IMG/VR virus record: IMGVR_UViG_3300022666_000336
Span: 1-39,515 of that record
Origin: a virus
Taxonomy: Duplodnaviria; Caudoviricetes
Length of the DNA stretch: 39,515 nt
Direction: 5' to 3' (one strand)
Shown piece after piece: positions 1 through 39,515 of the stretch (position 1 is the first letter of the stretch; the number at the start of each line of letters is the position of its first letter). The notes under the pieces were generated by a model, which saw only the letters and a list, made by a program, of their open reading frames with translations, was not told the origin of the DNA and made no database searches. The position numbers were made by a program, and so were the translations under genes.

Positions 1-456
1 CTATATTTTGGCCGCGGTATTAACCCAGCCGAGCACCTGCCTGACCTCTACCAGCATGCTGGCCGGATCGTACGAACCGTTCTTTTTGAGGTCGTCAATG
101 ATGATTGCCGTAATCTGACTGATGACCATGCTCACCAGCACCCGCTCTTCCGGCGTTAGCTTGCTCATGTCGATTTTCGAGATGGCAAACGCGCTGACTG
201 AGTTCAGGTCCGTGATGGCTCCGGTGTCAATGGCGGATATGGCCGCAGCAGATATATTTGCAATCGGTTCTTTCCATTGAGGATGATCATGGATAACCCG
301 GGCCGTGGCCGCTTCCGTGGTGAGCTGCACCAGCGCCTCATTGTTGCCAAAGAACGCCTTTACCTTTGTGCAGCCGGTCATCGAAAGCGAGGCTGCAATA
401 ACCAGAATCATGGACAGCATGCAAAGCTTCTTAAACATCTTGTTTCCAGTAAACAT
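1..456 (-). CDS. Putative lipoprotein of the lysis cassette
   Basis: Basic N-terminus, hydrophobic stretch and lipobox-like SMTG-C; GGAGG RBS; directly downstream of the endolysin. Confidence 0.65.
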   Translation of the reverse strand: MFTGNKMFKKLCMLSMILVIAASLSMTGCTKVKAFFGNNEALVQLTTEAATARVIHDHPQWKEPIANISAAAISAIDTGAITDLNSVSAFAISKIDMSKLTPEERVLVSMVISQITAIIIDDLKKNGSYDPASMLVEVRQVLGWVNTAAKI

Positions 457-473
457 ACTTCCTCCTTTTTTTA

Positions 474-1073
474 TTACGCTCGTTCGGCGTAAATTTTGCG
501 GATATTGTCATATCTCCGCTCTACGTCTTCCTTGTGATCCTTTCCCCAAGCGGTATTCTTCAGTTTCCAATTCAAGAACAGCTCCGGAGTAAGCGGCCAG
601 TTGACTATGTACTTCAGCCAGGTGTACAGCTTCCCGTCATGCGCGAAGTAAAACTGATTGTCATAATCGGCCAGATGCAGAATGACTTCTTCTGATGAAA
701 AATCGGTATTCAGCGCCATGCAGTTGGTCAGGGACCGCACCAGACATTCCTGCAGCTGGCGGGCATCCCACTTGCTGATAACGTCCTTGTGCTCGACCAG
801 TCGAATGTTCAGAGGCTCGACATCAATCGTCTGAGCTCTCAGCGCGTCTATCTCTGCCCGCGAAAATCCGCACTCCTTTAAAACTTTTTCAGCGTTCGGA
901 TTGTTGTTTATGTCATACTGGCAGACTCCAAAGCTCCACCCGCTTTTCCCAGACCGCACACCGTCCGGATCGCTGAACCGGTAAGCAAGAGTAATGCTGT
1001 TTCCAAGTTCATTTGCAATAATGCACCGGGCAAAGAGAAGCTTTATTCCCTCGGAAATAGCGGTCATCTTCAT
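474..1073 (-). CDS. Putative endolysin, lysozyme-like fold
   Basis: Candidate catalytic Glu in IIANELG followed by SGWSFGVCQYD hairpin motif; lies after the tail fibres, beside a holin-like gene. Confidence 0.7.
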   Translation of the reverse strand: MKMTAISEGIKLLFARCIIANELGNSITLAYRFSDPDGVRSGKSGWSFGVCQYDINNNPNAEKVLKECGFSRAEIDALRAQTIDVEPLNIRLVEHKDVISKWDARQLQECLVRSLTNCMALNTDFSSEEVILHLADYDNQFYFAHDGKLYTWLKYIVNWPLTPELFLNWKLKNTAWGKDHKEDVERRYDNIRKIYAERA

Positions 1074-1360
1074 TTTGTCGCTCCCCGTTTACTTTCTTCC
1101 TTGTGCTCCCGCAAGAGGTCCAGCATCATGGCCTGCTGATCCTGAATTGACTTGTACTGGGTGTTTACCAGTTCCTGTACGGATTTCAGATCACGTTCGT
1201 GAGTAGCGAGATCAACCTTGCTTTTCAATTGTGCGTTTACGTCTGCCAGAAAAAAGAGCGTTACGCCGACAATGAGCGCGCCCCAAACAACATTGAACCA
1301 TGGACTGTCTGAAAATCTTCTCTTCTGTTCATCGTTGTCATGTCTTTTCTGAGGCGTCAT
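1070..1360 (-). CDS. Holin/antiholin-like single-TM protein
   Basis: One TM segment (WFNVVWGALIVGVTLFFL) then coiled coil; ATGA overlap with the endolysin. Confidence 0.55.
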   Translation of the reverse strand: MTPQKRHDNDEQKRRFSDSPWFNVVWGALIVGVTLFFLADVNAQLKSKVDLATHERDLKSVQELVNTQYKSIQDQQAMMLDLLREHKEESKRGATK

Positions 1361-1399
1361 CCTGATCCCCCCGGTATTAAGAAATGATTTTTAAGTCAG

Positions 1400-2296
1400 C
1401 TATTGCCGTATCCAAATGCGAAATCTGCTGTTTACATCTATGCCGCCCGTCTGATTTGCACTAAAAAGCAACGACAGCAAATTTTTAGGGCTTCCGTCCA
1501 GAACGGTATTCATCATGTGGGAGAAAAGCGACAGCTGTGAAACAACATTGCCCGATGTAAACCGCTGCCCTATCCCTACTATTCGGGGATACCCTTCAGG
1601 CGTAAGAAGTATGCTGCCTGTTAAGTTCAAACTTTCACCGATTCCGATAGGACCGGGAGCCGCTCCTGCATAGAGAAAGGCGTCATTCTGAACAGATGTT
1701 CCCTGCCAGTTTGAACTGTATTTTGACGTCGTGGTGTCCCCGTTATAAAACAGCCTGAATGTAGTGTCTCCCGCATATCCATTCTTCAGGAGAAATTCAA
1801 AGTTGTATCCCTTGTCGGTATTGATATCCAGAATGTCCTCGGTCGGCAACGTCGTAACCGCAGAATCAACGGTATGATCAAATATCGGATCCAATGCCAC
1901 TTTGGCAAGAAAACCGGAATCTATCTTTCCCCCTGGCCCTGCAACCGGAATGATCCCGGCGCCCGGAGTTACAGAGGAAGCATGACCGTTTAGCGTATCC
2001 GCGTCTATTGCGTCCGCTGTGGTAAGAATGTTTGCAAGAACAGCCACCAGTGCGCTAAAATTATGACCGGTTGTTCCCGCTGATCCATCCTCTACGACAA
2101 ACCCCTTTGCCGCGAGGGACTGGGCAATCGCCGCGACCATTGCAGAAACCTGATATGCAAACTTATTGTGCAATTCAGGCTCGTAAACTCCATCTATTGC
2201 GCCTCCGCTTCGCATGGTATCTGCCTCATATGCAGCATCACTTTGAATGTTTGCCAGTGCGGGATTCCATTGTTTGAAATTAGTTGATCCAGCCAT
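1400..2296 (-). CDS. Tail fibre protein
   Basis: Follows the baseplate wedge gene; N-terminal baseplate-attachment-like region; DADTLNG fibre motif; beta-rich C-terminal domain. Confidence 0.8.
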   Translation of the reverse strand: MAGSTNFKQWNPALANIQSDAAYEADTMRSGGAIDGVYEPELHNKFAYQVSAMVAAIAQSLAAKGFVVEDGSAGTTGHNFSALVAVLANILTTADAIDADTLNGHASSVTPGAGIIPVAGPGGKIDSGFLAKVALDPIFDHTVDSAVTTLPTEDILDINTDKGYNFEFLLKNGYAGDTTFRLFYNGDTTTSKYSSNWQGTSVQNDAFLYAGAAPGPIGIGESLNLTGSILLTPEGYPRIVGIGQRFTSGNVVSQLSLFSHMMNTVLDGSPKNLLSLLFSANQTGGIDVNSRFRIWIRQ

Positions 2297-2311
2297 GTAT
2301 TATCTCCTTTG

Positions 2312-2941
2312 TCATGCCCAGTGTCCGGACCCAAATCCGGCAACGTATTCATCATTAATTCCGAAACCGAAATACGGCATCGGCGAGAACGTGTAATTGT
2401 AAAGAACGCCTTGCGGCCGCGGCAGAATGTATCCATTGGTTATCAAATCAATCATAATCGATGAAAATTCTCCGCTCATTATCATGGTTGCGGTCATGTT
2501 CTGACCGTCATTCACAGCAAGCTTTCCAGTGGGGAATATCTTTTTCCAAAGCGTTTGCAGATTCCCGACGGTACCGTCCCAGAAGTTGTGGCATATTTTT
2601 GCTTTGAGCAAGGTTCGATATGTCCAGTCATCGAGCAACGGGCTGAATCCGCTCGGTTCAAAATCCACATTCCGGGCCTGTCCAACGATTTCCCCGATGG
2701 TGTCCAGTTGCTCTCCGGCTGCGTTGTCAATGTCGAAATACTCGTACATGTTGTCTATCAGGGCCGTCGCATCTGAAAGACGGTTTAAAATAACTTCCAG
2801 CATCGCAAGAAACTTCGGCGAATTCTGGTATTGCGACGTTATCAACCCAAGATAGTAGCTGACCGGTATTGCCGATGCCCCGGCATAAACAGAATCATTT
2901 CCGTAGTCGCTGCCGTATTCGCTTCCGTATCCGTCTGCCAT
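2312..2941 (-). CDS. Baseplate wedge protein (DUF2612-like)
   Basis: LITSQY, FDIDNAAGEQLDTIGEIVG, YRTLLKAKI, LPRPQGV motifs; synteny after baseplate J. Confidence 0.85.
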   Translation of the reverse strand: MADGYGSEYGSDYGNDSVYAGASAIPVSYYLGLITSQYQNSPKFLAMLEVILNRLSDATALIDNMYEYFDIDNAAGEQLDTIGEIVGQARNVDFEPSGFSPLLDDWTYRTLLKAKICHNFWDGTVGNLQTLWKKIFPTGKLAVNDGQNMTATMIMSGEFSSIMIDLITNGYILPRPQGVLYNYTFSPMPYFGFGINDEYVAGFGSGHWA

Positions 2942-2944
2942 GGG

Positions 2945-3901
2945 TTATTTCCTCTTCCACATTCTGAAGCGTGATCCCACGTCAATTCCGCTTGCTGATG
3001 ATCCTGTAACATCGACTCTGGTCAAATTATTCCCGGACACCTCTGTAACCTTCCAGTGAGATACTGTATATGTTTCTGTTCCAACTCCGGATGAGTTGAT
3101 GCCAACGGTTCTGGACAGTGTGCGCACAAATCCTCCTGGAGTCTGAATAATGGACCCGACAATAATCAATTGCCCGCCAGCTGCAACATTTGTCTGGTGC
3201 ATAATGGCGTCATTCGACTCGCCTGATGTAAAATTTCGGCGATAATCCGTTGCGGTTGTGTTGTTGTTATAATAGAGAGAATAAAGCACATTCCCGGCTG
3301 TGGGGTTCTTGATTATGAATTCAAAGTCATATCCGCCATCAGTCGCCGCATCGAGTGTTACTGTTCCGTTGGTGGTTGCCGTGGTTATGGCTGATCCACT
3401 GACGGTGTAATCATAGATAGGAATTCCCGTCGATGAGTAAAACCCGGCTGCTATTTTTCCATCGCTGCCGGCCACAGGAATAATATTTGCTCCCGGAGTA
3501 GCTGAAGCAGTTCTATTATTTCCGTCAGCAACCACATAGGAAGCAGTGCCGGCAGACGCAATATAATTTGTCCACGCAAGGCCAGCGGCCGCGGTGCTGT
3601 CAGACTTCAAAGCGTATCCATCAGTGCCGACAGCAAATCTGGCAAAGGTTGTTGAATTCCTGGTGAGCAGGTCGCCTTTCGTTGTCAGGATGTCGAATGT
3701 TGCGGAATTCGAAGTGATGCTGTTGCTCATCCTGCTGATGACCGTATCCAGATTGTCCCAGTTGTTTACGTTTACCGTATTCGCCCAGTTATTCTCCCCT
3801 GCCGTGGGCTTGTACATGTGTAAATTGGTAGTGTACGTTCCCGCAGACAGAATTCCGCAGAACGAGAAGAGCGCTGCTATTGTCAGTAATATCCGTTTCA
3901 T
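2945..3901 (-). CDS. Second tail fibre-like protein with N-terminal signal peptide
   Basis: MKRILLTIAALFSFCGILSA leader, then TYTTNLHMYKP...W...NWDNLD fibre-anchor-like motif and TTKGDLL segment; C-terminal domain paralogous to 1400..2296; GGAGG RBS at 3906-3910. Confidence 0.75.
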   Translation of the reverse strand: MKRILLTIAALFSFCGILSAGTYTTNLHMYKPTAGENNWANTVNVNNWDNLDTVISRMSNSITSNSATFDILTTKGDLLTRNSTTFARFAVGTDGYALKSDSTAAAGLAWTNYIASAGTASYVVADGNNRTASATPGANIIPVAGSDGKIAAGFYSSTGIPIYDYTVSGSAITTATTNGTVTLDAATDGGYDFEFIIKNPTAGNVLYSLYYNNNTTATDYRRNFTSGESNDAIMHQTNVAAGGQLIIVGSIIQTPGGFVRTLSRTVGINSSGVGTETYTVSHWKVTEVSGNNLTRVDVTGSSASGIDVGSRFRMWKRK

Positions 3902-3910
3902 TATTCCTCC

Positions 3911-5089
3911 TTACGTCACATTGATTGTTATATTTGCTCCGAGTCCATGAATAACGTGGTTGAACAAAACCGTTATATCAGCGGTTCCCTGAGATCCAGA
4001 GCTGGTGCCTGCCACAACGCTGGTGACCTCGAAAATTGGCGATTTCAGATCAGGCATGACAGACAGGATCGGGGCATACAGCACGGACGGAGAGAACCCC
4101 TTTCCTATTTCAAAGCTGTTTAAAAAGTCCACAATGGCGGCTAATATGGCCGTTGTGTAAGCCGAGGTATATCCGGACAGAGCTTTTATTCCGATGGTCG
4201 CGTAAATAGGGTCGTACGTCGTACGATAGAATCGGATGGATGAAGTTATCCCGGAATCAGGATCCGCCACGCTCACCACTTGATCGCCGTTGGTATAACA
4301 CCCGATTCCCCGGTTGGTATAGATCGCATTCGCCACATTTGCATCGGTTCCGCCCTCCACCACACACGTTATGGAATGGGCGGGGAGGTTGTTGCTGTCC
4401 AGGCTTCCGGTCGGGTTTTCATAAATACGGTATCGGGTAACTCCCGCGACATCCGCGATGGCTCCTATGGTTCCTCCGAGCATCGTCTTTGAGGCTATTT
4501 GAGTGCTGACCGCCTGCCGGGCCCTGAGCTGCGCATCTGTTTCAACCGCCTGACCGAGTGTTGCAGCGGCCGCGTTTGTTACGCTGGTCCATCCGGCCTG
4601 TGGGGTAAGTATTTTATTGACTTCCCCGGCGAGCGCCGAGATAGCGCCGATGGTCTGACACGTTGCCACCACGTCAATGGTTCCGGAAACTCCTATGGTA
4701 ACTGAAGGAGGCAAAGACCACTTGACAGAGTTGGCATCGCCCACTACTCCGTTTAAAATTACTGTACCCGCAGTCCCGGATATGGTCACCGTGCAGGTAG
4801 AATACGAGGCAGATTTCTTTGCAAGACCGTTCAGCTTGACCAGAGATTCCAGCGCTGCGCCGATTGCCGTCTGTGGATTTCGGTTGTTATAGGCTAGTTG
4901 AAGAGAGTTCATGCAATCGAATATTTTTAACGCAATGACAGAAAGAAACTGGTAGTCAGCAGAGTCCTCATCAAGATAAATGTCTTGACCATAGATCGTT
5001 TTTGCCTGCGCTATGAGGTCGTCCAGAATGTCCTGATATGAAGGAATTATCAGTCCGGTTGTATTTACCAAAGGGGCCGCATAAGTCAT
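3911..5089 (-). CDS. Baseplate J/gp47-like protein
   Basis: NPQTAIGAALE, ETDAQLRARQ, LPAHSITCVVEGG motifs. Confidence 0.92.
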   Translation of the reverse strand: MTYAAPLVNTTGLIIPSYQDILDDLIAQAKTIYGQDIYLDEDSADYQFLSVIALKIFDCMNSLQLAYNNRNPQTAIGAALESLVKLNGLAKKSASYSTCTVTISGTAGTVILNGVVGDANSVKWSLPPSVTIGVSGTIDVVATCQTIGAISALAGEVNKILTPQAGWTSVTNAAAATLGQAVETDAQLRARQAVSTQIASKTMLGGTIGAIADVAGVTRYRIYENPTGSLDSNNLPAHSITCVVEGGTDANVANAIYTNRGIGCYTNGDQVVSVADPDSGITSSIRFYRTTYDPIYATIGIKALSGYTSAYTTAILAAIVDFLNSFEIGKGFSPSVLYAPILSVMPDLKSPIFEVTSVVAGTSSGSQGTADITVLFNHVIHGLGANITINVT

Positions 5090-5104
5090 AATGGCATTCT
5101 CCTA

Positions 5105-5473
5105 TTAAGTGTTGGTGACCGTAACCTGTCCGAATGCGGTATTTACCGTCACGGCTATGCTGTAGCTGCGCGTCGCCGCATCGTAGGCACTCGACATGCT
5201 TTCCATGCTCGTTACATACGGCGTTTCAAGAATTCGCTTCTGAATCAGGGCATCCACCGCCTGTTTATTGTTTCCGGCTCCCGGCACGCCGAGGATTGAC
5301 TGCCAGAGCGGCAGGCCAATATCGGTGTTCTCCCACCACTCCCCTTTGAATAAAAGCAGCTTCGTCCTGATCATCTGAACAACAGCGTCAAGGTCTTCCA
5401 GATAATCCAGTTTCCCGTTTCCGAATACCACGTCATAGTTAGAGTCAAGCTTTCGTACCCGTACCGTACTCAT
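5105..5473 (-). CDS. Baseplate W/gp46-like sheath initiator
   Basis: RTKLLLFKGEWWENTDIGLPLW motif; between spike and J. Confidence 0.8.
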   Translation of the reverse strand: MSTVRVRKLDSNYDVVFGNGKLDYLEDLDAVVQMIRTKLLLFKGEWWENTDIGLPLWQSILGVPGAGNNKQAVDALIQKRILETPYVTSMESMSSAYDAATRSYSIAVTVNTAFGQVTVTNT

Positions 5474-6117
5474 GACACCCCCGCCGTGTCTGTCAGTCCG
5501 CCTGTTCCTGGATGATATTGATGTTTATGAGTCAGGAAATCTTTCCCGTCTATAGTTGTGGTATTATTTCCGGACACGTTGACTGTCTGGCTACCGGTCA
5601 CCTTTACCGTTGGCGCTGATACTTCAATTTCGTTGCTTTTAACCTCAACCTTGCAGCTACCGTCCACGGTGCGGAGTGACGCAGAATTTGTTGAATATCC
5701 AGTCAATATGTTCGGCTGGCTTTTTACTCCGAGAATGGCGAAACCGTCAGACAGATCATGGCGCCGCTTGTCAATCTGGCCCTGAATCCCCCCGGACTGC
5801 CACCAGCCATCAATGCAAGCATCGGAGAACACCACCAGGCACTCATCACCTGCCGATATCGGAAGCGTAATCGCATACCCGCCAGCCTGCGGAATGACGA
5901 TTGGAACGTCCAAGAGCAGGGGAATTTCGACGTCCTCTGTAATGCCGTTGTTGTCAATCTGTTCTTTGATGGCAATCTTGACGGTTGCGGTCTGCTTTAC
6001 AGCATCAAAACTCTGGATTATTCCCGGAGCGGCTACGCGAAGTTCTGAGAAAATAGAGTCTTTGACCGCCCTTATCATTTCTACTTCATTCGACATTCGT
6101 TCTGCTATTTTGATCAT
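5470..6117 (-). CDS. Baseplate spike (Gp138-like)
   Basis: PGIIQSFD, GDECLVVFSDACIDGWW, RRHDLSDG and C-terminal HKH metal-binding tip; start moved to 6117 (ATGA overlap). Confidence 0.88.
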   Translation of the reverse strand: MIKIAERMSNEVEMIRAVKDSIFSELRVAAPGIIQSFDAVKQTATVKIAIKEQIDNNGITEDVEIPLLLDVPIVIPQAGGYAITLPISAGDECLVVFSDACIDGWWQSGGIQGQIDKRRHDLSDGFAILGVKSQPNILTGYSTNSASLRTVDGSCKVEVKSNEIEVSAPTVKVTGSQTVNVSGNNTTTIDGKDFLTHKHQYHPGTGGLTDTAGVS

Positions 6118-7034
6118 GGATTTGTCATCCTTCCAAGCAGCATGAGGATTCCAGCCTTTCCGGACTGGACGCATTCAACATCTACATACCATTCATTTCC
6201 TCTCGTATCGCCAATGTAATTGACTCCTATAACCTGGCCAACCATATCCTGATCCAGCATGGACGGAGATGATCCAATGTTCTTTTTTTGCTGTCTGATT
6301 AACGAATTGTCCAGCTTTATAAGCATGGGAGGATTGGTAATCTGAATACGCGGATTTAACAGACACCTGAATGAAAATCCAAGATCGGTTTGCTGCGGAG
6401 TTCCGATCAATCCGGTGTTCGGCGTAATTACCAACGCCTCTCCTGCGGGGACATCTGTTTTCAGATTTACAATCTCCAGTTGCCCGTCATTCACATAAAT
6501 TTGAGCGGAGTTGTCTTTAGCGATGCTTCTGAACGTTGTGCGAGGATCTCCGAACACCACTTTCCCCCTTGGGGAAGTTTTCTGAGAAATATTTTCTGAA
6601 ATTTTTCCAATTGGTATGGGTGTCCGCGCGCTCTTTGCCATTTGCGATATGATGTCTTTATACTTATATCCTGCCTCGGCGCAAAAGCTGACAAAGTTCC
6701 TGGTAAGGAAGCTGTCCCCATCTATGCAATACAATGTCAACTTGTAATCAGTGACGTTCTCCCGGTCCCATAGAGGCTGGCTTACTGTTCCGTCAAATAT
6801 TTTCCCGAATATTTCGCTCTGATATCCAGCCTGCACTATTGCCCGGTATCCCTCAGTAATAATTGCCTGTTCTGTAGGTCCGTTAAGATTGTAAATGACG
6901 ATATCAGCGAAGCTCGCCGTTTGCAGCACGCGCTTTTGAATATTAAACGTGCATCTGAGCTTTGATACGTCCAGGGCCTGTCCGCTTGCATTAGATACGA
7001 CGATCTGCCATTTTCTCAAATACTGTTCAGGCAT
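6114..7034 (-). CDS. Baseplate hub protein
   Basis: IVIYNLN, AGYQ..FGKIFDG, TGLIGTP, CLLNPRI, GDTRGNEWY motifs; likely start MPEQYLRKW at 7034. Confidence 0.82.
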   Translation of the reverse strand: MPEQYLRKWQIVVSNASGQALDVSKLRCTFNIQKRVLQTASFADIVIYNLNGPTEQAIITEGYRAIVQAGYQSEIFGKIFDGTVSQPLWDRENVTDYKLTLYCIDGDSFLTRNFVSFCAEAGYKYKDIISQMAKSARTPIPIGKISENISQKTSPRGKVVFGDPRTTFRSIAKDNSAQIYVNDGQLEIVNLKTDVPAGEALVITPNTGLIGTPQQTDLGFSFRCLLNPRIQITNPPMLIKLDNSLIRQQKKNIGSSPSMLDQDMVGQVIGVNYIGDTRGNEWYVDVECVQSGKAGILMLLGRMTNP

Positions 7035-7377
7035 CAGGAGTGTCACCCCACACCAGAATAAAGTCGGTGCCAAGATTTTCATCTGTGGGCTGCTCATCCG
7101 CGATGTTGCTCACGTTCACCAGGTACGCGCTGCCTATCCCCAAGTGCCGGTATTGCTCCAAGAGGTTTAATGATTCCCCGTCAGGAGCGGAAAGCAGCGG
7201 CACGGACGTCAGGATATCGCTGCCCGTTGCCGGATCACTTATATTCATGATCCAGTACCCCGCAGTCTCGTTGTACGAAATCTTAAATTGCAGAGCCCTA
7301 TTAACCCCATCAATTACAAGCGTAGTTGTAAAAGTTTGACCAGGACTTCCGTATAAAGGAATAACCTGAGTGTTCAT
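7027..7377 (-). CDS. Small baseplate protein
   Basis: IPL..PGQTF, YN..AGYW and LLEQY..LGIG pattern; synteny before the hub. Confidence 0.7.
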   Translation of the reverse strand: MNTQVIPLYGSPGQTFTTTLVIDGVNRALQFKISYNETAGYWIMNISDPATGSDILTSVPLLSAPDGESLNLLEQYRHLGIGSAYLVNVSNIADEQPTDENLGTDFILVWGDTPDA

Positions 7378-8081
7378 TTCTCAATCCCCATGGCCTTCAA
7401 CACTTGAGTGGCCGCAGTATCAGGCTGTTGCGGTTGAACATGTCCCCTTGGAGTCTTTCCTGTTGCATGTTTTCTTGTGCTCGTCTTCACCGTGGTGGTG
7501 GATACTTCAACGGTCATAATCTGCTGAAGCTGCACCAGACATTTGAGTCCGTACAGCGTGGTGTAATCATCAGGCGTGTCTATCCGCTTGATGACCATGT
7601 TTTCGTAATAATTAAGTCTGGTTTGAACATAAAAAGGAATTTTCAGATATTGCAATTCTTTTAGTTTTTGGAAAGCAGCTTGTGATTTTGATTCATATCC
7701 TTTCCATCTGCCAGGTTGATAGCTATCCATAACGTCACTCATGCCGATTTCCAGCACCAGCCGTTCCGGCTCCTGATAAGCATGATCAACGATGTTGGCC
7801 CCGGACTGAATCGGGTGCGATGTGGTTTGGATTTCTGACGTGTGGCCAAGCCTAAGCACTGCGTCAAAAATATGGACAGTTCCTCCTTTTTCAATTAATT
7901 GGACTTGAGCATTACCTTTCCACTGCGGGGGCCGCCAAGGTGTCTTCTGTTTCTCGGCTGTGACCGGCTTTTTCGTAATGAGCTTGTATACGCTCCATGC
8001 CGCCATGCCGCCCATATAGGTTGCAGATGCCTTGTTCAACGCCGAGTTATAGGTAAACTTGAAGTTTGGGAAAATAGGCAT
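7374..8081 (-). CDS. Tail tube initiator / Dit-like baseplate protein
   Basis: TSHPIQSGANIVDHAY and QTRLNYYENMVI motifs; directly after tape measure. Confidence 0.78.
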   Translation of the reverse strand: MPIFPNFKFTYNSALNKASATYMGGMAAWSVYKLITKKPVTAEKQKTPWRPPQWKGNAQVQLIEKGGTVHIFDAVLRLGHTSEIQTTSHPIQSGANIVDHAYQEPERLVLEIGMSDVMDSYQPGRWKGYESKSQAAFQKLKELQYLKIPFYVQTRLNYYENMVIKRIDTPDDYTTLYGLKCLVQLQQIMTVEVSTTTVKTSTRKHATGKTPRGHVQPQQPDTAATQVLKAMGIEK

Positions 8082-9457
8082 TATTTCATCGCTCCTGAAA
8101 GTTGTCTTATATTCATGAACGTCTTTTTGTTAAATGAATTGTTAATTCCATCGGTAACCGCCTGAGATATATCCATCGGAGTGGCGTTTGTGTTCGGAAC
8201 ATTTACCGTCACCCCGCCGACATCAATGTTCACGTTTGATTCGTTTTTGGTTGTTGCGCTATTGTTCTGATAGGACTGCCCGGCCATGGCCTGATAGTTC
8301 CCCATGCCGAATTTAAGATTATTGAACATTCCGGTCTTTGCATCTGCGATTCCGCTCGATGCCCGCGCCAGAACGTTGCCGAGTGAGCCGGTGGTAACAG
8401 GGGTCTTGTCCGGAGCTGTGCTTGACGGTCCTTTTATGGTCTGCGAAAATCCGGAATTGTTCCATGCGTCCGATATGACATCAGACAGCTTCAATTTTCT
8501 GCTGTCTCCGGAAAGCTTGTCATACAGGTAATCAAGGAGCGCCAGCGTTGTGACAATGCTCTTTATGACGTAATCCATCGTCTTAACCAGCACGTTCCAG
8601 ATCGGCGCAAGGGTTTTTGATGACTTCCGGCCGTCGATGTAGGCATAGAAATCGTCTATCAGGAGAATCACAGCGGTGATCGCAGCGGTCCATGCCGCAA
8701 GCGGAGACGTGGCCACAAGCAGCGCCGCAGCTATGGCCTTTCCCCATCCCGGCATGATGTCCCAGATTTGTTTCAAGCCGGAGAGGATATCCATAAGAAA
8801 CCTGACAACAGAGCCTCCGACCTCGATGATAGTCGACAGCATGCTGGCAAGCTTTTCTGTCCATTGCGGCATATTCAGCTGCAGCCAGTCGGTGATTGAC
8901 GTCAGGCTTTCTTTTATCTGCTTTATCGGCCCGGCAAGATGCTTGAACAGGTAATACCCAACCCATTCAAAGGCCCGGGTTGCCGTCACCCGAAGGCGTG
9001 TGAATTCGAATTCAACGTCTCGTATCATGCGGAGCTGACCGGAAGCGTCGCCAGGCGTCCGCATTTCGCGCTGCTGCTTGACAAGTTCGTTATAATGGCT
9101 TCTGAGCTCGGGATTCCATGCAATGTCCTGTATGGACTCTCCCAGGGCATCGGTGGCTATTTTCATGTCCTTGGCGGCATCTTTGGACATGAACATGTGC
9201 ATCGCCAGCTTCTGGTATTCCATGTCGGCCTTGGCAATCTTGGAGAACAGCTCGACGGTCCCGAAGCCGATTGCCGCAAAAGCGGTGGTAACAACCGTGG
9301 CCGACCCGGCAAAGCCCTTCGCCATTTCAGACGCGCTTTTTGTCACCTGCTCGGTGGTTTTGTTTACCGTATCCGTAAAGCGCCGGTATGCCTCGCTGTC
9401 AATTTGAAAGCCGAGTGATACCAGATATTCTTTCAGGATGTCTGCCGGATTTGCCAT
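8081..9457 (-). CDS. Tape measure protein (short, 458 aa)
   Basis: LKEYLVSLGF N-terminus, helical Ala-rich body with periodic Trp; follows the tail chaperones. Confidence 0.82.
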   Translation of the reverse strand: MANPADILKEYLVSLGFQIDSEAYRRFTDTVNKTTEQVTKSASEMAKGFAGSATVVTTAFAAIGFGTVELFSKIAKADMEYQKLAMHMFMSKDAAKDMKIATDALGESIQDIAWNPELRSHYNELVKQQREMRTPGDASGQLRMIRDVEFEFTRLRVTATRAFEWVGYYLFKHLAGPIKQIKESLTSITDWLQLNMPQWTEKLASMLSTIIEVGGSVVRFLMDILSGLKQIWDIMPGWGKAIAAALLVATSPLAAWTAAITAVILLIDDFYAYIDGRKSSKTLAPIWNVLVKTMDYVIKSIVTTLALLDYLYDKLSGDSRKLKLSDVISDAWNNSGFSQTIKGPSSTAPDKTPVTTGSLGNVLARASSGIADAKTGMFNNLKFGMGNYQAMAGQSYQNNSATTKNESNVNIDVGGVTVNVPNTNATPMDISQAVTDGINNSFNKKTFMNIRQLSGAMK

Positions 9458-9699
9458 TATCTATTCCTCATGAATTCTTCCGCCGTCCGCTGCCTATTTT
9501 TGTTCTCATCCATGACCTGCCGCATTTCGTACCAGTCAAGAAGATCGTCAAAGGTGTAGGTGCCGTCAAATACTTCATGCTGCCGCCATGCCCCGGCCAT
9601 GACCGGAGCATAGGCAAATCCGTCTACGTTTTCGCATTGAACAGGGATAAAGCCTGGAAGCTCCCCATGGCTGACTTCAATGCGTTTTCTTCGAAAAAA
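9457..9699 (-). CDS. Minus-1 frame C-terminal extension of tail assembly chaperone (G-T type product); not in ORF track
   Basis: Frame open from slippery T-TTT-TTC (9699-9693) to TAA overlapping the tape measure ATG; encodes ...FAYAPVMAGAWRQHEVFDGTYTFDDLLDWYEMRQVMDENKNRQR... Confidence 0.75.
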   Translation of the reverse strand, partial: FFRRKRIEVSHGELPGFIPVQCENVDGFAYAPVMAGAWRQHEVFDGTYTFDDLLDWYEMRQVMDENKNRQRTAEEFMRNR

Positions 9700-10088
9700 G
9701 ACGTGATATTGAACAGCAACGCGTGAATGGTAAGAGCAAGAACCGTCATGACATCATTGTCCAGATCAGAAACGCCAAACTTCCCGTCTGCCATCATGAC
9801 ATTGACCGGAAGCTCCTGCCCGCCAGCAGATTGCAGCTCCTTGCATACCGAGAGGCAATCTTTCTGGAAAGCAATAAACTCTGCCTTGCTCATGCTGGAT
9901 GACATGAGCCCCGCCTGCATGGCCGCTGCCTGTTCCTCCGGTTTCGCGTTCTGCAGCTGCATGAGAGACGGCAGCATCTTGGTCATGACCTGGTACGCAA
10001 TAAAGGAGCCGGTCAGAGCGTCGAATTTCTCAATCCTCCACCGCCGTTCTGCCAGCTCCACGATTTTGAATGTTTCCCGTTTACTCAT
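9624..10088 (-). CDS. Tail assembly chaperone
   Basis: Between tube and tape measure; slippery heptamer near 3' end; likely start MSKRETF at 10088. Confidence 0.78.
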   Translation of the reverse strand: MSKRETFKIVELAERRWRIEKFDALTGSFIAYQVMTKMLPSLMQLQNAKPEEQAAAMQAGLMSSSMSKAEFIAFQKDCLSVCKELQSAGGQELPVNVMMADGKFGVSDLDNDVMTVLALTIHALLFNITSFFEENALKSAMGSFQALSLFNAKT

Positions 10089-10296
10089 TTCTTTTCCCTT
10101 CTTTTTCAGTCCATCTGCATATCCCATCGGTATATTTCAGACATATTTTATTTTCATACCGAGCTCCAACAGATAATTCATTGCAGAGTGGTTTCGGTTT
10201 AGGCGGATCAATAATTTCCGCAACATCTGAAATCGTTTGTAACACCGCACAGGCCGGAAATACGATTAGGCATAAAGTTAAAATAATTCGCTTCAT
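10081..10296 (-). CDS. Small putative lipoprotein
   Basis: MKRIILTLCLIVFPA-C leader; three further Cys; inserted between tube and chaperone. Confidence 0.55.
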   Translation of the reverse strand: MKRIILTLCLIVFPACAVLQTISDVAEIIDPPKPKPLCNELSVGARYENKICLKYTDGICRWTEKEGKRNE

Positions 10297-10303
10297 ATAA
10301 CAC

Positions 10304-10744
10304 CTACGCCGGCAAGCTCTGAATATCAGCGGCCATCAGCACCCAGGTAACCATTTGCCCCTGCGCCTGATAGCTCTTGTCGCCCTTCTTCTGGAAACTC
10401 ATTCCCATGGAAACATGGCTTGACCCGTCTGCGGTATTTCGCATGGTGGCCGTCATCATCGCCCACTGGTCGGTGTCCGCAATCAAGAGAGAGTTGTACG
10501 CGGACAAGAGCCATTTATGCACAGCTGATGTCTGCTGGCACTGAATGGAAATGGTGCCGTTGTTTCCGGGTATTTTGCTGACCATGATGGACCCGTCCGC
10601 CGCTACATTGTGGGCGGTCTTTTCCGTTGTCATGACAATATCAATCTGACCGACGCCCTCGCCCGTAAAGGTATATGCGCCCAGAAGCGGGTGGGCGATT
10701 GCGCCTGAAAGATCACTAAAGCTGTAAGTCGTGGGTTTAAACAT
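10304..10744 (-). CDS. Tail tube protein (DUF3277-like)
   Basis: TYSFSD, VAADG, QQTS motifs; follows sheath. Confidence 0.88.
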   Translation of the reverse strand: MFKPTTYSFSDLSGAIAHPLLGAYTFTGEGVGQIDIVMTTEKTAHNVAADGSIMVSKIPGNNGTISIQCQQTSAVHKWLLSAYNSLLIADTDQWAMMTATMRNTADGSSHVSMGMSFQKKGDKSYQAQGQMVTWVLMAADIQSLPA

Positions 10745-10761
10745 TCCTCAATCCTCCTTTG

Positions 10762-12147
10762 TTATACGTTGACATAAACGCCGATCAGGCAGCTGTGAAT
10801 GGCGCCTGCTTCTTTTACCGCAACATAGATGTTCGGACATTTCCTGGCAGCGCGGTCCGCGTCGCTCTGCTCACTGCTTCGCACCGCCTGCGTCAGATAC
10901 CCTTTCGGAAGCACATCATCGGTGTTCAGATTCAGGATCGGTGATCCCGTCCAGGTGCCGGGCGCCAGATAGCCAATGGTTACCGCATCGTCACACGCCT
11001 CGTTGATGGCATGCACTATCTGATTCACTCCGGCATCGGTCTGAGGTATCTTTGGATTCTGGTACAAGAGGTCCATGACGTTCAGCTGGATGTTGCTCTT
11101 CAGCATGTCGCGGTTGATAATCTGATCGAAGAAAATACCGCTTGCCATGACGCCCTGCTCGAATATCTTGTAATAGTTTCCGTAATACAGATACAGGTTT
11201 CCGTTGTTCCCTTCGATGTTGCTGATCGAAGTCGGGTCAAGCGGCTCAATGGCAATGCCGATCTCGTTCTTGAATTTGAGCGTGAAGGCAGAATTCGCAA
11301 GACCGTTGTTCTGGCCCATGGCATAGCCGACAATCGCGCAGATAGCATAGATGTTGTTCGGATATGCGGCGCTCTGGGTGGTCGTATACTGTCCGATGGT
11401 GCGCCCATATCCCAGGGCTTTGAGTGCCGCAAAGATATTCCCCGCGGTATTCGTCGGGACGTCTGCATCGGTGGTGGTGAAAGCATACAATGAATCCGGG
11501 CTTGCAGATTCAATGTAACCAGCGATTGCCAGATGATCAGACTTCGCCGCTTCCGGACAAATCGCAACGTACCAATCAAAATTCATGTTCCGGCAGGATT
11601 CAACCGCTTCAAGGAATGACTCGCCAACAGCGGTAATGTTCAGCGTTGCGCCGGTCCCGGTTCCTCCGGTCGTTGCCAATGCGGATGCAACCGAATAGCC
11701 TTCTCCGATAGGCAATGACGGGTTCGTAATCGTGAGAATCGTTCCGTCAGCGTCCACGGTTGCAACCTTGACTTTTCCTCCCGATGCTCCGGATTGCACA
11801 ATGGTAAGCTCGTCGCCGACCGCATAGCCGGTTGTGCCGTTGTTCACGGTGGCGGTCTTTAATGCCGTGGCGCACTTCCTGCCTACCCAACCGTATTTCG
11901 GAGCCGGACTCTGGCTGAAATAAATCTGCATGGCGATGTATTCAGGGTCCGTGGTCAGGAAGCCGTCAGCTGCCATTTCTGTTGCAAATTGTTCTGTATA
12001 CTTTTTAAGCTTTGTTGCGTTCGCAATATGCGTGCTCGTTCCGATGATCAATGCCTGGTTGAACGTATTTCTGGGGGCCGCCAGGGGCGATACCTGAATG
12101 TTGACATCGACGATATTGCTTAATGCTAATGTGTTGACCGTTGTCAT
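10762..12147 (-). CDS. Tail sheath protein (DUF3383-like)
   Basis: IVDVNI, DPEY..YFSQSP.P, TLKFK, KIPQTDAG, DRAARK, AGAIH motifs. Confidence 0.92.
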   Translation of the reverse strand: MTTVNTLALSNIVDVNIQVSPLAAPRNTFNQALIIGTSTHIANATKLKKYTEQFATEMAADGFLTTDPEYIAMQIYFSQSPAPKYGWVGRKCATALKTATVNNGTTGYAVGDELTIVQSGASGGKVKVATVDADGTILTITNPSLPIGEGYSVASALATTGGTGTGATLNITAVGESFLEAVESCRNMNFDWYVAICPEAAKSDHLAIAGYIESASPDSLYAFTTTDADVPTNTAGNIFAALKALGYGRTIGQYTTTQSAAYPNNIYAICAIVGYAMGQNNGLANSAFTLKFKNEIGIAIEPLDPTSISNIEGNNGNLYLYYGNYYKIFEQGVMASGIFFDQIINRDMLKSNIQLNVMDLLYQNPKIPQTDAGVNQIVHAINEACDDAVTIGYLAPGTWTGSPILNLNTDDVLPKGYLTQAVRSSEQSDADRAARKCPNIYVAVKEAGAIHSCLIGVYVNV

Positions 12148-12148
12148 G

Positions 12149-12718
12149 TTATTCCTCCTCGGGTATTGTTATTGTTTCTGAAAACGTGCCGTCTGTAAGA
12201 ATGATTCCAGCACTTCGCAGATACGGCACGGCAAGTTCTCGTTTCACCAGCTCGTTAAAATCAATGGTCAGATCGGTGCGCTCCCACCACTGGTTATTGA
12301 ACGCCTCCGGTATCCGGCGCGGGGCCTGAATGTTCGGAATGAGATATATATTGTTTTTCACCAGCGTGTTGTGCCCCTCGGAATAGAAAAGCTGGTCGCG
12401 TACCACCTGTGCGTTTTCAAAAGAATTCGGGCCGTAGAATGTCCACGTCACCTGAAGCACGCGCGTGTAGCTGGTGTGCAGCGTCGTTCCGTCATACTGC
12501 GCGTCACGCTGCTTGTTGTACGGGTCCTCTTTCTCAATGATTCTGAGAAAGCACACATCTTCGGTTATCTTCCACGCGGGGGCGCCGGTCTGCGGCCACG
12601 CTATCCGAACGAAGTAATACGGATTGTCCGCCGTTATCCCCAGCATGCTGACGGTCAGGGCTTGGAAAAGCTGGTTCAGCTGGCTTAATGTCAGATAGAT
12701 TTCACTCACCTGATTCAC
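12149..12718 (-). CDS. Neck/tail terminator protein
   Basis: WTFYGPNS and NNQWWERTDL motifs; just before sheath. Confidence 0.75.
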   Translation of the reverse strand: MNQVSEIYLTLSQLNQLFQALTVSMLGITADNPYYFVRIAWPQTGAPAWKITEDVCFLRIIEKEDPYNKQRDAQYDGTTLHTSYTRVLQVTWTFYGPNSFENAQVVRDQLFYSEGHNTLVKNNIYLIPNIQAPRRIPEAFNNQWWERTDLTIDFNELVKRELAVPYLRSAGIILTDGTFSETITIPEEE

Positions 12719-13196
12719 CGCGCACTACATAGATAATGGATTTTCTAAGCTGGCCGGTATCAATAAGCGGACGGTCAGAACCCTTTTGCTTAACTGTATT
12801 AGCTTTATTCGGGGCCCAGCCGTTCCGGGGATCCTCGAACCAGTCACGCGCCGCGTTCTGGCCGGCCATCCCCGCCCGTTTTAAATATTTCGTCGCTTCG
12901 TCTTCTTTATGATCGAGCGTTGACCGGGCTGCTGTTTTAAGCTCTCCGGTTATGCGCTCCTTGTTTCCTGATGCCTCAATGGCGGGCTCAATAACTGGCC
13001 TCGCCGGAATCCCGCGCAATGCGCTTCCGTGCGTATGGATATACATGAGCTGCGCGTTTGTTACTGCGTCACCCCTGCGCCCCGACTTGTTCTCAGGAAT
13101 GCCGACATAAACCTGCATCTTGGTAATCTGCAAGAGCTTGTTGGCAAGGTCTTTCATTCCGTCATCGCCGTTATCTTTTATCCCGACTTTGATCAT
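12702..13196 (-). CDS. Neck/tail completion protein
   Basis: VYVGIP, HTHGS..IPARP, KGSDRPLIDTGQLRKSI motifs; likely start MIKVG at 13196 (ATGA overlap). Confidence 0.8.
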   Translation of the reverse strand: MIKVGIKDNGDDGMKDLANKLLQITKMQVYVGIPENKSGRRGDAVTNAQLMYIHTHGSALRGIPARPVIEPAIEASGNKERITGELKTAARSTLDHKEDEATKYLKRAGMAGQNAARDWFEDPRNGWAPNKANTVKQKGSDRPLIDTGQLRKSIIYVVRGESGE

Positions 13197-13510
13197 GATG
13201 CGTATTTCACCCGTTTGACCGTGTATTCGGTGCTCCCCCAGCCTTCTTTCCCTGTGCCATAAGTCCAATGCAATGTAACGGTTCTTATTTCTTCAAGCTT
13301 GGTTGTGCTGATCATGGCATTTTGGTCGGCTGTAATATTTATGGAAGGCGGAGTAAAGGCGGTCAGTGGAACAATGCTCTGACCGCTCTCATCGTCTATT
13401 CGGTATTCGGCAGAAGTAGGAACGACAGCATCGCCGTTTTCATCGGTAAACGATGCTGTTATCAGATAAAATGTTTTTTCATTCACTGAACCTACGTTCT
13501 GAATTTCCAT
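13193..13510 (-). CDS. Small Ig-like virion accessory protein
   Basis: Beta-strand pattern, FTDENGDAVVP motif; last gene of the neck insert. Confidence 0.5.
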   Translation of the reverse strand: MEIQNVGSVNEKTFYLITASFTDENGDAVVPTSAEYRIDDESGQSIVPLTAFTPPSINITADQNAMISTTKLEEIRTVTLHWTYGTGKEGWGSTEYTVKRVKYAS

Positions 13511-13512
13511 GA

Positions 13513-14037
13513 TCAGCTCCAGGTGATGGAAAGGTCGAGGGTCCAGGTCTGGCCGCTGGTCTTGGTGCCCTGTGCCGAAACCTTTCGGTTTAGATTTTTT
13601 CCACTGCCGCTGCTGGCATTCGCCACGGTGAATTCATTCCAAGCGAAGTTTGCCTCTGCTCCGGTGAATACGGCTCTCCAGGTTATGGTTTGGTTTGAAA
13701 TAGATGGATACGTGGTCGACATGGCTTTGTAGAGCTTGTTTGTTGCCGCTTGCAGGTCTGTCTGCGTAGCCGCTTCTGCGGTGTTTGAGTCGCCTACTCC
13801 CAGATAAGAGTTTGCGTTAGAAAAAGCCGTTGCCGTTCCGCCCGTGAGCAGAAGCAAGAATTCTCCGATACCTTCATTCAGAAGAATATTATCTTTAATG
13901 TGAGACACGGAATACGGGTTGTTATCCTCGAATGCTTGATCGTTCTCATATTTTTTAATTGTCCATTGCGAATCATGGATGATGATGTCGTTCACCAATC
14001 CTGCTTTTTTCAAGTGTTTTAATAAGTTTCTGATCAT
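13513..14037 (-). CDS. Virion accessory (collar/fibre-anchor-like) protein
   Basis: YLGVGDSNTAEAATQTDL and FTGAEANFAWNEF resemble tail-collar fibre N-terminal domains. Confidence 0.6.
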   Translation of the reverse strand: MIRNLLKHLKKAGLVNDIIIHDSQWTIKKYENDQAFEDNNPYSVSHIKDNILLNEGIGEFLLLLTGGTATAFSNANSYLGVGDSNTAEAATQTDLQAATNKLYKAMSTTYPSISNQTITWRAVFTGAEANFAWNEFTVANASSGSGKNLNRKVSAQGTKTSGQTWTLDLSITWS

Positions 14038-15146
14038 GAGAGTCCTCCTCTAAAGGTTATTTTTCCAGTTTTTCCGGAGATTGTTATATTAGCCTGTTTA
14101 CCGCCAAAGCCCATTGATGGTCTTTTCCCTGTAAATGTGATTGTTATTGTTTTTGCTTCTTCTCCGATAATGCGAAATAAAATTTCTTGTCCAGACGCCA
14201 AGTCGGAAACTTGAGCTATTACCGAGAGCGCGGTTAATAAATCAATTCCATTTCCCGAATCGTTTATTGCAAGGCTTACCGAAACAGGGCCAATGCTTTC
14301 TGATGCTGCAGCCGAGTCCGCCACAACTTTAAAAACTTCTATGAGCCTCGAAATATCATCAGCGCCATTTCCTACATCAGAAAGCGAAATGCTGACCGAT
14401 ATGGACGGTGCATCTGTTCCCTGTCCTGAATCTGTTGCAGTCACATTCGCCGATATGCCGATAGAGTCACTTGCCGATCCCGAATCATAAATGCTCATCA
14501 AAATATCTTTTAAAACAGTGAGCGCATCTGAAGCGGTGGCGGTGTCAATTAGAGATAAACTCACTGACACTGCTATTGCATCGTCTCCTTGTGCCGTCTC
14601 TACAGCATAAACATTGACTGATATTCCAACTGCATCATTTGCCGCCGCTGCATCATCTATGGCAATCAGTATTGCCTGAACAATGGAAAGAGCGTCAGAC
14701 CCAGATCCCACATCAGAAATAATGAACGTTGCCGAAATTGAATTATTATCAGCGCCGCTACCGGAATCCTCTATTGATACCTGCGCTCCTATGTCGATGC
14801 TGTCTGTAGCAGAACCTGAATCGCCCAAAGGCAACTGTGCAATAATCTGATAAATTGAATCAACGCCAGCACCAGAATCATTCAACCCGAGTTGAGCAAG
14901 AAGTTGGGCGATTGCGTCTGTTCCTGATCCAGCATCTGTAAGTTCCAGTCCAGCACCCATCCCGAATGAGTCAGCACCCTGCCCTGTTTCTGAAATTGCA
15001 AGCCCCACCGCGATTACAAGATCGTCAGAGCTCGCACCTGTGTCTGTAATGGTAATAGTAGTATCTCCACCGGTCACAGCCTTTGATGCCCACGGCAAGG
15101 ACCGGCGTCTCCTTCTGTACGGCGTATTTCGCAGAAAGATTGGCAT
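14034..15146 (-). CDS. Acidic repeat-rich fibre-like protein
   Basis: About 16 degenerate 18-20 aa repeats with core (I/L)xD(S/T)GxGxD; Arg-rich N-terminus. Confidence 0.65.
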   Translation of the reverse strand: MPIFLRNTPYRRRRRSLPWASKAVTGGDTTITITDTGASSDDLVIAVGLAISETGQGADSFGMGAGLELTDAGSGTDAIAQLLAQLGLNDSGAGVDSIYQIIAQLPLGDSGSATDSIDIGAQVSIEDSGSGADNNSISATFIISDVGSGSDALSIVQAILIAIDDAAAANDAVGISVNVYAVETAQGDDAIAVSVSLSLIDTATASDALTVLKDILMSIYDSGSASDSIGISANVTATDSGQGTDAPSISVSISLSDVGNGADDISRLIEVFKVVADSAAASESIGPVSVSLAINDSGNGIDLLTALSVIAQVSDLASGQEILFRIIGEEAKTITITFTGKRPSMGFGGKQANITISGKTGKITFRGGLS

Positions 15147-15631
15147 TATTCCTCTTCAATAATGAACGTGAATTGCCCGGTAAAATCATCCCCCGGAGTT
15201 GTCTGCATCCGTACCGCCAGAGCCTCGCCGTTCTTTGCCTTCGGGCAGAACCGGTCATCGGGAAACCAGAAATCAAAGGGAGAATTTCTGATGTTCCAGC
15301 CAAGCTCCGCGAGTGTTACCGATGTTCCTGATGTTGTGGCAACTGTCGTATTGCCACACTCGCATGCTGCTCCGGCTGCAGCGTCCGCGCTATCCATCGG
15401 AGCAGGGGTAACTGCTGACCCTCCGGATCCGCTCGTTACCGTCGCCGGAAGTCGTATAACACTTATTCGGAGTCCCTCTTCTTGCGCGTCAGATACCTCG
15501 GAAATCTGGCTAAGCACCATTCCGCGCAGCTTTACCGGCTTGTTGCTTGCAGGAGATATTTCGAGCAGGTCAGAGTCTCCGACTGCGGCTGTAATCGTGC
15601 CTTGATACGATACCGTGTATATTCTGCCCAT
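15146..15631 (-). CDS. Virion accessory beta-sandwich protein
   Basis: Likely start MGRIYTV at 15631 (TAATG overlap, GGAGG RBS); TSGSGGSAVTPAP motif. Confidence 0.6.
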   Translation of the reverse strand: MGRIYTVSYQGTITAAVGDSDLLEISPASNKPVKLRGMVLSQISEVSDAQEEGLRISVIRLPATVTSGSGGSAVTPAPMDSADAAAGAACECGNTTVATTSGTSVTLAELGWNIRNSPFDFWFPDDRFCPKAKNGEALAVRMQTTPGDDFTGQFTFIIEEE

Positions 15632-17079
15632 TAAAAAGCCCTCCTCATAAATTGTCTCCGCCTCCGCTGCGGCGCCATTGATAGCTCTGGACCGATGATA
15701 TTTACTGTTTCCAGCGCCTCTCCGGACCATGCAGCAATGGCATCAATCGCCCCGAACGTCGCACCATGAAAAATATTCAGTGCGTTATAAACAGTTCCTT
15801 CCCACACCTGGATTGCTGCTGCTGCAAACGCCCCTGAACAGATACCGACGAATGCTCCTCCCGTGTTGATGAAATTCAAAATATTGCTGATTCCTGTTGC
15901 ATCGAGAGATGATCCGACAGCCAAGCCTCCCGGCATGAACAAACCGCTGTATGATGTCGGAGAAATTGAATTTGCATTGATCCATGCCTCGGCTGCTTCT
16001 GTGTACGATATTCCCATCGCCGTCAGTACGGCCTCAAAACCGGACACACTCGGCGCCCAGGCAAGGCCCGAGGTATTATCAATCAGGAACGGAAGATTGC
16101 TCTGCCGCGCCCAGTTAATTGAACGCTTTAAAAAATCCTTCGTAGTGTCGGTGGTCGTCAGGCCTGAGTCGCTGTCCACCTCGACATGCACCCCGAACAG
16201 CGCCACCCGTCCCTGGCCATATGGAAACTTAATCGCTGCCGGCTGCTGGGTCGTGTTGTAGTACGCGATAATGGAAACCGGCTGATCTTCTGCCGGAACG
16301 AAATACGGACCGCCGTAATAGATATAATTCCGCGTCCATTTTGCGGCCGGGTTCGCTACCTCGCGAATGCGGATGAATATTCCCGGCCCGCGCACGTTCG
16401 TCGTCGTTCCGCCAGCCGTCGCGGTGAGTGTCGGGACCCCTGTGCTTATTCCGGCACTGATAGGAGCACGCACAATAAAACCTCCTATATCGTTGCCGAC
16501 ACTACTGTCCGGTTCTCCCACTTCGGTTACAGTTCCGAAGGTAATCCCACCCTGCGATAGGGATTCTGCGGAAAATTGCGACGGAGTTGTCACGTCGGTC
16601 GGGATGCACATAGCGGCGATGATAAAATCGTTTACCTCGACTCCGGGATCAGAATCAAATGCCAGGGAAACGCTTCCTGCAGACGTATCCTCGCCCGTTG
16701 TTCCCTTGATGTCCCAAACCGTTGTGGTATTCGTCAACCGGAACATGATTGCCCAGGCAATGTCACTTGCAGCCAGGGCTACCGATAAAGATCCGGTTTC
16801 GTTGCCGAGCGCAATTTTTCTGAATGCGAATATATTGCAGTTTCCAGTATCGGCTCCCAGCGTTGTAGAATACCCGCCCGCGCCTATGCGCTGGGTTATC
16901 AGTGCCCATCCTGCCGGAGTTGTCACCGAACCGCTGTTCGCGGCTGACGGCTTCATGCCTATTACCAGAATAAGCGCCTCGCCCGTGATAATACTCGCCG
17001 GATAGGCAACTGATATTGACGTTGCACCGGTAGAGGCTGAGTATGCGAGTGATCCCGGTGTTTGATAGGTAATGGACAC
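15631..17079 (-). CDS. Virion accessory protein: beta-rich N-domain fused to a permuted BPL_N/class I glutamine amidotransferase-like domain
   Basis: YYGGPYF, YGQGRVALFGVHVE, LFMPGG and FINTGGAFVGICSGAF motifs. Confidence 0.7.
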   Translation of the reverse strand: MSITYQTPGSLAYSASTGATSISVAYPASIITGEALILVIGMKPSAANSGSVTTPAGWALITQRIGAGGYSTTLGADTGNCNIFAFRKIALGNETGSLSVALAASDIAWAIMFRLTNTTTVWDIKGTTGEDTSAGSVSLAFDSDPGVEVNDFIIAAMCIPTDVTTPSQFSAESLSQGGITFGTVTEVGEPDSSVGNDIGGFIVRAPISAGISTGVPTLTATAGGTTTNVRGPGIFIRIREVANPAAKWTRNYIYYGGPYFVPAEDQPVSIIAYYNTTQQPAAIKFPYGQGRVALFGVHVEVDSDSGLTTTDTTKDFLKRSINWARQSNLPFLIDNTSGLAWAPSVSGFEAVLTAMGISYTEAAEAWINANSISPTSYSGLFMPGGLAVGSSLDATGISNILNFINTGGAFVGICSGAFAAAAIQVWEGTVYNALNIFHGATFGAIDAIAAWSGEALETVNIIGPELSMAPQRRRRQFMRRAF

Positions 17080-17084
17080 TTATT

Positions 17085-17459
17085 TTAATCCCCGCTCATC
17101 CTGACGCCGATTGCCTTGCAATATCCAAAGGCCATGTAATTCATGACTCGCGCGATTCTGTACCGTACTCCCTGATATACAATCTGATCAGACGTGCCCG
17201 GATTGCTGGCGTCGTTCCGAGTAACATATAAAATCTGCTTTGCGTAGAATGCCATTGATTCTGTTATGCGATCAGCTTCGGGAAGCTGCTGAATGTCTTT
17301 GCTGGAAATAGGAAGGACACAACCATCGGTAACGGTTATCTGCACCGGAGTTCCTTCCTGCCATCCCCCCAGCGCGAATTGTCCGGAGCTGCGGTATATG
17401 GTGAATCCCATGCTCCCGCGGGGAGGATTTATAAAAGGTGCCATGTTCAATAAAGCCAT
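17085..17459 (-). CDS. Head closure protein
   Basis: DIQQLPEADR and SDQIVYQGVRYRI motifs; follows adaptor. Confidence 0.72.
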   Translation of the reverse strand: MALLNMAPFINPPRGSMGFTIYRSSGQFALGGWQEGTPVQITVTDGCVLPISSKDIQQLPEADRITESMAFYAKQILYVTRNDASNPGTSDQIVYQGVRYRIARVMNYMAFGYCKAIGVRMSGD

Positions 17460-17466
17460 GGTTCTC

Positions 17467-17841
17467 TCACATGATCTGCACGGCGCAGCCGCCTACCAGA
17501 CGCGCCATGCGCAAGAATTGTTGGCCATAGGTGGTAAGGTTCCACTGGCCTCCACGCTCTTCGGTGGTATTGTTTGTGTCGAAACTCGCGCTTACATCTC
17601 CTACTGATTGACTGTTTATGAGTCCGGTATTGTTTCCCGGCTGGCCGCCTATTTTGTTGTTTTTTGCCAGCACAAGATGGTGGGCAAGAGCAAGCGACAT
17701 TCCGACGTCATACAATCCCTGCCAGCGTGTTTTGTCGACATACGCACCGGCCACGGATGACCAGAACGTAAGCATTGGGTCCGAATAGTCGGAAGAGCTG
17801 TTGAATTCGGGAAAGTTCTGTCGGAATGTCGCGTTGTCCAT
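17467..17841 (-). CDS. Head-tail adaptor (DUF4054-like)
   Basis: FRQNFPEF, LAHHL, SVGDVS, WNLTTYGQQF motifs. Confidence 0.88.
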   Translation of the reverse strand: MDNATFRQNFPEFNSSSDYSDPMLTFWSSVAGAYVDKTRWQGLYDVGMSLALAHHLVLAKNNKIGGQPGNNTGLINSQSVGDVSASFDTNNTTEERGGQWNLTTYGQQFLRMARLVGGCAVQIM

Positions 17842-17847
17842 AACGGT

Positions 17848-18243
17848 TTACTCCTGGGCCTTTGTGTTCTTGGTCTTGTTCTTCGCATCATTGCCGATTG
17901 ACTTTGCTTTTTCTTCAGCGTCGGCAATAATGGCGTTCAGCTGTTCTTCACCTGCTGCCACGATCTTGGCGGCCTGGTCCTCGGCATCCTTGATGATGGC
18001 TGCCGCCTTTTCTTTGGCGTCGGCAAGGATTTTTTCAGCTTCTGCGCTTGCAGTTGCTGCATCAGTGGCCTTGTCTGATGCCTCCTGTCCCTCTGGTACG
18101 ACATCTCCCGCAGCGATGTATGCCTGCAAGAAAGGACTGTCCAGGAAATCTTCGGGGATCTCCTGGTTAGGCTGGCCGGCCATAAGTTCAAGCACCTGAC
18201 CCTTGTGGCGGACTATTCTGCTATTCTTTACGATAACTTTCAT
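17848..18243 (-). CDS. Hypothetical protein after capsid gene, with 11-residue coiled-coil repeats
   Basis: AEKILADAKEK/AAAIIKDAEDQ/AAKIVAAGEEQ/LNAIIADAEEK repeats; GGAG RBS. Confidence 0.65.
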   Translation of the reverse strand: MKVIVKNSRIVRHKGQVLELMAGQPNQEIPEDFLDSPFLQAYIAAGDVVPEGQEASDKATDAATASAEAEKILADAKEKAAAIIKDAEDQAAKIVAAGEEQLNAIIADAEEKAKSIGNDAKNKTKNTKAQE

Positions 18244-18252
18244 GTCAGCTCC

Positions 18253-19245
18253 TTATATCCCATCCGCATACTGAATTGTCTCGGGATAGACAACTTCGAC
18301 GCAGCCCAAACGTCCAAAGTAGGTCGTAAGCTGGTGAATGCCACGATATTCAAGCGGCGTTCTCTGCAATGGGACCATGGGATATCTCACCCGCTTCTTG
18401 TCTTTGGTGTAGGCGACCATGCGGTCCGTGGTGTTCACGCCTGCCTGGTAGAGCCACTTCACCGGATAGATTTCAAGCTTCTTGCCGTTGACGCGCAGGG
18501 AGATTGAATTGTCTTCCAGGAAGGTCATGATCGACACATTGCCCGCGGTGCTGATTTTCTGCGATGCAATGTATGCGTACTGGGTCGGAGGCAGAAGCAA
18601 GCGGTCAGGGCATACTGCATAACCGGAGGCTTTCCACGCCGCAGAAATCAATGCGTTTACGTCGGCAAGGATTTCATCAGGAGTCTTCAACGTCCATGCA
18701 AGCGCTGACGCACCGGCAGAACCAGCGGCCACGTTGCCATAGGTAACGCCGGAGGCATTGATAAGGCCGGTCTTTCCAAGTTCGGTGTCTCCCTTGTAGA
18801 CCATCTCGTCAATGTCCATCTGGTGTTTAAGTTTGAGTCCTTCAAACTTCTGTTGGTCAATCGGACGGCCAAGCCTGATAGCGCTTTCGAGCTCAGGAAT
18901 GGTGTAGGAAAGTTGCATGCCCCACAGGAACAAGGGCTGCGGCGTTTTGCCGATGTCGAGCTGGATACCGGCAATCGCGTTTGCGTCTTTTCCAATCCAC
19001 GCCTTGCCGTTCGGGCTCGTTCCGCCTACTGCAGCAAATGCTGAGTTCGTGAAACTCGATGATTCGTCAGCGATCGATACGTCTTCCCGAAGGTCAATGT
19101 CGCGGCTCCAGGATACTGATGCCAGGGGAGCATGGAGTTCCTGATCCATTCTCTCCAGCTCGCCGACCAGAAATGCTCCGGTGCTGTCGATGGTCTGCCT
19201 GTCGAAGGTCATTAAACCATCTTTTGTGAAATACGGTCTTTTCAT
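18253..19245 (-). CDS. Major capsid protein (DUF2184-like, HK97 fold)
   Basis: GAFLVGELERMD, YTIPELE, TPDEILADVN, DRMVAY motifs; 330 aa. Confidence 0.92.
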   Translation of the reverse strand: MKRPYFTKDGLMTFDRQTIDSTGAFLVGELERMDQELHAPLASVSWSRDIDLREDVSIADESSSFTNSAFAAVGGTSPNGKAWIGKDANAIAGIQLDIGKTPQPLFLWGMQLSYTIPELESAIRLGRPIDQQKFEGLKLKHQMDIDEMVYKGDTELGKTGLINASGVTYGNVAAGSAGASALAWTLKTPDEILADVNALISAAWKASGYAVCPDRLLLPPTQYAYIASQKISTAGNVSIMTFLEDNSISLRVNGKKLEIYPVKWLYQAGVNTTDRMVAYTKDKKRVRYPMVPLQRTPLEYRGIHQLTTYFGRLGCVEVVYPETIQYADGI

Positions 19246-19263
19246 TTCGTCTGTTCCTCCTTC

Positions 19264-19761
19264 TTACAGGTTATAGGCTATTTCAACATAGCCGTTCGCA
19301 TCGGCAGCGCCCATGAAGAAACAATTGGAAACCGCCACGCATTTTGCAGAATCTGCAGCCTCTTCGATGTCGCCGACTGCTTTGGAGCCGTCAGCAGTTA
19401 CACGCACATAAACCTGTCCGTCTTTCGCTGCAGTCGTTCCCTTAAACAATACCGTCAGGTATCCGCGCTTCATAATGTCGCACGGACGGGTTTTGTCCGG
19501 AGTCCCGGCGCCGAGAGCTTCATTAACGGAAGGTTCCTGGAACGGGAAGGGCTTCACCAGAAGTCCCTTTACCACGGTTGCAAGATCACCTGATGCAATT
19601 GGCTGCACCTTGCCAGACACGGTTTTAATGAATACTCCAAACGCAGTTACCGGCGTGTCTTGATCCATAATCCCCGGCTCAATCGTTGACTGCTCTGGCC
19701 TGCTTACTACGCCCGGAAAGCCAACGGGCATTCTTGTTAAATACGCATTGGTAATAGTCAT
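19264..19761 (-). CDS. Head decoration/cement protein
   Basis: RMPVGFPG, MKRGY, GQVYVR, VEIAYNL motifs; immediately before capsid gene. Confidence 0.8.
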   Translation of the reverse strand: MTITNAYLTRMPVGFPGVVSRPEQSTIEPGIMDQDTPVTAFGVFIKTVSGKVQPIASGDLATVVKGLLVKPFPFQEPSVNEALGAGTPDKTRPCDIMKRGYLTVLFKGTTAAKDGQVYVRVTADGSKAVGDIEEAADSAKCVAVSNCFFMGAADANGYVEIAYNL

Positions 19762-19763
19762 TG

Positions 19764-21047
19764 TTATTTACCTCCTTTGTTGCGGCCATCCCAAAATGAC
19801 CGGTTCTGTTCGTTTATTGTTGACGGAGTAACAGCCTTCCCAAAATCCTGAGCGGAAAGCTTTGCCCGGTCCTTCGATGCCCCTGCCTTTTTCAATACCT
19901 CTGACGCTCCGATAAACGCCACATCAATGGCCGAGCAATCTGCCGTGAAGAAGTCAGCAGGCGGAAGCTTCCAAAACGGCTCAATAGCCGCCTTGCCGTC
20001 CTTGGTGTTAAATGCCGCATCCAGTGACCTGCGCTTGATCCTGCAGCACTCCTGATCGAATGCTTTCTTGGTGTACTTCTTCACTTCGTCCATGGTCGGC
20101 CTGGAAAGCTCGGGAGCGAGAATCGAGGACCTATAAAGGACTTCCTGCATCACCGGGGCGGCGTCCTTTGACTGGCCGTAGCAATCCTCGGCCTTTTTCT
20201 TCTTCTCTTTCTCCTCCTCGGATTCCTCGTCTTCAGCTTCTCCCTCTTTTTTCTCTTTTTCTTTTGCTTCTTCTGATTCTTCGTCCTTGCCTTTTTTATC
20301 CATGCTGGCATGGACTTCCTTGTCGGACTTCACCAGCTCGGCAAGAATATTTTCAATCTTGTCCAACCGGGCAAGTACCGCTGATTCCTCGTCCTTGGTT
20401 TCTTTTTTATCCTTATCGTCAGCCATGGGCTCGGCGTCTTTTATAAGTTTTGAAAGAGCTCCAAGGAATTCTTTAAACTTGCTCATTGTTTTTCCTCCTT
20501 CTTTCGATTTCTCTGATTTATGGTCATGAATGGCGCAGAGTGCTCCGCATCGACCTTTTTCGACAAGAGCAATATGATTACCCCGGATGTTGTGCTGCTT
20601 ACCGCGGCCTGGGCTCGTCTCTTCATATTCAGCATCGTACCCGCAGGATATTTCGCGGATATCGTCATTCATGACGCTTTTGATCGTTTCTTGCTCCATG
20701 ATAAGCAGATCGGCATAGAGCGCGTCGTTTTCCAGCCCTTCACCCCGCATGACATTCTGGGCGTGTCCACGGGTCAGGATCTGCCAATTCTCTGGGCTGA
20801 CCGCATCTTCCGGGTGGTGCATGGTGATCGGTTTCCCCTCGAACGAGGCAATTGCTTCCGGATGAAATACTTCTTCAGGATCCCGGGTAATAACGATGAC
20901 GCCATCCGAGCCGGGAGTGATCGGAACTTCGCCTTCGTAGTAAATCTGTTCTCCGGTTCTGGCAATCGGCACATGCCGGCAGACCAGAAAACCTTCCGGG
21001 GTAAGCGATTTGTTCTTGCTTATGTCAATCTTGGTGTGAAACAGCAT
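19764..21047 (-). CDS. Prohead protease/scaffold (DUF2213-like)
   Basis: TPEGFL, PIARTG, SFEGKPIT..HP, EISCGYDA, NHIALVEKGRCG; charged C-terminal scaffold. Confidence 0.9.
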   Translation of the reverse strand: MLFHTKIDISKNKSLTPEGFLVCRHVPIARTGEQIYYEGEVPITPGSDGVIVITRDPEEVFHPEAIASFEGKPITMHHPEDAVSPENWQILTRGHAQNVMRGEGLENDALYADLLIMEQETIKSVMNDDIREISCGYDAEYEETSPGRGKQHNIRGNHIALVEKGRCGALCAIHDHKSEKSKEGGKTMSKFKEFLGALSKLIKDAEPMADDKDKKETKDEESAVLARLDKIENILAELVKSDKEVHASMDKKGKDEESEEAKEKEKKEGEAEDEESEEEKEKKKKAEDCYGQSKDAAPVMQEVLYRSSILAPELSRPTMDEVKKYTKKAFDQECCRIKRRSLDAAFNTKDGKAAIEPFWKLPPADFFTADCSAIDVAFIGASEVLKKAGASKDRAKLSAQDFGKAVTPSTINEQNRSFWDGRNKGGK

Positions 21048-21056
21048 GCGAGCCTC

Positions 21057-21518
21057 TTATTGCTTGACGTAGGTAATAATTCCATTCGCTGCCGTAGTCC
21101 CCGCAGACATCACTGCGCAGATATCTCCAGCGGAAACGCTTTTTACCACCGTTCCGCCATAACCCAGATTCACCCATGTTCCGGTAAGCGGTTTCATGAC
21201 TCCGGTCAGGCTCGTTACTCCCGTTGCGCAAAGCGTCCCGGTGCCGGTTACCAGCGTAAAATCAGGAGTTGTCCCGGACAGCACAGCGCTCACACTGCAA
21301 ACGTAAATTGATTTTGCCGCGGTTAATCCGACAAGACTCGTGGTCCCGGTTGCCGCCGATATCACCGCGCTGGACTTCGCCACGCTCGGGTTTGCGCACG
21401 GATCCGCGCTGACGGGATAGAGCACATATGTGTCAGACGGTCCTGCCGTCGCCATTGCGCCAACAACCAACAACATCACAACCAACAAAAAAACACTTAA
21501 ACCTTTTAACAGTTCCAT
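21057..21518 (-). CDS. Signal-peptide-bearing beta-rich protein in the head cluster
   Basis: MELLKGLSVFLLVVMLLVVGAMA leader; Thr/Gly/Ser-rich body with 4 Cys; GGAGG RBS. Confidence 0.65.
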   Translation of the reverse strand: MELLKGLSVFLLVVMLLVVGAMATAGPSDTYVLYPVSADPCANPSVAKSSAVISAATGTTSLVGLTAAKSIYVCSVSAVLSGTTPDFTLVTGTGTLCATGVTSLTGVMKPLTGTWVNLGYGGTVVKSVSAGDICAVMSAGTTAANGIITYVKQ

Positions 21519-21541
21519 AGATACATCCTCCTTATTCTGAT

Positions 21542-22408
21542 TTATGCAGCCATTCTCATAGTTATTGATTCGAATTGAACGCGGGTCATCATCCTGATAA
21601 CTCCGCCGTAATACACCTGTGCAGGCCAGCGAATCTGTCCCAAATCAAGCAACGGCTCCGGATAGCAACGGCAATTAAAAATTTCTCCGGCGTGATAGTT
21701 GCCGCTCGACCGTTTCTCACCGGCAAGACGTTCTGGATTCGGGGCTTCATTCCAGGACACCAGCACGCGGTCCATATGCTGATGCGCATTTCGCACCCGG
21801 GCGTCCTTGCTCGTTCTCCAGACATACCAGCTGATACCGATATCCTCGGACCGTGCTTTGTTGAGGGCTGTGCTGGCCTTGCTCGTCTCAGTTCTCGCAA
21901 TGAGCACGATCCTTGTTCGGGAAAGATGGCGTGCTTCTGCCGGTATAATTTCCGCAATCTCCTGGGCCCTCATGCCCTCCATTGACCGCGCGGCAATAAA
22001 CGCGTTCACGTCACTGGCAATCTTTGACGGCAGACTTTTGATCAGCCCGGCGTTCCGCTGAATCAGTGCGCTTACTTCCCTGCCTACCGGTCCGGAGAGC
22101 TCCCGCAGCAAGGACCGGCGAATCATCTGACTCTGCATGCCCTCCGATGCCGCCTGTCGCCACGTACGCGCCTGTGCTGCATAGATGCCGGTCACCATTA
22201 TGGTTGCATATTCGTTGGCGTACTGTTCGAATAACAGCCGCTGCTCTGCGGTGAGAAATTCTGACAACGGATCAGACATTGACGTGCTTGCGCTCCTGAC
22301 ATGGCGCTGATACTGGTTTCCTATAAAAAGCGAATCCATCAGCTCTTCCAGTTCGCTGATGTAATCAACTTCAATGCGCTTTCTTATTTTCCATCGGTCC
22401 TTGTTCAT
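21542..22408 (-). CDS. Minor head morphogenesis protein (Mu gpF / SPP1 gp7 family)
   Basis: LIARTETSK, YVWRTSKDARVR..H, GEIFNCRC motifs. Confidence 0.92.
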   Translation of the reverse strand: MNKDRWKIRKRIEVDYISELEELMDSLFIGNQYQRHVRSASTSMSDPLSEFLTAEQRLLFEQYANEYATIMVTGIYAAQARTWRQAASEGMQSQMIRRSLLRELSGPVGREVSALIQRNAGLIKSLPSKIASDVNAFIAARSMEGMRAQEIAEIIPAEARHLSRTRIVLIARTETSKASTALNKARSEDIGISWYVWRTSKDARVRNAHQHMDRVLVSWNEAPNPERLAGEKRSSGNYHAGEIFNCRCYPEPLLDLGQIRWPAQVYYGGVIRMMTRVQFESITMRMAA

Positions 22409-23922
22409 TCTGACTTGCTTTCTTTATCCTGTTTATCTTCGGGCGGAGTTTCTTTGCCTTCTTTCTTGTCCGGCTCGAATTCTCCAGCGCCGAACGGAAG
22501 CACTGGTTCGTTCTCTGCGGCGTTTATGTCCTCTTCCGTGATGTTGGTAAATCTGCCGGTTACGCGGGATCCCTGCTTCAATTCAGCAAGAGCATGCTTT
22601 CTGGTTATTACGCCCGAGTTATACAGTTCTCGTATTGACGTAGAATCAGCAGCCGAAATTTCTGACTTCTCTTTGTCCGTCATTATCCACAGGGGACGGA
22701 ATGCAATGGTGGTGCTCGGCGGGAGTTCTTGCGAAAGCTCAGACATTGCCAGCACCTTCAGGATCGTGAATAATGGCTCTTTCAGCTGCGATTCCTGGTC
22801 TTTTGCCACGCCGTCGTAATAGGTCCGCAGGTCTGATTCCCCCGTGCTGTTTAATCCTGACGGACTCTGGCCGAAGAGACGGACCAGCGGGATCCCCGTT
22901 GCGCCGGAAAGCTGCTGACCAAACTGCAATAGAATTCCATCGAGGCCTGAAAACGTGTATTGATGTGTTGAGAATGTGTCCTTCGAATCAAGCAGTGTTA
23001 TGCCTTCGTTGCTCTGCATCCGCCTGATATACTGGAATTGCTTAATCAGGGCCTGTTCCATTATCCCGCCAGCTGCGAGTATTTCTCGCAGTCCTTCAAC
23101 CTGAACCGTTCGCAGGTGAGACTTAGAGACGAGTTGGGCGGCGCCTTCGGTTGTGGAGTCAAACGCAAGCAGTCTGTCCCATAGGCGCTCAATCACGGAT
23201 TCTGACCACAGATTTTCCGCAACCTTCCAGAGATACGGCAGCTCTATACCATCGAACCGGAAAAGCCGGGTGTGGTGCACTTTCTGCTGGGGAAGATACG
23301 CGGACGATGGCAGGACGTTGTAATATTTTGGAAGACCGAAGTCGGGCCCGAAGTCTTGCACCAAATCGCTCAGAGACGGATCCAAAAGCCACCGGTCAAG
23401 CACAAGCAGGCCCCTGAATGAACCCTTGCCAACGGTGTCGATATCAAGCGGCGTGTCCATCTTCTGTCCGTCGATCAGCATGATGGCAACGGCACCGCCA
23501 TACAGCCTCCCCCACTTGATTACATTGGTCAGGTTCTTCCAGATATTGAGCCGCGTCATTGCCTGCTGCATTTTGTCAATCTGATCTGGTTTCAGATCGT
23601 TGTTAATGTCAATGCCAGACCGGATCATGTCTTCCGCTTTAACATCCACTACCTGCCCGACAACCCACGATGTGCGATATGCGGCCTCCAGCATGACCCG
23701 CTGTCGGGTAATGAATCCGCCGAAGTCATAGCGCCCGCCGGACGCCAGATTGTCAGCCCCGATACCGAGGTTGGCCAGCAAATTTTGATAGCCGTCCGTG
23801 GTGATGTTCTTCTTGTCCGCTACTGCCATCTTTTTCTTTTCACGCGCAATTTGACGCATGGCAGAGGGACGGGCAGATTTTTCCAGATCGGCAAATGTAA
23901 TTTGTGTCTGTTCGTTGCTCAC
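22405..23922 (-). CDS. Portal protein (DUF1073-like)
   Basis: After terL; RLYGGA, IPLVRLFGQSPSGLNSTGESD..YYD and FRPLW motifs. Confidence 0.9.
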   Translation of the reverse strand: MSNEQTQITFADLEKSARPSAMRQIAREKKKMAVADKKNITTDGYQNLLANLGIGADNLASGGRYDFGGFITRQRVMLEAAYRTSWVVGQVVDVKAEDMIRSGIDINNDLKPDQIDKMQQAMTRLNIWKNLTNVIKWGRLYGGAVAIMLIDGQKMDTPLDIDTVGKGSFRGLLVLDRWLLDPSLSDLVQDFGPDFGLPKYYNVLPSSAYLPQQKVHHTRLFRFDGIELPYLWKVAENLWSESVIERLWDRLLAFDSTTEGAAQLVSKSHLRTVQVEGLREILAAGGIMEQALIKQFQYIRRMQSNEGITLLDSKDTFSTHQYTFSGLDGILLQFGQQLSGATGIPLVRLFGQSPSGLNSTGESDLRTYYDGVAKDQESQLKEPLFTILKVLAMSELSQELPPSTTIAFRPLWIMTDKEKSEISAADSTSIRELYNSGVITRKHALAELKQGSRVTGRFTNITEEDINAAENEPVLPFGAGEFEPDKKEGKETPPEDKQDKESKSE

Positions 23923-25148
23923 TATGAATTCACCGCCTTCAGCAAGCTTGCGCCGGCGCCGCGACGCTGGATGTATTTATCCAGCCCGTAACGCCAGGTA
24001 TCAACGTGGTGGTTGTGCTTGTCTATGATGACCGGCAACACTTCCCGGGTCACCGGATCAACTTTGTAGCAGTACAGCCTCGATTCCTTGTATGCCTCTT
24101 TGCAGCGCTCATGAATGACTATTTCCTTAAATGCGTTCAGGTGCGCTATGCCGTCTTCCACAGAGCCCGGCCACTTCTCCGCTGCGGATATGTTGAATCC
24201 CTTTCCACGCAGATAGCTGATTGTTTCCGGCCTTGCAGAATCTGCCTTGATCGGCCAGTCTCGGGATCCGGGGACTGAATCGTACAACTGCGGCAGCTCG
24301 TCCAGCTCAACCCGGTGCCCATGAGCCGCGTACTCAATCCACAGACGGTCATCGTGAATATAAAAACGGTCCAGCGTGTTCGGATCAGACGCATAGCCGA
24401 AGTCAGCACCAAAAAAGAGTCGCGTTCCGGCAGGCGCTTCAAAATTGTCAATCCGCACCCGTTTTAAAATATTCGCATCGGTAATCTTTCTGCAGCGCCC
24501 TTCCCATATCCAGTCATAAGCATCGGGATCAGTGGCCCGGCAATGTTCCATCTCTTTGCGCAATACTTCAGGAAAAAAAGGATTATCCCGGAAGCTCATC
24601 TCAACAAGAATAGAATCGGGCGGTGGATTCAGTATAAATTGCCAGGTAGGATCTGATTCAAGGTCAGGATTGAACGTAACCCAGATTTCTGAGCCTTCCT
24701 TGCGTATGGTCGGGATAAGGACTTCCCACGAATCCTTGCTGACTTTCTCCGCCTCTTCCACCCAGCAGATGTCAATGCCTTCCATGGACTTTATGGCAGT
24801 GGTATTGGTCTTGATTCCGGCAAAGATGAATTCAGAACCATTGAGCGCCTGAATTGAGTGGTTGGTAATATAAAAATACGGCGTGAGGCCCAGCACGTCG
24901 ATCTGCTCAACGAGCAAGCGATGCACAGATTCCTTGATTGACTTCTGGTATTCGCGGGTACACAGAACCCGCAGCGTGCCCTGCAGGCACTTTATGATAA
25001 GGGCCCGGGCAGCTCCCCAGGATCCTCCCTTACCCCGGCCGCCATAAACAAACTTGTACCGTGACGGTTGGAAGAGCACCCCCAGCTTTTCAGGAATGTC
25101 AGCGTTGATGTCAACGCTATTTTGCTGTTCCATTTCCAGGACTGACAA
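23922..25148 (-). CDS. terL: Terminase large subunit (PBSX-like)
   Basis: YGGRGKGGS Walker A variant, CWVEEA Walker B, TFNP, GADFG and HHVDTWRYG nuclease motifs. Confidence 0.95.
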   Translation of the reverse strand: MSVLEMEQQNSVDINADIPEKLGVLFQPSRYKFVYGGRGKGGSWGAARALIIKCLQGTLRVLCTREYQKSIKESVHRLLVEQIDVLGLTPYFYITNHSIQALNGSEFIFAGIKTNTTAIKSMEGIDICWVEEAEKVSKDSWEVLIPTIRKEGSEIWVTFNPDLESDPTWQFILNPPPDSILVEMSFRDNPFFPEVLRKEMEHCRATDPDAYDWIWEGRCRKITDANILKRVRIDNFEAPAGTRLFFGADFGYASDPNTLDRFYIHDDRLWIEYAAHGHRVELDELPQLYDSVPGSRDWPIKADSARPETISYLRGKGFNISAAEKWPGSVEDGIAHLNAFKEIVIHERCKEAYKESRLYCYKVDPVTREVLPVIIDKHNHHVDTWRYGLDKYIQRRGAGASLLKAVNS

Positions 25149-25698
25149 GATTCACCCTCACGTTGAACTGAACCGGTCCGCCGTTCGGCCCGGAGTGTTC
25201 CAGCTTGTCCTTGAAAATCCCGTGATACTTGCCCAGAAGCTCGGCTGCCTTCACAGGGTCATGCAGCTCCACTTCGGTCTTGCATTCTGTCCAGTCGCCT
25301 TTTTGCGATGTCTTTTCTGTTACCTTTACTCTTTTAACCAGCTTAGAAGTTGACTCATCAATCTCTTCGGAGGACGCAGTAAACACGAGTCCGTCTTTTT
25401 TCCAGCTCACAACATCCTTAACATTTCCGCGCATAACGCTAGTAAGAAATTTCAATATTTCACTAATGCTTGCTGTATCGTTTTGGGTAAGTTGTTCAGA
25501 AACTTCAGCAATAGCCTTTTGAATCTCAACTTTTTTCAACAGCCTCTGGCCTTGCGAATATGCGGTTTTTGTTGAATATCCTGCTCTTATTGCAGATTGT
25601 GTTGCATTGAAGTCTTTGTGGTATTCGAGGACAAATTTCTTTTTTTTCGCGGAAAGAGTTTGAAATGTCGTACATTTGTTTAAATTTATTTCTGCCAT
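25117..25698 (-). CDS. terS: Terminase small subunit
   Basis: FVLEY..DFNATQSAIRAGYS..TA...G.RLL and KAAELLGKY motifs. Confidence 0.95.
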   Translation of the reverse strand: MAEINLNKCTTFQTLSAKKKKFVLEYHKDFNATQSAIRAGYSTKTAYSQGQRLLKKVEIQKAIAEVSEQLTQNDTASISEILKFLTSVMRGNVKDVVSWKKDGLVFTASSEEIDESTSKLVKRVKVTEKTSQKGDWTECKTEVELHDPVKAAELLGKYHGIFKDKLEHSGPNGGPVQFNVRVNLVSPGNGTAK

Positions 25699-25738
25699 TT
25701 GCCTTGAATTATTTCAGATATTTATCATTTACAACAGG

Positions 25739-25782
25739 GGGACAATGTGGGGATAATCTAGGGATAATCGGGGGATAATCAG
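25739..25782. repeat. Four 11-bp direct repeats (core GGGATAATC) upstream of terS; probable late-activator or packaging site
   Basis: GGGACAATGTG, GGGATAATCTA, GGGATAATCGG, GGGATAATCAG in tandem. Confidence 0.85.
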
Positions 25783-25961
25783 TTTTTCAACCGCAACATA
25801 TACTCATCCCATCCCTGCTTATTAAGAACGGGCCTGTTTCCATCATACGAAAGAAGCTTGAGGCGTTTCAGTTTTCCCCTGAGATAAGGCCAAGAAGAAA
25901 GTTCATACTCACAGTATGTGCATATAGCAATCTGACCTTTCGCCCAAGCTTTATCTGCCAT
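25779..25961 (-). CDS. Small putative winged-helix regulator (possible late activator)
   Basis: 60 aa; KGQIAICTY...GNRPVL...WDEY pattern loosely Xis/MerR-like; last gene before the late operon. Confidence 0.45.
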   Translation of the reverse strand: MADKAWAKGQIAICTYCEYELSSWPYLRGKLKRLKLLSYDGNRPVLNKQGWDEYMLRLKN

Positions 25962-26154
25962 GGTATTCTCCGGTCTTCGGCACCATGCAGCATCGGCAGA
26001 GAATCACCGTGCTTCCTGATTTGTCAGATGGCTTGAACGTTCCAATCCTGCCGGTCCCGTGGCATTTTTTGCAGGAGTCTTTCGCATAAAGCCTCTTTGT
26101 CTCTCCTGACTTCTTGTCTTTCATTTCGAATTCAGTCATTGAATATTTTTGCAT
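25951..26154 (-). CDS. Small zinc-finger protein
   Basis: CKKCHGTG and CRC motifs; GAGG RBS. Confidence 0.65.
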   Translation of the reverse strand: MQKYSMTEFEMKDKKSGETKRLYAKDSCKKCHGTGRIGTFKPSDKSGSTVILCRCCMVPKTGEYHGR

Positions 26155-26282
26155 GAACAGTCCTCAATTCAGATTGATTGGTATGTGCCACATGCGAATC
26201 GGATAGACCTTTCCGGCCATTATTAAATAATCAATATGCACTCCAATAAATTCAAAGTTTGGTTTCATTTTATCGAACACTT

Positions 26283-26311
26283 AAAACTGGGGCGGCCTGC
26301 AAAACCGCCCC
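26283..26311 (-). terminator. Putative intrinsic terminator after the replication genes
   Basis: Minus strand GGGGCGG-ttttgcagg-CCGCCCC followed by AGTTTT. Confidence 0.5.
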
Positions 26312-26333
26312 GTCACCCGCTGCATTCCTTTCG

Positions 26334-27047
26334 TCAGAGATTGCCAGTCTTCGACTGGGTGTTTGAAAGTCTTTTGTCTGCTCCTGACAGTTCCAATGGT
26401 TTGCACAAGCCGATTATTCGTGACGCTATTCTGTCGCTCAGTTTCTCTGCGATTGCGTCGAGTGGAAGATTACTCGTGACTATCATTGGTTTTTTTTCCC
26501 TGCTTCTAATGTCGACAATCGTGTAAAGTGTTTGCAGGGTCCATTCTGTTACTTTTTCTGCTCCAATGTCGTCAATCACCAGCAGCGCGGATCCAGAAAC
26601 TCGTTCTATAATGTCTCCTTCTGTTTCAATGGAATCAGGAGAGAATGATGACTTTATTCTGTTGAGCAATGTTGTCACCGGTATAAACCGCGCATCGTAA
26701 ATACCCCGCACGCAATCACCTATCAGGTAGGCGTTCATGGAATTTTTTATTATCCTGTCTGCCATAATTGATATGGCAAGATGTGTTTTACCAACGCCTA
26801 CTGGACCGTATATGAAATAACCACTTTCAGAATCAATTTTAGATTCTATGGTTACGGGGAAATCTGACAATCTGCTTTGGAGGTATGCTTGAGGCACTCC
26901 GCGTGTTTTTAAAATTTTAAGGATATTTGCATTTACGTCGTAGTCTTCTGCTTCATAGCTCGACCTTTGATCCAACACCGGAGTACTTACCTGGTTGCGA
27001 TGCTGGATGAGGCTGTCTATCTGATTTTTTATTTGCTCCATTTCCAT
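26334..27047 (-). CDS. DnaC/IstB-like helicase loader ATPase
   Basis: GPVGVGKTHLA Walker A, LLVIDDIGAE Walker B, IVTSN, DRIASRI. Confidence 0.92.
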   Translation of the reverse strand: MEMEQIKNQIDSLIQHRNQVSTPVLDQRSSYEAEDYDVNANILKILKTRGVPQAYLQSRLSDFPVTIESKIDSESGYFIYGPVGVGKTHLAISIMADRIIKNSMNAYLIGDCVRGIYDARFIPVTTLLNRIKSSFSPDSIETEGDIIERVSGSALLVIDDIGAEKVTEWTLQTLYTIVDIRSREKKPMIVTSNLPLDAIAEKLSDRIASRIIGLCKPLELSGADKRLSNTQSKTGNL

Positions 27048-27735
27048 TACCTCCGTTGTTGGTTTTCTCCCATGTTCTGATCATCGCCTTCCAGTCTTTT
27101 GCCGGAGACTTGTTTTTCCCTATCACCCAACCCTTTGCCGTATTGCTGTCGACAAAGTACTGAGGGTCTATACCGTTTTTCCGTTCATCGCAGTACGAAC
27201 GCACCTCATCGACCGTGGGCGGAATAAACGGTGCCTTATATATTCTTTTGTTTACTCTAGTTTCATCTAGTCTAGTTTTAGATTTTCCGTCAAGCGAAAC
27301 TCTTTCACTTGTGCGTTTCTTACGCTGGAAACCATCATCAGAGTGTGGTTTCTGATGTTGTATTTCTGGTTTATCGGGAACCTCCACAACGCGGTTTCTA
27401 TAGGCATCTCGTATCCCGTCTACGTAATTTTGGGACCACACAAGGCGACTATTTTTCCATAATTCTGGGTCTATGGCATCTAGGTCAGACAGAAGATCGA
27501 GAATTTCATTTGCTATCTGTTCGCTCACTCTGGCTTTGGCACACATGAAGTACCAGTTATCTTTGTTGTTCATATCAAGGCAATGTCCGTCTGTCGATCC
27601 AAGAGTTTCAAGCAGCTTGAACCAAAACGAGTATCCGTCATTGCCATATTTTTGTTCGAGAATGAAAAGTGTCTTGCCGATGTGGCTGCATTGATGCGGG
27701 AAATAATCAACCGTTTGTTTTTGTGGACGCGCCAT
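26953..27735 (-). CDS. Phage replication initiator (DUF4373-like)
   Basis: MARPQK..VDYFPH, YG.DGY..W.KLLE; C-terminal FIPPTVDEV..YC and KDWKA..RTWE; upstream of loader. Confidence 0.85.
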   Translation of the reverse strand: MARPQKQTVDYFPHQCSHIGKTLFILEQKYGNDGYSFWFKLLETLGSTDGHCLDMNNKDNWYFMCAKARVSEQIANEILDLLSDLDAIDPELWKNSRLVWSQNYVDGIRDAYRNRVVEVPDKPEIQHQKPHSDDGFQRKKRTSERVSLDGKSKTRLDETRVNKRIYKAPFIPPTVDEVRSYCDERKNGIDPQYFVDSNTAKGWVIGKNKSPAKDWKAMIRTWEKTNNGGNGNGANKKSDRQPHPASQPGKYSGVGSKVEL

Positions 27736-27867
27736 TTAACCTCCAATACGACGCCGCAAGCAGCTTAATGCGATTCTCTGGTTTCATTTTTTCATTTCCG
27801 AATAAATATTTATCTATTTTTCCGTGCTGTACTCTTTGATATATTTCCTCGAAAGGTTCCATGTTTT

Positions 27868-28215
27868 TTACGCCGCCTTCCAGACGCTTGCGAACGCCTT
27901 GTGCGCTTTTGGATTTGATACTGATTCGTATCTGACAAAACTTATGAGATTGTCCTTCTTTGCCTTCAGGATTATTCCTCCGAACGCCCTCTCACTCGGA
28001 GGACGGTCAAGACCGCGAGAGTATGCCCACGCGCGGAAATATTCTGCCTGGAATGGCACGCTGCCCTGGGCACGGAGAAAATTTATCAGGTAATCCATGG
28101 CGCGAATTTTCCACCCGGGGAGTTCACATTCTGCGTGGTTCAATGACCGTTCGATTCCCCGTTCTCTTAGCGCGGTTCCATCGAGCGGTAATTTTTCCTG
28201 TGTCAGAGTTTGCAT
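27868..28215 (-). CDS. Hypothetical phage protein
   Basis: 115 aa ORF coupled to neighbours; PPSERAFG motif. Confidence 0.65.
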   Translation of the reverse strand: MQTLTQEKLPLDGTALRERGIERSLNHAECELPGWKIRAMDYLINFLRAQGSVPFQAEYFRAWAYSRGLDRPPSERAFGGIILKAKKDNLISFVRYESVSNPKAHKAFASVWKAA

Positions 28216-28568
28216 GATAGATACTCCTCAATGATTTTTATGGCATCTTCCGACGATCTGCATATCTCGTAACAACCCCTTCCGATTTGCGTGAGGTTAT
28301 ACATCCATTGACGCTGTGGATCAGACTGTTTCCCGTTTTCCGATTTCATCTCAATCCATAGGCAGTTGTATTCCCCGCGGGCAACCGGCAGACAGATGTC
28401 AGGGACTCCGGCCTTGACGCCGGACTTTTTCAGGTTCACGGCTTCAATGACGTTCCTTGAACCCCCGTTCGGTATGGCAAACATCAGCTTTAATTCTGGA
28501 TATTTTCCTGATTGCCATGCCGCCCAATTGAATAATGCTGTCTGTTCTGCGCGTTCAAGTTGCCGCAT
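28203..28568 (-). CDS. VRR-NUC domain nuclease
   Basis: FAIPNGGSR, GVKAGVPD, IEMK, Q..W motifs. Confidence 0.92.
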   Translation of the reverse strand: MRQLERAEQTALFNWAAWQSGKYPELKLMFAIPNGGSRNVIEAVNLKKSGVKAGVPDICLPVARGEYNCLWIEMKSENGKQSDPQRQWMYNLTQIGRGCYEICRSSEDAIKIIEEYLSCKL

Positions 28569-28695
28569 AAAACCTCATATGTTATTCGGGGTACTCTCGA
28601 TTTGTTTTGAGACCACCTGAATAGCCGGTACCTTTAGGAGTTAAAAGATCGTCGTCGGTTTCCTGCCGAACGTCAGCCGATTTCCCCCGAAAGAT

Positions 28696-29121
28696 TTAAA
28701 CCAGTTTTACTCCACGCGGCGGCGGATCCGTGCCGTACACCGATCGGTATGCGTCTTTGTATACGGACCACTCGAATCCAAAACCATCTTTAATCATTCT
28801 CGCCATGAGCGATATTTGATCTGCCTTGCCGTAATAATTTGCGTTTTTGATTTTGTATTTCTTTGCGAATTTATGAAACGTGTCCCATTGAAACTGACAG
28901 ATGCCGTATGAGTTGTAATTATCTCCATAAACGCCCTTATGCCGTCCACTAGACTCTCGGTGTATTATTTCCTTAATCAGTTTCTGAAATTTCAATTCTT
29001 TCTGGTGTCGCGCGTCCGATTCTACCTGACGTATAATTGTTTGCGACGCGTTTGAAGCGCAGTTAATAAATATGATGGTAGAGATAAGCAAAGCGGTAGT
29101 AATTAGGATGTGTCGCCTCAT
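28696..29121 (-). CDS. Exported lysozyme-like/lytic transglycosylase protein
   Basis: Hydrophobic N-terminus; IIHRESSG and YGICQF..TF motifs. Confidence 0.7.
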   Translation of the reverse strand: MRRHILITTALLISTIIFINCASNASQTIIRQVESDARHQKELKFQKLIKEIIHRESSGRHKGVYGDNYNSYGICQFQWDTFHKFAKKYKIKNANYYGKADQISLMARMIKDGFGFEWSVYKDAYRSVYGTDPPPRGVKLV

Positions 29122-29288
29122 TCTCCCTCCTTTGCCACGATTGATGCCTCTATCTCGTCGCAGGTTTCGTTTATGCTGGCCTCGATAAATTCAGCCTCAT
29201 GTATGCTCGTAGCGAACGCCTGCTTTTTTGCGTAACTTCTTATCTCTTGCAGCTTTTCCTTCAGGTTAACATTTGCGAGAGTCAGCAT
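29118..29288 (-). CDS. Hypothetical 56 aa protein (not in ORF track)
   Basis: MLTLANVNLKEKLQEIRSY...; GAGG RBS; ATGA overlap with next gene. Confidence 0.55.
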   Translation of the reverse strand: MLTLANVNLKEKLQEIRSYAKKQAFATSIHEAEFIEASINETCDEIEASIVAKEGE

Positions 29289-29300
29289 ACTTTTCCTCTC

Positions 29301-29405
29301 CTATCTCGCCCAAAATACTGCGATATGGACTGTCATGTATAAGGCTGTAAATACCAAAGCGAACCAGCACACATCGTCTATCAACTCTCTCCATGCTGTT
29401 TTCAC
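29301..29405 (-). CDS. Putative 34 aa membrane peptide (not in ORF track)
   Basis: GTG start overlapping the upstream TGA, GGAGG RBS; MKTAWRELIDDVCWFALVFTALYMTVHIAVFWAR. Confidence 0.45.
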   Translation of the reverse strand: MKTAWRELIDDVCWFALVFTALYMTVHIAVFWAR

Positions 29406-29638
29406 AGTCCCACCTCCGACAACAGTTTTGCGATGCTATCAGCAGAATCCTGAATCCGAGCCTGATAGGTCAGCGTCTGATCGGGAGTCTCGGCCTTGTT
29501 AATCATCTCCACGTTGCACATGATGACCTGCAAATGATTCCTGATATCATGCGCCAGGTGCTTAGTCGCGGGACATATTTCGGAGAGACCCTGCAGAGTT
29601 TGCAGGTATTCTTTTTTCTGTTCTACTGTGATAGGCAT
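29402..29638 (-). CDS. Stand-alone HisKA/Spo0B-like phosphoacceptor helical hairpin (78 aa)
   Basis: LAHDIRNHLQVI H-box; strong AAGGAG RBS before ATG at 29638. Confidence 0.65.
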   Translation of the reverse strand: MPITVEQKKEYLQTLQGLSEICPATKHLAHDIRNHLQVIMCNVEMINKAETPDQTLTYQARIQDSADSIAKLLSEVGL

Positions 29639-29927
29639 TGATAAACTCCTTTCAGGGAGGCGGGGCGGTGATGAGCCGCCCCTATGGTAATCGCTCTGGG
29701 GAGAGCGTGGCACTGTTGTGTCTCGGTTCCCCATGCCGTATGGATGCACCATCAAATCTCTAACCGGCACCGTCACCGAAAACCGTGTCTTGTTATAGTG
29801 GGGCTTTGCTCTGGCGTCGGCCCTATAAAAAGCTTGTCCTGTTCACCCGCCAGACTCCTAGGACAGGGTATGACTCAGCAGCGTACTCCGCGAACATACG
29901 CATACGCTCAAAGCCCCTTCGGGGTTT

Positions 29928-30077
29928 TCAAATCAAAACGTAAAAAAGCGCAATCGCAAAACAGGCCACCGCCACCCTGCTCAGGGCGTGCATACGTCGG
30001 TCGTGGCTCAGATCATCCAGACAGTCCGGGCAGCAGTCAGCTTTGTAATCTCCGTGCTCCATGCAGCAATACGACAT
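29928..30077 (-). CDS. Putative 49 aa Cys-rich membrane-anchored peptide (not in ORF track)
   Basis: GGAGG RBS; MSYCCMEHGDYKADCCPDC... with hydrophobic C-terminus VAVACFAIALFYVLI. Confidence 0.5.
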   Translation of the reverse strand: MSYCCMEHGDYKADCCPDCLDDLSHDRRMHALSRVAVACFAIALFYVLI

Positions 30078-30089
30078 GACATACCTCCC

Positions 30090-30500
30090 CTACTTCTTGG
30101 ATTTTTCCCACTGACGGATAGTTTCAAGTTCTTCTTGGGCTTTTTTTCTCAGCGACCGCTCTTTTTCTAGCTCCATCTCCAGATTAGATTTGAGCCTGTA
30201 CAAACCGCACCCGTTGGTCAATGCCAGGTAGCGGAGTGGAATATCGGTTGTTCTTCTGATAAAATCGTTTATTGCTTCGGGCGGAAAGTTTTTCTTTTGG
30301 GCAGGGTCGTCTGACAGGCAAAGAGATAATGTGCTTTCGTCTATTTTGTGCCCGTCCTCTTGGAGTTCTATGGCAATGACCTTGTATGATTTCCCGGACC
30401 TAAGGGCGCTCAAGCGTAAAGATTGCTTGAAATTCCTACAATTGATCATTATTTCTTTATCAGTCGTTTCTTCCAAAAAAGTAAATCTTTCCTGATACAT
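30090..30500 (-). CDS. CII-like transcriptional regulator
   Basis: HTH-like KSYKVIAIEL...IDESTLS; position directly after the cro-like gene. Confidence 0.6.
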   Translation of the reverse strand: MYQERFTFLEETTDKEIMINCRNFKQSLRLSALRSGKSYKVIAIELQEDGHKIDESTLSLCLSDDPAQKKNFPPEAINDFIRRTTDIPLRYLALTNGCGLYRLKSNLEMELEKERSLRKKAQEELETIRQWEKSKK

Positions 30501-30570
30501 AGACCGCCTCCTATAATCAGCGAAAAAACTAATTTACTCGCCTTTACTCGCCCTTTTTGGATAAAATTTT

Positions 30571-30786
30571 TTAGCTTGCTACCTTTTTAAGCAAAGGGTT
30601 AGCCCGCAAATACATCTTCCGAAGTCTTGGTGAAATGTAAGCTATGGCTGGTTTTTTTGTTAATTTCGATAGAGCAATGGCCAGATCTTCGCTTTCGGTA
30701 AAAAGGACGCCAGTTTTTACCCGTGAGACGAAAACCTCTGACATTTGCAGTTGCTCGGCTATTGTTTTTTGTTTTTGCTTTCTCAT
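30571..30786 (-). CDS. Cro-like HTH regulator
   Basis: KQKTIAEQLQMSEVFVSRVKTG HTH; divergent from repressor; start 30786 fits the promoter. Confidence 0.8.
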   Translation of the reverse strand: MRKQKQKTIAEQLQMSEVFVSRVKTGVLFTESEDLAIALSKLTKKPAIAYISPRLRKMYLRANPLLKKVAS

Positions 30787-30794
30787 AATTACAA

Positions 30795-30823
30795 ATATTA
30801 GCCAATCAACTAACATTTGTCAA
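30795..30823 (-). promoter_or_regulatory. PR-like sigma70 promoter
   Basis: TTGACA-17 bp-TAATAT on the minus strand, 8 nt before the cro ATG. Confidence 0.8.
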
Positions 30824-30872
30824 TAGTTTTTTTAGTCATTCGTTTATTGTAATTAATTAGCCAAAAGGATAT
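30798..30872. promoter_or_regulatory. OR-like operators (three 16-bp sites)
   Basis: TTAGCCAATCAACTAA (30798), TTAGTCATTCGTTTAT (30832), TTAGCCAAAAGGATAT (30857); consensus TTAGCC-N4-GGCTAA. Confidence 0.7.
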
Positions 30873-30875
30873 TAT
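30847..30875 (+). promoter_or_regulatory. PRM-like promoter for the repressor
   Basis: TTGTAA-17 bp-TATTAT, 6 nt before the ATG at 30882. Confidence 0.55.
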
Positions 30876-30881
30876 TTTTTC

Positions 30882-31346
30882 ATGGAAAAGAAACCGAAAA
30901 AAGTACCAGAATGCGTTAAGAAGTTGACAGCTAACATACAGCGAGTAATTAATGACAGGGGAATAAAATCATACCAGTTTGCTGGAAAGGTTCACAACCA
31001 CGCGGTTACGGTAAGCGACATACTCAATAATAAGGTGCCAAATGTATCATTTGAATTTGCCTATAATGCATCAAAGGCCCTGGAAATATCGCTGGACGAT
31101 CTTGCGTCACATAAAATAGTGGAGCCAAAATACGACCCGATTATCTATAGAATCATTTCAATCATGCAGGAATTGCCACCGGAAAAGAAACAAGAGGTAT
31201 TAAAATACGCTGAGGAAAAGAAAATACTTTCCGTGGTAAAAAATGACAAAGCTTCCGCCATAAGAGGAAAACAGGACACCGAAATGCTGTCAAGCCTCGT
31301 TACAATGGTCAAACCGGAAAGGAAAGGCAAAAAAAAGATACTTTAA
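30882..31346 (+). CDS. CI-like XRE repressor without S24 peptidase domain
   Basis: XRE HTH (SYQFAGKV...TVSDILN...SKALEISLDDL); divergent from cro. Confidence 0.82.
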   Translation: MEKKPKKVPECVKKLTANIQRVINDRGIKSYQFAGKVHNHAVTVSDILNNKVPNVSFEFAYNASKALEISLDDLASHKIVEPKYDPIIYRIISIMQELPPEKKQEVLKYAEEKKILSVVKNDKASAIRGKQDTEMLSSLVTMVKPERKGKKKIL

Positions 31347-31626
31347 TCTTTTTTGATTTCGGGGAATTTTATTACATTGCTTCCTTGTATAGCGGATGGG
31401 CATCTCTCTTTTAATAACGCGGAATAAATAACATGAAGGCGAGGTTTTACTTCGTCAAAATAATTTTTGAAAATGCATTCATCACACTTATGAACAAACT
31501 CTAAAACCTTATCCATGTATCCTCCGTTGTATGATTAAGCTTAACAATAATTATTTTTATAATATCTTTTTATGATATCATAAATTACAGTCATATGATG
31601 AGTGACTAAACACAAAGGAGCATGAA

Positions 31627-32340
31627 ATGAACAATAAATTGCACATTTTTGCGGTATTTTTTGCATTTTTTATGATCAGCCCTCTATTTGCTGATGATCG
31701 TCCTAGCTATATGATTCAGTATGAAGGCTGCAATGTTGAATGTTTAAAACTTCCCGACCCGTCTGCCAATTTTAACAAAACATTTAAGCTGGACGAAGAG
31801 GCAATGAAAAATAGAAAAATCTGCTTTGATAAGTGTTCTGCTGAAAAAGATGCGGCCCTTACTAGAATAAGAATCGCGGAAGAAGAACGAAAAGAAAAAC
31901 TTGCCCAGGAGCAGAAGGCATTGCAGGAAAAAGCCGCACAAGAAGCCGCCATTGAAGATGCAAAAAAAGAGCGGCAGAAAGAAGAGCATCTGCTCAAGAT
32001 TATCGGCAAGAAAACCCTTCAGGAATGTAAGCAAAAAATATACTATTTTGAGAACCTATTGGTAATGAATCCCTATGATGCTGCGGGTAAATGTTTTCTT
32101 CTCCAAACGTCTCCCATGGCGCACATGCAGATTCTTAGCAGGACAACCGGATTAATTCTCTATCCGGATCAATCGGTATATGTCGATTTTGGAAAGCAAT
32201 CAGTACCGGCAAAAAACGACATGAGGACCTTTGTTGTCAAGGGCGATCAGAAACCTTTTAAATATAAATCCACCGCAGGCGCTCTTACCACAGCGGTGAA
32301 AGTGCGCGCACTGAAAGACATAACTGAAGAATATGAATGA
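31627..32340 (+). CDS. Secreted protein of the immunity region
   Basis: Signal peptide ending PLFA-DD; coiled-coil middle; six Cys; AAGGAG RBS; AT-rich. Confidence 0.7.
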   Translation: MNNKLHIFAVFFAFFMISPLFADDRPSYMIQYEGCNVECLKLPDPSANFNKTFKLDEEAMKNRKICFDKCSAEKDAALTRIRIAEEERKEKLAQEQKALQEKAAQEAAIEDAKKERQKEEHLLKIIGKKTLQECKQKIYYFENLLVMNPYDAAGKCFLLQTSPMAHMQILSRTTGLILYPDQSVYVDFGKQSVPAKNDMRTFVVKGDQKPFKYKSTAGALTTAVKVRALKDITEEYE

Positions 32341-32361
32341 TTTTTTAAGAACGGAGAAAAT

Positions 32362-32607
32362 ATGGGCGTACAAAAAGAAGCTTTGGCCGCAATGTTAATG
32401 TTACTCACTCAGACAATAAAAGCTAATGGCGATCTTTACGCTGATGTCTCCGCTTTGAGTTCTGTCGTTTTCGCGCTTTCTCCTGAAGCAAGTAACGCTT
32501 TGGAGGAACAAAGGGTCTTGGAGCGCGATAAAATTCAAAAAGAGATTCAGACACTCGAAGAAGCGATTGAGCGCATAAGGATAATTCTTTCCAAGTCAGT
32601 GAATTAG
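32362..32607 (+). CDS. Hypothetical coiled-coil protein
   Basis: 81 aa ORF with GGAG RBS. Confidence 0.55.
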   Translation: MGVQKEALAAMLMLLTQTIKANGDLYADVSALSSVVFALSPEASNALEEQRVLERDKIQKEIQTLEEAIERIRIILSKSVN

Positions 32608-32756
32608 TTTTTTTCATATAATGCACCTCACATTCTGATCCGTCACATCATTCCCCTCTCTTTCTGTAATCTCTTTAAATTTCCGTAACTTAACATTCAT
32701 AAAATACCTCCGTAGCAAAACACTACCAGAAGAATATTTCCCTGTCCAGAAAAATA

Positions 32757-32809
32757 TTAGCATATCGGCTATCTTTTCACTTGACATTTATTAGCCTTTC
32801 GGTTAATAT
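32757..32809 (+). promoter_or_regulatory. PL-like promoter with two OL-like operators
   Basis: TTGACA(32781)-17 bp-TAATAT(32804); operators TTAGCATATCGGCTAT (32757) and TTAGCCTTTCGGTTAA (32791). Confidence 0.82.
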
Positions 32810-32920
32810 TTATTCATTCAATCCACCCTCCCCGGACCAGTGCGGAATGGACCGGCATAACCGGAACGACAACCTGCCGGGGAGGAAGCGGTAAAAGGTA
32901 AGCCGCTGAAGGAGGGCAAT

Positions 32921-33058
32921 ATGTTTCAGGTGAAGTTTGAAGCAACAATTGTTTCTGGTTCTAATGAAGATGTCGTGGAATTAATAAGAGACCAGGTTTT
33001 TGAAGCAATCGAGGCTCTTGGATTTGCCGTTGAAGATGTTGCAGTGAAAAAAATCTAA
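32921..33058 (+). CDS. Hypothetical acidic 45 aa protein, first early gene (not in ORF track)
   Basis: AAGGAGG RBS; MFQVKFEATIVSGSNEDVVELIRDQVFEAIEALGFAVEDVAVKKI. Confidence 0.6.
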   Translation: MFQVKFEATIVSGSNEDVVELIRDQVFEAIEALGFAVEDVAVKKI

Positions 33059-33077
33059 TACGGAGGGCTATATTGCT

Positions 33078-33347
33078 ATGGTTAACTGGACAAAGATATC
33101 AAAATTCGAAGCGGCATTAATCGCGAAAATAGCAAAAAGAGCACAGCAATACGGAAATACTGACAGCCTCTTGTCAATCGAGATGGACATATCGGCCGCG
33201 CATTTAGAATGCCCGATGCGTCTCAACGAGCTTCTTGATGCCAAAGACTTTGATTTTTTCCATGACGTATTCGGCATAAGACAGCACATCAATCGCAAAA
33301 CCGGAAAGCTTGAAGGTTGCTTCGTACCTAGATATGCAATGAAGTAG
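33078..33347 (+). CDS. Conserved phage protein (DUF6874-like)
   Basis: MDISAAH..P..L..LL.A.DFDFFHDVFGI..H.NR.TGKL..CFVPRYA. Confidence 0.72.
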   Translation: MVNWTKISKFEAALIAKIAKRAQQYGNTDSLLSIEMDISAAHLECPMRLNELLDAKDFDFFHDVFGIRQHINRKTGKLEGCFVPRYAMK

Positions 33348-33358
33348 CGGGAGGTCGT

Positions 33359-33637
33359 ATGTACACACCGGGACCGTGGGAAGTAAGAACCGAAGAACCA
33401 TTTACAAACGAAATATTTGGAATTGATCGCGGAGGTATGCGTGTTCTGAGAGCTAAAGCATACGGAAGTTGTGCGGAAGAAATTTCAGATAACGCCCACC
33501 TGATAGCCGCAGCACCGGAACTGCTGCAACAATTAGAATCCGCCGTAGTGTGGCTTGAAGACGGTGGCCCGGCAAAAGAAAGAGAAAATGCTATTGCATT
33601 TATGAAAGAGACCATTGCCAAGGCCGAGGGCAGATAG
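33359..33637 (+). CDS. Conserved phage early protein
   Basis: TPGPW and NAHLIAAAPELL motifs common in small phage early proteins. Confidence 0.75.
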   Translation: MYTPGPWEVRTEEPFTNEIFGIDRGGMRVLRAKAYGSCAEEISDNAHLIAAAPELLQQLESAVVWLEDGGPAKERENAIAFMKETIAKAEGR

Positions 33638-33638
33638 C

Positions 33639-33803
33639 ATGGATACTCTCATAGATTTTTTGCAGCAGAAGCGCCGGGAACTATGTACCTGCAACAAGCT
33701 GTTTACGGTGCATAAGTTTCACGCGGAGGATTGCAAGTATCGGGAGTTTTCACAGCGGTACTGGGAGGGACGGGAAAATGAGCGAAAAGACGATGGAAAT
33801 TGA
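33639..33803 (+). CDS. Small Cys/His protein
   Basis: Likely start MDTLIDF; CTC...H..H...C. Confidence 0.45.
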   Translation: MDTLIDFLQQKRRELCTCNKLFTVHKFHAEDCKYREFSQRYWEGRENERKDDGN

Positions 33804-34053
33804 GGGTGATTTCAACTTTCGGGGCCAAACGTTAGGAGTAATGGCCACGGTTGAATATCAGGCAGACAAGTACGGAATTATTGAATACCTCGACATCACA
33901 AAACTGCTTATTCACTCCGACCGCCGAGACCATGACGTTGAGGCCAGTGCACGATTCATCAGAAAATTTCAAGAAGAGAAATGGAATTACCTTGAAGGCA
34001 AATGTCAGGACAACGAAAAATATCTTGAAGAACTCTACCGAGGTGCGGCATGA
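33778..34053 (+). CDS. Hypothetical protein
   Basis: 91 aa ORF coupled to neighbours. Confidence 0.6.
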   Translation: MSEKTMEIEGDFNFRGQTLGVMATVEYQADKYGIIEYLDITKLLIHSDRRDHDVEASARFIRKFQEEKWNYLEGKCQDNEKYLEELYRGAA

Positions 34054-34535
34054 GAAAACTTATCCTTGCTCTATTGTTCCTTGCAGCTTGCGGGAATGAA
34101 AACAGCGGAGAGGGTGTAAATCAATGGGTAAACAGTTCCCCTGTCATTCAGGCAATCACGGCTTCCAACGATTTATACCTTGGTGCAGAAGCATGGCTGT
34201 ACCCTCCCTATCACGGCGTTGCGGAGTTACGAAGCAGAGAAATACAGCTTCCCCCGAATCAGTCAGTAGGGCTTATCGCAACGGTATCTATGACAACAAA
34301 GGGTTGCCCGAATGATACCACGTATAGTGAGGTTATGGCGCAGATAGAGATTGATGGTATGAGATACTTCCCGATAATCGTGAAAACCAAAGAGCAAGGG
34401 AGTGTGAATACATTTGTTACTTTCATGCCTCCGGCGAATTACGGAGATGGAAAAATGACTTTTATAATTGCCGGGGACGGATGCAATCTGGACTGGGAAA
34501 TACAGGGAAGGCTCATTATAGAGCCGCAGTCATAA
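34050..34535 (+). CDS. Putative lipoprotein
   Basis: MRKLILALLFLAA-C lipobox; beta-rich body. Confidence 0.7.
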   Translation: MRKLILALLFLAACGNENSGEGVNQWVNSSPVIQAITASNDLYLGAEAWLYPPYHGVAELRSREIQLPPNQSVGLIATVSMTTKGCPNDTTYSEVMAQIEIDGMRYFPIIVKTKEQGSVNTFVTFMPPANYGDGKMTFIIAGDGCNLDWEIQGRLIIEPQS

Positions 34536-34550
34536 CATAAGGAGGAAGTT

Positions 34551-35411
34551 ATGGGAAACAACAACGAAGTAATGGTTCAACAGTTTGAAGATGTAGCGCC
34601 TATTGCGGACGATTTTCTGCTTGCCGTGGCAGATCAGGCGGAAAAACGGATTGACGCGGTAATCAAGATAAAGAACATCGCGCTCAAGGTTACGAACGCG
34701 CGGGACTGGACCGACCAGAACGGAAACCCGTATTTGCAGGTGTCCGGATCGGAAAAGATCGCCAACCTGTTCAACATCTCATGGAGAATTGAAGAGCCCA
34801 GATGCGAGGAAGAACCGGACGGTCATTTCACCTACAGCATCAAGGGCACGTTCTCAATTGCTGGTCGGACAATTGAAGTTGAAGGCACCCGGTCTAGCAA
34901 AGACCCGTTTTTCAACCGATACGATAAAAACGGTCCGAAAGATGCAAACGGAAGGCCGACGCAGTTATTGCCTCCGTCTGCCATAGATAAGGGTGACGTG
35001 AAGAAAGCGGCACTCACCAATCTTTTCGGCAACGGTATCACCCGCATGCTCGGAATCAGAAACCTGAACTGGTCTGACCTTGAAAAGTACGCTGGTATAA
35101 CCAAGAGCATGGTAACAAATAAAATATCGTACAACCAGCGCGAGGCTGGCACAGACAAGCCGCCTATCCAGCAGCCGGAAGCGAAAAAGGAAAATCAGGA
35201 AAACGGCTCGCATGCGCACGTTATCTCAGAAGCGCAGCGCAAACGCTATTATGCAATAGCGAAGGGCACCGGGGCAACGGACGACCAGATCAAGGAATGG
35301 CTTTTCCGTGAATTCGGTTTTGAGTCCAGCAGCCACATCACCACGGATGTATACGATGACGTATGCAACCGCATAAAGCAGGAACTTGGAGAGCCCGGTT
35401 CCAAAGGCTAA
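34551..35411 (+). CDS. Putative single-strand annealing recombinase (Rad52/Sak-like)
   Basis: PYLQVSGSEKIANLF, VKKAALTN and C-terminal ISEAQRKRYYAI domain; adjacent to exonuclease. Confidence 0.55.
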   Translation: MGNNNEVMVQQFEDVAPIADDFLLAVADQAEKRIDAVIKIKNIALKVTNARDWTDQNGNPYLQVSGSEKIANLFNISWRIEEPRCEEEPDGHFTYSIKGTFSIAGRTIEVEGTRSSKDPFFNRYDKNGPKDANGRPTQLLPPSAIDKGDVKKAALTNLFGNGITRMLGIRNLNWSDLEKYAGITKSMVTNKISYNQREAGTDKPPIQQPEAKKENQENGSHAHVISEAQRKRYYAIAKGTGATDDQIKEWLFREFGFESSSHITTDVYDDVCNRIKQELGEPGSKG

Positions 35412-35413
35412 TA

Positions 35414-35977
35414 ATGCTCACTCTCGATGAAAATCATATTTACCGAATAGACGGTAAAGAGCTTGATGGCGTGACCGCGGTAATAAAAGCTTGCGGGTTC
35501 ATGCCGTCAAGCGATTTTATTGATCCATGGTACCTGGGCCGCGGTGAGGCCGTCCATACAGCCCTTGAATTATATGTGCTGGGCACGCTGGACGAATCAA
35601 CAATTGATCCGCGCATAGCGGGATTTGTCGAAAGCGGTAAAAAATATCTTGCTGATCATCCGGTGAAAAAAGAACACATTGAACTGAAACTGCACGACCC
35701 TGTTTATTGGTACGCCGGGAAGATAGACACCATTCATGGCGACTATAAAACAGGAGCAAAAGAAAAATGGCACATATATCAGGTTGCCGCATACCGCAAT
35801 CTGCTCAAAATAAATAAAGAGCCTTACGAATTCATGAACGAAACAATTTACCTTCAGGAAGACGGGAATTATCCAAAAATAGAGCCGTATACGGTTCAAA
35901 AACTTATCAGCGCCGAGAACACCTTCAAGTGCATGCTGAACGTTTACCGGGCGCGAAAGGAGATGGGATTGCCATGA
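35414..35977 (+). CDS. PD-(D/E)xK Cas4/RecB-like exonuclease
   Basis: GVT, RGEAVH, YAGKID, DYKTG, QVAAY motifs; likely start MLTLDENHIY. Confidence 0.82.
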   Translation: MLTLDENHIYRIDGKELDGVTAVIKACGFMPSSDFIDPWYLGRGEAVHTALELYVLGTLDESTIDPRIAGFVESGKKYLADHPVKKEHIELKLHDPVYWYAGKIDTIHGDYKTGAKEKWHIYQVAAYRNLLKINKEPYEFMNETIYLQEDGNYPKIEPYTVQKLISAENTFKCMLNVYRARKEMGLP

Positions 35978-36636
35978 GCACCGCCATTGCAGAGGTTGAG
36001 GTTGTCCAGAAAGCATTGTCTGTACCGGAACAGGCCAAGGCCATTGTTATCATCACCGACAATGAAACATACATCAAAGCCGATGAAATACTCCAGAACA
36101 TAGCAGCACTGCAGAAAGAGATTGATGCGGCATTCGACCCGATCATTAATAAGGCGCACCAGGCACATAAAGAGGCTATTGCCCAGAAGAAGAAAGCCGA
36201 AGCCCCGCTGCAGGAAGCCGCAGGTATCCTGAAACCTCGCATGGCAGAATATCGCGCCGAACAGGAACGACTCAGGCAAGAGGCGGAGCGCATTGCCAGA
36301 GAGGAAGCCGCGAGACGAGAAGAAGAGGACCGGATAAACGCCGCTGCAGACCTGGAAGCACAGGGAGAAACAGAAGCAGCCGCACAGGTGCTTGATACCC
36401 CTGCCCCGGTTGTGGCACCGAAAGTGGCCAGCTTTACCCCGAGGACGGCAACGAAATTCAGAACGCAGTACAGCGCCACAGTTACAAATCTGCAAATGCT
36501 TATCAAGGCCGTGGCAGAAGGCAAGGTGCCTATCCAGGCATTGACGCCAAATACCCCGTTTCTGAATACGATGGCCAGAAACATGAAAGAAACACTCAAC
36601 TATCCGGGAGTAAAGGTTGACAAGAGGACTGTTTGA
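35974..36636 (+). CDS. Coiled-coil protein of the recombination module
   Basis: Long Glu/Arg/Ala helix; C-terminal YPGVKV; ATGA overlap start at 35974. Confidence 0.65.
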   Translation: MSTAIAEVEVVQKALSVPEQAKAIVIITDNETYIKADEILQNIAALQKEIDAAFDPIINKAHQAHKEAIAQKKKAEAPLQEAAGILKPRMAEYRAEQERLRQEAERIAREEAARREEEDRINAAADLEAQGETEAAAQVLDTPAPVVAPKVASFTPRTATKFRTQYSATVTNLQMLIKAVAEGKVPIQALTPNTPFLNTMARNMKETLNYPGVKVDKRTV

Positions 36637-37127
36637 TGAACGATCAGGAAGTTTTCGAGTGTGAGACGTACCACCTTACCATGCCGAAGGAGAAGCAGCA
36701 GGGTTTCTGCGCGCTCCGGAACAGGAAAGCCGAAGATAGTGATTACTGCCGGATATGTCCGATTGGGATCACGGCCGCGAAGAAAGAACCGTTCTTAGCT
36801 TACGATAATAAACTGGTAGTGAAAAAGGAGAATGAAATGCCAAACACAGATGGAAAAGTAGTTGCATCCAAAGTGTGCACTGATTGCAGAAGAGAATATA
36901 AGCCGACGAGCAATGTTCAAAAACGGTGCCCGGAATGTAAGGCGAAGAAGAAACCATCTGCAAAGAAAAAAGCAATCAGCGGAAAACGCACACAGCCACA
37001 ATCCAAGCACAACGGAAACGGGCACACCTGCACAGACTGTGCTGCCGAGAAAACGATCAATATCCTGATATCCGCCGGCATCATCGACGAAGGCAAGGTC
37101 GATGCAGCCCGGGCGCTGGTGGGATAA
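36633..37127 (+). CDS. Multi-CxxC zinc-binding protein
   Basis: CRIC, CTDC..EYKPTSNVQKRCPEC, CTDC motifs. Confidence 0.65.
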   Translation: MMNDQEVFECETYHLTMPKEKQQGFCALRNRKAEDSDYCRICPIGITAAKKEPFLAYDNKLVVKKENEMPNTDGKVVASKVCTDCRREYKPTSNVQKRCPECKAKKKPSAKKKAISGKRTQPQSKHNGNGHTCTDCAAEKTINILISAGIIDEGKVDAARALVG

Positions 37128-37129
37128 TT

Positions 37130-38836
37130 ATGGAGATAGTGGTCGACAACTTTGCCGGAGGCGGCGGGGCCAGCACAGGAATTGAAAAAGCCCTCGGACG
37201 ACCGATTGACATTGCCATTAACCACGATCCAGAGGCTATTGCAATGCACTTGGTAAATCATCCGAACACAAAGCATCTCTGCGAATCGGTCTGGAAAGTC
37301 AACCCCATGATTGAGTGTGCCGGCAGGCCGGTTGGTCTGGCATGGTTCAGCCCGGATTGCAAGCATTTCAGCAAAGCCAAGGGAACGAAACCGGTAAGTA
37401 AAAAGATTAGGGGCCTCGCATGGGTAGTTCTTCGGTGGGCAGCTACGGTAAAACCGCGCCTGATCATGCTTGAGAATGTCGAAGAGTTCATGACCTGGGG
37501 ACCAGTAGTAACGAATGAAAACGGTAAACAGTACCCCTGTCCAAAAAGACGAGGAAGGACGTACAGAAGTTTTATAAATGCCCTGAAAAAGTACGGTTAC
37601 GATGTCGAGGTAAGGATATTACGCGCCTGTGATTATGGCGATCCAACTATCCGGAAACGTCTTTTCCTTATTGCCCGGTGCGACGGTCTCCCTATCGTAT
37701 GGCCAGAACAGACACACGGAGATCCTAAAAGCGATGCAGTACAGAGCGGAAAACTGTTGCCATGGCGCACTGCTGCTGAGTGCATTAAGTGGGAAGTATC
37801 GTGCCCGTCGATATTTGAGCGCAAGAAGCCCCTGGCAGAAGCGACACAACGCAGAATAGCCAAGGGCATCAAACGATACGTTATCGACTCCCCGGACCCG
37901 TTCATAGTCACCTATTACGGTGATAAGAGAGGAGAGTTCCGGGGCCAACCGATAACCGAACCGCTGCGGACGCAGACAACTGAAAATAGGCACAGTGTTG
38001 TAATGCCATTTCTGGCTCGCACGGATATGCATAAATCCAATGCCGGTTGTGCTTATGATGTAAATGACCCGCTTAGAACGATTACGTCAAGTGGTGGACA
38101 TGCGATCGTCACTCCTCATCTCATTCCCCTGACTCATCAGGGCAGTGACCGAGTGAATGACATCAATGAACCATTACCGACCGTGACCGCTAAGCCTCGC
38201 CATGCCCTCGTATCAGCTTTTCTCGCAAAGCATTACGGTGGTGTTGTCGGTTCTGACCTTGAAAATCCAATAGGTACCTTTACAACTAAAGATCATCATT
38301 CTCTTGTGACCGCAAATCTTATCCGGAATATGGGCGGAAGCATAGGATATGGAGCAGATGAGCCAGCAAGAACCGTAACACAACGAGACAAAGACAGTCT
38401 CGTTACCACTCATATAGTTAAGCTAAAAGGCACAAACATAGGCCAAGATGCACGGAAACCACTGCAGACAATCACTGCAGGCGGGTACCATTTCGGAGAA
38501 GTCCGGGCCTTCCTGATGAAATATTATGGAACGGATCAAGACCCGAAACTACTGGAGCCACTCCATACCGTAACAACCAAAGATCGTTTTGGACTCGTTG
38601 CTGTCCACGGTGAAGAATATCAGATAGTCGACATCGGAATGAGGATGCTTGTACCACGCGAACTGTTCAGGGCGCAGGGATTCCCAGACAGCTATATTAT
38701 CGACCACGACATAAACGGCAAGCCATTTACGAAAACGGCACAGGTGAGAATGTGCGGAAATTCTGTTTGCCCGGGACTTGCTTCCGCTTTAGTAAAGGCA
38801 AATATGGTAACAGAAAAAGCTTTTGTATTGAATTAA
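37130..38836 (+). CDS. Orphan C5 DNA cytosine methyltransferase
   Basis: Motif I FAGGGG, IV SPDC, VI ENV, VIII RKRLF, IX RELFRAQGFP, X GNSV. Confidence 0.95.
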   Translation: MEIVVDNFAGGGGASTGIEKALGRPIDIAINHDPEAIAMHLVNHPNTKHLCESVWKVNPMIECAGRPVGLAWFSPDCKHFSKAKGTKPVSKKIRGLAWVVLRWAATVKPRLIMLENVEEFMTWGPVVTNENGKQYPCPKRRGRTYRSFINALKKYGYDVEVRILRACDYGDPTIRKRLFLIARCDGLPIVWPEQTHGDPKSDAVQSGKLLPWRTAAECIKWEVSCPSIFERKKPLAEATQRRIAKGIKRYVIDSPDPFIVTYYGDKRGEFRGQPITEPLRTQTTENRHSVVMPFLARTDMHKSNAGCAYDVNDPLRTITSSGGHAIVTPHLIPLTHQGSDRVNDINEPLPTVTAKPRHALVSAFLAKHYGGVVGSDLENPIGTFTTKDHHSLVTANLIRNMGGSIGYGADEPARTVTQRDKDSLVTTHIVKLKGTNIGQDARKPLQTITAGGYHFGEVRAFLMKYYGTDQDPKLLEPLHTVTTKDRFGLVAVHGEEYQIVDIGMRMLVPRELFRAQGFPDSYIIDHDINGKPFTKTAQVRMCGNSVCPGLASALVKANMVTEKAFVLN

Positions 38837-38860
38837 TGTAGCTCACACAGGAGGTTTTGA

Positions 38861-39058
38861 ATGCGGGTAGATATAGCATACATCAAAGCAATCATAGCAG
38901 CACGACGTCTTTTTAATTCACTTCCATTAGAAGAAATAGATTTTTACGAGAATGGAGAAAAGCTTGAAATACCAAAATAATTAATTAATGAATTTCAGTT
39001 TACAGGTCTGAGTAATACTGATTTTATTGATGAAGATTTGAATATTTTCCGGAAGTAG
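38861..39058 (+). pseudogene. Small gene interrupted by an in-frame TAA
   Basis: GGAGG RBS; 39 codons, TAA at 38978, then 25 more open codons to TAG just before the next RBS. Confidence 0.45.
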
Positions 39059-39080
39059 CCCATACAGGAGGTGGAAGTTT

Positions 39081-39296
39081 ATGGGAATAATATCTGTTGA
39101 TAAACTAGCAATGACAGCATTGTGGAAGCGTAAATTTTCGGGAGAGATTATAACTATGCAGCTAGATAAATGCTTGATGTGTGGAACTAAAATTACCGCA
39201 TCATCCGCTCTCTGGTTGAATGATCGGCCATACTGTTTTAGGTGCCATAATAACTATTTTACCTACAATGAGTTGATACCACTACAGGAGTCTTAG
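39081..39296 (+). CDS. Small zinc-ribbon protein
   Basis: CLMC and CFRC; GGAGG RBS. Confidence 0.6.
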   Translation: MGIISVDKLAMTALWKRKFSGEIITMQLDKCLMCGTKITASSALWLNDRPYCFRCHNNYFTYNELIPLQES

Positions 39297-39323
39297 GATT
39301 CCTCCCCTGAAAGGAGCAGGTGA

Positions 39324-39515
39324 ATGAAAATATATCTTTGGGTAGAAAATGAAGGATGGAAATTATTCGATAATCCAAGTAAGGAAGAGCTTGATAAAAG
39401 AAATATTATAATCGGCGACTCTGCGAAGATCTGCAACTATGCGAAGATCGGCAACTCTGCGAAGATCGGCAACTATGCGAAGATCGGCCACGCTGCGGAG
39501 ATCGGCGACTATGCG
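39324..39515 (+). CDS. Hexapeptide-repeat (left-handed beta-helix) protein, runs off window
   Basis: AAGGAG RBS; MKIYLW...IGDSAK ICNYAK IGNSAK IGNYAK IGHAAE IGDYA. Confidence 0.8.
   Translation, partial: MKIYLWVENEGWKLFDNPSKEELDKRNIIIGDSAKICNYAKIGNSAKIGNYAKIGHAAEIGDYA
39411..39515 (+). repeat. 18-bp coding tandem repeat
   Basis: Nearly six copies of ATCGGCAACTMTGCGAAG-like units. Confidence 0.92.

What the first reader, a model, noticed from the sequence alone, without database searches (positions are those of the whole stretch)
2945..3901. Tail fibre paralogue with a Sec-type signal peptide
Seen: a well-supported start (GGAGG RBS) gives MKR + hydrophobic core + ILSA-G, immediately followed by TYTTNLHMYKP..GE..W....N.NNWDNLD and a C-terminal domain shared with the canonical fibre. 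Known: tailed-phage virions assemble in the cytoplasm and fibres normally lack signal peptides. Inference: cleavage would expose the anchor-like motif as the new N-terminus. The fibre may fold in the periplasm and be added to virions at lysis, or act as an exported receptor-blocking decoy.
Basis: partly seen in the sequence, partly recalled or inferred. Interest (0 to 1): 0.8.

Follow-up and report, generated by a model that had tools for sequence, protein, structure and literature searches.

The report
Exported phage fibre with baseplate dock
A prophage places a second tail-fibre gene with a predicted bacterial export signal between two baseplate genes, and the neighbouring baseplate protein carries an extra peptide that likely docks it, so this fibre is likely made outside the cytoplasm and would join the virus particle only when the cell bursts.

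Summary
Observation confirmed (minus strand, 318 aa). Residues 1-20 look like a Sec/SPase I leader. A close relative keeps them with only synonymous changes, and distant relatives keep an unrelated leader with the same cut site. The motif behind the leader is a fibre N-terminal module. It was never internal in 40 viral matches: 26 start with it and 14 carry a leader whose predicted cut gives the same N-terminal register. It travels with a triple aromatic-glycine peptide on leaderless virion proteins (35 of 52 loci; host background 0.011 per 6 kb). Here that peptide is an N-terminal extension of the adjacent DUF2612 wedge, whose solved homologues carry two fibre docks. Best reading (0.58): an exported auxiliary fibre that plugs into the wedge at lysis; a decoy is less likely. 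Disulfides and N-glycosylation do not explain the export (no mature Cys; no DsbB or STT3 found in the host). Export, cleavage and docking are all inferred. The scan has noted signal-bearing phage fibres on many other genomes; the register test, the candidate docking peptide and the cysteine-free case are what this locus adds.

The parts
3906..3910 (-). Shine-Dalgarno GGAGG, 4 nt before the ATG, next to the J stop codon
2945..3901 (-). auxiliary tail-fibre gene (P0001, 318 aa)
3842..3901 (-). predicted Sec/SPase I leader, residues 1-20, cut A20|G21
3737..3841 (-). N-terminal anchor-type module (hairpin then helices; TTxLxxxKPxxGExxW...N.D.LD), residues 21 to about 55, helix running on to residue 69
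3566..3697 (-). one TTKGDL-type beta repeat (fibre shaft module), residues 69-112
   Evidence: Vibrio long tail fibre distal subunit, Microbacterium minor tail proteins
2948..3424 (-). C-terminal beta-sandwich head (lectin/C1q-like arrangement), shared with the canonical fibre and replaced in relatives
2312..2941 (-). DUF2612 baseplate wedge (XM1 gp17 / Pam3 gp23 homologue), no leader
2900..2932 (-). N-terminal triple aromatic-glycine peptide of the wedge (GYG..YG..YG), candidate dock for P0001
   Evidence: docking inferred
2318..2377 (-). C-terminal aromatic-glycine segment of the wedge, likely dock of the canonical fibre
   Evidence: by analogy to XM1 gp17 residues 201-242
1400..2296 (-). 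canonical leaderless tail fibre in the slot after the wedge
3911..5089 (-). baseplate J wedge subunit

Best explanation
P0001 is a second tail-fibre-type protein of a contractile-tailed prophage that is likely exported by Sec and predicted to be cut after Ala20, and that would plug, likely as a trimer, onto the extra aromatic-glycine peptide of the DUF2612 wedge when lysis mixes periplasm and cytoplasm. Shown: gene position between J and the wedge; domain order; conservation of the leader as a property; N-terminal-only placement of the anchor module; co-occurrence of module and peptide. Inferred: export, cleavage, trimer, binding to the peptide, timing at lysis, receptor binding by the head. 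The selective reason is open. It is not disulfide formation or N-glycosylation here; my best guess is folding or ion loading of the sugar-binding head outside the cytoplasm, or keeping it away from cytoplasmic sensors and from tail assembly until late.
For: Leader: 5 substitutions in 60 nt in a relative (runs X2 and X3, one study), all at third codon positions, with the protein unchanged (P0002); 27 substitutions but 1 amino-acid change over residues 1-136. P0047 has a different leader with an AxA site before the same G-x-Y-T-T. Motif scan of IMG/VR: 14 of 40 with leader, 26 of 40 leaderless, 0 of 40 internal. Predicted cuts leave 3-4 residues before TT, against 2-4 after Met removal in 25 of 26 leaderless cases. 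In 80 wedge loci, all 22 anchors found are N-terminal: 10 with leader, 12 without. L224 has the window's gene order with a leaderless anchor gene; L034 and L206 have it with a leader. Peptide: present in 35 of 52 anchor loci, 0 of 52 on the opposite strand; host background 0.011 per 6 kb. Wedge loci: both 14, peptide only 4, anchor only 7, neither 55; after clustering at 70% identity 8/1/3/34. In the 8 of 14 leader-bearing loci with a peptide, its carrier has no leader (by eye). Wedge homologues XM1 gp17 and Pam3 gp23 each have two fibre docks; the window's wedge lacks the internal loop and has the N-terminal peptide instead. The host has BamA and two SPase I genes. The head is replaced while the N-terminal half is kept, as in receptor-binding fibres.
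Against: No direct evidence of export, processing or presence in virions; SignalP was not run. 17 of 52 anchor loci show no peptide within the fetched flanks, including 6 of 14 with a leader, and 5 wedge loci (L215, L225, L227, L235, L237) have a leader-bearing anchor with no such peptide within 3 kb. Kin are not independent: at 60% identity the positive wedge loci collapse to 3 clusters, so co-occurrence may partly be shared descent. No solved structure contains the anchor. No Cys pairs, sequon excess, DsbB or STT3 give a reason to export. Capture of a periplasmic protein by particles during lysis has no cultured precedent in my searches.
Confidence: 0.58

Rival explanations
1. Exported decoy or envelope protein: the protein is secreted but never joins the virion; its head blocks the phage receptor or alters the envelope of the infected cell or lysogen.
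For: A real-looking leader; the head is 39% identical to the head of the phage's own canonical fibre, so it could bind the same receptor; 9 of 40 proteins with this head have leader-like N-termini, and most of those lack the anchor (by eye).
Against: The gene is tightly coupled inside the late tail operon (9 nt after J, 3 nt before the wedge). The anchor is under strong purifying selection and is kept while heads are swapped. The wedge carries the peptide that accompanies leaderless anchors elsewhere. A decoy would not need an anchor.
Confidence: 0.17
2. The leader is real but export is leaky or delayed: part of the protein stays cytoplasmic or membrane-tethered (signal-anchor-like) and is fitted to tails in the ordinary way, the leader serving as a timing or dosage device.
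For: Leaderless versions fill the same slot (L224) and leaders were gained or lost several times (6 changes on a poorly resolved tree, at least 2 forced), so export is not essential to the module; no maturation chemistry requires the periplasm.
Against: The cut site is kept in register in all 14 leader-bearing viral cases, and SPase I cleaves on the outer face of the membrane (established knowledge). There is no SD-led internal start before the motif.
Confidence: 0.13
3. Exported adaptor with a non-virion role in lysis or release, for example tethering progeny tails to the envelope or to outer-membrane vesicles through the wedge peptide.
For: It uses the same anchor-peptide pair and the same export evidence; a chromosomal RHS/FN3 locus (L204) uses leader + anchor + peptide outside a phage tail.
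Against: After the predicted cut the protein has no membrane anchor or lipobox; its shaft and head are ordinary fibre modules.
Confidence: 0.08
4. The hydrophobic N-terminus is a chance or vestigial extension.
For: Most relatives of the motif lack it (26 of 40).
Against: 0.9% false rate of the rule at internal Met positions; synonymous-only divergence; 9 of 23 anchor clusters at 60% identity carry such leaders.
Confidence: 0.04

Closest known systems
Vibrio phage XM1 gp17/gp18 (PDB 7kh1; PMC10457771, passages read) and cyanophage Pam3 gp23/gp24 (PDB 7yfz; PMC9942802, passages read)
   Same: Homologous wedge (E 2.5e-10 and 1.4e-6) with two fibre/spike docking regions per subunit; the Pam3 fibre has an N-terminal helical attachment domain and a TNF-like sandwich.
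   Different: There one fibre type fills both docks, and no export signal is mentioned in the passages read. Here the internal loop is missing, an N-terminal peptide is present and two different fibres exist, one with a leader. Pam3 uses disulfides; mature P0001 has no Cys.
Pseudomonas phage E217 gp45 fibre-attachment loop with gp46 (PMC10329688, passages read)
   Same: A wedge loop fits into the trimeric helical N-terminus of the fibre, the geometry proposed here.
   Different: No sequence match between the E217 proteins and P0001 or the wedge was found; single fibre.
JBD30 hub gp53 / receptor-binding protein gp54 (PMC11445458, passages read) and Chi-like Klebsiella phage Soft gp58/gp57 (DUF2793)
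   Same: In JBD30 the hub C-terminus docks into the centre of the fibre's helical bundle. The homologous Soft hub (E 8.7e-57 to 8rk3) ends in a triple YG peptide right before a fibre with a similar-looking N-terminus.
   Different: Siphophage hub, not myophage wedge; the anchor likeness is weak (HHalign probability 19%, E 0.0012); leaderless; P0001 has no DUF2793 domain.
Tunturiibacter phage Tunturi_4 gp112-gp114 (PP885687; PMC11924767, passages read)
   Same: Cultured tailed phage with the same anchor module (45.7 bits), followed by two tail-annotated proteins with leader-like N-termini.
   Different: Its anchor protein is leaderless and the leader-bearing neighbours are Cys-rich (10 and 20 Cys); the paper's main text does not mention signal peptides.
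Filamentous phage pIII/pVIII (recalled, not from a call)
   Same: Sec leader removed by SPase I to give a virion protein.
   Different: Those are membrane-embedded subunits of a secreted, non-lytic virion; this is a soluble part of a lytic tailed particle.

Membership tests
Tailed-phage tail fibre / receptor-binding protein | encoded in the baseplate-fibre module | tested here: met
   between J and DUF2612 wedge; same slot in L034, L206, L224
Tailed-phage tail fibre / receptor-binding protein | N-terminal attachment module, shaft, exchangeable C-terminal head | tested here: met
Tailed-phage tail fibre / receptor-binding protein | homotrimer | not tested
   only monomer models were obtained
Tailed-phage tail fibre / receptor-binding protein | present on the virion and binds a host receptor | not testable with these tools
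   needs virion proteomics or cryo-EM
Tailed-phage tail fibre / receptor-binding protein | made and attached in the cytoplasm without a leader (textbook trait, recalled) | tested here: not met
   leader predicted and conserved; hence filed as a variant that works like a fibre, not as a canonical member
Sec/SPase I substrate | basic n-region, hydrophobic h-region, small residues at -3/-1 | tested here: met
   own rule; same site in homologues
Sec/SPase I substrate | host has an outer membrane and SPase I | tested here: met
Sec/SPase I substrate | export and cleavage in vivo | not testable with these tools
   experiment needed
Lipoprotein (SPase II substrate) | lipobox ending in Cys | tested here: not met
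   Cys15 follows F-S-F and is not conserved in homologous leaders
DUF2793 (PF10983) fibres | Pfam domain match | tested here: not met
   no Pfam hit for P0001 at E<=0.1; only weak likeness of the N-terminal anchors
Disulfide- or glycan-dependent exported fibres (earlier scan notes) | paired cysteines or excess sequons, with host Dsb/OST | tested here: not met
   0 Cys in mature P0001, P0002, P0047; N-sequons 8 observed vs 6.15 shuffled; no STT3 or DsbB match in the 97.7% complete host. O-glycosylation motifs were not tested.
C1q/TNF/BclA or ConA-like lectin fold | structural match above background | tested here: inconclusive
   best VIA Z 7.5 (rmsd 3.6, 124 aligned), C1q/BclA rows Z 5.8-5.9; no PDB Foldseek hit at E<=0.001

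The most novel reading that the evidence does not exclude
Many tailed phages use a portable plug-and-socket pair, an N-terminal anchor module and a triple aromatic-glycine peptide on a core virion protein, and have repeatedly added Sec leaders to the plug. Part of the particle is then built in the periplasm and snapped on at lysis, even with no disulfides or N-glycans to gain: a second, extracytoplasmic assembly line for tailed phages with a defined docking code.
Probability: 0.5. Interest if true: 0.88.

Novelty: new variant of a known kind. Interest (0 to 1): 0.68.

Why it matters
Tailed virions are held to be finished in the cytoplasm before lysis. A fibre that must cross the inner membrane and can meet the tail only at lysis would add an assembly step outside the cytoplasm. 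It would also change how phage genes with signal peptides are annotated. This locus makes the idea testable in a small way: a 35-residue anchor, an 11-residue candidate socket, natural pairs with and without leader in the same gene slot (window and L034 versus L224), and a cultured phage (Tunturi_4) with the same anchor next to leader-bearing tail proteins. It also argues that disulfide folding is not the only reason for export. A transferable anchor-peptide pair would be a simple way to display proteins on phage tails.

Tried and rejected
Complex prediction of three copies of residues 21-115 with wedge residues 1-36 gave no verdict (score 0.03, mark 0.34, folded without alignments); not used as evidence either way. 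Reverse DNA scan for GYG..YG..YGN in IMG/VR was swamped by unrelated low-complexity GYG proteins: 0 of 120 loci had an anchor, and 40 of them held only about 300-base flanks; uninformative. No Pfam or PHROG family for whole P0001; no PDB sequence hit for P0001, the canonical fibre or the anchor profile; fold searches of the N-terminal model gave only generic helices (best Z 4.1). The search for related loci with P0001, with alignment A1 and an exact-motif scan of metagenome contigs found nothing. No RNA holder listed. Ten of 22 genome contigs motif matches were unrelated proteins with an internal chance match and were dropped by eye. The first anchor profile missed the TPNIGLQ variant (4 of 80 loci); it was iterated, with opposite-strand scores staying under 4 bits. 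For the clustered table I added three wedges with two-repeat variants (L206, L223, L234) to the peptide class and removed L222 and L279 as unrelated matches. N-glycosylation, disulfides and lipoprotein anchoring were rejected as reasons for the leader. A start at Met29 was rejected (no SD, truncates the motif). Literature: five searches for signal peptides on tailed-phage fibres or post-lysis assembly (listings only) showed no paper describing this; the library lacks most subscription journals, and no supplements were read.

Full report
Setting. The window is the late and early region of a prophage with a contractile tail: terminase, portal, protease, capsid, sheath, hub, J and DUF2612 wedge, then lysis-type genes, with host genes beyond. 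The host genome is 97.7% complete, has BamA, two SPase I genes and dsrA; its name was not determined. The finding's ORF is on the minus strand, 9 nt after J and 3 nt before the wedge; the usual leaderless fibre follows the wedge.

Observation. P0001 has four parts: leader 1-20, anchor-type module 21 to about 55 running into a helix (AlphaFold pLDDT 83), one TTKGDL repeat also found in cultured phage fibres, and a beta-sandwich head (pLDDT 91). The head has 103 viral structural matches at E<=0.001 and only generic lectin/C1q-type PDB neighbours (Z<=7.5).

Is the leader real? SignalP was not available. My rule calls it, with a 0.9% false rate at internal Met positions (73 of 7977). A related phage in runs X2 and X3 (one study) differs at 27 sites over codons 1-136, including 5 in the leader, all at third positions. 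P0002, which I take to be its protein from the matching 1441-base contig length, differs there by one residue, while its head is replaced over the same length. P0047 has an unrelated leader ending in ALA before a nearly identical anchor and another head. A degenerate scan of IMG/VR for the anchor gave 40 matches: 14 with a leader, 26 starting at the motif, none internal. Predicted cuts leave 3-4 residues before the TT, as in P0001; 25 of 26 leaderless forms have 2-4 after Met removal. Of 22 genome matches, 12 were leaderless anchors and 10 unrelated proteins that I dropped. At 60% identity, 9 of 23 anchor clusters have leaders and none is mixed. A poorly resolved tree needs 6 gains or losses, at least 2 forced. 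So the module must sit at the N-terminus, and is freed either by Met removal or, by inference, by SPase I.

Does it join the virion? The wedge here starts with an extension holding GYG..YG..YG, as does the wedge of L034, which has the same gene order; three related wedges without the inserted gene lack it. A triple aromatic-glycine peptide lies in a same-strand frame in 35 of 52 anchor loci and 0 of 52 opposite strands, against 0.011 per 6 kb in the host genome. It is usually at an end of the neighbouring gene, and in the 8 of 14 leader-bearing loci where it was found its carrier is leaderless. As an independent set I took the best 80 of 570 wedge loci: peptide and anchor 14, peptide only 4 (three cut by contig ends), anchor only 7, neither 55. 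After clustering at 70% and hand adjustment of five loci the table is 8/1/3/34; at 60% the positives collapse to 3 clusters, so shared descent contributes. All 22 anchors there are N-terminal, 10 with and 12 without leader; L224 has the window's order without a leader, L206 with one. The wedge is homologous to XM1 gp17 and Pam3 gp23, each described with two fibre docks (PMC10457771 and PMC9942802, passages). The internal dock loop is missing here, which fits a C-terminal dock for the usual fibre and the N-terminal peptide for P0001. E217 (PMC10329688) and JBD30 (PMC11445458) show a linear segment of a core protein inserted into a trimeric helical fibre N-terminus; the JBD30-hub homologue of Klebsiella phage Soft ends in a triple YG peptide before its fibre, though anchor likeness is weak. 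Against: 17 of 52 anchor loci and 5 leader-bearing wedge loci show no peptide in the fetched flanks, and no solved structure holds the anchor.

Why export? Mature P0001, P0002 and P0047 have no Cys. Leader-bearing anchors have no more Cys (37 in 7641 residues) than leaderless ones (60 in 13462) and no sequon excess (134 observed, 127 expected). The host shows no STT3 or DsbB. The reason is therefore open; ion-dependent folding of the head, or separation from the cytoplasm until lysis, are guesses.

Verdict. Most likely an exported, processed auxiliary fibre that docks on the wedge peptide at lysis (0.58). Decoy 0.17, leaky or tethered cytoplasmic use 0.13, release adaptor 0.08, chance 0.04. 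It works like a tail fibre but fails the cytoplasmic-assembly trait, so I file it as a new variant. Five literature searches (listings only) showed no description of this route; a sixth paper checked by passages (bioRxiv 10.64898/2026.03.17.712343) mentions signal peptides only for pilin. Earlier notes of this scan report signal-bearing fibres on many genomes (478 findings hold the search words), mostly with paired cysteines; they are unchecked and are not counted as support. Three further word searches and one sequence search of those notes found nothing on this anchor, the docking peptide or the DUF2612 context. The cultured phage Tunturi_4 carries the same anchor, leaderless, before two leader-bearing Cys-rich tail proteins and is the nearest experimental handle; its paper's main text does not mention signal peptides.

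Noticed in passing
window 21057-21518 (-): 153-aa ORF with a long hydrophobic N-terminus and 4 Cys between the head-morphogenesis and protease genes; no PHROG or Pfam hit; my leader rule did not flag it (no net positive n-region). Possibly a second exported late protein.
   Followed up: partly
window 10081-10296 (-): 71-aa lipoprotein-like ORF (basic start, hydrophobic core, early Cys; 5 Cys) between the tube and tail-chaperone genes; no family hit.
   Followed up: partly
window 13193-17079 (-): Block of five ORFs inserted between head-completion and neck genes, including a 370-aa S/D/G-rich repeat protein and a 482-aa two-domain protein; probably collar or whisker parts, mostly without family hits.
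   Followed up: no
window 31627-32340 (+), 34050-34535 (+), 28696-29121 (-): Three early-region ORFs with exported- or lipoprotein-type N-termini and no PHROG hit; candidate envelope morons.
   Followed up: no
window 37130-38836 (+): 568-aa protein that reads like a DNA cytosine methyltransferase with an internal repeat insert (from the sequence; not searched).
   Followed up: no
L204:1342-2067 (G198, same phylum): Leader + anchor + collar-like protein in an RHS/YD-repeat locus, directly after an FN3-repeat protein that ends in an aromatic-glycine triple: the pair seems to be reused outside phage tails.
   Followed up: partly
L034:2-679 (-): In this close relative the gene in the canonical fibre slot after the wedge also has a leader, so both fibres may be exported.
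   Followed up: no
L209, L210, L214, L216, L217, L219, L221, L226, L240, L242: Leaderless anchor adaptors after the fibre, about 130 aa where printed, followed in those printed by a leader-bearing Cys-rich protein: a possible two-piece version of the system.
   Followed up: partly
L004:11771-12985 (G056): A different, non-contractile-type prophage in a same-genus genome uses the same head domain (55-57% identity) on a leaderless fibre: heads are exchanged between unrelated phages of this host genus.
   Followed up: partly
L083-L202: A large class of small low-complexity GYG/GNG/GDG-repeat proteins in viral contigs (about 550 stretches estimated), unrelated to the anchor.
   Followed up: no
L287:6995-11119 (Tunturi_4): Cultured siphovirus with leaderless anchor gp112 and leader-bearing gp113 and gp114.
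   Followed up: partly
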